Assembly (NCBI GenBank): GCA_963795085.1
Contig: CAWCFX010000006.1
Span: forward strand, 288,001 to 352,000
Reading direction: 5' to 3'
DNA from: an uncultured Gemmatimonadales bacterium
Lineage (GTDB): Bacteria; Gemmatimonadota; Gemmatimonadetes; Gemmatimonadales; GWC2-71-9
Length of the DNA: 64,000 nucleotides
The notes beneath the pieces were generated by a model. The model saw only the letters and a list, made by a program, of their open reading frames with translations. It ran no database searches and had not been told where the DNA came from. Made by a program: the position numbers and the translations under genes. This document shows positions 1 to 64,000 of this stretch, piece after piece (position 1 is the stretch's first letter; every line of letters starts with the position of its first letter).

Positions 1-342
1 GGCACGTTCATGGCACTCCTGTCGGCGGTGGTCCTCTGGCTCCGGTTCCGCAGGCAGGACCTGGTGACGCGCCGGTGGTTGCTCCACGGGCTGGTGCTGG
101 CGGCGCCGATGGGCTTTATCGCCACCGAGGCCGGGTGGGTGGTCACCGAGGTCGGGCGCCAGCCCTGGATCATCCGGGGCGTCATGCGGACCGCCGACGC
201 GGTCACCCCGATGCCCGGCCTGGTCGTGACCTTCACGGTCTTTACCCTGCTCTACATCCTGCTGGCCGCCGCCGTCGTATGGCTGCTGTACCGGCAGATC
301 GTCCGGAGCCCCGATGTCAGGGAGCCCGTGCCCGGTGCCTGA
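1..342 (+). CDS. cydA: Cytochrome bd ubiquinol oxidase subunit I, C-terminal part (truncated by window edge)
   Basis: Motif EAGWVVTEVGRQPW typical of CydA; directly upstream of cydB. Confidence 0.93.
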   Translation, partial: GTFMALLSAVVLWLRFRRQDLVTRRWLLHGLVLAAPMGFIATEAGWVVTEVGRQPWIIRGVMRTADAVTPMPGLVVTFTVFTLLYILLAAAVVWLLYRQIVRSPDVREPVPGA

Positions 343-1387
343 ACTCACGCCCGCCCTGCTGGTGGCCCTCGTCATCGTGATGGCGCTCAACGCCTATGCG
401 CTGCTGGGCGGCGCCGATTTCGGGGGAGGGGTCTGGGACCTGTTCGCCTCGGGACCCCGCCGGGACCGCCAGCGCCACCTGATCAGCCAGGCCATGGGCC
501 CCGTCTGGGAAGCCAACCATGTCTGGCTCATTCTGGTGGTCGTCCTGCTCTTCACCTGCTTTCCCGCGGCCTTCTCCCGGCTGGCCATCATCCTGCACAT
601 CCCGCTCACGCTGATGCTGATCGGGATCGTACTGCGCGGCTCCGCCTTCACTTTCCGGAGCTACGATTCCCGCGCCGACCGGGTCCAGCGCCGCTGGGGC
701 CGGATTTTCGCGATTGCCAGCCTGGTTACGCCGTGGCTGCTGGGATCCATGGTGGGGGCCATCGCGGCGGGTCGGCTGGCCGCACCGGTCCAGGCTCCTC
801 CCGCCGGGTTCGCCGAAACCTACCTGCGATCGTGGTTCACGCCGTTTACGGTGGCGACGGGCACCTTTACGCTCGCGTTGTTCGCCTTTCTGGCCGCGGT
901 GTACCTGGCGGTAGAGGCGAGGGAACCGGACCTCCGCGAGGATTTCCGGAAACGGGCCTTGCTGGCGGGCGGGGCGGTCTTCCTGGCCGCGGCGGCGGCG
1001 CTGCTGCTGGCGGGTCGGGGGAGCGGCGCCCCGCTGATGTGGCAGGGCCTGGTCGGGTCCCGCTGGGCGCTGAGCTTTCAGCTGGTGACCGGGGGCTGGG
1101 CGATCGCGTCGCTGGCGGCGCTCTGGTTTCGCCGCTACCGGACCGCCCGGGTGGCCGCGGCGGCCCAGGTGTCCTGCATACTCTGGGGCTGGGCGCTATC
1201 CCAGTTCCCCTACCTGGTACCGCCTGACCTGACCGTGAGCGGCGCGGCAGGCCCGGCGGTTACCCTCCGGCTGGTGCTGTGGACGCTGGCGGCCGGAGCC
1301 CTCGTCCTTATTCCCTCCCTCTACTACCTGTTTCGGGTCTTCAAGTCGGAGCGGGCCATGGGGACCCCCGCCGATTCGCCTCACTGA
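335..1387 (+). CDS. cydB: Cytochrome bd ubiquinol oxidase subunit II
   Basis: YALLGGADFGGG and PVWEANHVWL motifs, many TM segments; GTG at 335 overlaps the cydA stop (start inferred). Confidence 0.93.
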   Translation: MPELTPALLVALVIVMALNAYALLGGADFGGGVWDLFASGPRRDRQRHLISQAMGPVWEANHVWLILVVVLLFTCFPAAFSRLAIILHIPLTLMLIGIVLRGSAFTFRSYDSRADRVQRRWGRIFAIASLVTPWLLGSMVGAIAAGRLAAPVQAPPAGFAETYLRSWFTPFTVATGTFTLALFAFLAAVYLAVEAREPDLREDFRKRALLAGGAVFLAAAAALLLAGRGSGAPLMWQGLVGSRWALSFQLVTGGWAIASLAALWFRRYRTARVAAAAQVSCILWGWALSQFPYLVPPDLTVSGAAGPAVTLRLVLWTLAAGALVLIPSLYYLFRVFKSERAMGTPADSPH

Positions 1388-2946
1388 GCCGATGCGCTGA
1401 CGCCCGACATCATCCGCTTGATCGGCTTGACCAGCAGCGCCAGCAGCACCGCCGCCACCGCCACGAACAGCGTGACCGCCGTAAAGATCTGGGCAGTCGT
1501 GAAATCCTCGTACACGCCGGCCACCTGGCCGCCCACGAAATTCCCCAGGGAGGTCGCGAGGAACCAGACGCCAAGAATGAGGCCGGCATACCGCACCGGG
1601 GCCAGTCTTGTCATCGCGCTGAGCCCGACGGGGCTCAGGCTCAACTCGCCCACCGTGTGCAGGAAGTAGGTCGTCATGAGCCACCCCGGGCCCACCTGCC
1701 CGCCCTCACCCGCCAGTTGCGCGGCGACGATCAGCACGGCAAACCCGGCGGCCAGGAAGAACAACCCGATGGCGAACTTGGCCGGGCTGGTCGGCTCCCG
1801 CCGCCCCAGCCAGATCCACAGCCATGCGAAGACCGGCGCCAGCAACAGGATCCAGAACGAGTTCGCCGACTGGAACCAGCTTGCCGGGAAGGCCTGCCCG
1901 AGCACCTCGGCCCGGGTGCTTCGCTGGGCGAAGAGATTCAGGGTGGACCCCGCCTGCTCGAACGCGGACCAGAACACGGTGGCGCCGAGGAACAGCACAA
2001 AGATCACGAGGTGTCGCTTGCGTTCTTCCTTGTCGCGGCTGCCCGCGGTCAGCAGCCACGCGAAAAAGGCCAGCGGGGTGATCGTGAGCAGGATGCCGAA
2101 CACCTTGTTCAGTCCGGGCAGCGCCTCGAACAGCTGGCGCGCCGCCAGCAGGATGAGGCCCGAAACGACCACAATACCGATGATGAGCCCCAGACTGGCG
2201 CCCTTGCGGGTGCGCTCGGGAAAGGGGTCGCCGGGCGTTTCGCCGGCGCCACGCAGGCTCGGCCGGCCCAGCAGGTACTGGACGATGCCCAGGAACATGC
2301 CTACCGCGGCGGCACCAAATCCCCAGTGCCAGGCCGATTCCGGCGTGAGGCCCCAGCCGGCGAGGATACTCCGGAACTTTTCGCTCTGGGCCAGCCACCC
2401 GCAGATCAGCGGGGCGATGAAGGCACCAAGGTTGATGCCCATGTAGTAGATCGAAAACCCGGAATCCCGGCGCTGGTCCTCCGGGGTGTAGAGCTGGCCG
2501 ACCATGGTACTGATATTGGGCTTGAGCAGCCCGGTCCCCATCACCACGAGAAAGAGCCCGGCCAGGAAATACTGGAGTCCGCTGATGGCCAGCGAGATAT
2601 GGCCCAGCATGATGATGATACCGCCCCAGAGGACCGCCCGCTGCTGGCCCAGCACCCGGTCGGCGAACCAACCGCCGGGAAGCGCGACCAGGTAAACCGA
2701 CGCGGTGTAGAGGCCGTAGATCGGCCCGGCGATGGCTGTCTCCAGTCCCATGCCCCCCATGGCGAGCGGGGCGGTCATGTACAGAATCAGAATCGCCCGC
2801 ATGCCGTAGTAGCTGAACCGCTCCCACATCTCAGTGAAGAAGAGCGTGGACAACCCCTTCGGATGGCCGAAGAACCGGGTGTCCAGCGCCGGCGCCGGGT
2901 GATCGGTCAGGGGCTGGTTGGCGGGCCCATCGGGCGGAGCGCTCAC
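1381..2946 (-). CDS. Proton-dependent oligopeptide (POT/PTR) MFS transporter
   Basis: FFGHPKGL, EMWERFSYYG (ExxERFxYY), GLLKPN and GELSLSPVGLS motifs; GTG start inferred. Confidence 0.93.
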   Translation of the reverse strand: MSAPPDGPANQPLTDHPAPALDTRFFGHPKGLSTLFFTEMWERFSYYGMRAILILYMTAPLAMGGMGLETAIAGPIYGLYTASVYLVALPGGWFADRVLGQQRAVLWGGIIIMLGHISLAISGLQYFLAGLFLVVMGTGLLKPNISTMVGQLYTPEDQRRDSGFSIYYMGINLGAFIAPLICGWLAQSEKFRSILAGWGLTPESAWHWGFGAAAVGMFLGIVQYLLGRPSLRGAGETPGDPFPERTRKGASLGLIIGIVVVSGLILLAARQLFEALPGLNKVFGILLTITPLAFFAWLLTAGSRDKEERKRHLVIFVLFLGATVFWSAFEQAGSTLNLFAQRSTRAEVLGQAFPASWFQSANSFWILLLAPVFAWLWIWLGRREPTSPAKFAIGLFFLAAGFAVLIVAAQLAGEGGQVGPGWLMTTYFLHTVGELSLSPVGLSAMTRLAPVRYAGLILGVWFLATSLGNFVGGQVAGVYEDFTTAQIFTAVTLFVAVAAVLLALLVKPIKRMMSGVSASAQ

Positions 2947-3039
2947 GGTGTGTGCCTTTGGCTCAGGAGGTATGCGGTGACCAGGGGCCGCTGCCGGGCA
3001 ACGCGTACGCGTCGCTCGGCACGGGCCACGGGCCACTTC

Positions 3040-3612
3040 TTACGGGTCATTCTTCTTCCCCAGTTTGCGCTTGAGCTGGGCGAGCTGCTCGTCGGCCGCG
3101 GCTTCGTAGGCCGCGCGATCCAGGCTGCTGCGCAGGAGATCGCTGCTGAGGTCGGTCTCGGGACGGGTACCCCCGGCCGCTTCGATGTCCCTCCAGGCCG
3201 CGCCAGCCGATGCGGCGCCGGCGCCCAGGCCCTGCTTGGCGGCCCGCAACTGGGCCGTCCACTCCGCGATGTCCCGTTCCGCCAGCACCAGTTCTTCCCG
3301 CTGGACCGCCAGCTTTCGCTCCAGGACCAGGCCGCGCTCCCGGTGCCGGGCGGCGTAGCGGCCCGCGAGGTCCATGGTTTCCTGGTCGGGAATCTCCGCG
3401 GCCATGCGTCCGCGCCGCTCGGCGTCTTCGAGCTGCCGCCGTTCCCCGGCCAGCTCGCGCTCGGTGGCCGCGACGCCGTCGCGCATCTGGGACAGAGAGA
3501 CCTTGGCTTCGATCAGGGCGTCCTGCAGCATGGCCGCGGAGGCTCGCGCGTCCGCGGGTGCGGTGTGCGAGGCCAGGAATTGCTCGATGCGGGAGCGAAG
3601 CCCGTCAAGCAC
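3040..3612 (-). CDS. Coiled-coil protein, PspA/IM30-like
   Basis: Long heptad-rich helical protein ending ADEQLAQLKRKLGK, like the PspA C-terminal helix; GTG start overlaps the TAG of the upstream zinc-ribbon ORF. Confidence 0.55.
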   Translation of the reverse strand: MLDGLRSRIEQFLASHTAPADARASAAMLQDALIEAKVSLSQMRDGVAATERELAGERRQLEDAERRGRMAAEIPDQETMDLAGRYAARHRERGLVLERKLAVQREELVLAERDIAEWTAQLRAAKQGLGAGAASAGAAWRDIEAAGGTRPETDLSSDLLRSSLDRAAYEAAADEQLAQLKRKLGKKNDP

Positions 3613-3776
3613 TAGGATTTTCGGCCAGTCTTGGCATAGAAGGGGGTGAAGGTCCGCTCCACTTTGGCGGAACGGCACTCCGGGCAGGTTACCTTGGCGC
3701 GCTCATGGGCCGTGAGCGATTCGGTGCGGGTAAAATCGTGCCCGCAGGCGGCGCAGTGGTAGTCATACATGGGCAT
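3612..3776 (-). CDS. FmdB-family zinc-ribbon small protein (54 aa; absent from the ORF track)
   Basis: Manual translation MPMYDYHCAACGHDFTRTESLTAHERAKVTCPECRSAKVERTFTPFYAKTGRKS*; MPxYxYxCxxC...CPxC signature. Confidence 0.88.
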   Translation of the reverse strand: MPMYDYHCAACGHDFTRTESLTAHERAKVTCPECRSAKVERTFTPFYAKTGRKS

Positions 3777-3885
3777 GGCAGACTCGGAGTCAAGTGAGAC
3801 GCTATCAAGGTTACCCGGACGCTCCCGGGAGCGTCAACTGCCGGCGAGCGTTTATCTTTGGGCGTTGCCTACCCGGAGCCGTCTG

Positions 3886-4365
3886 ATGACCGTGCGCCTG
3901 CCCGCCGCCCTGCTGGTCGCCGCCCTGGCCTGTTCTCGCGGTGATTCACCGCCCCCCTGCGGCCTGAGTTCCCTGGTCGGCCCGTCCCTGCTCCTGAGCG
4001 AGTTCAGCCAGGCCGGCCGTACCCTGGCCACGCCCCCGGCACGTCTCCCCGAACAAATGGTGGTCCGGCTGGTCGCGGGCCCGGCATATCCCGCCATCGC
4101 CGGGCGAGCCGACAGCCTCTGGGTCATTGGGGTCAACGGTACCCTGCCCCCCAATGTCACCCCGGCATTCGGCGTGTTGACCCTCGACCTGAACGAGCAG
4201 CCCCTCGGTGTGCTTCTCTATGAGAACGAACTCATCGAAGGCGCACCCACCCTGGGCACAGTGAACATCGGCAGCCTGGTCGTGCCGCTGATCGGCATCC
4301 GGGTGAACCCGGAGCGAATCCAGGAACCGCGCTGTCCCCTGTTTCCCGATTCGCTGGCGCCGTGA
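3886..4365 (+). CDS. Hypothetical lipoprotein
   Basis: Hydrophobic signal with LAC lipobox; stop overlaps the next GTG; in-frame TTG at 3865 is an alternative start. Confidence 0.65.
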   Translation: MTVRLPAALLVAALACSRGDSPPPCGLSSLVGPSLLLSEFSQAGRTLATPPARLPEQMVVRLVAGPAYPAIAGRADSLWVIGVNGTLPPNVTPAFGVLTLDLNEQPLGVLLYENELIEGAPTLGTVNIGSLVVPLIGIRVNPERIQEPRCPLFPDSLAP

Positions 4366-5132
4366 GCCGCCCGCTGATCGGCATTTCGGGCTGGGTGCGG
4401 ACGCTCGACCGAATCGAGCGCGCCGGTGTCAACGCCGCCTACGTGTACGCCGTCGCCCGGGCCGGAGGAGTCCCCGTCGTGCTGACCCAGGCGGCAGGCC
4501 CGGGGGAGGCCGTGGCGCTGCTGGCGTCCCTGCAGGGGCTGGTGCTGACCGGCGGGCAGGATCTGCATCCCGAACGCTACGGCGCGGCACCGTCACCCCG
4601 GCTGGGCACGACCGACCCGGACCGGGATGGGTTCGAGTTGGCCCTGTTTCAGGCCGCCCGGGAAAGCGGTCACCCGGTGCTGGGCATCTGCCGCGGGCTT
4701 CAGCTCGTCAACGTGGCAATGGGCGGGACCCTCTGGCAGGACCTCCCTACGGAACGCCCCGGGGCGATCGACCACGACCCGGCGCTGGCCCGGGACGTCC
4801 GCTGCCACTCAGTCACGATCGACGAAGGCAGCGAACTCCGCGCCGTCCTGGGCACCGGCCGCCTGGAAACGAACTCGATTCACCACCAGGCGATTCGTGA
4901 CCTGGCGCCGGGCCTCACGGCGACCGCACGAGCCGATGACGGAGTAATTGAAGGGGTGGAAGGGGAACGGGCCGATGGCTGGCTGCTGGCCGTTCAGTGG
5001 CATCCGGAGGAATTCCACCGGCTTCCCGCAGCACCCGACCAGCGCCTCTTCGACGCGCTGGTGAGGGCCGCGGGGGTCGTCAGTGATTCTCCCGCCGGGG
5101 CGGGAACAGCACCCGGCCGCTTACCTGGTTGA
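4362..5132 (+). CDS. Peptidase C26 / gamma-glutamyl-gamma-aminobutyrate hydrolase family (class I glutamine amidotransferase-like)
   Basis: LVLTGGQD, LGICRG (catalytic Cys), NSIHHQA and VQWHPE motifs. Confidence 0.9.
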   Translation: MSRPLIGISGWVRTLDRIERAGVNAAYVYAVARAGGVPVVLTQAAGPGEAVALLASLQGLVLTGGQDLHPERYGAAPSPRLGTTDPDRDGFELALFQAARESGHPVLGICRGLQLVNVAMGGTLWQDLPTERPGAIDHDPALARDVRCHSVTIDEGSELRAVLGTGRLETNSIHHQAIRDLAPGLTATARADDGVIEGVEGERADGWLLAVQWHPEEFHRLPAAPDQRLFDALVRAAGVVSDSPAGAGTAPGRLPG

Positions 5133-5763
5133 GCGCCAGCCGCACGGTGGGAAACTGCTCCGAGGCGACCCGGAACACGCCGTCCAGCCCGTACTGGTCC
5201 GCCAGGGCATGGCCGGAAGCCTGGCCGAAGCCGCGGGCGCCCAGAGTCTCGTAGTAGGTCACATCGGGCCCGCCGCGGCGGACCTGCCGCGCCGCAATGT
5301 ATTCGGGATAGAGCCCGGCCAGCCACAGCGCGTAGTTGCCGAGGTGAGCCAGGACCTTGAAACGCCGGGCGCTCTCGGTGGCGTCCAGGTCGGCGAGAAT
5401 ATCGACCAGGTACTGATGCCGCTGGTCGTCGTTCCAGTCCACCCGCCAGGCCCGGTCCCGTTTTCCGAACTCGAGCAGCAGGGCTGCCACGTAATCGGCA
5501 AGGTCCCGGTCGCCACAGCCGGCCCGGACCAGGGCATGGCGCACCAACACATAGAAGAACAGCACCTCGGAGGGGACCAGGATGGACCGTACCGCGACCA
5601 GGCGCTCAAAGAGTTCCGGGACGTCCAGTAGCGCATCAGGGCCTTCGGTGGCGAGCCGCCGTTCGGCCGAGGCGCGGCGCGCGGCCGACCCCTGGCTGAC
5701 CAGCAGAACCACGAGATGCAGATCGCTGGCGGATAGCCGACCACGTGTGTTAGCAAGGATCAT
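5080..5763 (-). CDS. Hypothetical helical protein (227 aa)
   Basis: ATG with AGGAG SD 7 nt upstream; natural composition, motif HLGNYALWLAGLYPEY...YYETLG. Confidence 0.7.
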   Translation of the reverse strand: MILANTRGRLSASDLHLVVLLVSQGSAARRASAERRLATEGPDALLDVPELFERLVAVRSILVPSEVLFFYVLVRHALVRAGCGDRDLADYVAALLLEFGKRDRAWRVDWNDDQRHQYLVDILADLDATESARRFKVLAHLGNYALWLAGLYPEYIAARQVRRGGPDVTYYETLGARGFGQASGHALADQYGLDGVFRVASEQFPTVRLALNQVSGRVLFPPRRENH

Positions 5764-7713
5764 GTGAACGCTCCTGAAACGAACGCGGGTTCGTCCCGCG
5801 ACTATTCCGGGATCCTGCGGGCGCTGACGGCATTGAGCCGTGACCTCGCGGGAGTGCTGCGGCCGCAGGCGATCGTGGACCTGTTGGCCCAATCCCTTAC
5901 TGCACAATTCTCGCCAACAGCCCTGGGCATCGCTCTTTTTGACCTCGAGGCCAACCGGCCCCAGGTCCGGTACGCCACTTCTGGCCATGCCGATTGGCTG
6001 CCTGCGGCCCTGGACCGCGCCATGCGGGGCGATCCTCGCGCCGGCGGTGCCGCCGATTTGCTCCCCCCCGGCGACCCGATTCCGGCGGGTATGCCCGACT
6101 ACTGCCTTTCGGCGCCGCTGGTCGCCCGCCGCATCGTGAACGGCTCGGTGGTACTCGGCGGCACGCGGCCCTACCGGCCCGATGACCTTGCGGCTTTCGA
6201 CGCCTTCAGCGCCATCGCCAGCCAGGCCCTGGAAAGCGGCGCGATCATCGAACAGGCCGAGGCGGGCAAGCAGTCATGGGCCCAGACTGCTGACGCGCTC
6301 TCCTTCGCGCTCTGCCTGGTGGACGACCTGGGCCGGGTGCTCCGTGCGAACCGTGCTTTCGCCGAACTGGTCACGGCCACCGCCAGCGAGGTGATCGGCC
6401 GTCCTTGGATCACCCTGGTTCCTCCCGGCTGGGCCGATGGCATCCACACCGCATGGAACGCTCCCGGCAAGGAAGTGGACCTCCGGGTCGGACCCCGGTC
6501 CTACTCGGTCTCGGTTTTCCCCTCAGCCCGGGATTCGATGCGCGTCCTGGTGTTCCTGGACCGGACCGAGCGGCGCCGGCTGCAGGACCAGCTGATCCAG
6601 TCTGAAAAGATGTCCGCCGTCGGGCAACTGGTCGCAGGGGTGGCGCACGATCTCAACAACCCCCTCGCCTCGGTGCTCGGATTCGCCGATTTCCTGGTCG
6701 AATCCCCGGATGTTCCCGCCCATCTGCGGGAACCGCTTCGGGTAATCCAGCAGGAGTCACTCCGCGCCGCGACGATCGTCAAGAACCTGCTGGGCTTCGC
6801 CCGGAAGCAGGAACATGGGAGGCATTCTACCGCCATCCGTCCCCTGCTCGAAGCCACCCTCGGCCTGCTCCGTAACCAGTTGATGGCCGACCGGGTGGAG
6901 GTCCGGCTCGAAGCGGAACCGGGGCTGCCCCCGGTCCGGATCAACCCGAACCAGATCCAGCAGGTCTTCGTCAACCTGATCCACAACGCCTCCCAGGCCA
7001 TTGCCGCCTCGGGGAAACCCGGCTCCATCCACATCACCGCCCGGCAGGGGCTTCACGGCATGGTGATCGATGTCGCCGACGACGGCCCCGGGATGCCGGA
7101 GGATCTCGCCGTCCGGGTGTTTGAGCCCTTCTTCACTACCAAGCCAGAAGGACAGGGAACTGGCCTTGGCCTCAACATCTGCCAGGGCATCGTGAAGGAA
7201 CACGGCGGCCACATCAGCCTGGCAACCGCCCCGGGCTCCGGAGCGACCTTTTCCGTCGAACTGCCGCAGGTCAGGGCCGCCGAGGAGGAATCGCCGGCCC
7301 CGCCCGTCCCCGACACGCCCAGTATGCGGTTCCGGATCCTGCTGATCGATGACGAACCGCACATTCGGCACTATCTCCGTACCACCCTGGAGGCGTGGGG
7401 GCATTTGGTTGACGAGGCGGGGGACGGGCACTCCGGCCTGGAACTGGCCACGTCGGGACACTTCGACCTCATCATCAGCGACCTGCGGATGCCGGGCCTG
7501 GGGGGCCGCGAATTCTATGAGCGGCTGATGGAGGTGAGCCCTGCGCTGGGTCGGCTGGTCGTGTTCAGCACGGGCGACACCGTCCGGGGGGACACCCGCC
7601 AGTTCCTCGAGCGGGAAGGTCGCCCCTACCTCAACAAGCCTTTCAGCCTGGCGGAGCTTCGAAACCTGCTGGGCCTGGTCGCGTCCCAGCGGGCGCCGTC
7701 CCCACCCGCTTGA
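5764..7713 (+). CDS. Hybrid sensor histidine kinase (GAF-like, PAS, HisKA, HATPase, receiver)
   Basis: H-box GVAHDLNNPL, N-box QVFVNLIHNA, G-boxes DDGPG / FEPFFTTK / GTGLGL, receiver IDDEP..SDLRMP..KPF; start uncertain. Confidence 0.92.
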   Translation: MNAPETNAGSSRDYSGILRALTALSRDLAGVLRPQAIVDLLAQSLTAQFSPTALGIALFDLEANRPQVRYATSGHADWLPAALDRAMRGDPRAGGAADLLPPGDPIPAGMPDYCLSAPLVARRIVNGSVVLGGTRPYRPDDLAAFDAFSAIASQALESGAIIEQAEAGKQSWAQTADALSFALCLVDDLGRVLRANRAFAELVTATASEVIGRPWITLVPPGWADGIHTAWNAPGKEVDLRVGPRSYSVSVFPSARDSMRVLVFLDRTERRRLQDQLIQSEKMSAVGQLVAGVAHDLNNPLASVLGFADFLVESPDVPAHLREPLRVIQQESLRAATIVKNLLGFARKQEHGRHSTAIRPLLEATLGLLRNQLMADRVEVRLEAEPGLPPVRINPNQIQQVFVNLIHNASQAIAASGKPGSIHITARQGLHGMVIDVADDGPGMPEDLAVRVFEPFFTTKPEGQGTGLGLNICQGIVKEHGGHISLATAPGSGATFSVELPQVRAAEEESPAPPVPDTPSMRFRILLIDDEPHIRHYLRTTLEAWGHLVDEAGDGHSGLELATSGHFDLIISDLRMPGLGGREFYERLMEVSPALGRLVVFSTGDTVRGDTRQFLEREGRPYLNKPFSLAELRNLLGLVASQRAPSPPA

Positions 7714-8783
7714 TGCCCCGGATCGTCCACGTCGCCTCGGCTCGCGAATGGCGGGGCGGTCAGAACCAGGTACGGCTCCTGGTGCGGGCCCTGGCGGCCG
7801 ATCCGACCATCAACCAGGTGGTCGTGACCGGCGCGGATACCCAATTGGCGCACCGGCTCGAGGCCGGCGGGCTTCCGGTGGCCCTTACCGCCTGGCGGAC
7901 GGCCCTTGATCCGCGCGCCCTGGTGGCCGTCCTCCGGGAGGCAAGGCGGGCACCATCCATCCTGCATGCCCATGATGCTCATGCCCTGGTGCTGGCCGGG
8001 ATCGCAGCCCGTTTCACCGGGGCAAGGCTGGTGGTGACACGGCGGGTCGACTTTCACCTCCGCCGGCCCGGGTTCTGGCGCCGCGCCGACCGGGTGATCG
8101 CGATCTCCGGGGCCATCCGGGACATCCTGGTTTCGGATGGCCTCCCGGAGGACAGTGTCACGGTGGTTTACTCGGGAATCGACCCGGAAGAGGTTCGGGC
8201 CGCCCCTCTGGGCGGCGTGCGGGCCCTGTACCGGCTGGCACCGAATGTGCCCCTCGCGATCAACGTGGCCGCCCTGGTGCCTCACAAGGACCACGCAACG
8301 CTGGTGCGCGCGGCGGTGGAGACCAGCCGGGCATTGCCGGAACTGCACTGGGTAATCCTCGGCGATGGCCCGCTTCTGCCGGAGTTGACGGAACGGGTGC
8401 GGCAGGCCGGCCTGGACGAACGGATCCACTTCATGGGACAGGTGTCCAATGCCTGGGGGATGATCGCGGAAGCCGATGTGTTCGTGATGTCGTCCCGCGA
8501 AGAGGGGCTGGGAACCTCCATCCTGGACGCGATGGCGCTGGAGGTGCCGGTGGTCGCCACGCGGGCCGGCGGAATCCCGGAAATCCTGGAAGGGGGCGCC
8601 GGCCTCCTGGTACCACCCGGCGATGGCATCGAGTTGGGGCGGGCCGTCCAGCGCATGCTGGAGGAACCTGGATTGCGGCAGGAGACCAGGTCCGCCGCCA
8701 GCCGGCAGCTTGCCCGGTTCACGGCCCGGACCATGGCAGACGGGGTCGCCTCGGTGTATCGTTCGATACTCTCAACTGGTTGA
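7713..8783 (+). CDS. Glycosyltransferase family 4 (GT-B)
   Basis: WRGGQNQV, HAHDAHA, SREEGLGTSILDAMA, TRAGGIPE motifs. Confidence 0.9.
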   Translation: MPRIVHVASAREWRGGQNQVRLLVRALAADPTINQVVVTGADTQLAHRLEAGGLPVALTAWRTALDPRALVAVLREARRAPSILHAHDAHALVLAGIAARFTGARLVVTRRVDFHLRRPGFWRRADRVIAISGAIRDILVSDGLPEDSVTVVYSGIDPEEVRAAPLGGVRALYRLAPNVPLAINVAALVPHKDHATLVRAAVETSRALPELHWVILGDGPLLPELTERVRQAGLDERIHFMGQVSNAWGMIAEADVFVMSSREEGLGTSILDAMALEVPVVATRAGGIPEILEGGAGLLVPPGDGIELGRAVQRMLEEPGLRQETRSAASRQLARFTARTMADGVASVYRSILSTG

Positions 8784-8789
8784 CGTATT

Positions 8790-9572
8790 GTGATTTACAT
8801 CTGTATACCGTGCTACAACGAAGCTCCGACCATCGGGCTGCTGTTGTGGAAAATTCGCCAGGTGTTCTCCCAGTTTCCCCGGGAGTACCAGATGGTGGTC
8901 GTCAACGACGGATCCACCGATTCCACCGGGGAAACCCTGGCGCCGTACACCCAGGTCCTCCCCCTGACCGTGGTGAATCACCGGGACCGGCTCGGCTATG
9001 CCGCGAGCGTGGAGGCCGCCCTCCGTCTGGCCGTAGAGCGGACGGACCGCCCCAAACGGGATTGCGCCATCCTCATGCAGGCGGACTTTTCGCACGGGGC
9101 GGAATTCCTGCCCGAACTGGTGAAGCAGATCGAAAGCGGGGCCGACCTGGTCGTGGCCCAGCCCCGGATCGAAGGAGAACCGTCGCGGGCGTTCCGCCTG
9201 GTGCGCCGCGCCGCGCCGCTCCTGCTCCGCCATGCGATCCGGGTCCCTGGCGTGAGCGATATTGTCTCGGGATTCGCCGCCTTCCGGCTGGTGATTCTCC
9301 GGAATGCCATTCGGGCCCAGCCCGGCCCGCTGCTGACGACCGACGGTTGGGCGGCTAACGCCGAGTTGCTGACCCGGGCGGCGCAGTCGGCCCGCCGGAT
9401 TGAGACCATACCGGCGATCGAACGGCGCGACATCCGTCCTCGGGCCAGCCGGCTGGCCCCCTGGGATGTCGCCCGCGAATTGTGGCGGGCCGGCCCTCGA
9501 CTCAAACAAGTGGCGCGGCGCTCACGGCCGATGATGGACCGTGCCGAGCGCCAGCCTGTGGAGATGATCTGA
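8790..9572 (+). CDS. Glycosyltransferase family 2
   Basis: IPCYNEA, VVNDGSTD, QAD motifs. Confidence 0.88.
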   Translation: MIYICIPCYNEAPTIGLLLWKIRQVFSQFPREYQMVVVNDGSTDSTGETLAPYTQVLPLTVVNHRDRLGYAASVEAALRLAVERTDRPKRDCAILMQADFSHGAEFLPELVKQIESGADLVVAQPRIEGEPSRAFRLVRRAAPLLLRHAIRVPGVSDIVSGFAAFRLVILRNAIRAQPGPLLTTDGWAANAELLTRAAQSARRIETIPAIERRDIRPRASRLAPWDVARELWRAGPRLKQVARRSRPMMDRAERQPVEMI

Positions 9573-10330
9573 TGATGCCACTGTATCTTGCCCTGGCGCT
9601 GGCCCAGGTCCCGGCGATGCCGGTACCGGCTTCCGCGCCCCCCGCTTATCCCTTCGCCGTCGGAGAAACATTCGAGTACACCGGCAAGCTGGGGATGCTC
9701 AACCTGGGCACCGCCTCCATGTCGGTGGTCCGGCTGGACACCATTCGCGGGGTCGAGAGCTTCGTGTTCCGCTTTCAGCTCCAGGCCAGCACCATCGTCT
9801 ACAAAATGGACGATGTCATGCACTCCTGGACCGGAACCCAGGACATGATCTCCCGCCGGTTCCACCAGGATTTCGTGGAGGGAGGCAAGGTTCGGCGCCG
9901 CTATTACGAAATTTTCCCCGACTCGGGCTTCTTCCGGGAGCGGGAGCGCAAGGAGCAGGCGCCCACTGCGGCTGAACCGCTGGACGATGCGGCGTTCTTC
10001 TATTTTATCCGCACGCCGCCGCTGGAAGTCGGAAAGACCTACGTCTTCCAGCGCTACTTCAAGAAGGACAAGAACCCCGTCACTATCCGGGTCGTCAAGC
10101 GGGAGGGGTGTGAATTGCCCGACGGCAGCAAGCTGCAATGCCTGGTTCTCCACCCGGTCATCACCGCGGACCGCAATGGCATGTTCGCGCCCCGGGCGGA
10201 CGCCCGGATCTGGCTGACGGACGACAGCCGACGCATCCCGGTCCAGATCCGCTCCAAGCTCGGCTTCGGCACCGTGACGCTCAAGATCAATCGGATGGTG
10301 CTGCCAACCGGATCGGCCCGCGGTAACTGA
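9572..10330 (+). CDS. DUF3108-like exported beta-rich protein
   Basis: Signal peptide, PFAVGETFEY N-terminus, C-terminal IWLTDDSRRIPVQI. Confidence 0.75.
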   Translation: MMPLYLALALAQVPAMPVPASAPPAYPFAVGETFEYTGKLGMLNLGTASMSVVRLDTIRGVESFVFRFQLQASTIVYKMDDVMHSWTGTQDMISRRFHQDFVEGGKVRRRYYEIFPDSGFFRERERKEQAPTAAEPLDDAAFFYFIRTPPLEVGKTYVFQRYFKKDKNPVTIRVVKREGCELPDGSKLQCLVLHPVITADRNGMFAPRADARIWLTDDSRRIPVQIRSKLGFGTVTLKINRMVLPTGSARGN

Positions 10331-10333
10331 CCG

Positions 10334-11299
10334 GTGCCCTACCGCGAGGCGGACCTGAGCCGGCTCACGACCGTTCCCATTGCCGGCCGGGCCAACAAGG
10401 TGAGCGAGCGGTTCCTGGCCGGTATTCCCGGCGAGGACCGCTCGTTTCACGCTTTCCTGGAGAGCCTGCCGGATGTGCTGGCGGCGAGAGACCTCCGCAC
10501 CATCATCAATCACATCGTGGCGGGCCGCCGTCACCAGCGGGGTGTCGTGCTGCTGCTGGGCGGCCATGTCATCAAAGTGGGACTGGGCCCGCTGCTCCTG
10601 GAATGGCTCCGCCGGGGAGTAGTTACCCATGTCGCGATGAACGGGGCCGCGGCCATTCATGACTTTGAACTGGCCGCCTTTGGCGGCACCAGCGAGGACG
10701 TGGCCGAGGGGTTGGCCGACGGGACCTTCGGCATGGCGGAGGAAACCGGCGCGGAGATGAACGCCGCGATCGCCGAGGCCGCGGCGAAGCAGCTGGGAAT
10801 GGGCCAGGGACTGGCGCTGCACCTGGCCCGGCGCAGCGGGAACGCGGGCCCATCGCACTCCCTTCTCCTCGGCTGTCTCGAGCATGACGTTCCGGTCACC
10901 GTGCATCCGGCTATCGGCGCGGAGATCATCCACCAGCACCCCACGTCCGATGGGGCGGCGCTGGGCGCCACCGCCCAGCGGGATTTCCGGCGCCTGGCCG
11001 GCAGCTTGCCACGGCTGGACCAGGGCGGGAGTGCGCTCAACTTTGGCAGTGCGGTCGTCATGCCCGAGGTGTTTCTCAAGGCCCTGACGATCGCCCGCAA
11101 CCTGGACGGGGGAAAGCCTACCCACTTCCTGGCCGCGGACCTGGATATGCAGCGGCACTACCGTCCCCGCGTCAATGTCGTCGAGCGGCCCACCGCGGGG
11201 GGAGGGACCGGCATCCAGCTCACCGGCCACCATGAGTTACTGATCCCGCTCCTGGTCTGGGGCGTGCTCGACCGGCTCGACGCGAACCAATCCTCATAG
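10334..11299 (+). CDS. Deoxyhypusine-synthase-fold (DHS-like) hypothetical protein
   Basis: GGHVIKVGL, AMNGAAAIHD, GSAVVMPEVFLKA, GHHELLIPLL resemble DHS/HSS-fold NAD-binding segments. Confidence 0.6.
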   Translation: MPYREADLSRLTTVPIAGRANKVSERFLAGIPGEDRSFHAFLESLPDVLAARDLRTIINHIVAGRRHQRGVVLLLGGHVIKVGLGPLLLEWLRRGVVTHVAMNGAAAIHDFELAAFGGTSEDVAEGLADGTFGMAEETGAEMNAAIAEAAAKQLGMGQGLALHLARRSGNAGPSHSLLLGCLEHDVPVTVHPAIGAEIIHQHPTSDGAALGATAQRDFRRLAGSLPRLDQGGSALNFGSAVVMPEVFLKALTIARNLDGGKPTHFLAADLDMQRHYRPRVNVVERPTAGGGTGIQLTGHHELLIPLLVWGVLDRLDANQSS

Positions 11300-11308
11300 C
11301 CGGAGGCG

Positions 11309-11761
11309 ATGGAGATGGCGCAGGGGGGATGGATGGCCGTGGCGTGTGCGGGACTGGCATGGTCGCTCGGCGCCTGCGCGGGGCGGCCCTCCCCACTCAC
11401 GACCGGGCCGGCCGGTGCCGATTTCCAGGAGGGCGCCGTGATGGCCGTGGTCACCAGCGCGTTGACCGGAGAGGCGGCGGGGCAACGGAACGACACCCTG
11501 TACGCGCCCGGTCCGCGGATCGTGGTCAATGGACGAGACCAGCCGACCGGCTACCGGTTCGCCGGGGTCGGGGCCGGCGGCCAGGTGGTCGTCACCTACA
11601 GCCAGTTGGAGATTCGAGCCGCCAGCAGTTGGGGCCTCGTGGTTTACCGGTGGGAGTCGCCGGAGGGCGTGACCCAGGAAGGGCAGGCGACTTTCGTCCT
11701 CACCATGGTTGCGCCGGGCCGCTGGCAGATTCAGCACATCCATAGTTCCTCGCCGCAATAA
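11309..11761 (+). CDS. Lipoprotein with NTF2/SnoaL-like domain
   Basis: LGAC lipobox; C-terminal ATFVL...WQIQHIHSS typical of NTF2-like folds; GGAGG SD. Confidence 0.65.
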   Translation: MEMAQGGWMAVACAGLAWSLGACAGRPSPLTTGPAGADFQEGAVMAVVTSALTGEAAGQRNDTLYAPGPRIVVNGRDQPTGYRFAGVGAGGQVVVTYSQLEIRAASSWGLVVYRWESPEGVTQEGQATFVLTMVAPGRWQIQHIHSSSPQ

Positions 11762-11792
11762 AAAACCGGGGCGGCGAACCACCCCGGTTTTC
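11760..11792. terminator. Bidirectional intrinsic terminator
   Basis: AAAAACCGGGG-loop-CCCCGGTTTTT between convergent genes. Confidence 0.8.
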
Positions 11793-11815
11793 ATCCGGTG
11801 GCACGGGCGCCGGAC

Positions 11816-12028
11816 TCAGCCGCCCGTCCTTCCGGTGACCACCTCGCGGATCCGGCCCGCGGTGGCCGGGCTCAGGATCTTGATGACCAGGTAGAAGACG
11901 AAGCCGATCGCAGCCCAGATCAGGAGCTGCACGAGAATGTGCACGGCGAAGCCGAGAATTCCGAAGAGCAGCCTCAGTGCGAAGATGCCCACCACCGCCA
12001 AGATGGCGAACCCGATCAAGCTGCGCAT
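11816..12028 (-). CDS. Small membrane protein (70 aa, 2 TM)
   Basis: AGGAGG SD upstream; two hydrophobic segments. Confidence 0.8.
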   Translation of the reverse strand: MRSLIGFAILAVVGIFALRLLFGILGFAVHILVQLLIWAAIGFVFYLVIKILSPATAGRIREVVTGRTGG

Positions 12029-12063
12029 GCTATTTTCCTCCTGATTGTGAGCGATACCGGGAC

Positions 12064-12090
12064 TACGACCTGACGTTTCAAATAGTTTCG
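12064..12090 (-). promoter_or_regulatory. Candidate ECF (SigW-like) promoter
   Basis: Minus strand CGAAAC-N17-CGTA upstream of the small membrane protein gene. Confidence 0.4.
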
Positions 12091-12101
12091 TAGGATTCTA
12101 A

Positions 12102-13208
12102 TTGACTATCAATTCAGAGGTTATCGTCATCGGAGGCGGAGCGGTTGGGGCCGCTTGTGCCCGCGAACTTGCCCGTTCTGGGCGAGAGGTGCTGGTGCTC
12201 GAACGAGGCACCGACCAGGGCGCGGCATGGCGCGCCGCCGCTGGCATGCTGGCACCGCAGATCGAGGCGGGGGAAGACGACCCGTTATTCGAATTCGGGC
12301 TGGCGGGGCGGGAGCGGTACGGGGAGCTGGCGAATGCGCTCCGGGAAACGACCGGCATCGACATCCAGTTCTGGCAGGAAGGCATCGCCCGGCTGGCGGT
12401 AAGCGAGGGCGAGGTGACGGAGCTCAAGTCGCGGGTGGCGTGGCAGCGGCAGCAGGGCCACCTGTCGGATTGGTTCGACGCCGACGAAGTGAAGTCCCGG
12501 TGGCCCTGGCTCGGCCCCAGCCATGGCGCGCTCTGGGCGGCGCGGGAGGCGGCACTGCATCCGGCGAACCTGGTCGGCGCCCTTCTCAAGGACGCGACCC
12601 TCGCCGGCGCCACCATCCGGACCGAGTCGGTGACCGCCGTTGAGCGGCGCGGTGACCGGGTCACCGGTGTGACCGGCCGGGAGACGCGCTACGGCGCCGA
12701 GCAGGTGGTGATCGCGGCGGGTGCCTGGGCCGCGGGACTGGAAGGATTGCCGCGCCCACTGCCCATCGTTCCGGTCCGGGGGCAGATGGCCTCGTTTCCC
12801 TGGCCCGAGGGCATCGAGCGTGGCATCGTGTATGGCGGGCACACCTACCTGGTGGCCCGGGGCAATGAGGCGGTGGCGGGATCGACCATGGAACACGCCG
12901 GGTTCGACTCCGAGGTAACCGCGTCGGGCCTGGCATCGATCTTCACGGGAGCCGCCGCCCTCTGTCCGGCGCTCGCGGGGCTGGAAGTCACCCGCACCTG
13001 GGCCGGACTCCGCCCGGTGTCCCCCGATGGCCGGCCGATTGTCGGAGCGGAGCCGCTGCTGCCAGGTCTGTGGTACGCCACGGGCCATGGCCGAAACGGG
13101 ATTCTCCTCGCCGCCATTACCGGCCAGCTGGTGAGCCGGCTGGTCAACGGGGAGGAACAGGAAGAGGACCTCCGGGTAATGCGGCCGGATCGCTTCTTCA
13201 ACTGGTAG
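12102..13208 (+). CDS. thiO: Glycine oxidase / D-amino-acid oxidase family FAD enzyme (ThiO-like)
   Basis: VIGGGAVG FAD motif, AAAGML, PVRGQM, WAGLRP, GHGRNGILLA; no other thi genes adjacent. Confidence 0.8.
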   Translation: MTINSEVIVIGGGAVGAACARELARSGREVLVLERGTDQGAAWRAAAGMLAPQIEAGEDDPLFEFGLAGRERYGELANALRETTGIDIQFWQEGIARLAVSEGEVTELKSRVAWQRQQGHLSDWFDADEVKSRWPWLGPSHGALWAAREAALHPANLVGALLKDATLAGATIRTESVTAVERRGDRVTGVTGRETRYGAEQVVIAAGAWAAGLEGLPRPLPIVPVRGQMASFPWPEGIERGIVYGGHTYLVARGNEAVAGSTMEHAGFDSEVTASGLASIFTGAAALCPALAGLEVTRTWAGLRPVSPDGRPIVGAEPLLPGLWYATGHGRNGILLAAITGQLVSRLVNGEEQEEDLRVMRPDRFFNW

Positions 13209-13279
13209 CGGCCTCCGGGTCTATCGGCTTATCTTGACAGCACTCCCACAGACTGGCCTATCCTCGAAATCCCGGACGA

Positions 13280-13492
13280 ATGACGGTTGCCAACAAGATT
13301 CTCCTGCGTCGCTGTGCCACCTGCGAGATCCACTACGAACATGGCGAAGGCGGAACCTGCCTGACCTGCGGCCGGGTCTTCTGTGCCCGCCATCTGTACG
13401 GTCCGGTCGCCCGCCTGTTGCGTTTCCTTCGGAGTCCGCGGCCGGTGTGCGGCGAGTGCCGCCGCTCCGGCCCGGCCCAACCAGCCGCCTAG
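13280..13492 (+). CDS. Small Cys-rich zinc-finger protein (70 aa)
   Basis: CxxC..CxxC..CxxH..CxxC pattern; TTGACA-N19-TATCCT upstream. Confidence 0.65.
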   Translation: MTVANKILLRRCATCEIHYEHGEGGTCLTCGRVFCARHLYGPVARLLRFLRSPRPVCGECRRSGPAQPAA

Positions 13493-13516
13493 GGTTTCTT
13501 TCACGCGCGAGGGCAT

Positions 13517-13915
13517 GTGGTTCCATCGCCGGTCCGGGTTCGCCTGATATCACGGCCGGGCCTTGACCGTTATGCCGGCCCCAGCGGACGAGATCTCCTG
13601 CTGGCCCGCTGGCTTCCCCTCATGGTCCCCCTGGTGCTCCGCGGCATCGCGGCCCTGGGGCTCAAGTTCTCCCCCCTGCTCTACCTGCTGGCCGCCGCTA
13701 CCCTGTTCCTCAGCGCCCGGACCTGGCTCCGAATCGGGAGCGGCCTCTTCCTGCTGGTCCTGCTGCAACTGGCGGCCTCCGGGGTCGCCACGCTGCTCCT
13801 CGCCGTCAATGTTCTCGAGCCACGCGACTGGCTGCTGGTGACGGCGGCGACGGCCCTGATGGCCGGGTATGTGGCCTGGAGCTTCAACCTGCTCGCCAGT
13901 TTCCTGCCCCGGTAA
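13517..13915 (+). CDS. Hypothetical membrane protein
   Basis: About four hydrophobic segments; start uncertain. Confidence 0.55.
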   Translation: MVPSPVRVRLISRPGLDRYAGPSGRDLLLARWLPLMVPLVLRGIAALGLKFSPLLYLLAAATLFLSARTWLRIGSGLFLLVLLQLAASGVATLLLAVNVLEPRDWLLVTAATALMAGYVAWSFNLLASFLPR

Positions 13916-13971
13916 CCCGCCCGCGCTCCTGTACGACCGGCACCGCCCGCCGGATCTCCTCACTTTCCACG

Positions 13972-13997
13972 CAATCCGCTGCTCCCTCCCGCGCGTA
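13972..13997 (+). promoter_or_regulatory. Candidate SigK-like ECF promoter of the DUF4331 operon
   Basis: CAATCC-N16-CGTA about 50 nt upstream of the ATG; the operon ends in an ECF sigma/RskA pair. Confidence 0.5.
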
Positions 13998-14048
13998 CAA
14001 CGGGCGAAGGTTCACGATTCCCCAGTACGCACCGAGGAGAAGAACATC

Positions 14049-14780
14049 ATGCAATGGAGAACCCTTTCGCGGTCGAGGAAATTGACCGCGGTTGCTGCCG
14101 CCCTGGTCCTGGCGGCCGGTACCGCCACCGTGGCCATCGGCTCCGACCACCAGGATATCCCCGAAGTCGAGCTTAATCCCAAGATGGACATGACAGATGT
14201 CTACGCGTTTCCGGGCAGCGGCTCCGACCGGATCACGCTGGTCATGAACAGCCGGGCCTTCCTGACCCCGGCGCAGACGCCGGGCGCGTCGTTCGACCAG
14301 GACCTGCTCTACCAGTTCAAGATCGACAATGACGGCGATGCCGTCGAAGACAAGGTGATCCAGGTGGTCTTTACCGGCACCGGCGCCAACCAGGTGGTGC
14401 GCGTGTACGGCCCCATCGATCCCCCGGTGGCGGGCGCGATGATGAATACGGTGGCCGACCAGGCGCCGACGCTCAGCGGTCCGATCAACACGGTCCTCGG
14501 CTCCGCCGGCGGCATGCAGGTGTTTGCCGGCCCCCGGGACGATCCTTTCTTCATCGACCTGGAAGCGGCGTTCTGCATCCTGCCGGACCGTCGGCCGGTG
14601 ACGGGCCCGCTGTCACAGCCCTGCCAGCTCGGGAGCGGTGCCGCCTTCCGGGCGCCGGGCGCCGCCCAGAACTATGTGGCCGGGTTCAACGTGCTCTCGC
14701 TGGTCATCGAGCTGCCGGAGTCCCGCCTCACCGCGGGCGGCAACGCCAAGGTCGGCATCTGGGGCACCATCAGCCGCTGA
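14049..14780 (+). CDS. DUF4331-family secreted protein
   Basis: Signal peptide, SDHQD, DMTDVYAF, FAGPRDDPFFIDL, GFNVLSLVIE; GAGGAG SD. Confidence 0.85.
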   Translation: MQWRTLSRSRKLTAVAAALVLAAGTATVAIGSDHQDIPEVELNPKMDMTDVYAFPGSGSDRITLVMNSRAFLTPAQTPGASFDQDLLYQFKIDNDGDAVEDKVIQVVFTGTGANQVVRVYGPIDPPVAGAMMNTVADQAPTLSGPINTVLGSAGGMQVFAGPRDDPFFIDLEAAFCILPDRRPVTGPLSQPCQLGSGAAFRAPGAAQNYVAGFNVLSLVIELPESRLTAGGNAKVGIWGTISR

Positions 14781-14833
14781 GTCTATTTCACCGGGCCTCG
14801 GGGCCCGAACCATCTATCAGGGAGTTTGACACC

Positions 14834-15418
14834 ATGCGATTCACTCAATACATCCGCCGGTGGGCCGTGCTGCCGCTCGCCCTGGGCGTTGTCGCCCTGG
14901 CCGGCTGCAGTGACGATGAGAACGACAACGGCGGCAACGGACCCGGCCAGGTCCGCGCCTACAATCAGGTGCAGCGGCTGGGCAACCCGCTCCTCAGCGA
15001 AGTGCTGCTGGCCAAGCGCAGTCACCCGACGCATGCCACGATCGGGCCGGCCAGTGACGCCAGCCTGATCGCGGCCGAAGTGCTGTCGTTCATCACCGGC
15101 CCCGGCAGCGTGGCCAACCGGGATCCCAACTACGCCGCCGTGCTGGGCAGCGTGCTGATTCCGGATATGCTGATCGTGCAAACCGACATGGATCCATCCA
15201 ATGCCGGCTGGCTCACGTGGCTCAACCTGGCGCCGTTCACCAACGGCTACGGCGGCCGGCTGCTGGGCGACGACGTCGTCGACCTGGCCCTGCTGGCGGT
15301 GTTCGGCGATCCGTTCGGCGCCGATCCGGGCAACACCACCCCGAGTCTCACGACCGACAACGTGGCCAACGATTCGCAGTTCCTGACCGTGTTTCCCTAT
15401 GTCGGGACTCCGAACTAA
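14834..15418 (+). CDS. DUF4331-family lipoprotein (C-terminal-type half)
   Basis: LAGC lipobox, QVQRLGNP, GGRLLGDDVVD, FPYVGTP. Confidence 0.8.
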   Translation: MRFTQYIRRWAVLPLALGVVALAGCSDDENDNGGNGPGQVRAYNQVQRLGNPLLSEVLLAKRSHPTHATIGPASDASLIAAEVLSFITGPGSVANRDPNYAAVLGSVLIPDMLIVQTDMDPSNAGWLTWLNLAPFTNGYGGRLLGDDVVDLALLAVFGDPFGADPGNTTPSLTTDNVANDSQFLTVFPYVGTPN

Positions 15419-16601
15419 CTACCGCGCCATCCTGGCTTCGGGCGCCGCGCTGGTCATGGCGGCGACCCTGGCCGGATGCCGTCCCGGGCACGGGGATCCG
15501 GAACCCGGCTTGGCGGGGGACCGGGTCCGCGACCTCGACATCGAATTTTTTGAGGCGCGGGTCGCTCGGGATCCCGAAGGCGCGCTCGACCGGGCCCGGC
15601 TGGGCGGGCTGTACCTGCAGCGATCCCGCGAAACCGGCAGCTTCGACGACCTGGTCCGGGCGGAGGCGATCGCCCGCCAGTCCTTCGGGCTCCGGACCCG
15701 CAAGAACGGGGTCGCCCTCCACGTGCTGGCCTCGTCCCTCCTGGGCCAGCATCGCTACCAGGAAGCCCTCGCCGAGGCCACCGTGCTCACGGCGGACGAT
15801 CCCGGCAACCTGTCGTACCGGGCCCTCCGGGGCGAGATCGAAATGGAGATGGGCCGCTATGCGGCCGCCGAATCCACCTTTGCCGCCCTGGGAGGATGGA
15901 GACGGAACCTGACGGTGGCGCCCCGGCTGGCACGGTGGGAGGAGATCCACGGCAACGTAAACGGCGCTCGGGTCCTGATCGACCAGGCGCGGGCCGATGC
16001 CCTGACCCAGGTCAACATGCCGAAGGAACAGAAAGCGTGGTTCCATCTACGGGTCGGCGATCTCGCGTTTCGGTACGGACGGGCGAAGGATGCGGAACGG
16101 GCCTGGCGAGCCGGTCTCGAACTCGCGCCCACCGACCACCGGCTCCTGTCTGCGCTGGCCCGGCTGGCCCTGTCCCGGCACCAGTGGCGCCGGGCGGCCG
16201 AGTATGGCGAAACCGCCATCGCTCAGTCGCTGGACCCGGCAACCCTCGGCCTGCTGGCCGACGCATATGAGGGCATGGGTGACCGGGCTCGAGCGGACGA
16301 GTACTTCAGGACTATGGAGCTGGTCGCGTTGAGCCAGCCGGGAGCATACCACCGGGCCTGGTCGCTCTTCCTGCTGGATCACGACCGCGAGGTGGCGCGG
16401 GTGCTCGAGAATGTCCAGGCTGAGATGGTGGAGCGATCCGACATCTACGGCTACGACCTCCTGGCCTGGGCCTACCATAAGAATGGCCGCAGCTGCGAGG
16501 CCCGGGACGCGATGGCCCGGGCCCTGGTGTTGGGGACCCGGGAGCCGGCGATCCTGGCGCACGCCGATGCCATTGGAACGGAACCATGCCGGAACTCCTA
16601 G
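15399..16601 (+). CDS. Tetratricopeptide-repeat lipoprotein
   Basis: LAGC lipobox, repeated TPR-like helices. Confidence 0.8.
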   Translation: MSGLRTNYRAILASGAALVMAATLAGCRPGHGDPEPGLAGDRVRDLDIEFFEARVARDPEGALDRARLGGLYLQRSRETGSFDDLVRAEAIARQSFGLRTRKNGVALHVLASSLLGQHRYQEALAEATVLTADDPGNLSYRALRGEIEMEMGRYAAAESTFAALGGWRRNLTVAPRLARWEEIHGNVNGARVLIDQARADALTQVNMPKEQKAWFHLRVGDLAFRYGRAKDAERAWRAGLELAPTDHRLLSALARLALSRHQWRRAAEYGETAIAQSLDPATLGLLADAYEGMGDRARADEYFRTMELVALSQPGAYHRAWSLFLLDHDREVARVLENVQAEMVERSDIYGYDLLAWAYHKNGRSCEARDAMARALVLGTREPAILAHADAIGTEPCRNS

Positions 16602-17185
16602 CCTACGCCGCTCTGGGCTTTCGCCATATCGCCGATCTCGGCGCCGGGGATCACATCCTTTTCCTCCTGGCCCTGGCGGCAGTGTACCGGCTGGCCAGCT
16701 GGCGGTCTGCGGCCTGGGTGATCACCGCCTTTACCGCCGGGCATTCCCTGACGCTGGCGCTGGCGGTCACCGGGGCAGTGGCGTTCCCGACACCGCTCAT
16801 CGAGTTCCTGATTCCCGTCACCATCGTGGTGACCTGCCTGGAGAACCTGCGGGGCCTGCGGCGGGGTGAAACGTCCGGCCGGGTTCCGCTCCGGGCCGGG
16901 CTGGCACTGGCGTTCGGCCTGGTGCATGGAGCCGGGTTCGCGAACTACCTCAAGTCCATGTTCGTGGACCGGGTCGCGGTGCCACTGCTGGGCTTCAACC
17001 TGGGCATCGAAGCGGGACAGTTGGCAATCCTGGTCGTGGCGGGCATCCTCTTCGTCATGGCCGACCGGCTGCTGGGCCAGCTACCGCTTGACCGCCTGCA
17101 TCCGTACCGGATCCGGGTGGCGGCTACCTCGGCCGCAGTGGCGGTGCTGGCGACCCGCATGGCGGTGGAGCGCAGCCTGTGGTAG
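16586..17185 (+). CDS. HupE/UreJ-family membrane protein
   Basis: GFRHI, DHILFL, TAFTAGHSLTL, FGLVHGAGF, FNLGIEAGQ. Confidence 0.88.
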   Translation: MPELLAYAALGFRHIADLGAGDHILFLLALAAVYRLASWRSAAWVITAFTAGHSLTLALAVTGAVAFPTPLIEFLIPVTIVVTCLENLRGLRRGETSGRVPLRAGLALAFGLVHGAGFANYLKSMFVDRVAVPLLGFNLGIEAGQLAILVVAGILFVMADRLLGQLPLDRLHPYRIRVAATSAAVAVLATRMAVERSLW

Positions 17186-17673
17186 TCCGGCGGCGCTCGC
17201 GGCGATGGTGGTGGGCCGGCGGAGCGCTGTTGCTCTCCGCCGCCGCCCCCGCGCCGGCGGTCCACCCCATCCACACCACCCTCACGGAGGTGGTACAACA
17301 GGGCTCGCCGGGAACCGTGACGGTCACCATCCGGGGCTTCGCCGACGACCTGGAGAGCGCGGCCCGGGTGGAGACGCCGTCGGGACCGCTCGACAGCGCG
17401 ATCGTGCGCTACCTCGCGCGCCAGGTCGCCCTGGTGGACGGGCGGGGGCAGCGGTTGTCGTTGCGGCTGACCGGGCGCCGCCAGAACACCGAGGTGCTCT
17501 GGTACACGTTCACCAGTCCCGCTCCCGCGGAGTTGCGGGGCGGGAGCGTCAGCCATCGTGCGTTGACCGAACTCCATACGGACCAGGTCAACCTGGTCCG
17601 CGTGACGATCGGCGGGAAGACCCGGACGCTGCTGTTCGCACCGGGAGACGGGGCCAAGCGGATCGGGGCGTGA
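17179..17673 (+). CDS. DUF6702-like secreted protein
   Basis: Signal peptide followed by HPIHTTLTEV, FADDLE, DQVNLV. Confidence 0.7.
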   Translation: MVVRRRSRRWWWAGGALLLSAAAPAPAVHPIHTTLTEVVQQGSPGTVTVTIRGFADDLESAARVETPSGPLDSAIVRYLARQVALVDGRGQRLSLRLTGRRQNTEVLWYTFTSPAPAELRGGSVSHRALTELHTDQVNLVRVTIGGKTRTLLFAPGDGAKRIGA

Positions 17674-17789
17674 TGGATCCGGTCGCGAGGCAGGCTTGTG
17701 AACTCTCGCCATCAAGGTATAGACTCTTGGCTGCTGCTCGGCTGTTTGAATCTCGCCTCTTGCCTGGAGCTCCTGCCTCCGGATGGTTC

Positions 17790-18395
17790 ATGACCCGGCC
17801 CCCCGAGACTGACGCGCCCGCCTCCGACGCGCATCTTCTCAGCCGCACGGCTGAGGGAGACGAATCCGCGGTGGCTGAGCTGTACGATCGCTATGGCGGA
17901 GTCGTCTATGCGGTGGTATACCGGATCGTGGGCCAGAAGGCGGACGCCGAAGAGGTCGTCATGGAAGCGTTTGCGCAGGTGTGGCGGGACGCGCGGCGAT
18001 TCGAGGGCGCTCGCGGGTCAGCGGCCGCATGGCTCACGATGATCAGCCGCAGCCGGGCGCTTGACCACGTACGCTCACGCGACCGGCGGGAGCGGCTGAA
18101 TACCTCGGCCGCGCGGGAGGCACCGGCCGGATCGCCCACCACGGGGCACTGGGGCGGTGACCCCGGCTACCAGGTCGAGCAGAACGAGCGGCAGCGCCGG
18201 GTAGCCGAGGCACTGGGTGCACTGGCGCCCGCGCAGCGGCAGGCGATCGAGCTGGCATATTTCGAGGGATTGTCCCAGTCGGAGATCGCCGAGCGGCTGA
18301 ACGAACCGCTGGGCACCATCAAGACCCGGGTCAGGCTGGGCATGTTGAAGCTGCGGGACGCGTTGCGACCCTACTACTACGAGCCGGCGGTATGA
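17790..18395 (+). CDS. ECF RNA polymerase sigma factor (SigK-like)
   Basis: AVAELYDRY, DAEEVVMEAF, WL..ISRSRALD, LAYFEGLSQSEIA..LGTIKTR. Confidence 0.92.
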   Translation: MTRPPETDAPASDAHLLSRTAEGDESAVAELYDRYGGVVYAVVYRIVGQKADAEEVVMEAFAQVWRDARRFEGARGSAAAWLTMISRSRALDHVRSRDRRERLNTSAAREAPAGSPTTGHWGGDPGYQVEQNERQRRVAEALGALAPAQRQAIELAYFEGLSQSEIAERLNEPLGTIKTRVRLGMLKLRDALRPYYYEPAV

Positions 18396-19186
18396 GCGAG
18401 CACACCGACACACCGATGCAGGACCTCGCCGCCGCGTACGCGTTGGGGGCGCTGTCTCCGGAGGAAACCCGGGCCTTCGAGGCGTTCCTGGCCACTTCTC
18501 CGGACGCCCGGCGAGAGGTTGCGGAATACCGCGAGGTAAACGCGCTCCTGGCCGGCGCGGCGCCGGGCACCCAGCCCGACCTCGGCCTCAGGACGCGGGT
18601 GCTGGAGAACATTTCCGGCGCCAGGGCCGCTGCGCTCCCCTGGCCGGTGGCGCGTCGCCCGGTGCCCCCGGTTCTCCGGCTGGCCCTCGCCGCCAGCCTG
18701 CTGCTGGCGGCGTTGCTGGGGGGCGGTCTCTACCAGGCCCGGCAGTCACTCGCGGAGCGGGGCTCCGAGATGGACTCGGTGCGGAGCGCGCTGGCGGCGG
18801 TCCAAACCCGGCTGACCCAGCGGGAACAGACCCTGAACTGGATTCTCGAGCCAGGCATCGAGCTGAATACGCTGACCACCACCGGCACCGCCGAACCCAA
18901 GATCCAGTTCTTCGTGAACCGGGTCCGCAGGGTCGCGCTGGTCCATGCGTTCAACCTGGGCCCGGCGGACGCCGGGAAGGTCTACCAGCTCTGGTTCATC
19001 CAGGATGGGAAACCGGTCCCCTCCGTGACCTTCAATTCGGAGCCGGACGGCCACGCCCTCGTCCAGGACATCTCAGTGCCGGCGGGCGGCGGAATTTCCC
19101 ATGCCGCCGTCACCGTGGAGCCGGTCGGCGGTTCACCGGCGCCCACCTCGGCCATCGTCCTCATGGGGGCCCTCAAGTCTTCCTGA
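18392..19186 (+). CDS. Anti-sigma factor, RskA family
   Basis: LAAAYALGAL N-terminus, one TM, VYQLW and AVTVEPVGGSPAPT. Confidence 0.9.
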   Translation: MSEHTDTPMQDLAAAYALGALSPEETRAFEAFLATSPDARREVAEYREVNALLAGAAPGTQPDLGLRTRVLENISGARAAALPWPVARRPVPPVLRLALAASLLLAALLGGGLYQARQSLAERGSEMDSVRSALAAVQTRLTQREQTLNWILEPGIELNTLTTTGTAEPKIQFFVNRVRRVALVHAFNLGPADAGKVYQLWFIQDGKPVPSVTFNSEPDGHALVQDISVPAGGGISHAAVTVEPVGGSPAPTSAIVLMGALKSS

Positions 19187-19242
19187 GCGCCAGGCGGCGG
19201 GTGGCCCGGCCATTCCCCAGGCGATCGCGTTATCTTCCGAAA

Positions 19243-20037
19243 ATGATGAAGCCCGTTCTTGCCCTTGTATTCCTGCTGGCGCCAGGTCTCACCGCCCAGG
19301 TGCCCGCGGACCTGGCCCGCGAGCGGTCGCAATTCGCCGATTGGCTAATGACCGCGCCGAACTCGCCCCTGGTGGCACGGGCATTGGCGCCGATAGGGCC
19401 GGGCATCCGGGTGGGGCCGGAGGACGCGGAAGTGCCTTTCCCGGGGATGGATGCCAGGATCCGGGAATCGGGAGCCAGCGTGAATCTCGAGGGCTCGCCC
19501 GGTTCCCGCACGCTGCCGCGGCACCGGGTGACGACCATCGGCGTGGTCTCTTTTCATGTGTCCGGTACCCCCGGCCGATCCATCGTCACGGTGTACGGCG
19601 GCGACCGGGACAGCCAGCTTCCGACCTACTATCCGTACGATGGGACCAAGGTGTTCATCGGCCCCCTCCATCCCGCGGAGCCACGCCGGTTTCCGACCCT
19701 GGGCCTCGACGGGCTCGAGGTTGAGGCCACGGAGGTCGGAACCGTGGTCATTCCCGACAGCGGGGGCCCCGCCCGGCTCCGGGTCTATCGCATTCCTGAT
19801 CCGGGCGGCGAGGAATCCGAGCTGATGATCTATTTCCGCGATGGGACCAGCGGGAAAGGATCCTATCCGGCCGGCCGCTTCGTCAGCCTTCGTCCGCTTC
19901 CCAACGGCCAGTACCGACTGGACCTGAACCGGGCCCAGAATCCGTTCTGTGCGTACCGGACCGTGTATCCCTGTCCGGCGCCCTGGCCGGGCAACACCCT
20001 CACCATGGCGGTACGCGCGGGGGAGCGATACCAGTGA
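19243..20037 (+). CDS. DUF1684-domain protein
   Basis: NSPL, FRDGTSGKGSYPAGRF, LDLNRAQNPFCAY..CP. Confidence 0.85.
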   Translation: MMKPVLALVFLLAPGLTAQVPADLARERSQFADWLMTAPNSPLVARALAPIGPGIRVGPEDAEVPFPGMDARIRESGASVNLEGSPGSRTLPRHRVTTIGVVSFHVSGTPGRSIVTVYGGDRDSQLPTYYPYDGTKVFIGPLHPAEPRRFPTLGLDGLEVEATEVGTVVIPDSGGPARLRVYRIPDPGGEESELMIYFRDGTSGKGSYPAGRFVSLRPLPNGQYRLDLNRAQNPFCAYRTVYPCPAPWPGNTLTMAVRAGERYQ

Positions 20038-21218
20038 GGGCCCTGCTGATCCTGGCCCTCTCCCTGGCGCCGGTCTCGCGGCTGCCCGCGCAGCAGGAGC
20101 AAACCTACCGCGGGGTGCTCGACCTGGCGGGGGGACCGCTCCGGTTCGGGCTTCGGGTTTCGACCGCCGGACCATCGGCGCTCTGCAACGGTTCTCGCTG
20201 TGAGCCGCTTCCGCCGGCCCGCATGGAGCACGATTCCCTGCACCTGGAGATTCCCGATTATGCCGCCACGATCACGGCCCGGGTAGCCGGGGATTCCCTG
20301 CTCGGCTCCTACCGGAACGTGGGGAACCGGGGTCCGCGAGTTATCCCGTTCCGGGCGGCGCGCGGGAACTGGCCCGTCGAGCCGGCTCCCCCGGCGTTGC
20401 TGGGCCGGTGGGATGCGGAGTGGCAACTCGACGGGCGCACCAGCCCGCGGGTCCTCGAGTTTCGCAACGTCCCCACCGGCCTCGAGGGGACCATCATTTC
20501 CAACACCGGGGACTACGGACTGTTCTGGGGCCGGGCGGAAGCCGACAGCTTCTCCATGGCCCATTTCGACGGTTCGTACGTCTATATGCTGACCGGGCGG
20601 CTCGACGGAGACACGCTTCGCGGGATCTTCCATGCCGGCCAGCGCACCCAGACGCCCTGGGCTGCGGTCCGGAGTAGCGGACGTCCCCACCTCAAGCGGC
20701 CCGACGAGATCACCCGGGCCGACACCTCGAGCGGCTTCCGGTTCCGTTTCCCCGACCTCGCGGGCACCGTGGTGACCGAGCAGGATGCGAGATTCCGCGG
20801 CAAGGTGCTGCTGGTGGACATCTTCGGCACCTGGTGTCCGACCTGCCACGACGCGGCGCCGGTCCTGACCGGCCTCTGGCAGAAGTATCACGGCCGGGGC
20901 CTGGAGATCGTCGGCCTGGCCTATGAGGTCACGGGCGACCCGGTGGCGGACGGCAAGCAGCTTCGGATCTATCAGGAGAAGTTCGGGATCCCGTTTCCGC
21001 TCCTGCTGGCGGGGATCAACGACACCGAAGCGGCCGCCGCGACGCAACCGCAGCTGGAAGGATTTACTTCGTTCCCCACCTCGATTTTCATCGGGCGGGA
21101 CGGCAGGGTCCGGAAGGTGCACGCCGGCTTTTACGGCCCCGCCATGGGCGCCGCCCATGCCAACCTGGTGCGGGAGTTTGAGACCACCATCGAGCAACTG
21201 CTGGCCGAGCCGCATTGA
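20034..21218 (+). CDS. TlpA-family thiol:disulfide reductase with N-terminal beta domain
   Basis: Signal peptide; WCPTC motif, FPTSIFIGRDG. Confidence 0.85.
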   Translation: MRALLILALSLAPVSRLPAQQEQTYRGVLDLAGGPLRFGLRVSTAGPSALCNGSRCEPLPPARMEHDSLHLEIPDYAATITARVAGDSLLGSYRNVGNRGPRVIPFRAARGNWPVEPAPPALLGRWDAEWQLDGRTSPRVLEFRNVPTGLEGTIISNTGDYGLFWGRAEADSFSMAHFDGSYVYMLTGRLDGDTLRGIFHAGQRTQTPWAAVRSSGRPHLKRPDEITRADTSSGFRFRFPDLAGTVVTEQDARFRGKVLLVDIFGTWCPTCHDAAPVLTGLWQKYHGRGLEIVGLAYEVTGDPVADGKQLRIYQEKFGIPFPLLLAGINDTEAAAATQPQLEGFTSFPTSIFIGRDGRVRKVHAGFYGPAMGAAHANLVREFETTIEQLLAEPH

Positions 21219-21324
21219 CGGGCCGGTGCACCTCGCCGCCTGCCGTTCCATATCCCCTTCCCCGCAACTACTTTACCCCTCTGGAATCCGACCCTTCAAT
21301 CGCCTTCACCGGCGAGAAAGTCCG

Positions 21325-22245
21325 ATGGCCGCACCCCTGGTTCAGTTGACCCGCTCTTCTTCCCCGACGAGCCCCGCCCCTGCCCCGCTGGTCCGCAAGC
21401 CCAGCTGGCTCAAGGTCAAGGCGCCTGGTGGCCCTAACTACGTGCGGCTCAAGGCGTTAATGCGGGAACTCAACCTTCACACGGTATGCGAGGAAGCCCG
21501 CTGTCCCAACATCGGTGAATGCTGGGACCACAAGGCGGCGACCTTCATGATCCTGGGGGACGTGTGCACTCGGAACTGCGCCTACTGCGCGGTCGCCCAT
21601 GGCACGCCAGCGCCTTTTGATCCGGTTGAACCGGTCCGGCTGGCGGAAGCCGTCGCGCAGATGGGGCTGCAGCACGTGGTGATCACTTCGGTGGACCGCG
21701 ACGACCTGCCGAATGGCGGTGCCGAAGCGTTCGCCCGTTGCATCACCGAGATCAAGCAGCGCCTCCCGGAAACCAGCGTCGAGGTCCTGATTCCCGATTT
21801 CAAGGGGTCCGACCGGGCCCTCCAGATCGTGATGGATGCCCGCCCCGACATCCTCAATCACAACCTGGAGACGGCCGAGCGGCTCTACCGGCTGGCGCGG
21901 CCGGGGGGCCGGTATGAGCGGGCCATCCGGCTGCTGGCCCGGGCCCGGGCGATGGTCCCGGATGGCCTTACCAAGAGCGGCGTGATCCTGGGAATGGGCG
22001 AAGAGTGGGACGAGGTGCTCACCTGCATGCGGGACCTGCGGGCCAGCGACGTCGATATCCTGACGCTGGGCCAGTACCTGCGGCCCTCGGACGGCCACCT
22101 TCCCGTCGTGCGGTATTACACGCCGGAGGAGTTCGCCGAGCTGGAGCGCATCGGCCTCCGCCTGGGTTTCCGCCATGTTCAGGCCAGCCCGCTGACCCGC
22201 TCCTCGTATCATGCATGGGAGCAGGTCAAAGCGATTTCAGATTGA
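21325..22245 (+). CDS. lipA: Lipoyl synthase
   Basis: CEEARCPNIGEC and CTRNCAYC clusters, RSSYHA. Confidence 0.97.
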   Translation: MAAPLVQLTRSSSPTSPAPAPLVRKPSWLKVKAPGGPNYVRLKALMRELNLHTVCEEARCPNIGECWDHKAATFMILGDVCTRNCAYCAVAHGTPAPFDPVEPVRLAEAVAQMGLQHVVITSVDRDDLPNGGAEAFARCITEIKQRLPETSVEVLIPDFKGSDRALQIVMDARPDILNHNLETAERLYRLARPGGRYERAIRLLARARAMVPDGLTKSGVILGMGEEWDEVLTCMRDLRASDVDILTLGQYLRPSDGHLPVVRYYTPEEFAELERIGLRLGFRHVQASPLTRSSYHAWEQVKAISD

Positions 22246-22296
22246 AGATTTGAGATTTCAGATTGAAGTCCAATCTGAAATTCGCCAACCTGGAAT
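22233..22296. repeat. Heptamer tandem array (GATTTCA/GATTGAA x5) with inverted partner
   Basis: Five units at 22233-22267; CAATCTGAAAT (22271-22281) pairs with 22255-22265. Confidence 0.85.
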
Positions 22297-22311
22297 TTCC
22301 ACTGGGGGATT

Positions 22312-23328
22312 ATGGCAGGTACCAAGACGCAGCCGAAGAAGGCCGACAGCGCAACCGCCGAGGAACACCGGAGCTACCTGCGGAAGATGCTCCTGATCCG
22401 GCGTTTCGAGGAAAAGGCCGGCGAGGCGTACAGCCTGGGAAAGATCGGCGGTTTCTGCCACTTGTATATCGGGCAGGAAGCGGTGGCGGTGGGCAGCATG
22501 GCCTCGCTTCGCACCGACGATTACATCACCTGCTCCTATCGCGAGCATGGCCAGGCGCTGGCCCGGGGGATCAGCGCGCGGGCGGTGATGTCGGAACTGT
22601 TCGGCAAGGCGCCGGGGACGTCGGGCGGCAAGGGGGGCTCGATGCACATCTTCGACGCCAGCCTCGGATTCCTGGGCGGGCACGGCATTGTGGGCGGGCA
22701 CATCCCGCTGACGACCGGGATGGCCTTCGCAGCGAAATACAACGAGACCGACCAGGTCGGAGTCTGTTATTTCGGCGAAGCGGCCGTCAACCAGGGGGCC
22801 TTTCACGAGGCCCTGAACATGGCGGCGCTCTGGAAACTGCCGGCGATCTACATCTGCGAGAACAACCGCTACGGCATGGGGACCGCTCTCGAGCGGGCCA
22901 GCGCGATCTACGACATCTCGGAGCGGGCCTGCAGCTACGACATGGCCAACGAAGTCGTGGACGGGCAGGACGTGCTGGCCGTGAAGAGCGCGATGGACCG
23001 GGCGGTGGCCCGGGCGCGGACCGACACGCTGCCGACGCTGCTCGAGATCCGGACTTACCGCTTCGTGGGCCATTCCATGTCGGACCCCATCCACGGCCAC
23101 TACCGCACCAAGGAAGAGGTCGAGGAACATCGCAAGCGGGATCCCATCGCACTCTGGTCGAAGCACCTGATCGACACCGGGACCATGGACGAGGCCGCCA
23201 TCAAGGCGATGGACGCCGAGGTCCTGGCCGAGGTCGAGGATGCCTACCAGTTCGCGGAGACGGCCCCCGACCCGGAGCCGGACGCCCTGTGGACCGATGT
23301 CTACGCGCCTCACACCGACGACGAATAA
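22312..23328 (+). CDS. pdhA: Pyruvate dehydrogenase E1 alpha
   Basis: GFCHLYIGQEA, GKGGSMH, GEAAVNQG..CENN TPP motif, YRFVGHSMSD. Confidence 0.95.
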   Translation: MAGTKTQPKKADSATAEEHRSYLRKMLLIRRFEEKAGEAYSLGKIGGFCHLYIGQEAVAVGSMASLRTDDYITCSYREHGQALARGISARAVMSELFGKAPGTSGGKGGSMHIFDASLGFLGGHGIVGGHIPLTTGMAFAAKYNETDQVGVCYFGEAAVNQGAFHEALNMAALWKLPAIYICENNRYGMGTALERASAIYDISERACSYDMANEVVDGQDVLAVKSAMDRAVARARTDTLPTLLEIRTYRFVGHSMSDPIHGHYRTKEEVEEHRKRDPIALWSKHLIDTGTMDEAAIKAMDAEVLAEVEDAYQFAETAPDPEPDALWTDVYAPHTDDE

Positions 23329-23329
23329 C

Positions 23330-24310
23330 ATGGCTGTCATAACATACCGCGACGCCCTGAACCAGGCGCTCCGCGAAGAGATGCAGCGGGACCCCAGGGT
23401 CTTCCTCATGGGTGAGGAAGTCGGGGTTTACCAGGGTGCCTACAAGGTCAGCCGTGGGCTCCTGGAGGAGTTCGGACCGATGCGGGTGGTGGACACGCCG
23501 ATCACCGAACTGGGGTTCACCGGGGTCGGGGTGGGCGCCGCGATGGTAGGGCTGCGTCCGGTCATCGAAATGATGACGTTCAATTTCGCCCTGCTGGCCA
23601 TGGACCAGATCATCAACTCGGCGGCCAAGATGCGTTACATGTCGGGCGGCCAGGTGGGCGTGCCCATGGTGGTGCGCGGTCCCGGCGGTTCCGCGCTGCA
23701 GCTAGGCTCCCAACACTCGCAGGCCTTCGAGTCGCACTATGCCCATATCCCCGGGCTCAAGGTGGTCATGCCGGCGACCCCGGCCGATGCCAAGGGGCTG
23801 CTCAAGAGCGCGATCCGGGACGAGAACCCGGTCATCTTCATCGAAGGCGAGATGCTCTACAACACCAAGGGCGAGGTGCCGGACGAGGAATACACCATTC
23901 CCCTGGGCTCGGCCGAAGTGAAACGGGAGGGGACTGACGTCACCATCGTGTGCCACTCCAAGACGGTTGCCATCGCCCTCAAGGCGGCCGAGCAGCTGGC
24001 GGAGGAGAATATCTCGGCCGAGGTCGTGGACCTGCGGACCATCCGGCCGATGGACGAGGCGACGGTACTCGCGTCGGTCGCCAAGACCCACCGCTGCGTG
24101 GTGGCCGAAGAGGGATGGCCTTTCGCCGGCGTGGGCGCCCAGGTGGTGGACACCATCCAGCGGGAGGCATTCGACGAGCTGGACGCTCCTGTCATCCGGG
24201 TGACCGGCGCCGATGTCCCCATGCCGTACAACAAGGTGCTGGAACGCGCGGCGAAGGTGGATTCGGCCAAAGTGGCCGCGGCGGTGAAGCAGGTGCTCTA
24301 CCTCGACTAG
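23330..24310 (+). CDS. pdhB: Pyruvate dehydrogenase E1 beta
   Basis: DTPITELGF, EMMTFNF, QHSQ, DLRTIRP. Confidence 0.95.
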   Translation: MAVITYRDALNQALREEMQRDPRVFLMGEEVGVYQGAYKVSRGLLEEFGPMRVVDTPITELGFTGVGVGAAMVGLRPVIEMMTFNFALLAMDQIINSAAKMRYMSGGQVGVPMVVRGPGGSALQLGSQHSQAFESHYAHIPGLKVVMPATPADAKGLLKSAIRDENPVIFIEGEMLYNTKGEVPDEEYTIPLGSAEVKREGTDVTIVCHSKTVAIALKAAEQLAEENISAEVVDLRTIRPMDEATVLASVAKTHRCVVAEEGWPFAGVGAQVVDTIQREAFDELDAPVIRVTGADVPMPYNKVLERAAKVDSAKVAAAVKQVLYLD

Positions 24311-24352
24311 GCGGCAGGCGGACTGGCCGCACAACCGGAAATGTGCTGATCA

Positions 24353-25654
24353 ATGGCAACTAAAGTCGTAATGGAGGCGCTCTCGCCCACGATGGAAGAA
24401 GGGCGCCTGGTCGAGTGGAAGAAGAAGGAAGGCGACAAGGTCGCCCAGGGCGATGTCCTCGCCGAGGTGGAGACGGACAAGGCGGTCATGGAACTGGTAG
24501 CCCGGGCGGACGGCGTGATGCTCAAGCACATGGTGGCCGAAGGCACCACGGTTCCGGTCTCCAACCTCGTTGCGGTAATCGGCCAGCAGGGTGAGGATAT
24601 TTCCGGCCTCGCCGGGGGCGACGGGGGCAGCGCGCCCGCCCAGCCCACGCCGCCCGCCGAAAAGCCCAAGGCCGGCCCTCCCGCAGGTCCCAAGGGGGAG
24701 CAGGCCACCCAGAAACCGGAGCACATCCAGGCCGGCGCGGCCGTCCCGATGCCCGCGGAAGCCGGAGGCGAGGATTCGGCGCCGGCGCCCCAGCCCCGCG
24801 CCGCCGATGGAGGCCGGGTCAAGGCTTCGCCGCTGGCCCGGAAGATCGCGGAGGAGCGAGGGCTTGACCTGCGGGAGGTCACCGGCTCGGGGCCGGAGGG
24901 CCGCGTGATCCGCCGCGACCTGGACCAGGCGGTGGCCCGACCCTCCGCCGGGCCGGCCAGGGCAGCGGGACAGCCGTATCAGGACGTCCCGGTGACTCAG
25001 ATCCGCAAGACCATCGCCCGGCGGCTTGCCCAGTCCATCGGGCCGGTGCCCACGTTCTACCTCACGGCTGAGGTGGACATGGAACGGGCGTGGGACGCCC
25101 GCACGGCGCTCAAGGCGCTGGGGCCGGAAGGCGACGTCTCCTTCAACGACATCATCATCAAGGCGACCGCGACGGCCCTCAAGCAGCATCCCAACTGCAA
25201 CGCCTGGTGGCAGGACGACCACATTCGGGTGTGGCACGAGGTCCATGTCGCGATGGCGGTCGCCATCGAGGACGGCCTGATCACGCCGGTCATCCGGGAT
25301 GCCGACCTCAAGTCGCTGCGACAGATCGCCGCCGAGTCGAAAGACCTGGCCGGACGGGCCCGGGACCGGAAGCTGAAGCCCGAGGAATACACCGGCTCCA
25401 CCTTCTCGGTTTCCAACCTCGGCATGTTCGGGATCGACGAGTTCACGGCGATCATCAACCCGCCGGAGGCCGGCATCCTGGCGATCGGCGCGATTACCCC
25501 GAAGGTGGTCGTGGTGGACAACCAGCCGGTGGTACGGCGGCGGCTCAGGATCACCATGTCCTGCGATCACCGGGTGATTGACGGGGCGAGCGGCGCCCAG
25601 TTCCTCAAGACGCTGCGGACGCTGCTGGAGAACCCGCTGGCGATGGTGTGGTAG
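24353..25654 (+). CDS. pdhC: Dihydrolipoamide acetyltransferase E2
   Basis: Lipoyl ETDKA, E3-binding ASPLARK..GSGPEGR, catalytic DHRVIDG. Confidence 0.95.
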   Translation: MATKVVMEALSPTMEEGRLVEWKKKEGDKVAQGDVLAEVETDKAVMELVARADGVMLKHMVAEGTTVPVSNLVAVIGQQGEDISGLAGGDGGSAPAQPTPPAEKPKAGPPAGPKGEQATQKPEHIQAGAAVPMPAEAGGEDSAPAPQPRAADGGRVKASPLARKIAEERGLDLREVTGSGPEGRVIRRDLDQAVARPSAGPARAAGQPYQDVPVTQIRKTIARRLAQSIGPVPTFYLTAEVDMERAWDARTALKALGPEGDVSFNDIIIKATATALKQHPNCNAWWQDDHIRVWHEVHVAMAVAIEDGLITPVIRDADLKSLRQIAAESKDLAGRARDRKLKPEEYTGSTFSVSNLGMFGIDEFTAIINPPEAGILAIGAITPKVVVVDNQPVVRRRLRITMSCDHRVIDGASGAQFLKTLRTLLENPLAMVW

Positions 25655-25723
25655 GGACCTTCGGGACAGGGTTTCCCTGCCGCTGTGCCCCTCGGCGGAC
25701 CACGAGTGAGGTCGGGCTGTCAG

Positions 25724-26058
25724 GCGCGGCCTGAGGCCTCCGCCCCCTATTGGGGGAATATCGGTCCTCGGGATGATCGAGTGGTAACCCGGATTACGCG
25801 GGCGCCAGCAAAGCAGCGCAAGGGCCACAGGGCCGAGTCAGCGGGCGAGTGGGAGCGCGCGGCCTGAGGCCTCCGCCCCTATTGGGGGAATATCGGTCCT
25901 CGGGATGATCGAGTGGTAACCCGGATTACGCGGCCGCCAGCAATGCAGCGCAAGGGCCACGGGGCCGGGTCAGGGGGGCGAGTGGGAACCCGTGGCTTGA
26001 GGCCTTCGCCTCAATTGGGGGAATATCGGCCCCCGCCATGCTCGAGTGGCAACCCGGA
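25724..26058. repeat. 133-bp tandem repeat, about 2.5 copies
   Basis: Copies start at 25724, 25857 and 25990; copies 1 and 2 nearly identical, copy 3 diverged. Confidence 0.92.
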
Positions 26059-26116
26059 CCGTGCGGCAGGGAGCCAACCCCCGCGGCGCGGCACCGTCCG
26101 GTTTGCTTGCGGGGCT
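26028..26116 (+). ncRNA. Candidate structured 5' leader RNA of lpdA
   Basis: Nested stems CCCCGC/GCGGGG, GCAACCCGGAC/GTCCGGTTTGC, GTGC/GCAC; no family recognised. Confidence 0.35.
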
Positions 26117-26177
26117 CCGCGGGATCCGGGCGGATCGACGAGGTTCCAGTGATTGCGACACTTCAAGCGAGGTTACC

Positions 26178-27569
26178 GTGGCAAGCTTCGATGTGATTGT
26201 GGTGGGTGGCGGGCCGGCTGGGTACGTCTGCGCGATTCGGGCCGCCCAGCTGGGCCTGGCCACGGCGGTGGTCGAGAAGGACAGGCTCGGCGGGGTGTGC
26301 GTGAACATCGGCTGTATCCCCACCAAGGCGCTGCTGCAGAGCGCCCTCATCGCGAACATGGTTCGCCACCAGGCGGCGGAATTCGGGATCACCACCGGAG
26401 AGGTGAAGACCGACTACGGTGTCGCCATGAAGCGCTCCCGCAAGGTGGCGGAGCAGAACTCGAAGGGCGTCGAGTTCCTCATGAAGAAGCACAAGGTGAC
26501 GGTGCTCAAGGGCACCGGCGTGCTCCAGCAGGGCCGAAAGGTGAAGGTCGGAAACGACGTCCACGAGGCCAGAAAAGCCGTGGTCATCGCGACCGGGTCC
26601 CGGGTCAAGGGTATCCCGCAGATCGGCCTGGAGCTGAACGGAACAACCGTGATCAGCTCGGACGAGGCGTTGTTCATGGAAAAAGCGCCGGCCACCCTGG
26701 CGATTGTGGGTGCCGGCGCGGTAGGCTGCGAATTCGCCGACGTCTTCAATGCGTTCGGGACCAAGGTCACGCTCATCGAAGCCCTGCCCCGGATCCTGCC
26801 GCTGGAGGACGCCGAATCGAGCGACGTGGTCGCCAAGAGCTATAAGAAGCGGGGAATCGAGGTGCGGGCCGGAGCGAAAGTGAAGAAGGCCACCGTGGCC
26901 AACCAGGTCACCCTGGAGGTTGAATCGGGCGGAAAGACCGAGACGATCACCGTGGACCACGTACTGATGGCCGCGGGCCGGGCCGTCAATACCGAGGGCA
27001 TGGGGTTCAAGGAGGCCGGCGTGCAGCTGACCGACCGGGGATTCGTCCAGGTCAACCTCGCCACCCTGGAGACCACCGCCAAGGGCGTCTACTGCATCGG
27101 CGACGTGGCCGGTCCCCCGATGCTGGCCCACAAGGGCAGCCGGGAGGGTGTGAACGTGGCCGAAATCATCGCCGGGCACACGCCGCATCCCATCAAGTAC
27201 GATAATGTGCCGAGTGTGACGTACTGTCACCCCGAGGTGGCCAGCATCGGGATGACCGAGGACCAGGCGAAGGAGAACAAGCTGGACTACCAGGTCGGCC
27301 GTTTTCCGTTCTCCGCCAACGGCCGGGCCCGTACGGCGGGCGAGACCGAGGGCTTCGTCAAGATCATCCGCGACAAGAAGTACGGCGAGATCCTCGGGGC
27401 CCACATCGTCGGCAGCCATGCCTCGGAGATCATCCACGAGCTGACGGTGGCCCGCGAGAACGAATACACGGTCGAGGAGGTGGATCTCGCCATCCACGCC
27501 CACCCGACCCTGTCGGAAGCCGTGGCGGAAGCCTGCCTCGATTCGATGGGGAGGGTGATACACATCTGA
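26178..27569 (+). CDS. lpdA: Dihydrolipoyl dehydrogenase E3
   Basis: GGGPAG, CVNIGC redox disulfide, GAGAVG, HPTLSE; GTG start with GAGGT SD. Confidence 0.97.
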   Translation: MASFDVIVVGGGPAGYVCAIRAAQLGLATAVVEKDRLGGVCVNIGCIPTKALLQSALIANMVRHQAAEFGITTGEVKTDYGVAMKRSRKVAEQNSKGVEFLMKKHKVTVLKGTGVLQQGRKVKVGNDVHEARKAVVIATGSRVKGIPQIGLELNGTTVISSDEALFMEKAPATLAIVGAGAVGCEFADVFNAFGTKVTLIEALPRILPLEDAESSDVVAKSYKKRGIEVRAGAKVKKATVANQVTLEVESGGKTETITVDHVLMAAGRAVNTEGMGFKEAGVQLTDRGFVQVNLATLETTAKGVYCIGDVAGPPMLAHKGSREGVNVAEIIAGHTPHPIKYDNVPSVTYCHPEVASIGMTEDQAKENKLDYQVGRFPFSANGRARTAGETEGFVKIIRDKKYGEILGAHIVGSHASEIIHELTVARENEYTVEEVDLAIHAHPTLSEAVAEACLDSMGRVIHI

Positions 27570-27639
27570 ATTGAGGGAATTGAGGGAATTGAAGGAATTG
27601 AGGGAATTGAAGGAATTGAGGGAATTGAAAGGATTGGAG
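27568..27639. repeat. Nonamer tandem array (GAATTGARR x7 plus one degenerate unit)
   Basis: Begins inside the lpdA stop codon. Confidence 0.92.
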
Positions 27640-27645
27640 CGCACC

Positions 27646-28113
27646 ATGAGCGTGAACGGGCCGGCGGACTCCTCGAGTTCCGGAGACTCCGTCAACTCCC
27701 AGGATCTCGTCCCGCTCGCCGTCTCGACCATTGGCCTGGCGATCATGCTGGGCACCGCGATCATGGCGGTGTTCCTGCTCTTCAACCGCTCGATGGTCGA
27801 GACCCTGCCGGTCACCCCTTCCGCCCAACCCGATGTGAACCAGCCCGCCGCCACCATGCTGATGGTGGGGGTGATGGCGACATTGCTCGTCCCCATGCTC
27901 ACGGCGTGGGGCCTGCTCGCACCAATCACCGTGCTCTACCGGCGCTTCGGGTTCGCCATGGTGAGCGGCCTGGGCGCCCTCGGCGTCTCCCTCGTGGCCG
28001 TCCCCGCGTACGAAATCATGGGTATCCGGGGGCTGTGGGGACTCCTGGCCGCCTCCAGCCTGGCCGGTCTCATGTTCGCCCTCAAGGTGAGAGCACAGCG
28101 GTCCCCGCGGTGA
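27646..28113 (+). CDS. Hypothetical membrane protein (about 4 TM)
   Basis: GGAG SD, hydrophobic segments; stop overlaps the lipB GTG. Confidence 0.75.
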   Translation: MSVNGPADSSSSGDSVNSQDLVPLAVSTIGLAIMLGTAIMAVFLLFNRSMVETLPVTPSAQPDVNQPAATMLMVGVMATLLVPMLTAWGLLAPITVLYRRFGFAMVSGLGALGVSLVAVPAYEIMGIRGLWGLLAASSLAGLMFALKVRAQRSPR

Positions 28114-28811
28114 CGGAGCGCCCGCTTCAGGTGATCGACCTCGGGCGCCGCCCCTACGGGGAGGTGCTGGAGCTGCAACGGGATCTCTGCCGGCGCCGGG
28201 TGGCCGGCGAAACCCGGGACGATATCCTGCTCCTGGTGGAACATCCGCCGGTGGTGACCCTGGGCCGCGGGACCCGGGAGAGCAGCCTGGTGGTGCCGGT
28301 GGGCGGCCTGGAGGCGAAAGGGTACGAAGTCTTCGAGGTGGAGCGCGGCGGCGACGTGACCCTCCATGAGCCGGGCCAGCTGGTCGGCTATCCCATTCTT
28401 GATCTCAACCACCATCGGCCGGACCTGCACTGGTATCTGCGGGAGCTGGAAGGCGCCCTCATCACCGCGCTGGCCACGCTGGACATTCCCGCCGAACGGC
28501 GGCCCGGCCTGACCGGCGTGTGGACCGGGGGCCGCAAGATCGCGAGTATCGGCATCCACGTGAAGCAGTGGGTCACCTTCCACGGGTTCGCCCTCAACGT
28601 GATCAACGGCCTCGCCGGGTTCCAGTTGATGGTACCCTGCGGAATCGAGAACGTCGTGATGACTTCGGTACAGCAGGAGCGCCCGGTCCCTGCGGCGCCA
28701 ATGGAGACCTGGAACTTCACTCGCGCGGCTGTGGTGGCTGCCCTGGGACGCCATTTCGACCGTTCCCCGGTGGAGGGCAGCCTTCCATCACTCCCCCCGT
28801 CGCATGTCTGA
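28110..28811 (+). CDS. lipB: Lipoyl(octanoyl) transferase
   Basis: EHPPVVTLG, RGGDVTLHEPGQ, KIASIG, HGFALN, PCG. Confidence 0.95.
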   Translation: MTERPLQVIDLGRRPYGEVLELQRDLCRRRVAGETRDDILLLVEHPPVVTLGRGTRESSLVVPVGGLEAKGYEVFEVERGGDVTLHEPGQLVGYPILDLNHHRPDLHWYLRELEGALITALATLDIPAERRPGLTGVWTGGRKIASIGIHVKQWVTFHGFALNVINGLAGFQLMVPCGIENVVMTSVQQERPVPAAPMETWNFTRAAVVAALGRHFDRSPVEGSLPSLPPSHV

Positions 28812-29427
28812 GCGGCTCGACGCCAGGCCGGGGGACCGGCCCCGGCAACCGCCGGGACAGGTTCTGACCCGCAAGTGGCCTGTCCTGCACTCCGGCACGG
28901 TGCCGCGGGTCGACCGCGCCGCATGGACCCTTGAAATCAGCGGCGCCGTGGACTGCCCGTTTCGCCTGACGTGGGACGAACTCGGGGCGATGCCGAGGCG
29001 GGAGGTGCTGTGCGACATGCACTGTGTCACCCAGTGGAGCCGGCTGGACAATCTCTTTGAAGGCGTTCCCCTGGAGGGGATCCTGGCCCGCGCCGCGATC
29101 CGGCCTGCCGCGAAGCACGTAATGGTCCATGCCGCCGATTATACCACTAATCTTGCCCTGGACGACCTCGTCCGTCCCGGCAACCTGCTGGCCCTCCGGC
29201 ACGGCGGCGAGGATCTCACGCCCGAGCACGGGGGTCCGGTCCGGCTCCTGGTTCCCCATCTCTATCTCTGGAAGAGCGCGAAATGGGTGACCGGGTTCGA
29301 GTTCATGGAGAAGGACGCCCCGGGATTCTGGGAGCAGAATGGCTACCACATGAGGGGAGACCCCTGGCAGGAGGAGCGATTCGGCCGTCCTGACCCGGCC
29401 AGGATGCGGCGGGGCCCCCGCAACTGA
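28804..29427 (+). CDS. Sulfite-oxidase-like molybdopterin-binding oxidoreductase
   Basis: PPGQ, DMHCVTQWS, HGGPVRL, YLWKSAKW, PGFWEQNGYH. Confidence 0.9.
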   Translation: MSERLDARPGDRPRQPPGQVLTRKWPVLHSGTVPRVDRAAWTLEISGAVDCPFRLTWDELGAMPRREVLCDMHCVTQWSRLDNLFEGVPLEGILARAAIRPAAKHVMVHAADYTTNLALDDLVRPGNLLALRHGGEDLTPEHGGPVRLLVPHLYLWKSAKWVTGFEFMEKDAPGFWEQNGYHMRGDPWQEERFGRPDPARMRRGPRN

Positions 29428-29537
29428 GGCAGGCCTTCCACCAGCTTGCGCTTTCCACCTTGATGATTTAGCCCCACCCTCCTCGGTTCCTCCCTGACAG
29501 CCTTGTTTTTGAGTCCCGATCTGGCGTTTTTCATAAT

Positions 29538-30122
29538 ATGGCGGATGCAATCGAGCGCAGATCGCGGGACTCCCAGATTGACGAACGCGTCGCAGTGATA
29601 CTGCGGGCGGCGGCAAGCTGGGCCAAGGAAGCCCCTCCGGCTCTGGCCCCCCCGGTTCGCGCGGTCTGTATCCGGCTCGCGGAGATGGTAGCGGACCAGC
29701 GCCACTACCTGGCCCCGCTGCCGGAGCCGCAGGATTCAGAGCGCCAGGCCATCCTGGCCGGGGTCGCCGAACGGCTGGCGTCTCCCTCGGTCGTCGGGGG
29801 GCTGGAGAAGGAGTTGTCGGACCTGACCGACGTGGAGCTCAAGTCCACCGGTTCCTGGGCCATCAAGCCCGCGGCCCAGGCCCAGTGGGTGGACACGGCG
29901 ATCCGTTTCCTCGAGGCCCGGGCCAACAGCCTCACCGGATCCGACCAGCCGGACTCCTACTGGGCCGAGGACGTGGTGGCCGGATTGATCGCATCAGTGC
30001 GGGCGATTCTCGGGGTCGAAGAACTGCACGCGCGCGCCGACGCGGTCAACCCGGGCACCGCAAACCGGGATACCCCGGCCGGGGGGCTGGATATTATCGA
30101 GGACGAAACGGACGATGGCTAA
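29538..30122 (+). CDS. Hypothetical protein
   Basis: 194-aa ORF filling the gap, high-GC3 codon use. Confidence 0.65.
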   Translation: MADAIERRSRDSQIDERVAVILRAAASWAKEAPPALAPPVRAVCIRLAEMVADQRHYLAPLPEPQDSERQAILAGVAERLASPSVVGGLEKELSDLTDVELKSTGSWAIKPAAQAQWVDTAIRFLEARANSLTGSDQPDSYWAEDVVAGLIASVRAILGVEELHARADAVNPGTANRDTPAGGLDIIEDETDDG

Positions 30123-30170
30123 CGGCTAATGGCTAACGGCTATGGAATGGCTAATGGCTAATGGCTAATG
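30114..30170. repeat. Heptamer tandem array (AAYGGCT, about 7 copies)
   Basis: Fills the gap between two convergent genes and contains both stop codons. Confidence 0.9.
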
Positions 30171-31331
30171 ACCCGAAGGTACGACCTCCCCACCCACGCA
30201 CCGACCCCGCCCCGTCCGCTTTGCCGTCAACAGCCTCCCATCCGCGATTGCCATCAGGTCCTTCGGGGCTGTGGTGCCGGCATCATCCGGGACGCCGGCA
30301 ATCCCCGCGCTGAAATTCAGATTGAGCACCTGGCCGCCCCCGATATCGATGGGCGAGGCGGCGATCTCCCTCCTCAACTCTTCTACGGCGGCCAGGGCCG
30401 CGTCACGCGCGGTGCCGGGCATGAGGATGACGAACTCTTCCCCGCCGTATCGGGCCACCATGTCGGTCCGCCGCATGGCGCGGCTCAGGAGCTGGGCCAT
30501 CTGCCGCAGGGCGCTGTCACCCAGGGCATGGCCATGCGCGTCGTTGATCTGCTTGAAGTGATCGATGTCGAGGAGCGCCAGGGAGAGAGACTGGCCGTCA
30601 CGGGCCGCGGACTGCATGGCCCCGGCCAGCGTCCGGTCGAAATGGCCCCGGTTGAAGAGTCCGGTGAGCCGGTCACGGGAAGCGAGATACAGCAGCCGCT
30701 GGGCCCGTCGCACGATGGTGACCGCCAGGATGGTGGCGATGACCAGCAGGATGAGCCGGGTCCCGAGGTCCACTGAGGAATAGGGCCCGGCGGCCGGCAC
30801 ATACGCGGGGTCGTGCAGGTCGTACCGCAGCGCGGCGAACACCCAGAGCAGGCCGTACTCGGCCACGGCCAGGAGTCCCGTCACGAGGCAGATACGCGCA
30901 TCGTAGCGCAGGCTGGTCGCGACGATGGCCAGGAAATACATCTCGAAGGTCACCTTCGAGTTGAGCGCGATGAGCGGCGAGGCGACGGCCAGGAAACTGG
31001 CCAGCGCCAGGGTGACCATGGAGACATCGAACGCGCTGGTCCCGAACCCGATCCAGGGCCGCCACCACCCCCGCCGCAGCACCAGCCAGAAGCCGAGCGC
31101 CGCGATCCCGGCGGCGAGGGTGACCGAGAAGCCGGTGACGTGCATCGGCTGGTCATGGTAGTTGAGAATATTCCAGGTGGGGGCGATCAGCAGCAGGCAC
31201 ATGGCGACGACCCGGACCCGGGCCACCACCAGCTCGCCCTCGATGCCGGCGGCCGCGAGGGCGGGGTCCGGCCGGGACCAGATCGGCGGCGGCGATGCGC
31301 CCCCCGTGTAGCTGTGCGTGGGCATGGTCAC
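30165..31331 (-). CDS. Membrane-bound diguanylate cyclase
   Basis: About six TM segments, DRLTGLFNR, DIDHFKQIND, RxxD I-site (RRTD), GGEEF. Confidence 0.92.
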   Translation of the reverse strand: MTMPTHSYTGGASPPPIWSRPDPALAAAGIEGELVVARVRVVAMCLLLIAPTWNILNYHDQPMHVTGFSVTLAAGIAALGFWLVLRRGWWRPWIGFGTSAFDVSMVTLALASFLAVASPLIALNSKVTFEMYFLAIVATSLRYDARICLVTGLLAVAEYGLLWVFAALRYDLHDPAYVPAAGPYSSVDLGTRLILLVIATILAVTIVRRAQRLLYLASRDRLTGLFNRGHFDRTLAGAMQSAARDGQSLSLALLDIDHFKQINDAHGHALGDSALRQMAQLLSRAMRRTDMVARYGGEEFVILMPGTARDAALAAVEELRREIAASPIDIGGGQVLNLNFSAGIAGVPDDAGTTAPKDLMAIADGRLLTAKRTGRGRCVGGEVVPSGH

Positions 31332-31573
31332 GCCCGGCTCCAGCCGCCGGCAGGCGAAATCGGGCGCATCACTCTCCGCACGTGGGGAATCAGGTGGTAC
31401 CGCCGGGCGGAATGCCTGGTGAGAGCATTCCGGCGCGCCGATGGCTCAATGTAGGCGAACACCGGGCCCCCGCAAGATTTCGCAGGTTCCCCCCGGCTCC
31501 CTTGCCAGCCCCGGCCTCCACTTCCACTATTGACCTCCCCCGCACGGCGTTCATCCACCCACCAAGGCCGGCC

Positions 31574-33118
31574 ATGGTGATTCGACTTCGATTCCTTGCG
31601 ACCGCGTTCCTCATCCTGGTGGCGTCCGGCTTCGCCGATGCATCCCGGCCCATTGACCCCGAGATGGTCGCGAGAATCCGGGAGGAGGGGCTGCAGCGTT
31701 CCCGGGTGATGGACTACGAGAGCTACATGACCGATGTCCTGGGTGCGCGGCTGACGCTCTCCCAGGACATGACGCGGGCCCGGCGATGGGTCGAGGGCGA
31801 GCTGACTCGCATGGGCCTTGCCAACGTGGCGGCCGAGCCGTTCATGGACTTCGGCGTGACCTGGGACAACGAGTTCTTCTCCCTCCACCTGCTGGAGCCG
31901 GACTACACCCCGATGGTGGGGTATCCCATCTCGCACACCCCGGGCACCGACGGGCCCCGGGTGGCCTCGGCGGTCGTCGTGGACCTGCTGGTGAGGGAAG
32001 ACCTGGAGAGATACCGGGGCACCCTGCAGGGGAAAGCGGTGCTGGCCACGCCCCCCGCGGTGATTGACCTGGCGCCACTCACAAATGGCGTCCCCCGGCG
32101 TTCCGAGGCGGAACTCCAGGCGCTGGAGCGGACCGTGATCGCCCCGGCCCGGCCCCCGGCCCCACGAACCGCCCGCCACCCCGACCTGCTTACGGCGGAA
32201 GAGAAGCTGGCGTTCTACCAGGCCGAAGGGGTGGCCGCCGTGCTGCAGTCGGAGAGCGGATGGCTCGGCGCGGTGCGCGGCTTCGCCCGGCCGGGGGCCC
32301 GGCAGGACCAGTGGTCGCGGGCCGGCATCCTCGCCTCGCCGGTGATCGTGGCGGTCACGCCGGAGCACTACAACCGGATGTATCGCATCCTACAGCGGGG
32401 CATTCCGGTCACGGTCCAGCTGGAAGTCCGGAACCGGATCGGAGAGCAGGTCGAGCAGGCCGTCAACATCACCGCAGAGATCCCGGGGCGCGACCTCCGG
32501 GACGAGATCGTCATGATCGGGGCCCACTTCGATACCTGGCACGCGAGCCCCAACGCCAGCGACAACACCTCCGGCGTCGCGGTGGTGCTGGAGGCGATGC
32601 GGATCCTGAAAGCCGTGGGGGCCCAGCCCCGGCGCACCATCCGGATCGCGCTCTGGGCCGGCGAAGAGCAGGGGTTGTTCGGCTCCCGGGCGTACGTGAG
32701 GAAGCACTTCGGCGATCCGGGCGATTCCACCACCGGGGCCCGGCCGGCGCACCGGAAGCTGTCGGTGTATTTCAACCAGGACTACGGGGCGGGCCAGTAC
32801 CGCGGGATCTATCTCCAGGGCAACGAGTCTGCCCGGACCATGCTGGCCGCATGGATGGAGCCGTTCCGGGACATGGGGATGACGGTGGTATCGAACCAGA
32901 GCGTGGGCAGCACCGATCACGTGGCATTCGACGAGGTGGGGCTGCCCGGCTTTCAGTTCCTGCAGGACCGCATACCGGGCACTGGCGGGCACACCAACCT
33001 GGACTTCTATGACACCATCCAGGCCGAGGACCTGATGAAAAACGCGGTAATCATGGCGGCCTACGCCTGGCACGCGGCCAACGCGGACGCGCTGATACCC
33101 CGGAAGACCAGCCCCTAG
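31574..33118 (+). CDS. Secreted M28-family metallopeptidase
   Basis: Signal peptide, GAHFD, ASDN, GEEQGL, STDH. Confidence 0.88.
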   Translation: MVIRLRFLATAFLILVASGFADASRPIDPEMVARIREEGLQRSRVMDYESYMTDVLGARLTLSQDMTRARRWVEGELTRMGLANVAAEPFMDFGVTWDNEFFSLHLLEPDYTPMVGYPISHTPGTDGPRVASAVVVDLLVREDLERYRGTLQGKAVLATPPAVIDLAPLTNGVPRRSEAELQALERTVIAPARPPAPRTARHPDLLTAEEKLAFYQAEGVAAVLQSESGWLGAVRGFARPGARQDQWSRAGILASPVIVAVTPEHYNRMYRILQRGIPVTVQLEVRNRIGEQVEQAVNITAEIPGRDLRDEIVMIGAHFDTWHASPNASDNTSGVAVVLEAMRILKAVGAQPRRTIRIALWAGEEQGLFGSRAYVRKHFGDPGDSTTGARPAHRKLSVYFNQDYGAGQYRGIYLQGNESARTMLAAWMEPFRDMGMTVVSNQSVGSTDHVAFDEVGLPGFQFLQDRIPGTGGHTNLDFYDTIQAEDLMKNAVIMAAYAWHAANADALIPRKTSP

Positions 33119-33948
33119 CCGGGCGGCGGCAGCGCCTGGCCGCAGCGCTTGCAGTGGCGGGCGTCGCGGTCGTGGCCCCTTAACCCGCACTGGCCGCAGG
33201 TCCGGGCCTCGTACTCCTGGCGGACCGCGGCGCCGATCTCCACGGTCACGATGCCGGTGGGCACCGCGATAATGGCGTACCCCATGATCATGATCATGGC
33301 GGCCAGGCCCTGCCCCAGGGGCGTATGGGGCGCGATGTCTCCGTAACCCACCGTGGTCAGCGTCACGATCGCCCAGTACACGCTGGTCGGGATGCTGGTG
33401 AACCCGTTCGGGGGCCCCTCCACCAGGTACATCATGGAGCCGAGGGTGACCACGAGCGTGAGCACTCCCGCGATGAACACGGTGATCTTGTGCCGGCTGG
33501 CCCGCAGGGCCCGCATCAGGACCGCGGCCTCGGTGACGTAATTGGCGAGCTTGAGCACCCGGAAGACCCGGATCAGCCGGAGGGCGCGGACGGCGAGGAG
33601 GGCCTGGCCGCCGGGAAGCACCAGGCTCAGGTAGGTCGGCAGGATGGCCAGCAGGTCCACCACACCGAAGAAGCTGCGGGCATAGCCGGCGGCGCTGGGC
33701 GAAATCCAGAGCCGAAGCAGGTACTCCACCGTGAACACGGCGGTAAACAGGTACTCCACGATGCGGAGCCAGCGCCCGTACCCCTGGCGGATGGCCGGCA
33801 CGCTTTCCACCATTACCACCGCCACACTGAGCACGATCAATGCGATCAGCGTGACATCGAACGCCTTACCCGCGGGGGTATCGTGCCCGAAGACGATCCG
33901 GTGAATCCGGGTTCGCAGCGTCACTTCCGGCGTGGTTCGATCGGGCAT
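33115..33948 (-). CDS. 6-TM potassium channel (ion transporter) with C-terminal zinc ribbon
   Basis: S4-like RALRLIRVFRVLK, selectivity filter TTVGYGD, CxxC..CxxC tail. Confidence 0.92.
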   Translation of the reverse strand: MPDRTTPEVTLRTRIHRIVFGHDTPAGKAFDVTLIALIVLSVAVVMVESVPAIRQGYGRWLRIVEYLFTAVFTVEYLLRLWISPSAAGYARSFFGVVDLLAILPTYLSLVLPGGQALLAVRALRLIRVFRVLKLANYVTEAAVLMRALRASRHKITVFIAGVLTLVVTLGSMMYLVEGPPNGFTSIPTSVYWAIVTLTTVGYGDIAPHTPLGQGLAAMIMIMGYAIIAVPTGIVTVEIGAAVRQEYEARTCGQCGLRGHDRDARHCKRCGQALPPPG

Positions 33949-33968
33949 GGAAGCTCCGGGGCGCGAGG

Positions 33969-34538
33969 TCAGCCCACCGGTACGATGGCCAGCAGGTCCT
34001 GGAGGGTCCGGTCCAGCTCACCCCAGAGCGCCGGCGGGGTGCGGCCGACAAATCCGTCCCGCAGGGATCGATAGTACCAGAGGGTCCCTTCCCGGCCGCC
34101 GGCAAAGCGGTCCCACAGCGGCTCTCCCAGGGAACGGTAATCACCCAGGATGGCCCGGAGGTTGTGAACCTTGTCCGCCAGCGAGACGAGAAGGGCATCG
34201 GGGTCTTTGTGCGGCAATTGCGCGAGGTAGGCCTCTTTCCGGGCCCGCCAGGGCGGCTTGGGAACGCGGTCCGCATCCGAGCAGGCCAGGACGATGGCGG
34301 CAACCCGGTCACCGAAGCGGGCGCGGATCTCCGCCAGGGTGGACTGGCCGCCCTGGTCCTCGACCGCGTCGTGCAGGAGGGCCGCGATGGCGATGTCTTC
34401 GTCGGCCCCGTGCTCAATGGCCAGGCTGGCGACCGCCAACAGGTGGCTGAGGTAGGGGATCCGGGTGCCTTTCCGGACCTGTCCCGCATGGAGCCCGGCG
34501 GCATATCCGAGCGCGGCGGCAAAGCGAGTCCAGCTAAT
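33969..34538 (-). CDS. HD-domain hydrolase, Mesh1/small alarmone hydrolase-like
   Basis: HAGQVRKG..PYLSH, LLHDAVED, ADKVHN motifs; start inferred at non-canonical ATT. Confidence 0.82.
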   Translation of the reverse strand: MSWTRFAAALGYAAGLHAGQVRKGTRIPYLSHLLAVASLAIEHGADEDIAIAALLHDAVEDQGGQSTLAEIRARFGDRVAAIVLACSDADRVPKPPWRARKEAYLAQLPHKDPDALLVSLADKVHNLRAILGDYRSLGEPLWDRFAGGREGTLWYYRSLRDGFVGRTPPALWGELDRTLQDLLAIVPVG

Positions 34539-35958
34539 CCTCGTCCTCCGTCTCGTCGACCTCGTCTTCCTCCCGGGTAGCGCGCTCGCCGGCGCCGATT
34601 TCCCGCTCCGCCAGCAGCTCGATGAAACGCCCGAACACCTGGATGCCGTCCCAGAGCTGCTGCAGGTCCAGTTTTTCGTTGGGCGCGTGCAGCCGGTCAT
34701 CGTGGAGACCGATGCCGGTCAGCAGGACCGGGGCCCCGCTCTTCGCCAGCTCTGTCACCACCGGTATGGACCCCCCGGCCCGGACCCGTACCGGCGCCTG
34801 GCCCACCACCGACTCGAAGGCCTCGTCGAGCACCTCGAATACCGGGTGGTCAAGGTCCATGTGCACCGGTTCGCCGCCGTGCAGCATCGTCACCTCGACG
34901 TCCGCCCAGTCGGGCGCCTGGGCCAGGACCTCGCGGCGCAGCTGCTTCTCGACCTTGGCCCGGCTCTGGTTGGGCACCAGGCGAAGGCTCACCTTGGCCG
35001 TCGCCTGCGAGGGGATCACCGTCTTGGCCCCATCGCCGACAAACCCGCCCTTGATGCCGTGGATCTCGAAGGTGGGCAGGGCCCAGATCCGCTCGAACAC
35101 CGAGTGCTCCTTCTGTCCGGTGAGCGCCCGGGCAGTGACCTCCTCCTCGGTGAACTTCTTCTTGTCGAAGGGCAGCTTTTTCCAGCTCTTGAGTTCCGCC
35201 TTCGATGGCTCCTTCACCGGCTTGTAGAGGCCCTTGATCCGGATCCGGCCATCCTCGTCCTTGAGCGACGTGAGGATCCGGATGAGCGTCTCGATGGCGT
35301 TCGGGGCCACCCCGCCGAACGACCCCGAGTGCAGGTCGGTCTGCAGGGTCCGCACCGAGATCTCGGCGTAGCACATCCCCCGCAGCCCGGTGTACACCGC
35401 GGGCCAGCCCGGGGCATAGTAGGACATGTCGCAGACCAGCACCGCGTCGGCCTGGGCCCGCTCCGGCTCATTCTCCAGCAGCTCGAAGATGGCCTTGCCA
35501 CCGCACTCCTCTTCGCCCTCGATCAGCCAGCGCACGTTGACCGGGGGCTTGCCGTCCCGGTCCAGCACGGCCTGGTACGCCTTGAGCAGACAATAGACCT
35601 GGCCCTTGTCGTCCGCCGCACCCCGCGCGAACACCTTGCCGTCCCGGACCGTGGCCTCGAAGGGGGGCGTCTCCCATAGCTCCAGGGGATCGGGCGGCTG
35701 GACATCGTAATGGCCGTAGATGAGGAGCGTGGGCTTACCGGGGACCGCGGGACTTTCACCCCACACCACCGGGTGGCCGTTCCCCTCCAGCATGGTGGTC
35801 TGGCAGCCCAGGCTCCGAAGATGCTCGGCTACCCACTCGGCCGCCCGGCGGGTATCGGCGTTCCGGTCCGGCAGCGTACTAACCGAGGGGATGGCCAGGA
35901 ACTCCTTGAGCTCCGCCAGAAACTTGTCCCGGTTCTTTTCAATTATGGAGGAATCCAT
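34534..35958 (-). CDS. M20-family dipeptidase
   Basis: YGHYDVQP, RGAADDKG, EGEEE, DLHSG, GGSIP, HAPNE. Confidence 0.92.
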   Translation of the reverse strand: MDSSIIEKNRDKFLAELKEFLAIPSVSTLPDRNADTRRAAEWVAEHLRSLGCQTTMLEGNGHPVVWGESPAVPGKPTLLIYGHYDVQPPDPLELWETPPFEATVRDGKVFARGAADDKGQVYCLLKAYQAVLDRDGKPPVNVRWLIEGEEECGGKAIFELLENEPERAQADAVLVCDMSYYAPGWPAVYTGLRGMCYAEISVRTLQTDLHSGSFGGVAPNAIETLIRILTSLKDEDGRIRIKGLYKPVKEPSKAELKSWKKLPFDKKKFTEEEVTARALTGQKEHSVFERIWALPTFEIHGIKGGFVGDGAKTVIPSQATAKVSLRLVPNQSRAKVEKQLRREVLAQAPDWADVEVTMLHGGEPVHMDLDHPVFEVLDEAFESVVGQAPVRVRAGGSIPVVTELAKSGAPVLLTGIGLHDDRLHAPNEKLDLQQLWDGIQVFGRFIELLAEREIGAGERATREEDEVDETEDED

Positions 35959-36138
35959 GGGAGACGGGCGGTGAGGGTGATGAGACGACAGCGGTCCGCG
36001 CGGGCAGCGACCGGCGTGCAGCGTGAACATAACCCGGGGCTGGCCGGTCCGCACCCTGTCCCCGCGCCCCGGGGGGTTCGCCAAACTCCGGGCATCCCAG
36101 CCCCTAGCGCGTCGCCCGTTGGGCGATACATTGGCGCC

Positions 36139-37233
36139 ATGTTCACCACCGCGCAGTTCCGGGTTTTCACAAGCGAGCCGGAAGATAAAGTCCTGGTGCG
36201 ACCCCGCCACCTGCTGCGCGACGGCGATCGCACTCAGGCCGAGGCGGCTTACCTCGAGGTCCTGGACCGGGAACCGGGGTTGAAAGCCGCGTGGGCGGAG
36301 TACTTCCAGTTGCTTCGGGCCGAGGGGCGGTTCGACGATGCTCTGGCGCTGGCCGACCGGGCCATGGAGCAGTTTGGGGCCGACGCCTTTTCCGGCGCGC
36401 TCAAAGGTGCCGCGCTGGTGGAAATGGGGCAGCTGCGATCAGCCATCACGTTTCTCCAGGCTTCGGCCGAGCAGGATCCGGATTTCGGAATGGTCTGGCA
36501 CGAGATGGGCTACGCCGCCTGGCGGCTGGGCGAACACTCCCATGCGCTGTTGGCCCTGGACCGTGCCTTCGCGCTGGATCCCCGCAGCGGGACGCTGCAT
36601 TTGCGGGGCAAGATCCTGCGGACCTCGGGGCAGTTCATGGCGGCGGAGGTCGCCTTTGCCGCGGCGGCCGAGGCGGCTGAATTCACCGAGCAGCGAACCG
36701 AGGCCGAGCGCCAGATGGCCATCACTCGCCGGTACGCGCACGTCGGCCGGCGCCCGGCCGATGTCGCTCCCCCGGAACGCTGGTTCGCGGAGCACGGGAC
36801 CGTCTTCCTTGGCGCGGGGCCGGGCAGCCCCACCCCGCCGGAGGCCTCGCTGGAGGCGTTAGCCAGCCTGGCCCGCCAGCAGGTCTGGCGGTTCACCACC
36901 CTCATGGCGGCCGATGACTGGCCTGGCTGGGCGACCCTGGCCCGGCTGCTCAACCTGCCGGTGGAGAACGAACTGCGGCCTGCCTTCGGGATGGTCCCCC
37001 TGGTCGTCAGCCGCCGGCCTGACACCGGGAATCCGCGCTGGACCAGCGGGATCCGCTCGGTGAGCGGGGCCGGCGCCGGCCTTGGGTTTGTCCTGGAGCA
37101 GCACCCCGAACAGCCGCCCGCCGACCTCGCCATCGGGCTCCTGGGATCCCCGGGCACCCGGCTGGACCTGGCCGCCGCGGGGGCCGCCTGCCAGCACACC
37201 GACGCCCGGATCTCCCACCGCCGCCTCCGCTAA
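36139..37233 (+). CDS. TPR-containing hypothetical protein
   Basis: N-terminal TPR-like helices; TACATT 6 nt before the ATG. Confidence 0.72.
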   Translation: MFTTAQFRVFTSEPEDKVLVRPRHLLRDGDRTQAEAAYLEVLDREPGLKAAWAEYFQLLRAEGRFDDALALADRAMEQFGADAFSGALKGAALVEMGQLRSAITFLQASAEQDPDFGMVWHEMGYAAWRLGEHSHALLALDRAFALDPRSGTLHLRGKILRTSGQFMAAEVAFAAAAEAAEFTEQRTEAERQMAITRRYAHVGRRPADVAPPERWFAEHGTVFLGAGPGSPTPPEASLEALASLARQQVWRFTTLMAADDWPGWATLARLLNLPVENELRPAFGMVPLVVSRRPDTGNPRWTSGIRSVSGAGAGLGFVLEQHPEQPPADLAIGLLGSPGTRLDLAAAGAACQHTDARISHRRLR

Positions 37234-37299
37234 GCGTCCGCGGCAACCTTCGGTGATGCCGGTCTATCCAAGGGGCAGCCCCCCCAATCGGAGACCGAC

Positions 37300-38364
37300 A
37301 TGACTCGAGTGACCCTGCTGGCCGGCATGGCGCTGTGCGCCGCCGGTGCCCCCCTCCATTCTCAATCGCCGGAACGCTTCATTCTCAACGGCAACCGAAT
37401 CGCCATCTACAACATCGCCGGAAGGGTGACGGTGGGCCCCGCCGCCGGCAGCGCGGTAACCGTGGAAGTCACCCGGGCCGGTGCTCACGGCCGGCAACTG
37501 CGGGTGGATACCGGCGACATCGAGGGGTTCGCCACCCTGCGAGTCATCTATCCCGCCGGGGACATCCAGTACCAGGAGAACAACTGGAACGGTCAGACCC
37601 AGTTGCAGGTGCGGAGCGATGGCACCTTCGGTCAGGGCGGCGATTGGCGGGAACGAGACCGGGGGGAGCGGGTCCGGGTCAGCTCCCGGGGGGGCGGTGT
37701 GGACGCCCATGCCGACCTCCGGATCGGGGTGCCCGCCGGGAAAAACGTCAGCGTCTATCTCGGGGTCGGCGCGCTCACGGCTTCCAACGTCCAGGGTGAC
37801 CTCCGGCTGGATGCGTCCGCGGCCAACATCAGCGTGGAACGGCTGAAGGGAAGCATCGACCTCGATACCGGATCGGGAGATATCACGGCGGCCGGCATGG
37901 AGGGTGATGAATTGAACGTGGACACCGGGTCCGGCGACGTCCGGGTCACTGGCGCCAGCGGCCGCACCATCACCATCGACACCGGGTCCGGCGAAGTTAC
38001 CGGATCCGACATCACCGCGAACAGCCTGGATGTGGACACCGGATCCGGAGGTATCGACCTGACCGGGGTGCGCGCCCGCATTCTCCGCATGGACACCGGC
38101 AGCGGGGACATCAGCGTGGGCCTGCTGGGCGACACCGAGTTGATCGAGATTGACGCCGGGTCTGGCGATGTCACCGTGGGGGTGCCGGCGGGATTCGGGA
38201 GCGCGGTGAACCTGTCCACGTCCAGCGGAGATCTGCGGACCGACCTGGAGATCCAGGTGACACGGCGGAGCCGGGAGCACCTGGTGGGCCGCATCGGGGA
38301 CGGACAGGGACGGATGGCCATCGAAACCGGTTCGGGAGACATTCACATCCGTTCCTCCCGATAG
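37300..38364 (+). CDS. DUF4097-family beta-strand repeat protein
   Basis: Signal peptide; repeated DTGSG(D/E/G) units about every 20 aa. Confidence 0.88.
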   Translation: MTRVTLLAGMALCAAGAPLHSQSPERFILNGNRIAIYNIAGRVTVGPAAGSAVTVEVTRAGAHGRQLRVDTGDIEGFATLRVIYPAGDIQYQENNWNGQTQLQVRSDGTFGQGGDWRERDRGERVRVSSRGGGVDAHADLRIGVPAGKNVSVYLGVGALTASNVQGDLRLDASAANISVERLKGSIDLDTGSGDITAAGMEGDELNVDTGSGDVRVTGASGRTITIDTGSGEVTGSDITANSLDVDTGSGGIDLTGVRARILRMDTGSGDISVGLLGDTELIEIDAGSGDVTVGVPAGFGSAVNLSTSSGDLRTDLEIQVTRRSREHLVGRIGDGQGRMAIETGSGDIHIRSSR

Positions 38365-38373
38365 CCGGCGGGA

Positions 38374-39462
38374 TCAGGGCGCGGGAGATTCCGCCAGCGC
38401 CCGTTCGAGCGCCGCGTAGGCACTGTCGCCCTCGAGGCCGATGACCAGCCGGCCCAGCGAGGCGACGGCCGAATCCACCCGGGTGCCGTTCCGCTGGTAC
38501 CAGGCCTCGAACAGGTGCAGCCGGTCCCGGTAGATCCGGGCCGCGATGATCTGGGCGTTGTTGATCGGCCGCTCCGAGAGCCGGCCGACCCGATAGGTGA
38601 GGAGCCGGCTTCCGACCGGGCCCTCCAGCTGCCGGCGGGCCCAGACGGCGATCTCCGCCCGGCCGCTGATGGCCGCGGCGGAGTCCGGCTCGCGGTAGAG
38701 CGAGTCCAGCCGGGCCGCCAGGTCCCGGTAGTATTCGCCCAGCACGATCTCATCCTGCCACCGGGCGGCCGCCCGGCCGGCCGTCGCGGTATCCCCCCGC
38801 TCCCGAAAGAAGGCTTCGGCCCCCCGATAGCCCACCATCTGCGCGAAGCTCTCGTTGAAGGGGGTGGCGCTCTTCACGTACAGGGTATTGTGGGCGATCT
38901 CGTGCAGCACCAGCGCGGCCAGTTCCATGGTGTCCCGGCTCATCGCCGTGGACAGCAGCGGGTCGTTGAACCACCCCAGGGTGGAAAACGCCGCCGACGG
39001 GCGGAGATAGACGTCGTACCCCTCTCCCTCCAGCTTTTCCGCCGCGCGCCGCGCCATCTCGAAATCGAAGAAACCCTTGTAGGGGACCCGCCCTACGATG
39101 GGATACTTCCAGAGATGGGGACAGAGACAGTTCTTGGGAGATGCGGAAAGCACCAGCAGCAGGGTGTCCCGCCCAACGTCGGTATAGGCGGTGTAGGTCT
39201 CCCGGGCATCGAGGCCCAGCCGGGCCGCATAGTCCCGGGCGTCGAGCACCATCTGGAGGGAGGCGCGGGTGGTAGAATCGGTCTTCGGATTGGCCACCAG
39301 CCTGGCGATATCTGCGCGGGCCTGGAGGATCCGGGTTTCTTCAATCCCGGCCCGGGTGAGGTAGCGGACGTCCTCACTCGCGACATACGCCGTGGTGTAG
39401 CCGAGGAGGAGGGCACCGACGACAATGAGGAACATGCGGAGGACTCTACGCTTCCGGATCAT
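38374..39462 (-). CDS. Putative zinc aminopeptidase
   Basis: PIVGRVPYKGFF, AFSTLGWFNDP, HEIAH, FNESFA. Confidence 0.85.
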   Translation of the reverse strand: MIRKRRVLRMFLIVVGALLLGYTTAYVASEDVRYLTRAGIEETRILQARADIARLVANPKTDSTTRASLQMVLDARDYAARLGLDARETYTAYTDVGRDTLLLVLSASPKNCLCPHLWKYPIVGRVPYKGFFDFEMARRAAEKLEGEGYDVYLRPSAAFSTLGWFNDPLLSTAMSRDTMELAALVLHEIAHNTLYVKSATPFNESFAQMVGYRGAEAFFRERGDTATAGRAAARWQDEIVLGEYYRDLAARLDSLYREPDSAAAISGRAEIAVWARRQLEGPVGSRLLTYRVGRLSERPINNAQIIAARIYRDRLHLFEAWYQRNGTRVDSAVASLGRLVIGLEGDSAYAALERALAESPAP

Positions 39463-39516
39463 TGGTCATCAGCCATTGGTAATCGGTGAATAATAGCGCC
39501 TGGACCAATGACCAAT
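39460..39516. repeat. Degenerate heptamer array (ATTGGTC x4) with inverted units (GACCAAT x2)
   Basis: Lies between co-directional genes. Confidence 0.7.
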
Positions 39517-39534
39517 AGCGGATGCCCCACGCTC

Positions 39535-40413
39535 TTACGGCGTCCACCGCACCCCCACCCGGTGCACCTCGCCGCCGAGCCCCTGCCGTTTCTGGTAGGC
39601 GTAGTCGAGCCCGGCCCGGCCAAGCAGAATTCCGCCGCCGTAGGTCCAGGGTGATTGCCGGCTCGCCGCCGACTGGCCGCCATGCCCCGCCCGCACTACC
39701 ACGCCGACTCCGCTGATCACGGCGCCGGCCTCGACGCCGACGACGGTGCGGCGCGCCTGGTGCTCGGTCCAGATGGTCTCGATGGTGCCGAGCAGGCGGG
39801 CGGTGGTCTGGGGATCGGTGAAGTTCATCATGAACCCCAGCCGGTACCGGGTGGGCAGGAGCAGCGGATCGCCCGAGATGCGGTTCTCGCCCACATTCTG
39901 CACGCTGAAGCCGATCGCCGCGATGTCGAAGAGGGCAAGGGCCAGCCCGGCATCGGCGGTCATGGCGCGGCTGACCCGGCCGGTGGTGTCCTCGCTGGCC
40001 ACGTACTTGGCGGAACTCCCCAGCGCGATCAGTCCGAAGCGATAGACCGCCGACCCGACCCACATGAGGTTGGAGCTGATGGCCGCGGAATCGGTAAACT
40101 GGATGTAGCTTCCGCCGCCGCCCAGGTTGAAAGGGCCGAGGCGGAGCGCAGCCGAGGCGGAGCCCTGCACCGTCTTGTCGGGATAGTACTGAAAGGATCC
40201 TTCCAGGCTCAGCAGTTTCATCGGTGCGAGCCCGGCGGGGTTGCTGAAGACGGATCCCGCGTCTCCGATCAAGGCCGCCCCAGCCCCGGCCATGGCGGCT
40301 TGCCGCACCGACGCAGGGAGACTCAAGACCAGAGGCGGCTCAGTGTTCTGCTGGCCCCGGAGCCCCGGTGCCGTCAGGCTCACCAGCAAGGGGGCCAGCC
40401 GCCATGCCCTCAC
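39535..40413 (-). CDS. Outer-membrane beta-barrel, PorV/PorQ-like
   Basis: SVRQAAMAGA..DAGSVFSNPAGL N-terminal motif, DYAY..HRVGVRW C-terminus. Confidence 0.65.
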   Translation of the reverse strand: MRAWRLAPLLVSLTAPGLRGQQNTEPPLVLSLPASVRQAAMAGAGAALIGDAGSVFSNPAGLAPMKLLSLEGSFQYYPDKTVQGSASAALRLGPFNLGGGGSYIQFTDSAAISSNLMWVGSAVYRFGLIALGSSAKYVASEDTTGRVSRAMTADAGLALALFDIAAIGFSVQNVGENRISGDPLLLPTRYRLGFMMNFTDPQTTARLLGTIETIWTEHQARRTVVGVEAGAVISGVGVVVRAGHGGQSAASRQSPWTYGGGILLGRAGLDYAYQKRQGLGGEVHRVGVRWTP

Positions 40414-42065
40414 TGAATTCTCACCACGGCCAGCCGGGGAACCAGGGAGGAGAAACCGTTATCGCCTTTGAGCTGGAGGTCTAGGGGAGCCCCATTGGCC
40501 CCCTGGATTACCAGGACATGCTTGCCCGATCCGCCCCGGAGAAAACCGGTGCTGGCGTAGACTCCGGTGGTAATACTGTCCGGTTTGAGCGGATAGGAGG
40601 CCCCCAGCGACTGGAAGGTGGCCTTGAGGTCCCAGCTTTTATAGCGGAGCCGGCCCGTGGGGTCGAGGAAGGCCCCTATCTGCTCCGCGTAGTTGGCCAT
40701 CTGCCATTGGCCCACCAGCTGGTCAAAGGCCTGTCCCGTGACAGCGGCGACATTGACGGCGCCCACCTGACTGGTCCGCACCAGGCTGCGGGTCAGGTCG
40801 GTGCCGAGGATGGTGTCGGCGGCCTCCTGGTCGGCCAGCCAGCGCACGAAGAGCCACGAGGCGCCGCGCTCCCGAAGCGTGCCGAACGAAGGCGCCGGAT
40901 AAACCAGGAACGACAACTGTGGATTGGTGAGATAATCGAATCCGTTGCTCAGGTTGCTGAAGGCGAACTGGTCGAGGCAGCCGTTGAAACCGGGACACTG
41001 GGCATCGGGAATCTGCCGACCCGCCAGTTCTTCGGCGAAGTGGGACAACCCCTCGTTCAGCCAGGTCTGCTCCGCGCTGCCTCCTCGCACCAGCACGTGC
41101 TGGTTGAAGCTGATCATGTGCTGCAGTTCGTGCACCAGTACCGGCGGCAGGTTGTCGAAGACAAAGTCCTTGCTGGCGGCGCAGCTGGCCGCGGTGGGGT
41201 CCGGCACCAGGCCGTAAAAGACCTCGCCGCCGTTGGAGTTGGGATCGCTGACCAGGTCCAGCCCGAAGAAATAGCCGAGGATGATGGAGCCGTCGCTGCA
41301 GGTCCCGCTCAGGTCATTCACCGCGTCGGTCAGCAGCACCACCACCACGCCGTTTCCGTCAAGATCGGATTCCCGGCCGAAGGCGGTCGTGTCAATCTCG
41401 TACAAGTTGGGCGAGGGACCGTCGAAAAGTGCCCCCAGCGAATCAATGTCCGCCTGGGTCAGCCCGCCGGCGGGCACCGTGTTGTCGAGATAGATGGCTC
41501 CCCGGGGGCCCACGAAACGGGCGGTCGCGGCCACGTTCACGAAGCTGTTGGACCGGCAGTTGACGTCCCCGCAGACCTTGAACGTGTCCTGGGACCCGAC
41601 CACCGGCGGCAACCGGCGCAGGGCACTGGCGGCGGGGAGGCGGTTCGAGGCGTCGCGGGAGAGTTCCCGCTCCCGCTCCCGCAGTCCGGCATGGAAACTG
41701 GCCGCCCGGCTGGCGGGCGCCGCCGGAGAGAAGTCCGGTCCGGCTGCCGGGGGAACCGCCGAGGCGACCGACTGGGTACTGAACGCGAAGGGGCCGGTGA
41801 CGCCGGTCTGGGTCTCGGATCCGGCCCCGGAATAGGCCACCACCAGGTGCCGGGCCCCACCCCCGCCGGCGGCCGGCAGCCGGATGCAACCCGCGTTGAC
41901 CGTGGCGCTTAACACCACGGACTCGCCCGGATTGAGCGAGACCGGGGTGCTGGCAGTGCAGTCCACCCCAGGCTGGATCGGCGAGGGACCCGGATCGGAG
42001 CAGGCCACAGCGGCCAGCGCAACCAGTGCCAGGGCCGGGGAAAGGCGGCGGCAAAAGGGCTCCAC
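40410..42065 (-). CDS. Lipoprotein zinc metallopeptidase (M30-like)
   Basis: VAC lipobox, GYFF, HELQHMI, WLNEGLS. Confidence 0.75.
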   Translation of the reverse strand: MEPFCRRLSPALALVALAAVACSDPGPSPIQPGVDCTASTPVSLNPGESVVLSATVNAGCIRLPAAGGGGARHLVVAYSGAGSETQTGVTGPFAFSTQSVASAVPPAAGPDFSPAAPASRAASFHAGLRERERELSRDASNRLPAASALRRLPPVVGSQDTFKVCGDVNCRSNSFVNVAATARFVGPRGAIYLDNTVPAGGLTQADIDSLGALFDGPSPNLYEIDTTAFGRESDLDGNGVVVVLLTDAVNDLSGTCSDGSIILGYFFGLDLVSDPNSNGGEVFYGLVPDPTAASCAASKDFVFDNLPPVLVHELQHMISFNQHVLVRGGSAEQTWLNEGLSHFAEELAGRQIPDAQCPGFNGCLDQFAFSNLSNGFDYLTNPQLSFLVYPAPSFGTLRERGASWLFVRWLADQEAADTILGTDLTRSLVRTSQVGAVNVAAVTGQAFDQLVGQWQMANYAEQIGAFLDPTGRLRYKSWDLKATFQSLGASYPLKPDSITTGVYASTGFLRGGSGKHVLVIQGANGAPLDLQLKGDNGFSSLVPRLAVVRIQ

Positions 42066-42123
42066 GAATGGCCTCGAATGAAAGGTGGGGAAACAGCTCT
42101 AAAATAAGGCGCCACAACAGCTT

Positions 42124-42152
42124 TTGACAATTCTACCACCGGCGGATAGCTT
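42124..42152 (+). promoter_or_regulatory. Sigma70 promoter upstream of dnaE
   Basis: TTGACA-N17-TAGCTT. Confidence 0.7.
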
Positions 42153-42218
42153 CCCACAGAGGAAAGCGGGAACCCTCTCCGATTCCCCGCGGAATCCCAC
42201 GGCCATACAGCTTAACGA

Positions 42219-45200
42219 ATGTCTTTCGTCCATCTCCACACCCATAGTGAATTTTCCCTGCTGGACGGAGCCAACCGCATCCCGGAGCTGGTCAGCCACG
42301 TCAAGAAGCTGGGGATGGACAGCCTCGCCGTCACCGATCACGGCAATCTCCACGCCGCCTGGAGCTTCTACGAGGCGGCCCGGGCCCACGGCATCCGGCC
42401 AATCCTGGGTTTCGAGGCGTACCTGGCCTTTGGGCCACGGACCGCGCAGGCCCGGCCCCAGTGGGCCCCCGCGGCCTACAGCCACCTGGTGCTGCTGGCC
42501 CAGAACCAGGCCGGCTACAAGAACCTGATCCGGCTCTCGTCTATCGGCTTCACCGAGGGGTTTTACCGCCGCCCCCGGATCGACAAGGACGTGCTGGCCC
42601 AGTACTCCGAGGGGATCGTCTGCCTGGCGGCCTGCCTCTCGGGCGAGGTGGCCCTCTGGCTTCGGCAGGGCAAGCTGGACGAGGCGAAGAAATCCGCCGA
42701 GTGGTTTGCCACCACGTTTGGGAAAGACCGGTTCTGGCTCGAGATCCAGAAACACGGGATCCCGGAGGAGGACCTGGTCACCGAGGGCATGCTGCGGCTG
42801 GGCCGGGAACTGGGCATCGGCGTGGTGGCCACCAACGATGCCCATTACCTCCGCCGGGAGGACGCCGAGGCGCATGATGTGCTCCTCGCCATCGGCACCG
42901 GCGCCGACCTGGACGACCCCAAGCGATTCCGGTTTACCGGGCAGGAATCCTACGTCAAGTCGGAAACGGAGATGCGGGAGCTGTTTCCGGAGCACCTGGA
43001 GACGCTGGAAAACACCCAGGCGGTCGCCAACCTCTGCGAGTTCAGCTTCGAGAAGAAGTACTTCCTGCCCCAGTTTCCCCGGCCCAAGGACTACTCGGAC
43101 GACGCAACCCTGCTGGCCGATCTCGCCACGGCGGGGACCGAAGTGCGGTACGGCACTCCGCTGCCGGCCCCGGTCCGGGAACGCCTCGAGTTCGAGCTGG
43201 GCGTGATCAACACGGCGGGCTACGCCGGGTATTTCCTGATCGTGCAGGACTTCATCGCGGCGGCGCGGGCCCGCGGCATCCCGGTGGGGCCGGGCCGCGG
43301 TTCCGCCGCCGGCTCGATCGTCGCCTATGCCCTCGGCATCACCAACGTGGACCCGCTGAAGTTCGACCTTCTCTTTGAGCGGTTTCTCAACCCCGAGCGG
43401 GTGTCCATGCCGGATATCGACGTGGACTTCTGCTTCGAGCGGCGGGGCGAGGTCATCGAGTACGTGCGGGAACGCTATGGGCGGGAGAGCGTCGGCCAGA
43501 TCATCACCTTCGGGACGTTGAAGGCCCGGGCCGCGCTCAAGGACGTCGCCCGGGTGCTAAAGATCCCGCCCGGGGAAGCCGACAAGATCACCAAGCTGAT
43601 TCCTTCGGGCCCCGCCTACAGCCTCACCATCAGCGAGGCCATGAAAAAGGTGGACGAGCTGCGGGACCTGGCCCGGGAGAACCCGCTCTACCGCCGGCTG
43701 GCTGATCTCGGGTCCCGGATTGAAGGCATCTCCCGGCATGCCTCGGTGCACGCGGCCGGCGTGGTGATCGCCCCGGGCCCCCTTTCCGATTATGTGCCGG
43801 TCTGTACCGCCCCCACCAAGGGCGCCGGGCAGACCGCGGGGGGCGAGGACGCGATCATCACCCAGTACGACATGGTCGCGCTGGAGAAGGTCGGCATGCT
43901 CAAGATGGACATGCTCGGCCTCAAGACGTTGACGGTGATCCACGATGCCGTGCACATGGTCAAGGACCGCCACGGCACCGCGCCGGACATGGACGCCCTC
44001 GGCGAGTTCGACGATCCCGCGGTCTATGCCCTGCTCCGCCGGGGCCGCACCAGCGGGGTCTTCCAGTTCGAGTCGCCGCTGGCGACCGAGACGCTCCGCA
44101 ACATGAAGTGCGACCGTTTCGACGACCTGGTCGCCTCCAACGCGCTGCTGCGGCCGGGCCCGCTCGACACCGGGATGCACCTGGTGTTCATCAAGCGGAA
44201 GCTGGGCCAGGAAGAGGTCCGCTACCCGCACCCCTCGCTCCGGGAAGTGCTGGAGCCGACCTATGGCGTCATCACCTACCAGGAACAGGTGATGCGGATC
44301 GCCAACATCATCGCCGGGTTCTCGCTCGCCGAAGCCGACGTGCTGCGGAAGGCGGTCGGCAAGAAGGACGCGGAGCTGATCAAGAAGGAACTGGGCAAGT
44401 TCGTGGAGCGGGCGGTCGCGCTCAAGATCGACCGGCGGCTGGCCGAGGACCTCGCGGGCCAGATCGAGACCTTCGGCCGCTACGGCTTCAACAAGTCGCA
44501 CTCGGTGGCCTACTCGGTCCTGAGCTACCAGACCGCCTGGCTCAAGACCCACCACCCGGCCGAGTTCATGGCGGCGCTGCTCAGCTCGGAAATCGGCAAC
44601 ACCGACAAGGTGGTCCAGTACATCAACGAGGCCCGGGAACTGGGGCTCGAGGTGCTGCCCCCCAGCGTCAACGAGTCGGGCTTCAAGTTTACCGTGGTGG
44701 GCGAGACCCGGATCCGGTTCGGGCTGGGTGCGGTGCGAAACGTGGGCTGGGGCGCCATCGAATCCATCATCCACGCCCGGCACGAGGCGCCCTTTACCAG
44801 CCTGACCGACTTCGTCGAGCGGATCGACCTGCGACTCTGCAACAAGCGGGTGCTGGAGTCGCTGGTGGCGGCCGGGGCCTGCGACGCCCTGGGGGGGCAC
44901 CGGGCCCAGATGGTCGCAGCCCTTGATGCGGTGCTCGCCGAAGCGCAACTTCAGCAGCAGGAACGGGACGCGGGGCAGGCCTCGCTCTTCGGGGAGGCGC
45001 TCCCGGTGGCCCAGTCCCGCGGGGCGGTGCTGCCGGAGATTCCCGACTGGTCCGAGGCCGAGCGGCTGACCCGGGAAAAAGAGGTGATCGGCTTCTTCAT
45101 CTCGGGCCACCCGCTGGAGCGGTTCCGCCACGAGGTCGAGCTGTTCGGCAGCCGGACCACGGCGACCCTGGGCGAATGGAGCGAGCACCAGATCACCGTG

Positions 45201-45704
45201 GCCGCCGTGGTCACCATGGTGAAGCGGCAGATCTCCAAGAAGACCGGAAAGGAATATGCCCGGCTGGTGGTCGAGGATTTCCACGGCACCGCCGAAGCGC
45301 TGGTCTTTCCCGACGCCTGGGCCAAGCTCAACCAGGTCATCCGGGAGGATGTCCCGGTGCTGCTCACCGGCGGCTTCAGCCCCCGGGACCGGGGCGAGGA
45401 GCGGGCGCCGTTCGTGGTCGAGGGGGCCTCCCCGCTGGACCAGCTCAAGGGCTCGGGGGCGATCGGGCTGAGCCTCCGGTGGCGGACGCCCGAGGCGCCC
45501 CCCTCGGAGCAGGTCCGGGCGGCGGTGGCCCTCTGCAGCAAGCACCCGGGACCGGTCCCGCTCTATATTGAATGGTCTGACGGCAATGGCGAATCCCTGC
45601 GTCTCCGCTCCCGGCGCGTCCGGGTGGCGGCCGACGATGACCTGCTGCAGGGTCTGCGCGACCTCCTGGGGCCGGTCTCCGTGTCCTACGTCAAGGCGGG
45701 ATAA
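42219..45704 (+). CDS. dnaE: DNA polymerase III alpha subunit
   Basis: PHP HLHTHS, GRGSAAGS, FERFLNPER, PDIDVDF, YGFNKSHS; no intein seen. Confidence 0.98.
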   Translation: MSFVHLHTHSEFSLLDGANRIPELVSHVKKLGMDSLAVTDHGNLHAAWSFYEAARAHGIRPILGFEAYLAFGPRTAQARPQWAPAAYSHLVLLAQNQAGYKNLIRLSSIGFTEGFYRRPRIDKDVLAQYSEGIVCLAACLSGEVALWLRQGKLDEAKKSAEWFATTFGKDRFWLEIQKHGIPEEDLVTEGMLRLGRELGIGVVATNDAHYLRREDAEAHDVLLAIGTGADLDDPKRFRFTGQESYVKSETEMRELFPEHLETLENTQAVANLCEFSFEKKYFLPQFPRPKDYSDDATLLADLATAGTEVRYGTPLPAPVRERLEFELGVINTAGYAGYFLIVQDFIAAARARGIPVGPGRGSAAGSIVAYALGITNVDPLKFDLLFERFLNPERVSMPDIDVDFCFERRGEVIEYVRERYGRESVGQIITFGTLKARAALKDVARVLKIPPGEADKITKLIPSGPAYSLTISEAMKKVDELRDLARENPLYRRLADLGSRIEGISRHASVHAAGVVIAPGPLSDYVPVCTAPTKGAGQTAGGEDAIITQYDMVALEKVGMLKMDMLGLKTLTVIHDAVHMVKDRHGTAPDMDALGEFDDPAVYALLRRGRTSGVFQFESPLATETLRNMKCDRFDDLVASNALLRPGPLDTGMHLVFIKRKLGQEEVRYPHPSLREVLEPTYGVITYQEQVMRIANIIAGFSLAEADVLRKAVGKKDAELIKKELGKFVERAVALKIDRRLAEDLAGQIETFGRYGFNKSHSVAYSVLSYQTAWLKTHHPAEFMAALLSSEIGNTDKVVQYINEARELGLEVLPPSVNESGFKFTVVGETRIRFGLGAVRNVGWGAIESIIHARHEAPFTSLTDFVERIDLRLCNKRVLESLVAAGACDALGGHRAQMVAALDAVLAEAQLQQQERDAGQASLFGEALPVAQSRGAVLPEIPDWSEAERLTREKEVIGFFISGHPLERFRHEVELFGSRTTATLGEWSEHQITVAAVVTMVKRQISKKTGKEYARLVVEDFHGTAEALVFPDAWAKLNQVIREDVPVLLTGGFSPRDRGEERAPFVVEGASPLDQLKGSGAIGLSLRWRTPEAPPSEQVRAAVALCSKHPGPVPLYIEWSDGNGESLRLRSRRVRVAADDDLLQGLRDLLGPVSVSYVKAG

Positions 45705-45707
45705 CTG

Positions 45708-46670
45708 ATGGCGACTGCGTATACGCTGGAATTCGAGAAGCCCCTCCAGGAACTGGAACGGCAGATCGAAGACCTCAAGCGCATCGGCACCGAGCGATCC
45801 ATGGACATCGACGGCGAGCTCGCCGCCCTGCAGACCCGGCTGGAATCGCTACGGGACGAGATCTACCGCAACCTCACGCCAATCCAGCGGGTGATGGTGG
45901 CCCGGCACCCCCGGCGGCCCTACAGCCTGGACTACCTGAGTTCGATCTTCACCGATTTCATCGAACTCCACGGCGACCGGCTCTACCGCGACGACCCCGC
46001 CATCGTCGGCGGCTGGGCCAGGCTGGACGGCGTCTCGGTGATGGTCATCGGCCACCAGAAAGGCCGGGACACCAAGGAGAATCTCAAGCGCAACTTCGGC
46101 ATGGCCCACCCCGAGGGCTACCGCAAGGCGCTCCGGCTGATGCACCTGGCGGCCAAGTTCAACGCCCCGATCATCACCCTGATCGACACGCCGGGTGCCT
46201 ATCCCGGGCTGGGGGCCGAAGAGCGGGGACAGTCCGAAGCGCTGGCCCGGAACATCGTGGAGATGGCGTCCCTGGCCACGCCCTGCGTGGCGGTCGTCAT
46301 CGGGGAGGGAGGCTCCGGCGGCGCCCTGGCCCTCGGGGTCGCCGACCGGATCCTGATGCTGGAGAACTCAGTCTATTCGGTGATCTCCCCCGAGGGCTGC
46401 GCCGCCATCCTGTGGAAAGACGCCGCCCAGCGGGAGCGGGCCGCGGACGCGCTCAAGCTGACGGCCGAGGACCTGATCCGCTTCAAGGTGATCGACGAGA
46501 TCATCCCGGAGCCGCCCGGCGGCGCCCACCAGGACCCCGAGGCCACCGGCGAAGCGCTGCGCACCGCCCTGATCCGGCACCTCACCGAGTTGCGCAAGGT
46601 CAAGCCGGAAAAGCTGGTGCGCCGGCGGGCCGACAAGTTCGCGGGAATGGGTGCGTTTACGGAGGCGTAG
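45708..46670 (+). CDS. accA: Acetyl-CoA carboxylase carboxyltransferase alpha
   Basis: [37 protein letters not shown]. Confidence 0.97.
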
Positions 46671-46751
46671 CCCGGTATCATTCGCCGATCGGCGATCAGT
46701 CATGGGCGCATGACTGATCCATGCAATTCTGTCATCGTCAAAGCCTACCCC

Positions 46752-47801
46752 ATGCAAACCGTCGAAGTCCGCTTCAAGGGCAACCGCAAGGCCTTCTTCT
46801 CCTGGGAGAACGAAGCCGAGCCGCTGCATCTCGCCGAGCCGGTGATCGTCGAGGCGGAGCGGGGGCTGGACTTTGGCCGGGTCAACAGCGTGGGGGACAC
46901 GGCCGAGAAGAAATGCACCAGCTGCGCCACGGGGTGCGGCACCGGCGAGGGCGAGAAGGCTGCCCCGGTCGTGCGGCCGGTGGCCCGGCGGGCCAGCCAG
47001 GAGGAGATCCGTACCGCCAACGAGCTCCGCAAGAGCGAGGAAGAGGTCCGCCGCAAGGTCATCGCCCGGGTGCAGGAGCACCAGCTCCAGATGAAGGTGA
47101 GCGACGCCGAGTGGCAGTGGGACCGCAACAAGCTCACCGTGTACTTCACCGCCGAGAAGCGGGTGGATTTCCGGGCGCTGGTACGAGACCTGGCGTCCCA
47201 GTTCCGGACCCGGATCGAATTGCGGCAGATCGGGGTGCGGGACGAAGCCGCCCGGCTGACCGGGGTGGGCCGCTGCGGCCGGGAATACTGCTGCTCCACC
47301 TGGCTGACCGAACTGAGCCCGGTCAACCTGAGCCTGGCCAAGGACCAGCATCTGTCGCTCAACCCGCAGCAGATCAGCGGCGGCTGCGGGCGCCTGCTCT
47401 GCTGCCTCAAATACGAGCACGACTTCTACGTCACCGCCCGGCGCCGGTTCCCCAAGGAAGGAAAGACCCTGACCACCACGGTAGGCCCCGAGAAGGTGGT
47501 CGCGGTGGACATCTTCCGCGAGCGGGTGTTCCTCCGCCATGAAGAACATGGTCCCCGCATCATCACCCTGGTGCAGCTCAAGGAGGAACTGGAGAGCGCC
47601 GGGAGCGAACCGCTTCCGGTGCTCGATATCCGTCCGGCGCCCTCGACCCCGCGGGAACGGCCAGCAGACGCCGCGCCGCCCGAACCGGCGCCCCCGGCGG
47701 GGGCAGCCCCCCGGCGGCGGCGACGGGGCCGCCGGGGCCGGGGCGGCGGCGGTGGCGGTGGCGGTGGCGGCGCGAACGGTGGCCCCGCCAGCCAGAACTG
47801 A
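46752..47801 (+). CDS. ricT: PSP1/YaaT (RicT) family Fe-S protein with low-complexity tail
   Basis: RVDFRALVRDLA, RIELRQIGVRDEA, CGREYCC, GGCGRLLCCLKYE. Confidence 0.88.
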   Translation: MQTVEVRFKGNRKAFFSWENEAEPLHLAEPVIVEAERGLDFGRVNSVGDTAEKKCTSCATGCGTGEGEKAAPVVRPVARRASQEEIRTANELRKSEEEVRRKVIARVQEHQLQMKVSDAEWQWDRNKLTVYFTAEKRVDFRALVRDLASQFRTRIELRQIGVRDEAARLTGVGRCGREYCCSTWLTELSPVNLSLAKDQHLSLNPQQISGGCGRLLCCLKYEHDFYVTARRRFPKEGKTLTTTVGPEKVVAVDIFRERVFLRHEEHGPRIITLVQLKEELESAGSEPLPVLDIRPAPSTPRERPADAAPPEPAPPAGAAPRRRRRGRRGRGGGGGGGGGGANGGPASQN

Positions 47802-47828
47802 ATTCTCTCCTCCACCGGGATTTCCACG

Positions 47829-49355
47829 TTGCCCAAGTTCTACATCACGACCGCTATCGACTACTCCAACGGCGACCCGCACCTCGGCCATGCGCTCGAG
47901 AAAGTGGGGGCCGACTGCATTGCCCGGTATCGTCGGCTCCGGGGCGACGAAGTGCATTTCGTGATGGGCATGGACGAGCACGGCCAGAAAGTCGTCAACA
48001 CCGCGGAGGCCGAAGGGGTCCCGGTTCAGCCCTGGGTGGACCGGTTGTCGGAGCGCTTCGAAGGAACCTGGCGCCGGCTGCACTGCTCCCCCGACGACTG
48101 GATCCGGACCACCGAGCCGCGGCACAGCGCGGCGGTCATCGCCCTGCTGGAGCGGATCATGGCCCGGAGCCCGGACGATATCTTCCTGGGGGAGTACGAA
48201 GGGCTCTACTGCGTCGGCTGCGAGGAGTTCAAGGCGCCGAACCAGATCGTGGACGGCCGCTGCATCGAACATCCCAGCCTCGACCTGGTTCCCACCCGGG
48301 AATCCAACCACTTCTTCCGGCTCAGCCGGTACACGGGGGTGCTGCTGGACCTCATCTCGTCGGGCCGGTTCGTCGTCGAGCCGGAGATCCGCCGCAATGA
48401 GATTCTCCGGCTGCTGCAGGACGGGCTCACCGATATCTCGATCTCTCGCGTGCGGATTCCCTGGGGCATTCCCTTTCCCGGGGCGCCGGAGCACACGGTC
48501 TATGTCTGGTTCGACGCCCTGATCAACTACCTCTCCGCCGCCGGGTTTCCCGGGGAGGGGTACCAGCGGCTGTGGCCGGCCGACCTTCACGTCATCGGCA
48601 AGGGCATCACCCGGTTCCACTGCGTCATCTGGCCGGCCATGCTGCTGGCGGCCGGGGTCGAGTTGCCGAGGAAAGTCTGGGCCCACGGCTACGTGCAGTG
48701 GGGCGGCAGCAAGGTCTCCAAGACGGCCGGGGTCGCGGTGAGCATCGACGAGGCCGTCGCGCGGCATGGCGCCGATGCGCTCCGCTATTTCCTGCTGCGC
48801 GAAGTCGGGTTCACCAACGACGGGGACTTTACCTGGGAGCGGTTCGACGAGCGGTACACCGCGGACCTCGCGGACGGCTTGGGCAACCTCGCCTCCCGCT
48901 CGCTCCAGATGATCGTCAAGTACCGGGAGGGCAAAGTCCCCGGCCGGGGCGAGGCTTCCCGGCTGGACCAGGCGGGGGATGAGTCGGTCCGGCGCTACGC
49001 TCAGGTTATGGATGGGTTGGAGCTCAAGGGCGGGGCGGAGGCGATCGGCGACCTGGTCACGGCCGCCAACCAGTATATCGTTCAGAGCGCCCCGTGGAAT
49101 CTGGCGAAAGCTGGCGAAATGCGGGAATTGGACCTGGTCCTGGGGTCCCTGGCCCGCTGCCTGGAACGGCTGGCCATCCTGAGCTACCCGTACCTGCCGG
49201 AGAAGGCGGCCCAGCTGTGGGCGTCCATGGGCAACCCCGGGCCCCTGGACCAGGTGCGCTGGGCCCGGGTGCAGGCCCCTGCGCCGTACGGCCAAGTGGT
49301 GCGGAAGCCAGAGAATCTCTTTCCCAAGCCGGCCCCGGCCCAGCCAACTACTTGA
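47829..49355 (+). CDS. metG: Methionine--tRNA ligase (short form, no C-terminal Trbp domain)
   Basis: FYITTAIDY, HLGH, DEHGQK, YVWFDALINY, KVSKT (KMSKS variant); TTG start. Confidence 0.95.
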   Translation: MPKFYITTAIDYSNGDPHLGHALEKVGADCIARYRRLRGDEVHFVMGMDEHGQKVVNTAEAEGVPVQPWVDRLSERFEGTWRRLHCSPDDWIRTTEPRHSAAVIALLERIMARSPDDIFLGEYEGLYCVGCEEFKAPNQIVDGRCIEHPSLDLVPTRESNHFFRLSRYTGVLLDLISSGRFVVEPEIRRNEILRLLQDGLTDISISRVRIPWGIPFPGAPEHTVYVWFDALINYLSAAGFPGEGYQRLWPADLHVIGKGITRFHCVIWPAMLLAAGVELPRKVWAHGYVQWGGSKVSKTAGVAVSIDEAVARHGADALRYFLLREVGFTNDGDFTWERFDERYTADLADGLGNLASRSLQMIVKYREGKVPGRGEASRLDQAGDESVRRYAQVMDGLELKGGAEAIGDLVTAANQYIVQSAPWNLAKAGEMRELDLVLGSLARCLERLAILSYPYLPEKAAQLWASMGNPGPLDQVRWARVQAPAPYGQVVRKPENLFPKPAPAQPTT

Positions 49356-49368
49356 CAGTCAAATAGTT
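49346..49368. promoter_or_regulatory. 23-bp near-perfect palindrome containing TTGACA (candidate operator)
   Basis: AACTACTTGAC-A-GTCAAATAGTT, one mismatch. Confidence 0.5.
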
Positions 49369-49565
49369 ATACGCGTCATTCCGGCCTTGACAGGGCCCCG
49401 TTCCGCCTGCAATTTGTCCCCGCCTCCTCGGCATTCCCGGATCGTCAACACCGTCCGACCCGCTGGCTGCTTTTCGCGGCGCTGCTTTTGCCACACTCAG
49501 CACCGTTGCCGCCTCTCCGCAGGCCTGTCGCCGGGTCCCATCGCAGCACATGCTAGAGAACGCTT

Positions 49566-50480
49566 ATGACCAAACGCCGCTGGACGTTCGTCGTTTCTCC
49601 CCCAGGCTCGGGGGCCTCGAAGGTTTTCGAGTTCTCGACCCGCGCCCTGAAGGTGGCGGGAGGAGCGACGTTGATCGCCACCCTGGTGGCGTTGCTGCTG
49701 GGCTATTCCACGTTCTCCCGGTCGCTGCACCTGAGCCACGCCAACGCCGTCGAGCGGGAAAATTCCGAACTGAGCACCGAGATCGCCCGGCTGGGCGGCC
49801 GCATCGATTCACTGTCCGATACCCTGGACGCCATTGCCGTCCGGAACAGCCGGATCCGGCTGCTGGCCAATCTGGAGCCGATCGATCCCCAGGTCCTGAT
49901 GGCAGGCATCGGCGGCCCGGAACGGCCGGGCCCGGAGGCGCAGACGGCGACCGCCCGTGAAACAGCCCGCGTGAAGGTCGACCTGAACGCGCTGGTCCGG
50001 CGGGCCAACCTGCTGGCCGCCTCCTTCAAGGAAGCGGGGGACAGCCTCCAGTCGCACCGGGAGCGCCTCGCGGCCACCCCGTCCATCATGCCCACCCAGG
50101 GCTGGCTCTCCAGCGCTTTCTCCCGGATGCGGGCGCACCCGGTGCTGCACATTTCGCGGCCCCACGAAGGCATCGACGTCAGCGCCCCGCAGGGCGCTCC
50201 CATCGAAGCGCCGGCCAACGGCACGGTGCTCCGCGCCGGCTGGGAAAATGGCTACGGCAATGTCATCGAAATCAACCACGGGTACGGGGTCGTCACCCGG
50301 TTCGCGCACGCCTCGAAACTGCTGGTCGGCCGCGGGCAGCGGGTCACCCGCGGGGAGCGGGTTGCCCTGGTCGGCTCTACCGGCCTGGCGACCGGCCCCC
50401 ACCTGCACTACGAAGTGCACGTCAATGGCCGTCCCGTGGATCCCCTGCGCTACGTGCTGCCGGAAGCCATCGTCGACTGA
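49566..50480 (+). CDS. M23-family metalloendopeptidase
   Basis: TM plus coiled coil, HEGID (HxxxD), TGPHLHYEV (HxH). Confidence 0.93.
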   Translation: MTKRRWTFVVSPPGSGASKVFEFSTRALKVAGGATLIATLVALLLGYSTFSRSLHLSHANAVERENSELSTEIARLGGRIDSLSDTLDAIAVRNSRIRLLANLEPIDPQVLMAGIGGPERPGPEAQTATARETARVKVDLNALVRRANLLAASFKEAGDSLQSHRERLAATPSIMPTQGWLSSAFSRMRAHPVLHISRPHEGIDVSAPQGAPIEAPANGTVLRAGWENGYGNVIEINHGYGVVTRFAHASKLLVGRGQRVTRGERVALVGSTGLATGPHLHYEVHVNGRPVDPLRYVLPEAIVD

Positions 50481-51540
50481 CCCCGCGGCGCGCCCCCGCC
50501 AGCCAGCGCAGTTCCTGCCCAACCGCGCGGCCCAGGGCCTTCGTGATGGTCCAGGCCGGCGCGCCTCCGGTAAAGGCCGACGCGATCGCATAGAGAAACC
50601 GGGGGGAAAACCTGGCCCGGTTGCCGATGGCATAGACCGGCGCCCAATGGTCAGGCTGAAACTTGGCCTTGAACGCGTCCAGCCCGTCGAAGTCATAGAA
50701 CCGGCGTCCATGCGCCCGCACCCATCCGAACACGCCTTCCATCCACCACTCTGACGGCACCGCCGGCAACACGGCGCGACGGGACAACGGCGCGAGTCCC
50801 AGCGTGACATACCCGGCTCCGTCCACCACCATCCGGCTGGCCGCCGCTTCGATCAGGCTCTCCGACACTCCGTTCGGGGCGCCGGGCGCTCGGACCACCT
50901 GCTCGATGAGCCATCCCCGACGCGCCGGCACCGGGCTCGCCACCAGGAATCCGAGCACCGTGTCTCCCCGTTCTGCCACGAAGACCATTCGGTCTTCCGG
51001 GTGCGAAAGGGTCTCGGGCTCCACGAGGAAATGCAGCGCGGGGAGGCCCCGGGTGCCCAGCCATCCCCGGAGAACCGCCTGGAGGCGAGGATTGTCCCGG
51101 ACCAGGCCTGAGGGCCAGCAGGCGATCCGGATCCCCTTGTTCCGGGCCCGATGCAGCTGCGCCCGGAGGGACGCGTGCCGGTGGATGTAGCCGGCCAGGT
51201 TGGCCGGTTCCCAGGCCGGCTGGCCGCCGAGGACCACGGTGCAATGATGGGGCAGGAGCGCGCTCAGCTGCTGCAGCCGCTCCTCCGCGCCGAAGTAGCA
51301 CACCAGGTCCCCGTGGTCCCGGGCCACCCCTTCGAACTCGGCCACGACATCCGCCAGCCGTTCGGGCCGCGCCACCGGCGCCCCGGCCACCACCCGCACC
51401 CCGGCGTGGCGCACGTACCCCACCAACGCATCACCCCGGGACGCGAACCAGTGCGCGATCCCGGGGTTGATGATCTGATACGCCGTGCTGTTCCACCCAT
51501 GCTGAAGGATCAGGCCGCGGGCCCGTTCCGCCGAACTCAC
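50422..51540 (-). CDS. Stand-alone aminoacyl-phosphatidylglycerol synthase-like domain (DUF2156)
   Basis: RAPGAPNGVSE, TLGLAPL, FYDFDGLDAFKAKFQP.W. Confidence 0.82.
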   Translation of the reverse strand: MSSAERARGLILQHGWNSTAYQIINPGIAHWFASRGDALVGYVRHAGVRVVAGAPVARPERLADVVAEFEGVARDHGDLVCYFGAEERLQQLSALLPHHCTVVLGGQPAWEPANLAGYIHRHASLRAQLHRARNKGIRIACWPSGLVRDNPRLQAVLRGWLGTRGLPALHFLVEPETLSHPEDRMVFVAERGDTVLGFLVASPVPARRGWLIEQVVRAPGAPNGVSESLIEAAASRMVVDGAGYVTLGLAPLSRRAVLPAVPSEWWMEGVFGWVRAHGRRFYDFDGLDAFKAKFQPDHWAPVYAIGNRARFSPRFLYAIASAFTGGAPAWTITKALGRAVGQELRWLAGARRGVSRRWLPAARSAGDPRDGH

Positions 51541-51576
51541 GACCGGGTCACCGGCCGCGCTCCACGAAACGAATCC

Positions 51577-52146
51577 TCAGAACTGGACTTTGGGAACTTC
51601 CTCCGCTCCGGCCGTGGTCTCGAAATACTTCCGGGGCGCGCCATGGCCGAACATCTTGGCGGTCAGGTTATACGGAAACCGACGGATATAGGAGTTGAAC
51701 GCCTCGACCGACGCATTGTAGTCCTGCCGGGCCACCGAGATCCGGTTCTCGGTCCCGGTCAGTTCATCCTGCAGCTGCAAGAAGTTCTGGTTGCTCTTGA
51801 GTTCGGGATAGGCCTCTGCGATGGCCAGGAGGCGGGACAACGGCGCCGTGAGGGCCGCGTTGGCCTCCGCCATCTCCTCGACACTCCCGGACTGGACCGC
51901 GCCGGCCAGCCGGCCGCGCGCCTCCGCCACCCGGATGAAAATGGTGGATTCCTGCTGGGCGAACCCCTTGACCGTCGCCACCAGGTTGGGAACCAGGTCG
52001 GCCCGGCGCTGCAACTGAGCCTTGATGTTGCCCTCGGCCTTGTTGACGTTCTCGTCCAGCGTCTGGATCGTGTTATAGCCGCAGCCGGTCGCGAGCAGCA
52101 GCACCATGGCCGTCAGCGGCAACCTGAACGATCGTGACCGTGTCAT
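51577..52146 (-). CDS. lemA: LemA family lipoprotein
   Basis: GCGYN, QRRADLVPNLV, EAYPELKS, TENRISVAR. Confidence 0.95.
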   Translation of the reverse strand: MTRSRSFRLPLTAMVLLLATGCGYNTIQTLDENVNKAEGNIKAQLQRRADLVPNLVATVKGFAQQESTIFIRVAEARGRLAGAVQSGSVEEMAEANAALTAPLSRLLAIAEAYPELKSNQNFLQLQDELTGTENRISVARQDYNASVEAFNSYIRRFPYNLTAKMFGHGAPRKYFETTAGAEEVPKVQF

Positions 52147-52862
52147 TCCTCAGCTCCCAGTTGAAGTTCGTCCACCTGCGTTACCGTCCGCTCGACGGCC
52201 GAAAGATAGCCCTCGAACCGCTCGCGCGGGCACTTCCACCCGGCGTCGGCCCGGTGTGCCGCGATCTCCTGCAGGATTTCGGCGTCGAAGCCGGCCACTT
52301 CGCCGGCCCGGGCCAGGACCTCCGCGAAGCTGGCGGGCACCGGGTGGCCGGTCAGGACCAGCAGGCCGCGATAGAGTACCGCAATGGTCGCGATGCTGTG
52401 GCGGGCGATGTCGCCCAGGCTCTGGGGATCCCGCTCGCTGGGAACGAAGGCCTGCCGCAGCCGGTTGAGTTTGCCCCGGAATTCGCGTTCCAGCGCCCGG
52501 CGCAGGTCGCTCCGGCGGGCCGACATCTCCGCCACGGGGTCAGCCCCCCGAAGGACCCGGTAGGCCGTCTTCATGTCCGTGATCTCCACCGGGAACACGT
52601 CGCCGGCCCGGCGCCACTCGGCGCGCGTCATGAGCAGGGGGGGCGGTCGTTTCCGGCTGACCCACGCGGAGAAGGGCGGCTCCAGGCTGAGCAGCACCGC
52701 CGGGGCCAGGCTTTCCAGCACCAGCATGAGATTGATGTCCGAGAAGCCGGCGACGTGCTCGCCCCGCACCACCGATCCGTACAGTACCGCGCTGTACCCG
52801 GGGCCCGCCGCCGCATCGATCTCCGCCAGGAACGGCTCCACCACTTCTGTCGTCAGGCTCAT
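52143..52862 (-). CDS. Nucleotidyltransferase-fold protein
   Basis: VLYGSVVRG..SDINL, DVFPVE..DM..VLRGADP. Confidence 0.75.
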   Translation of the reverse strand: MSLTTEVVEPFLAEIDAAAGPGYSAVLYGSVVRGEHVAGFSDINLMLVLESLAPAVLLSLEPPFSAWVSRKRPPPLLMTRAEWRRAGDVFPVEITDMKTAYRVLRGADPVAEMSARRSDLRRALEREFRGKLNRLRQAFVPSERDPQSLGDIARHSIATIAVLYRGLLVLTGHPVPASFAEVLARAGEVAGFDAEILQEIAAHRADAGWKCPRERFEGYLSAVERTVTQVDELQLGAEE

Positions 52863-53791
52863 CAGAAACGTCCTCCCGCGCCACCGCCGCTGAATCCTCC
52901 GCCACCCCCGAACCCGCCAAACCCGCCGCCGCCGCCGAACCCGCCACCACCCCAGCCCCCGCCCCCACGCCCCCCGCCGCCCATCCCTCCCCAGAATATC
53001 CCGGGGCCGAACAACCCGCCCCGCCGGCGCCGACCCCGCCCGCCCCGGCCTCCACCTCCCGACCGCAGGATCAGGATCACGATAATCAGGATGACCAGCG
53101 GCACCATCTGGCCGAGGGGATTGCGGTCGGCGGCGGGCCGCCGCGCCAACTCCGGAGCCGCAGCGGTGAGCGCCGAATCGGTGACCCCATATCCGGCAGC
53201 GATCAGCGCGGCCAGCGCCCGGACCCCTGTCAGCGCGGCTGGGCCATAGCGCTCCCCGACGAGGTCGGGGCGCATCAGTTCGCGCACCTGTCCCGCCTGC
53301 CCGTCGGTGACCATCCCTTCGATCCCCTGCCCCGTCGCAATGAAGATGGCACCGGTCCCCGGCCGGCCACCCTGCCGAGGCACGATCAGCAGCACCACGC
53401 CGTTGTTACGGCGGGAGTCTCCCACCTCGGCCCGGGCTCCCACCCCCCAGGCCCGGCCGATTTGGAGCGCGACATCGCTCTCCGGATAATCGCCGATGGT
53501 GGGAAGGGTGACCACGGCGATCTCGGCGCTGGTGGCGCTCCGCAACCGCCCGATCAGGTCGGTGGCAGCGGCCGCGGAGGCCGGATCGATAATACCGGCC
53601 ACGTCGGTGACGAGACCGGCGGGACGGCCGGGGAACAGCCCAGTGATGCCGGAGCCCTGTCCCTGGGCCGGAAACGCCCCCGTCAGTTGTAGCAGCAGCA
53701 ACAGCCCGATAGCTTTGGGCCACCCGGTGCGCCCGTGCCGGCATGGGCCTGGACTGACCTGCGAGATGACTGTGCCGAAGATCGCTCTCAT
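52862..53791 (-). CDS. TPM-domain membrane protein with Gly-rich tail
   Basis: VTDVAGII, EIAVVT, WGVG, NNGVVLL, GGGGFSGGGAGGRF; start uncertain. Confidence 0.88.
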   Translation of the reverse strand: MRAIFGTVISQVSPGPCRHGRTGWPKAIGLLLLLQLTGAFPAQGQGSGITGLFPGRPAGLVTDVAGIIDPASAAAATDLIGRLRSATSAEIAVVTLPTIGDYPESDVALQIGRAWGVGARAEVGDSRRNNGVVLLIVPRQGGRPGTGAIFIATGQGIEGMVTDGQAGQVRELMRPDLVGERYGPAALTGVRALAALIAAGYGVTDSALTAAAPELARRPAADRNPLGQMVPLVILIIVILILRSGGGGRGGRGRRRRGGLFGPGIFWGGMGGGGRGGGGWGGGGFGGGGGFGGFGGGGGFSGGGAGGRF

Positions 53792-54503
53792 TGCACTCCT
53801 GCTGCTGGCCGCCTGCGAACAACCGGCCGTGACCGTTCGCGCCAGTGTGCCGCGGCTGGACGGCGGCACGGCGCCATTGCCGGACCTCGAACTGATTGCG
53901 CTGCCCTATGACCGGGACAGCGTGCTCGCCACGCTGGAGGCGAAGGCCTCTCCCCGGCCGCACACCAGGGAACTGGACAGCCTCTTTGCGCTCTGGCGGG
54001 ATCCGTTCGTCCGCTTCGCCGCCGCCACCGGGAGGAGCCACCAGCTGCGAGATTCACTCGCCTCCCTCAAACAACAACTGGACTCCCTCCCGCGCAACTC
54101 GGCGGACTACACGGCGCGCTATCAGAGCTTCGGAAGGCTCACCGACACGCTCGCCGCCGTGACCGATTCCGGCGAAAAAGCCCGTCTCCAGCTCGATCGG
54201 CTCCGAAAGACCGTGCTCCCCGCGATCGACTCGCTGCGCCGAATCGTGACGGAGTGGGAAAATAGCACCTTCCGCGAGTATGAAGACATTGTGCGGCGGC
54301 TGGGCGAGCGGCGGGCCCCGATCGCGGCCCGCACCGGCCCGGCGGGCCAGGCGACGATCACGCTGGGCCCGGGAGACTGGTGGATCTACGCCTGGGCCTG
54401 GGACGAGGGCGATCCCTACTCCCGCTGGTACTGGAATGTGCCGGTGCGGGGAGACGATGTGGTGCTGGACGGGACGACCGGGAGAAAAAGACCGCAGTAC
54501 TGA
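53766..54503 (+). CDS. Hypothetical lipoprotein
   Basis: LAAC lipobox, helical middle, C-terminal WYWNVPV. Confidence 0.72.
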   Translation: MTVPKIALIALLLLAACEQPAVTVRASVPRLDGGTAPLPDLELIALPYDRDSVLATLEAKASPRPHTRELDSLFALWRDPFVRFAAATGRSHQLRDSLASLKQQLDSLPRNSADYTARYQSFGRLTDTLAAVTDSGEKARLQLDRLRKTVLPAIDSLRRIVTEWENSTFREYEDIVRRLGERRAPIAARTGPAGQATITLGPGDWWIYAWAWDEGDPYSRWYWNVPVRGDDVVLDGTTGRKRPQY

Positions 54504-54505
54504 GA

Positions 54506-54572
54506 AGTGCAGCGTGCAGAGTGCAGCGTGCAGCGTGCAGGGTGCAGAGTGCAGCGTGCAGCGTGCAGCGTG
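54506..54572. repeat. Heptamer tandem array (VGTGCAG x9)
   Basis: Starts 2 nt after the upstream stop codon. Confidence 0.93.
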
Positions 54573-54599
54573 GATCCAGGATAATGGGGGAGGGAACCA

Positions 54600-55265
54600 A
54601 TGTCTCGAGTATTTGTGTTTTCCGCGTCGGCGGTGGTGCTGGCTGGGGTTTTTCTGCTGACCCGGCCCGGCGCCGGCACGCCGGGGGTGCCGGACAGTGT
54701 GGCTACGGGGGACACCCTGGACCTCTTGATCGCCCAGCGCAGCAAGGGATCGCCGGCGGCACCGATCGCGGTGTTCGAGATGTCCGATTTCCAATGCCCT
54801 TTCTGCCGCCGGCATGCGCTGGAGACCTTTCCCGACCTGGACCGGCGCTATATCCAGACCGGCAAGGTCCGGTGGACCTTCGTCAACTTTCCCATCCCCG
54901 AGATTCACCCCAATGCTACGGCCGCGGCGGAGTTCAGCATGTGCGCCGCGAAGATTGGCAAGTTCTGGCCGGTGCACGACCTGATTTTTGAGCACCAGGA
55001 TGCCTGGAAGTCGCTGGGAGACCCGGGGCCCTTCCTCATCGGGCTGGCTGACTCGGCCGGCATCCGGCGGGGGGATATCCTGCCCTGCCTGGAGAATGGA
55101 GAAACGCGGGAATTGGTCCGGACCGAGGCGGAGGAGGTGGCGCGGGTGGGGATTCAGAGCACCCCCACCTTCGTGATCGAAGGGAAACTGCTCCGCGGCG
55201 CGGCGCCGCTGGAGGTCTTTACCGCGATCTTTGATTCGATCTACGCGGCCCGGACCGGGGACTGA
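54600..55265 (+). CDS. DsbA-family thiol:disulfide oxidoreductase
   Basis: SDFQCPFC, GIQSTPTF cis-Pro loop. Confidence 0.9.
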   Translation: MSRVFVFSASAVVLAGVFLLTRPGAGTPGVPDSVATGDTLDLLIAQRSKGSPAAPIAVFEMSDFQCPFCRRHALETFPDLDRRYIQTGKVRWTFVNFPIPEIHPNATAAAEFSMCAAKIGKFWPVHDLIFEHQDAWKSLGDPGPFLIGLADSAGIRRGDILPCLENGETRELVRTEAEEVARVGIQSTPTFVIEGKLLRGAAPLEVFTAIFDSIYAARTGD

Positions 55266-55268
55266 CGC

Positions 55269-55514
55269 TCAGCTGGGACGTTCTTCGTGAACCAGGTGAC
55301 TGCGCTGCTCGATCATCAGTTCAAGACCCGCCACGATCACCGAGCACAGCTGCGCCTGGGTTACGCCGCCACTGATGGAAAGAAACTCATCCAGGGGACG
55401 GCCCGCCCGCAGGTGCCCCACCAGGCTGGCGATGGGGATACGGGTGCCCCGGATGACTGGAATGCCGTCGATGATTCCTGATGTCCGCAGGTTGGTGAGT
55501 TCGTCCTGTGTCAT
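55269..55514 (-). CDS. DUF433-domain small protein
   Basis: GIPVIRGTRIP signature; GGAGG SD. Confidence 0.78.
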   Translation of the reverse strand: MTQDELTNLRTSGIIDGIPVIRGTRIPIASLVGHLRAGRPLDEFLSISGGVTQAQLCSVIVAGLELMIEQRSHLVHEERPS

Positions 55515-55618
55515 AGCGCGCCTCCGCCAGTCGGGTATGCCGGTGACCGGGTTCCCCTGCAATAGGGGGCACCGGACCCGTCATGGCAAGACCGTGGCGG
55601 CGGGGGGCCGCCGTGGCG

Positions 55619-56356
55619 TCATCGCAGGGATAGAAACACGTCGTACAGCGCGTGAGTCCAGGCGGCGATGCCGAACCCGCGCAGCAGGTAGAGCCCGCTG
55701 AACAGCACCCCCGCGATAGCCCGGAAGGTGAAGGAGTTGAGCTCCAGCGGGTCGCCGTAGGGGCCGATATAGTGAAACGCCGAGAAGACCAGCGCGCCCA
55801 CCACCGTCGCGACGATGCCCGCCACCACCGGTTTCCAGCCCAGCAGCAATCCCGCCCTGGCCAGCGCCGCTACCAGCAGGACCCGGAACAGGAGTTCCTC
55901 GTAGAGTCCCGCCCCCAGGGAGATCATCAACTGCGTCGGCAGGTTCATCCGCTCGATCGCGGTCTGGGACGCCACAGTATAGAGCGTGCCGTGCAGCAGC
56001 AGGGAGGTCAGCGACGCCGCCACAAAGCCGAAGAGCAGGGCGTAGATGCTGGACTCCGCCAGCATGCCGAGGAAGAGCCGGGGCGACAGTTCCCGGCCCG
56101 CGCGCTTCCAGTCCCGGTAGGCCAGCACCAGCAGCGTCCCTACCAGGAGAACTCCGAACGCCACGACACCCCGCCGGCCACCCATGGCGATGAACACGCT
56201 CTTCATCAGCACGTCGGCCCCGTTCCGAACGCCGGCGATGGCGTCGCCCGAGAGCGCGAAGGCGAGCACCTCGTAGAGCAGGAGCAGGGGGATGGCGAAG
56301 AGGAGACTGTACCGGGGGGCCCGGGTGAGGGACCAGTAACGGGGAGCGGGAGGCAT
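55619..56356 (-). CDS. CPBP (CAAX/Abi) family intramembrane protease
   Basis: EELLFR, FSAFHY, HALYD. Confidence 0.88.
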   Translation of the reverse strand: MPPAPRYWSLTRAPRYSLLFAIPLLLLYEVLAFALSGDAIAGVRNGADVLMKSVFIAMGGRRGVVAFGVLLVGTLLVLAYRDWKRAGRELSPRLFLGMLAESSIYALLFGFVAASLTSLLLHGTLYTVASQTAIERMNLPTQLMISLGAGLYEELLFRVLLVAALARAGLLLGWKPVVAGIVATVVGALVFSAFHYIGPYGDPLELNSFTFRAIAGVLFSGLYLLRGFGIAAWTHALYDVFLSLR

Positions 56357-56435
56357 TGATGGAGGATAAGGGGGCAAGGGGGCACGCGGGCAAGGGGCCC
56401 GCAGCCCGTGGGTCTGGGGCTAGGCTTTTCGCCGA

Positions 56436-56464
56436 TTGATCTCCTCGCCCGAATCTGGTACTTT
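56436..56464 (+). promoter_or_regulatory. Sigma70 promoter with extended -10
   Basis: TTGATC-N17-TACTTT, with TG-N immediately before the -10. Confidence 0.6.
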
Positions 56465-56470
56465 CTCTGC

Positions 56471-56675
56471 GAAGTCAGATTTCTGCCCTATGTTCCACCT
56501 TTTGCGAAGGAGGTGATCCATTGTCTAGTGAGAGTTGCATCGCAGGCTCGAATCGGGCAAACGGTCGCCTGGTAACGCGCTAACCGATACGAAGCGCAAT
56601 CGAGAGCGACGCGTTTTCGAGCTCGATGCCAACAGAAGGCGCCATTCACCTCCGGGTGGGTGGCGCCTTTCACTT
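56471..56675 (+). ncRNA. Candidate small structured transcript carrying a short ORF
   Basis: Promoter, GNRA hairpin masking an extended SD, further hairpins and a terminator-like stem. Confidence 0.5.
56521..56583 (+). CDS. Candidate 20-aa peptide MSSESCIAGSNRANGRLVTR
   Basis: TTG start 7 nt after AGGAGG, directly following AAGGAGGTGATCCA. Confidence 0.4.
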   Translation: MSSESCIAGSNRANGRLVTR

Positions 56676-56676
56676 C
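56636..56676 (+). terminator. Terminator-like hairpin
   Basis: AAGGCGCCATTCACC-TCCG-GGTGGGTGGCGCCTT followed by TCACTT (weak U tract). Confidence 0.6.
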
Positions 56677-56731
56677 CCCCCAGCCAACCGGCCCCCTTGC
56701 CCCCACTTCCCGTCCCGGCCACCATTCCCCC

Positions 56732-58027
56732 ATGCGCCCCTCGTTGCTCTACCGTGCCGGCCTGGCGCTCTCCCGGCCGCTGATCCCGCTGGCCGGGCTG
56801 CTGAGCGCCAAGATCGCACGGGGCCACCGGGCCCGGGCCGGGGCGCTTGGGCGGATGGAGACATGGGGCCGCACCCAGCGCGACCCGTCTCGCCCCCTGG
56901 TCTGGTTTCATGCCCCCTCGGTGGGCGAGGGACTGCAGGCGCGCAGCGTCCTGAGCCGGGTCCGGCTGCGGCATCCCGAGTGGCAGACGGTGTACACCCA
57001 TTTCAGCCCCTCGGCCGAGCGATTCGCCGAGGGCATCGGCGCGGACCTCGCCGATTACCTGCCCTACGACGGCATGTCCGCCGCCCGCCGCCTGCTGGAG
57101 TCGCTGCGGCCCACCGTCCTGGTGTTCACCAAGCTCGACCTGTGGCCGGAACTCGCCACCGCCGCCCGGAACCGCGGGGTGAAGGTGGTGCTCGTCGCGG
57201 GCACCGTGCGGCCGAAAAGCAGCCGGCTGCGCTGGCCGGCCCGGCGGCTCATCCGGCCCGGGTATCGAGCGCTCGATGCGGCCCTGGCCATCGCGGAGGC
57301 CGATGCCAAACGGCTGGTGACGCTGGGGGTGCCGTCCGGGGCGGTGAAAGTGGTGGGCGACCCCCGCTTCGACAGCGTCCTCGACGTGGTCCGGTCGGTC
57401 CCCCCCGATGACCCGATGAAACGGTTCGGGAGAGATGCCGTGACCCTGGTCGCCGGCTCGACCTGGCCGGGCGATGAGGCCGTCCTCCTCGATGCCTATG
57501 CCCGGCTCCGGGTGCACCGGCCGGATGCGCGCCTCATCCTGGTCCCTCACGAGCCGACCACCGCTCACCTGAGCGGGATCGACCGCATGGCCAACCGGGC
57601 CGGCCTGCCGGCACCGGTACGGTTGAGCTCGGCGGGCGGACCGGTCCCCTTCCTGGTGGTGGACCAGGTCGGATCCCTGGCCCGCCTCTATGGCGGCGGG
57701 GCGATGGCATACGTGGGCGGCGGGTTCCACGGCCAGGGGCTCCATTCGGTGCTGGAACCCTCGGCGTGGGGCATTCCCTCGGTGTTCGGCCCGCGATGGA
57801 CGGAAAGCCGGGATGCTTCGCTACTGCTGGAAGCCGGTGGGGCGGAAGCGCTGGCGGAACTGGGGAACTACGAAGCGGCGGAGGCCCTGCAGGCCCTCTG
57901 GGAGGACTGGATCATCAATGAGGTCCGGCGCAAGGCCCAGGGCCGGAAAGCGCTGGCGGTGGTGCAGAGCGGCGCCGGTGCCGCCGACCGCTCCGCCGAC
58001 CTGATCGAGGAGGTCATGCGCCACTAA
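56732..58027 (+). CDS. waaA: 3-deoxy-D-manno-octulosonic acid (Kdo) transferase
   Basis: WFHAPSVGE, YLPYD, LWPE, GDPRFD, AGSTW, VGGGF..HSVLEP. Confidence 0.92.
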   Translation: MRPSLLYRAGLALSRPLIPLAGLLSAKIARGHRARAGALGRMETWGRTQRDPSRPLVWFHAPSVGEGLQARSVLSRVRLRHPEWQTVYTHFSPSAERFAEGIGADLADYLPYDGMSAARRLLESLRPTVLVFTKLDLWPELATAARNRGVKVVLVAGTVRPKSSRLRWPARRLIRPGYRALDAALAIAEADAKRLVTLGVPSGAVKVVGDPRFDSVLDVVRSVPPDDPMKRFGRDAVTLVAGSTWPGDEAVLLDAYARLRVHRPDARLILVPHEPTTAHLSGIDRMANRAGLPAPVRLSSAGGPVPFLVVDQVGSLARLYGGGAMAYVGGGFHGQGLHSVLEPSAWGIPSVFGPRWTESRDASLLLEAGGAEALAELGNYEAAEALQALWEDWIINEVRRKAQGRKALAVVQSGAGAADRSADLIEEVMRH

Positions 58028-58029
58028 CC

Positions 58030-58064
58030 CCCCTCAGTTCTCACCTCTCACTTCTCACTGCTCA
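58030..58064. repeat. Heptamer tandem array (nnnCTCA x5)
   Basis: Fills the gap between convergent stop codons. Confidence 0.75.
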
Positions 58065-58065
58065 C

Positions 58066-58452
58066 CTACTGCACTGCGACTCCCTCGATCGACACGCTCC
58101 TCGGTACCACCAATCCCGCCGTCAGCGCCGTGATCAGGAGGTCGCTCCACCGGCTGCGGATCCTGATCCGTACGTCGGCCAGCGCCGACCGGCCGACCAG
58201 CTGCGAGGCCAGGATCCTGTCCACCGCGGGCTTCTTCAGACTGGCCAGGCCCCAGAGTCCGAACACGGCGTGGGTATTGACGGTGAAGGCCTCGCCCACG
58301 GGACGCTGCCCCGCCGTTGAGGAGAGCGTCACCGGGACGCCTAACGATGTGGCATCAATGGTGGTCGAACAACCGCCCAGCAGCAGGGTCGCGGCCAGGT
58401 ACAGCGCAGGGGCCGGAGAGCTGGTGCTTCCGGCCCGGAAGAGGCGTCGCAT
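58066..58452 (-). CDS. Small lipoprotein (Bor-like)
   Basis: LGGC lipobox, FGLWGL, LTAGLVVPRSVSIEG. Confidence 0.6.
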   Translation of the reverse strand: MRRLFRAGSTSSPAPALYLAATLLLGGCSTTIDATSLGVPVTLSSTAGQRPVGEAFTVNTHAVFGLWGLASLKKPAVDRILASQLVGRSALADVRIRIRSRWSDLLITALTAGLVVPRSVSIEGVAVQ

Positions 58453-58463
58453 GGAGTCCAGGG

Positions 58464-59108
58464 TCAGAGTCCGGGAAGGTTGAGGCCGTAATGCACGCCG
58501 ATGCCAAAGACGCTGACGCTGCTGCCCTCGGACCTGACAACATCGTAGGCGGCATGAAAGCCCAGCCCGCTCAGCAGGTTCAGTTCGACCCCGCCACTGA
58601 TTCCGAATTCGGAATCCGTCTCGGCGTCGATCCCGGTGCCCGACACACGGGCGATATCGATGCGCGGGGCAATCCAGGGCTTGATCCCGATGAGGGTCGT
58701 GGGGATCCGTGCCGAGAAGCTCACCCCGATGGGGAACCGCCAGAGGGAGAGGTCGGAGATCTTGGTCCGGGAGGCTCCCGCCTGGGCCGTCACCGCGAAG
58801 GGGATGAGGGGTCCCCCAAAGAGCTTGAGATTGGCGGTGCCCCCGACAGAGGTCAGGCCGTCGAAGCCATCGGGCGTCCACCGCGACACGCTGGCCGTCA
58901 CGCCCAGCGGGCCCAGGCCCACCTTGCCTGTTGCGCCGAACGCCGTGCCGCCGCCCGCCTCGTCGTTAGGAAACCCGACGTCACCAGCGATGGTGAGGCC
59001 GGTCGAGACCCCGCTGTTGATGACCGGGAGCCCTGGATTCTGGGCCCGGGCGGTGACGCTGTATCCCAGGACCAGCGCACCAAGGACGACGAGGTGGGAA
59101 CGACCCAT
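58464..59108 (-). CDS. Outer-membrane beta-barrel protein
   Basis: Signal peptide ending ARA-Q, alternating amphipathic strands; GGAGG SD. Confidence 0.75.
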   Translation of the reverse strand: MGRSHLVVLGALVLGYSVTARAQNPGLPVINSGVSTGLTIAGDVGFPNDEAGGGTAFGATGKVGLGPLGVTASVSRWTPDGFDGLTSVGGTANLKLFGGPLIPFAVTAQAGASRTKISDLSLWRFPIGVSFSARIPTTLIGIKPWIAPRIDIARVSGTGIDAETDSEFGISGGVELNLLSGLGFHAAYDVVRSEGSSVSVFGIGVHYGLNLPGL

Positions 59109-59151
59109 GCTACCTCCGGGAGGATAGGGAATTGGCTGGGGGAATGTAAAC

Positions 59152-59347
59152 GATTGAGGGAATTGAGGGAATGTTGAAATTGAGGGAATTGAGGGAATGG
59201 GGAAATTGAGGGAATTGAGGGAATGGGGGAATTGAGGGAATTGAGGGAATGGGGGAATTGAGGGAATTGAGGGAATTGGGGTAGTTTCAATTCCAACATT
59301 CCCTCAATTCCCCCATTCCCTCATTTATTCCAACCTTCCCTCAATTT
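59152..59347. repeat. Nonamer array (GAATTGAGG/GAATGGGGG) followed by inverted copies
   Basis: About 14 direct units at 59152-59281, inverted units at 59287-59347. Confidence 0.92.
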
Positions 59348-59348
59348 A

Positions 59349-59955
59349 CTACCTCGTAAAGCTCACCCCCAGGCTGATCCCGTCGTAGTCGCCCAGGCCG
59401 GCCCCCAGCCGGGCATCGAGCCGGGGGCTGAACTGGATGTCAACGCCCAGTCCGAGGCCGAACTGGATGTCGTCCTGGGTGTCCCCGAAGGTCGGAACCA
59501 GCACCGGCTCGAAGTACGGGACGAAGGTAGTCTTGGTGCCTTCCAGGTTGATCCGGCGTCCCAGGCTGAACCCGATGGGAATCAAACCGATGGAGGCGTC
59601 GCTGGCGAATACGCCGCCGATTCCTATGGTGAGGGCGCCGTCGAGCGGGAAGACTTCGGTGGCCCGGAGCACCCGCATCCGGACATCGATGCCGGTGATG
59701 AAGAAGGTGGTGCCGGGCCCGTTGGGGGTATCGGCATCGTTGTCGCCGATCCCGGCCCGAAAGCCGAAGTCGAGGGGACCCCGCCCGGCCCGATACATCC
59801 CTTCGAGGGTGAACCCGGGACCGGGGTCGGTGAAGAATATCCCCAGCTCCGTGGTGCGGAATGCCTTGACCGGCGCAAGAAAAACCGGCGTGCCGGTTGT
59901 CTGAGCCTGAGCGCCAGACGCGGCCACGCCGGTCATGATAAGCAATAGACTGAGC

Positions 59956-59966
<11 letters not shown>
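59349..59966 (-). CDS. Outer-membrane beta-barrel protein
   Basis: Signal peptide ending AQA-Q, amphipathic strands, near-terminal Phe; start overlaps the atpC end. Confidence 0.75.

Positions 59967-64000
<4,034 letters not shown>

Follow-up and report, generated by a model that had tools for sequence, protein, structure and literature searches.

The closest described counterparts of the locus analyzed here are the rre small mRNAs, which the covered part of Hahn et al. (2016, RNA Biol 14:1353; PMC5711450) reports only from Alphaproteobacteria. In Bradyrhizobium, rreB is a 165-nt mRNA that combines a 17-nt Shine-Dalgarno (SD) sequence, directed against the 16S rRNA tail, with a 14-codon frame starting with GTG. 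It was found mainly in the ribosome fraction and co-sedimented with the 30S subunit, and it became more stable once its start codon was replaced by a stop codon; the rre mRNAs are described there as weakly translated (PMC5711450). Analogues with 16–17 nt of complementarity were given for Caulobacterales, Rhizobiales, Rhodobacterales (rreR, 18 codons) and Rhodospirillales (PMC5711450), and CC2171 RNA is the Caulobacter member of the class. According to the covered part of a preprint (10.1101/2022.01.24.477521), CC2171 was also detected on a Northern blot in Methylorubrum. The part of PMC5711450 covered here assigns no function to these small mRNAs.

Here we describe an intergenic element from a Gemmatimonadota genome, located in a 64,000-nucleotide stretch of DNA that was analyzed as a whole (referred to as "the window"). 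The element, about 200 nt long, is conserved and present in essentially one copy; it has a covarying long-range helix and a terminator, and we consider it probable that it represents a small, independent rre-type gene, specifying a predicted ribosome-docking mini-mRNA. The class itself has already been published, and we found no published report of its presence in Gemmatimonadota. More generally, no report of rre genes outside Alphaproteobacteria was found in the part of the literature that was covered.

Sequence anatomy and the extended Shine-Dalgarno sequence

The intergenic unit extends over approximately 200 nt (56479–56675), a span set by our own model. Its features and the two flanking genes are as follows.

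55619–56356, minus strand: Rce1-like CAAX protease, flanking gene.
56436–56464, plus strand: promoter-like TTGATC (56436–56441), 17-nt spacer with TGn, and TACTTT (56459–56464), read from the sequence.
56485–56488, plus strand: GCCC box of the presumed 5' leader, invariant among aligned relatives.
56496–56515, plus strand: hairpin masking the SD core (CACCUUUU, GCGA loop, AGGAGGUG), from the sequence and the minimum free energy (MFE) fold.
56507–56520, plus strand: extended SD sequence AAGGAGGTGATCCA, 14 nt, perfectly complementary to the 3' tail of the host's own 16S rRNA.
56521–56583, plus strand: TTG-started frame of 20 codons (MSSESCIAGSNRANGRLVTR, then TAA), from translation.
56534–56552, plus strand: 5' strand of the long-range helix, pairing with 56616–56633, from covariation.
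56555–56569, plus strand: conserved RNA box GGGCAAACGGUCGCC, in-frame codons 12–16 and second possible anti-SD, from alignments.
56616–56633, plus strand: 3' strand of the long-range helix, from covariation; it overlaps the 3' half of a small hairpin proposed earlier.
56635–56675, plus strand: intrinsic terminator with a 16-bp stem (56635–56650/56655–56670), UCCG loop and weak U tail UUUCACUU, from the sequence and covariation.
56732–58027, plus strand: waaA, Kdo transferase, flanking gene.

All of the sequence elements listed in a preliminary description of this DNA were found in place by direct reading, and the region is, as that description had noted, poorer in GC than the flanking genes (0.49–0.58 versus 0.67–0.79). 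The element region folds with an MFE of −89.4 kcal/mol (z = −4.79), and none of 200 shuffled sequences folded as well.

The 3' end of the host genome's own 16S gene reads ...CTGGATCACCTCCTTTCT, so that the 14-mer is a perfect complement of the 16S tail; one additional G·U pair with the tail is possible at 56506. The next-longest contiguous 16S complement containing GGAGG within the window is 8 nt, which agrees with the earlier remark that this SD is far longer than any other noticed in the window. Across the genome, four further complement sites of 12–15 nt occur outside the rRNA gene, all of them inside frames of at least 406 codons, whereas no frame longer than 86 codons covers the site of the 14-mer, the only intergenic one among such sites in the genome. 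A codon series such as GAG-GTG-ATC is nothing unusual in the genes of a GC-rich genome, and the 14-mer alone is therefore not beyond chance genome-wide; what distinguishes it is that it is intergenic, is conserved and directly adjoins a start codon. As a separate observation on this genome, GGAGG occurs 4–10 nt before the starts of long frames 1.7 times as often as control pentamers (1.68% versus about 1%), a rough proxy for modest SD use from which we conclude nothing further.

Throughout the aligned relatives, GGAGGTGATC is unchanged. The spacer bases before the start codon differ among relatives (CCA, CAA, CCC, CTA), and the universally kept duplex is therefore only about 11–13 nt long. Among the mismatched motif variants listed, the changes fall mainly at the two bases that precede the start codon and at the third position of codon 2. 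The duplex between the SD and a 20-nt 16S tail was predicted at −28.9 kcal/mol, compared with −12.2 kcal/mol for an AGGAGG control oligonucleotide, and it outweighs the computed cost of 9.9 kcal/mol for opening the SD and start.

Upstream of these elements, a plausible promoter with a weak match to the consensus lies at 56436–56464. Relatives carry TAGAAT, TACAAT or TAAAAT hexamers 18–23 nt upstream of CCACC, a distance that is 30 nt in the window. A simple sigma-70/terminator scanner run over 56000–57200 called neither promoters nor terminators, and it misses the terminator because the U tail is too poor for the scanner's rule. Among the sequencing runs looked through for this lineage, no RNA run was listed. 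The GCCC box was unchanged in 16 of 16 and 12 of 12 aligned relatives in two alignments. Two candidate features of the leader were rejected. Pairing of GCCC with GGGC (56555–56558) would cross the covarying long-range helix, and an upstream mini-frame (ATG TTC CAC ... AGG AGG TGA) running through the hairpin of the window is out of frame in relatives, because their loops differ in length.

A conserved unit with a covarying long-range helix and terminator

We computed a consensus fold of 12 relatives using RNAalifold, which returned an SD hairpin (CACC:GGUG), a small start-codon hairpin, the long-range helix and the terminator. The last part of the frame and a variable domain in the middle of the RNA lie inside the long-range helix (56534–56552/56616–56633). 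In the 12 sequences, from which the tested structure had itself been derived, 94.7% of cells were paired, compared with 31–45% when the partners were slid, and 19 pairs changed on both sides, compared with 2–12 in the slid controls. In an alignment of 41 loci, which was fitted to the structure of the covariance model and hence leans towards it, 88.0% of cells were paired versus 33–49% with slid partners. Changes on both sides were observed in 6 of 16 pairs of the long-range helix among the 12 sequences, and in 7 of 8 pairs of its inner part among the 41 (93.6% paired). The preliminary description had noted a terminator-like stem of 15 bp; the stem was borne out, with 16 bp, and it covaries in relatives, both partners having changed in 11 of its 16 pairs among the 12 sequences and in all 16 among the 41 (95.8% paired). 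Several relatives have clear U runs after it.

The SD hairpin, with arms CACCTTTT (56496–56503) and AGGAGGTG (56508–56515) around GCGA by direct reading, is part of the MFE fold of the element region and has a predicted energy of −9.5 kcal/mol on its own. CACC:GGUG was present in 12 of 12 close relatives, and each of the four core pairs was kept in 27–39 of the 41 loci. Neither the 12-sequence nor the 41-sequence alignment contained compensatory pairs in this hairpin, as the SD strand is fixed by the 16S rRNA. Its CACC is well kept, and the rest of the stem and the loop are not. Of the masking hairpin with a GNRA loop proposed in the preliminary description, the hairpin is thus retained and the loop is not, GCGA being found only in the window and two relatives.

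A second hairpin proposed there, TCGAGAGCG-ACG-CGTTTTCGA, is present as sequence, but it is the less likely fold because its 3' half (56616–56623) is shared with the covarying long-range helix, in which it pairs with 56545–56552; we therefore set this small hairpin (56600–56620) aside. The 4-bp start-codon hairpin (CAUU/AGUG) predicted in close relatives is weak, its outer two pairs each being broken in 17–18 of the 41 loci.

Within the frame, GGGCA and G.TC.CC of the conserved box were unchanged in relatives, wobble positions included. Reading of the sequence gives the SD a second potential partner here, GGUCGCCU:AGGUGAUC, an 8-bp pairing with the box at codons 14–16, and in three loci the box reads GAUCUCC, which holds the canonical anti-SD CUCC. 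We infer from these sequences that the SD may pair with the box in the frame. The alignments gave no covariation for this pairing, and loci with GGAGGTGGTC have GATCGCC or GATTGCC, which are wobble-compatible and not compensatory.

The short frame and its genomic neighborhood

The start and the length of the frame are both conserved. Among the 131 motif matches listed, the base before TG was G in 89, T in 25, A in 17 and C in none, that is, the three bases that form bacterial start codons and never the fourth. The frames in Gemmatimonadota fell into classes of 19–21 codons (23 of 23 loci), 14 codons (9 of 9) and 11 codons (25 of 25), and the 20-codon frame of the window belongs to the first. 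In the other reading frames, the first stop of the +1 frame scatters widely, and that of the +2 frame is mostly early, at a conserved TCTAG. A further 18 loci, found by the covariance model only, all contain GGAGGTG(A/G)T with TTG 1–2 bases past the conserved core; their frames have 16–22 codons, 19–21 in 16 of them. When motif and model-only loci of the window's type are taken together, 39 of 41 have 19–21 codons. One locus with 25 codons was also observed.

To compare codon positions, we used the frame and the neighboring CAAX-protease gene from the same nine genomes. The entropies at positions 1/2/3 were 0.38/0.45/0.42 in the frame (7/8/7 variable sites of 18) and 0.62/0.38/1.06 in the protease gene (134/93/213 variable sites of 228). 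A third-position excess was therefore absent from the frame in these nine genomes and clear in the protease gene, although, because the frames are short, the missing codon signature is indicative rather than conclusive. It indicates constraint on the RNA and on frame length, with none visible on the amino acids. Since frame length is kept and codons are not, we take ribosome binding and short translation, and not the peptide, to be the likely product.

An alternative is that the 20-aa peptide (MSS...RA(S/N)(D/G)R...) is itself functional, and that the long SD and the RNA structure only set its expression. The conserved start codon and frame length described above would fit such a micropeptide, as would the recurrence of an N-terminal MSS and of an R/W-A-S/N-D/G-R motif and the synonymous nature of some codon-2 changes (TCT to TCC or TCG); moreover, in the covered part of PMC5711450, RreB and RreR are regarded as conserved small proteins. 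However, the recurring "RASDR" corresponds to the RNA box GGGCAAGCGAUCGCC, since it is unchanged at wobble positions too, and codons 4–11 vary freely. In addition, the waaA/CAAX locus holds, depending on the genus, either the 20-codon frame or an unrelated 11-codon frame (MSTESRVACG.), and synthetic RreB and RreR were reported to be unstructured in solution (PMC5711450). Together with the absence of a third-position excess, these observations make a functional micropeptide unlikely.

The genomic neighborhood bears on a second alternative, namely a cis-acting leader or attenuator in which translation of the short frame decides whether transcription continues past the terminator into waaA (here) or the CAAX-protease gene (in relatives). 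The layout resembles that of an attenuator in combining a short frame and alternative pairings with a terminator that lies 62 nt ahead of the waaA ATG at 56732, and in other genera the CAAX gene starts soon after the terminator. Such a layout is nevertheless uninformative, because between divergent genes an element in either orientation has a co-oriented downstream gene. Across 39 related loci, waaA and the CAAX-protease gene diverge from each other with the element between them. Only in the genus of the window is the element directed toward waaA: two loci (L003 and L004) have waaA downstream, and in another (L002) the CAAX gene lies upstream of the element on the other strand. In other genera, wherever a locus holds a flanking gene, the element, with either the 20- or the 11-codon frame, points to the CAAX gene. 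The downstream gene thus changes with the orientation of the element, and in the 14-codon loci L011 and L013 neither flanking gene was matched. The small gene has therefore switched orientation without its neighbors, which suits an independent unit and speaks against a leader dedicated to waaA. The terminator stems are also long and conserved, and, in the covered part of PMC5711450, alphaproteobacterial rre genes lack a conserved genomic context, rreB lying between a tRNA gene and a sensor gene. We therefore regard a leader as quite improbable. The preliminary description had suggested a leader controlling readthrough into waaA, a proposal that finds no support, as the element faces the CAAX-protease gene in most relatives; its other suggestion, an unannotated small RNA or micropeptide gene that possibly binds ribosomes, fits the rre hallmarks, including the co-sedimentation of rreB with the 30S subunit.

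Least probable of all, and by our estimate very improbable, is a trans-acting RNA that titrates or marks the 30S subunit as a sponge for the 16S tail, or pairs with mRNAs, the frame being incidental: the great predicted stability of the whole-tail duplex (−28.9 kcal/mol), the ribosome fraction in which rreB is mainly found and a nucleotide-level conservation above that of a coding gene would suit it, but a pure decoy would need neither a conserved start codon nor a conserved frame length, the element is single-copy in each genome, and the covered part of Hahn et al. judges sequestration unlikely, because overproducing rreB in B. japonicum left growth unaffected and ribosomes are much more numerous than the RNA (PMC5711450).

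Distribution and comparison with known systems

To investigate the distribution of the element, we scanned one genome per species for the motif GGAGGTGATCCANTGTCT. At least 120 loci were identified, and those among the matches listed were mostly alphaproteobacterial, with 18 from Gemmatimonadota, a few from Gammaproteobacteria and one from Planctomycetaceae; some of the odd taxon labels on metagenome-assembled genomes may be binning errors. Allowing at most one mismatch, the core motif was present in 158 of 401 Gemmatimonadota genomes, compared with 1 of 401 for a reversed control. Within the phylum it occurs nearly always as one copy, and in six families. By blastn, 13 of 41 relatives matched.

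A covariance model (R1) built from the 12 close relatives matched 70 of 151 genomes, with one match each except for a single genome (G150) that has a second, partial match, and it matched 0 of 19 genomes in the three families (f10, f11 and f12) that lie outside the class of the window. These tallies include unpublished genomes, one (G083) in both the 401- and the 151-genome sets and another (G121) in the latter. R1 also matched alphaproteobacterial loci with 14–33 bits; we did not use these matches as evidence of homology, since the loci had been preselected by a shared 18-nt motif and matches were expected by construction. The preliminary description had made its reading depend on conservation of the SD, frame and terminator in relatives, and the element is indeed conserved as a unit with its own terminator.

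In a permissive Rfam scan of 55800–57300, the sole meaningful match was CC2171 (RF01867), with 23.5 bits against a gathering threshold of 75. Its E-value was 0.016 in the 1.5 kb searched and 0.009 in the whole 3.9-Mb genome, where it was the top CC2171 match. The family aligned over its full length (model positions 1–159) at 56496–56666, confidently over AAGGAGGUGAUCCA-NUG-UCU (AAGGAGGUGAUCCA.UGUCU) and the terminator and without confidence in the middle; both the 5' consensus AAAGGAGGUGAUCCAGUGUCU and the 3' terminator hairpin were matched. No family reached its threshold in a gathering-level scan of the whole window, and the permissive scan of 55800–57300 returned no 6S RNA, ROSE or fourU thermometer, or riboswitch up to E = 10. 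The preliminary description had held that a strong hit to a known Rfam family would remove the novelty of the element: the CC2171 match is far below the threshold of that family, and the class to which it points is nonetheless already in print.

We also scanned 20 motif loci with Rfam. Five alphaproteobacterial loci scored above the threshold (82.9–120 bits), a Bradyrhizobium locus scored 59 bits and two Rhodobacterales loci 37–40 bits, while all 10 Gemmatimonadota loci were below it (20.8–36.3 bits). A locus labelled only Pseudomonadota (L041) reached 36.6 bits, and a Pseudohongiella locus (L028) gave no CC2171 match up to E = 1.

For an independent rre-type gene, a mode of action can be proposed by analogy with rreB. 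The RNA would dock on the 30S subunit through the long SD duplex, which is predicted to be far stronger than the local SD-masking hairpin; the over-long duplex and the TTG start would keep translation low, and the fate of the RNA, decay or refolding, would be decided on the ribosome. The SD has two candidate partners, CACC on its upstream side and the GGUCGCC box at codons 14–16. With two alternative partners, one of them in-frame, ribosome docking and short translation or passage should switch the fold of the 3' domain.

A broader reading, which we put forward only tentatively, is that rre-type mini-mRNAs are an old or repeatedly spread kind of ribosome-docking RNA present in several phyla. 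In Gemmatimonadota they would then be a single-copy, fixed-locus RNA device for reading out the state of the free 30S subunits, by docking, by translation over a short stretch and by refolding from one anti-SD partner to the other, and not a peptide gene. The rre/CC2171 RNAs are conserved and bind ribosomes, and about a decade after they were described no function has been assigned to them; a second, phylum-wide lineage provides independent comparative leverage. The missing codon signature argues for work on the interaction between RNA and ribosome rather than on the peptide. With regard to annotation, this is a recurrent gene in Gemmatimonadota that current pipelines and Rfam thresholds miss.

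Several known systems share parts of this architecture. Ribosome-dependent attenuator leader peptides place a short frame within alternative pairings before a terminator. The element of the window resembles them in all three respects but has no fixed downstream gene, and its frame has no run of regulatory codons. In SD-masked type I toxin mRNAs, an intramolecular anti-SD masks the SD, a trait common to both. Type I toxins are hydrophobic, membrane-active peptides, whereas translation of the frame gives a polar peptide (MSSESCIAGSNRANGRLVTR) with no hydrophobic stretch, in agreement with the preliminary description, which had considered it unlike a type I toxin. With CC2171, the element shares the full-length alignment, the 5' consensus and the terminator; it differs in its score of 23.5 bits, compared with the 75 that the family demands, and in the middle of the model, which lacks confident alignment.

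The resemblance to the rre small mRNAs extends further. The element is a small self-contained unit, with a predicted transcript and a terminator, whose SD spans the entire single-stranded tail of the 16S rRNA and extends as far as a weak start codon. The complementarity reaches the start codon of a clade-conserved small frame, as in rre genes, with TTG at 56521 abutting the 14-mer. The frame is tiny (11–21 codons), the SD is partly buried in a hairpin and the peptide is clade-specific. An in-frame G(A/G)UCGCC box able to pair with GGUGAUC is present as well, and is also found in Bradyrhizobium-type loci. Some of this similarity to the genes of Alphaproteobacteria is unavoidable, since a long SD of whatever origin has to complement one and the same 16S tail, and the similarity may have arisen through convergence on that tail.

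On the other hand, the window lies in Gemmatimonadota, whereas rre genes were reported from Alphaproteobacteria in the covered part of PMC5711450. The complementarity is 14 nt (plus one G·U) in the window and 16–17 nt in the published genes. The start codon is TTG, its first base outside the duplex, in contrast to the GTG of rreB, whose first base is complementary (PMC5711450). The window element also has an extra upstream CCACC anti-SD, and its peptide is a different one of 20 aa whose codons give no sign of amino-acid selection. Judged by its sequence, the architecture is rre-like, but strictly it lies outside the class, with a CC2171 score below the threshold and a duplex shorter than the hallmark of at least 16 nt.

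Taken as a lineage, the Gemmatimonadota elements differ in their start codon, shorter duplex, three unrelated frames and added upstream anti-SD. The features that are constant across phyla are the GGAGGUGAUC core, a weak start codon whose spacing is fixed, a short frame whose length is fixed, the G(A/G)UCGCC box, the closing helix and the terminator, and this constant part is the most likely carrier of function.

Small gene in the waaA-CAAX protease intergenic slot

The divergent arrangement of waaA and the Rce1-like CAAX protease gene is kept in all compared loci. With these two genes as reference, only the small gene at 56436-56676 has its orientation reversed in the window's genus, by comparison with loci L005-L008 and L147-L169, which carry the SD core motif or a model match in other genomes. 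The frames occupying this slot are unrelated between genera, one type having 11 codons and the other about 20. Both types have the SD, the upstream anti-SD CCACC and the G(G/A)UCGCC box in common. A third type lies elsewhere in the genome.

Frame types and their locations
L147-L167, waaA-CAAX slot: 11 codons, MSTESRVACG.
L001-L010 and L144-L169, waaA-CAAX slot: about 20 codons, MSS...RASDR...
Outside the waaA-CAAX slot: 14 codons, MS(T/H)DP..ARIAG..

Across relatives, two tetranucleotides are each invariant: GCCC in the 5' leader (56485-56488) and GGGC within the frame (56555-56558). If they paired, they would do so across the covarying long-range helix (56534-56552 with 56616-56633). The two could belong to a pseudoknot or to an alternative state, or could serve as a protein site.

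16S complements and SD usage in the window's genome

In the window's own genome (G000), the 16S tail has two 15-nt complements that lie within long open frames. They probably reflect chance occurrences of the codons GAG-GTG-ATC-CAG.

15-nt complements of the 16S tail in G000
C1:742855, minus strand: in a 578-codon frame, with an ATG directly after
C2:276483, plus strand: in a 2021-codon frame

Across the whole genome, GGAGG at 4-10 nt upstream of long-frame starts occurred at only about 1.7 times the frequency of control pentamers, and in the window sequence no SD-like motif precedes the start of either waaA or the CAAX protease gene. This genome may make modest use of SD sequences.

Motif matches under other taxon labels

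Among the matches listed, four (L125, L132, L108 and L140) lie on contigs labeled Hydrogenophaga, Parcubacteria, "bacterium" and Betaproteobacteria. Those of L125 and L132 resemble alphaproteobacterial CC2171 sequences, for which contamination during MAG binning may be the source.

Seven further loci among the matches listed, from Gammaproteobacteria and other taxa (L028, L124, L119, L041, L120, L128 and L133), carry frames that start at ATG, run for about 25-26 codons and open with MSS(G/E/D)(M/I), followed in some by a downstream CCUCC. These loci look like a further rre-like group beyond the published taxa, which are Alphaproteobacteria.
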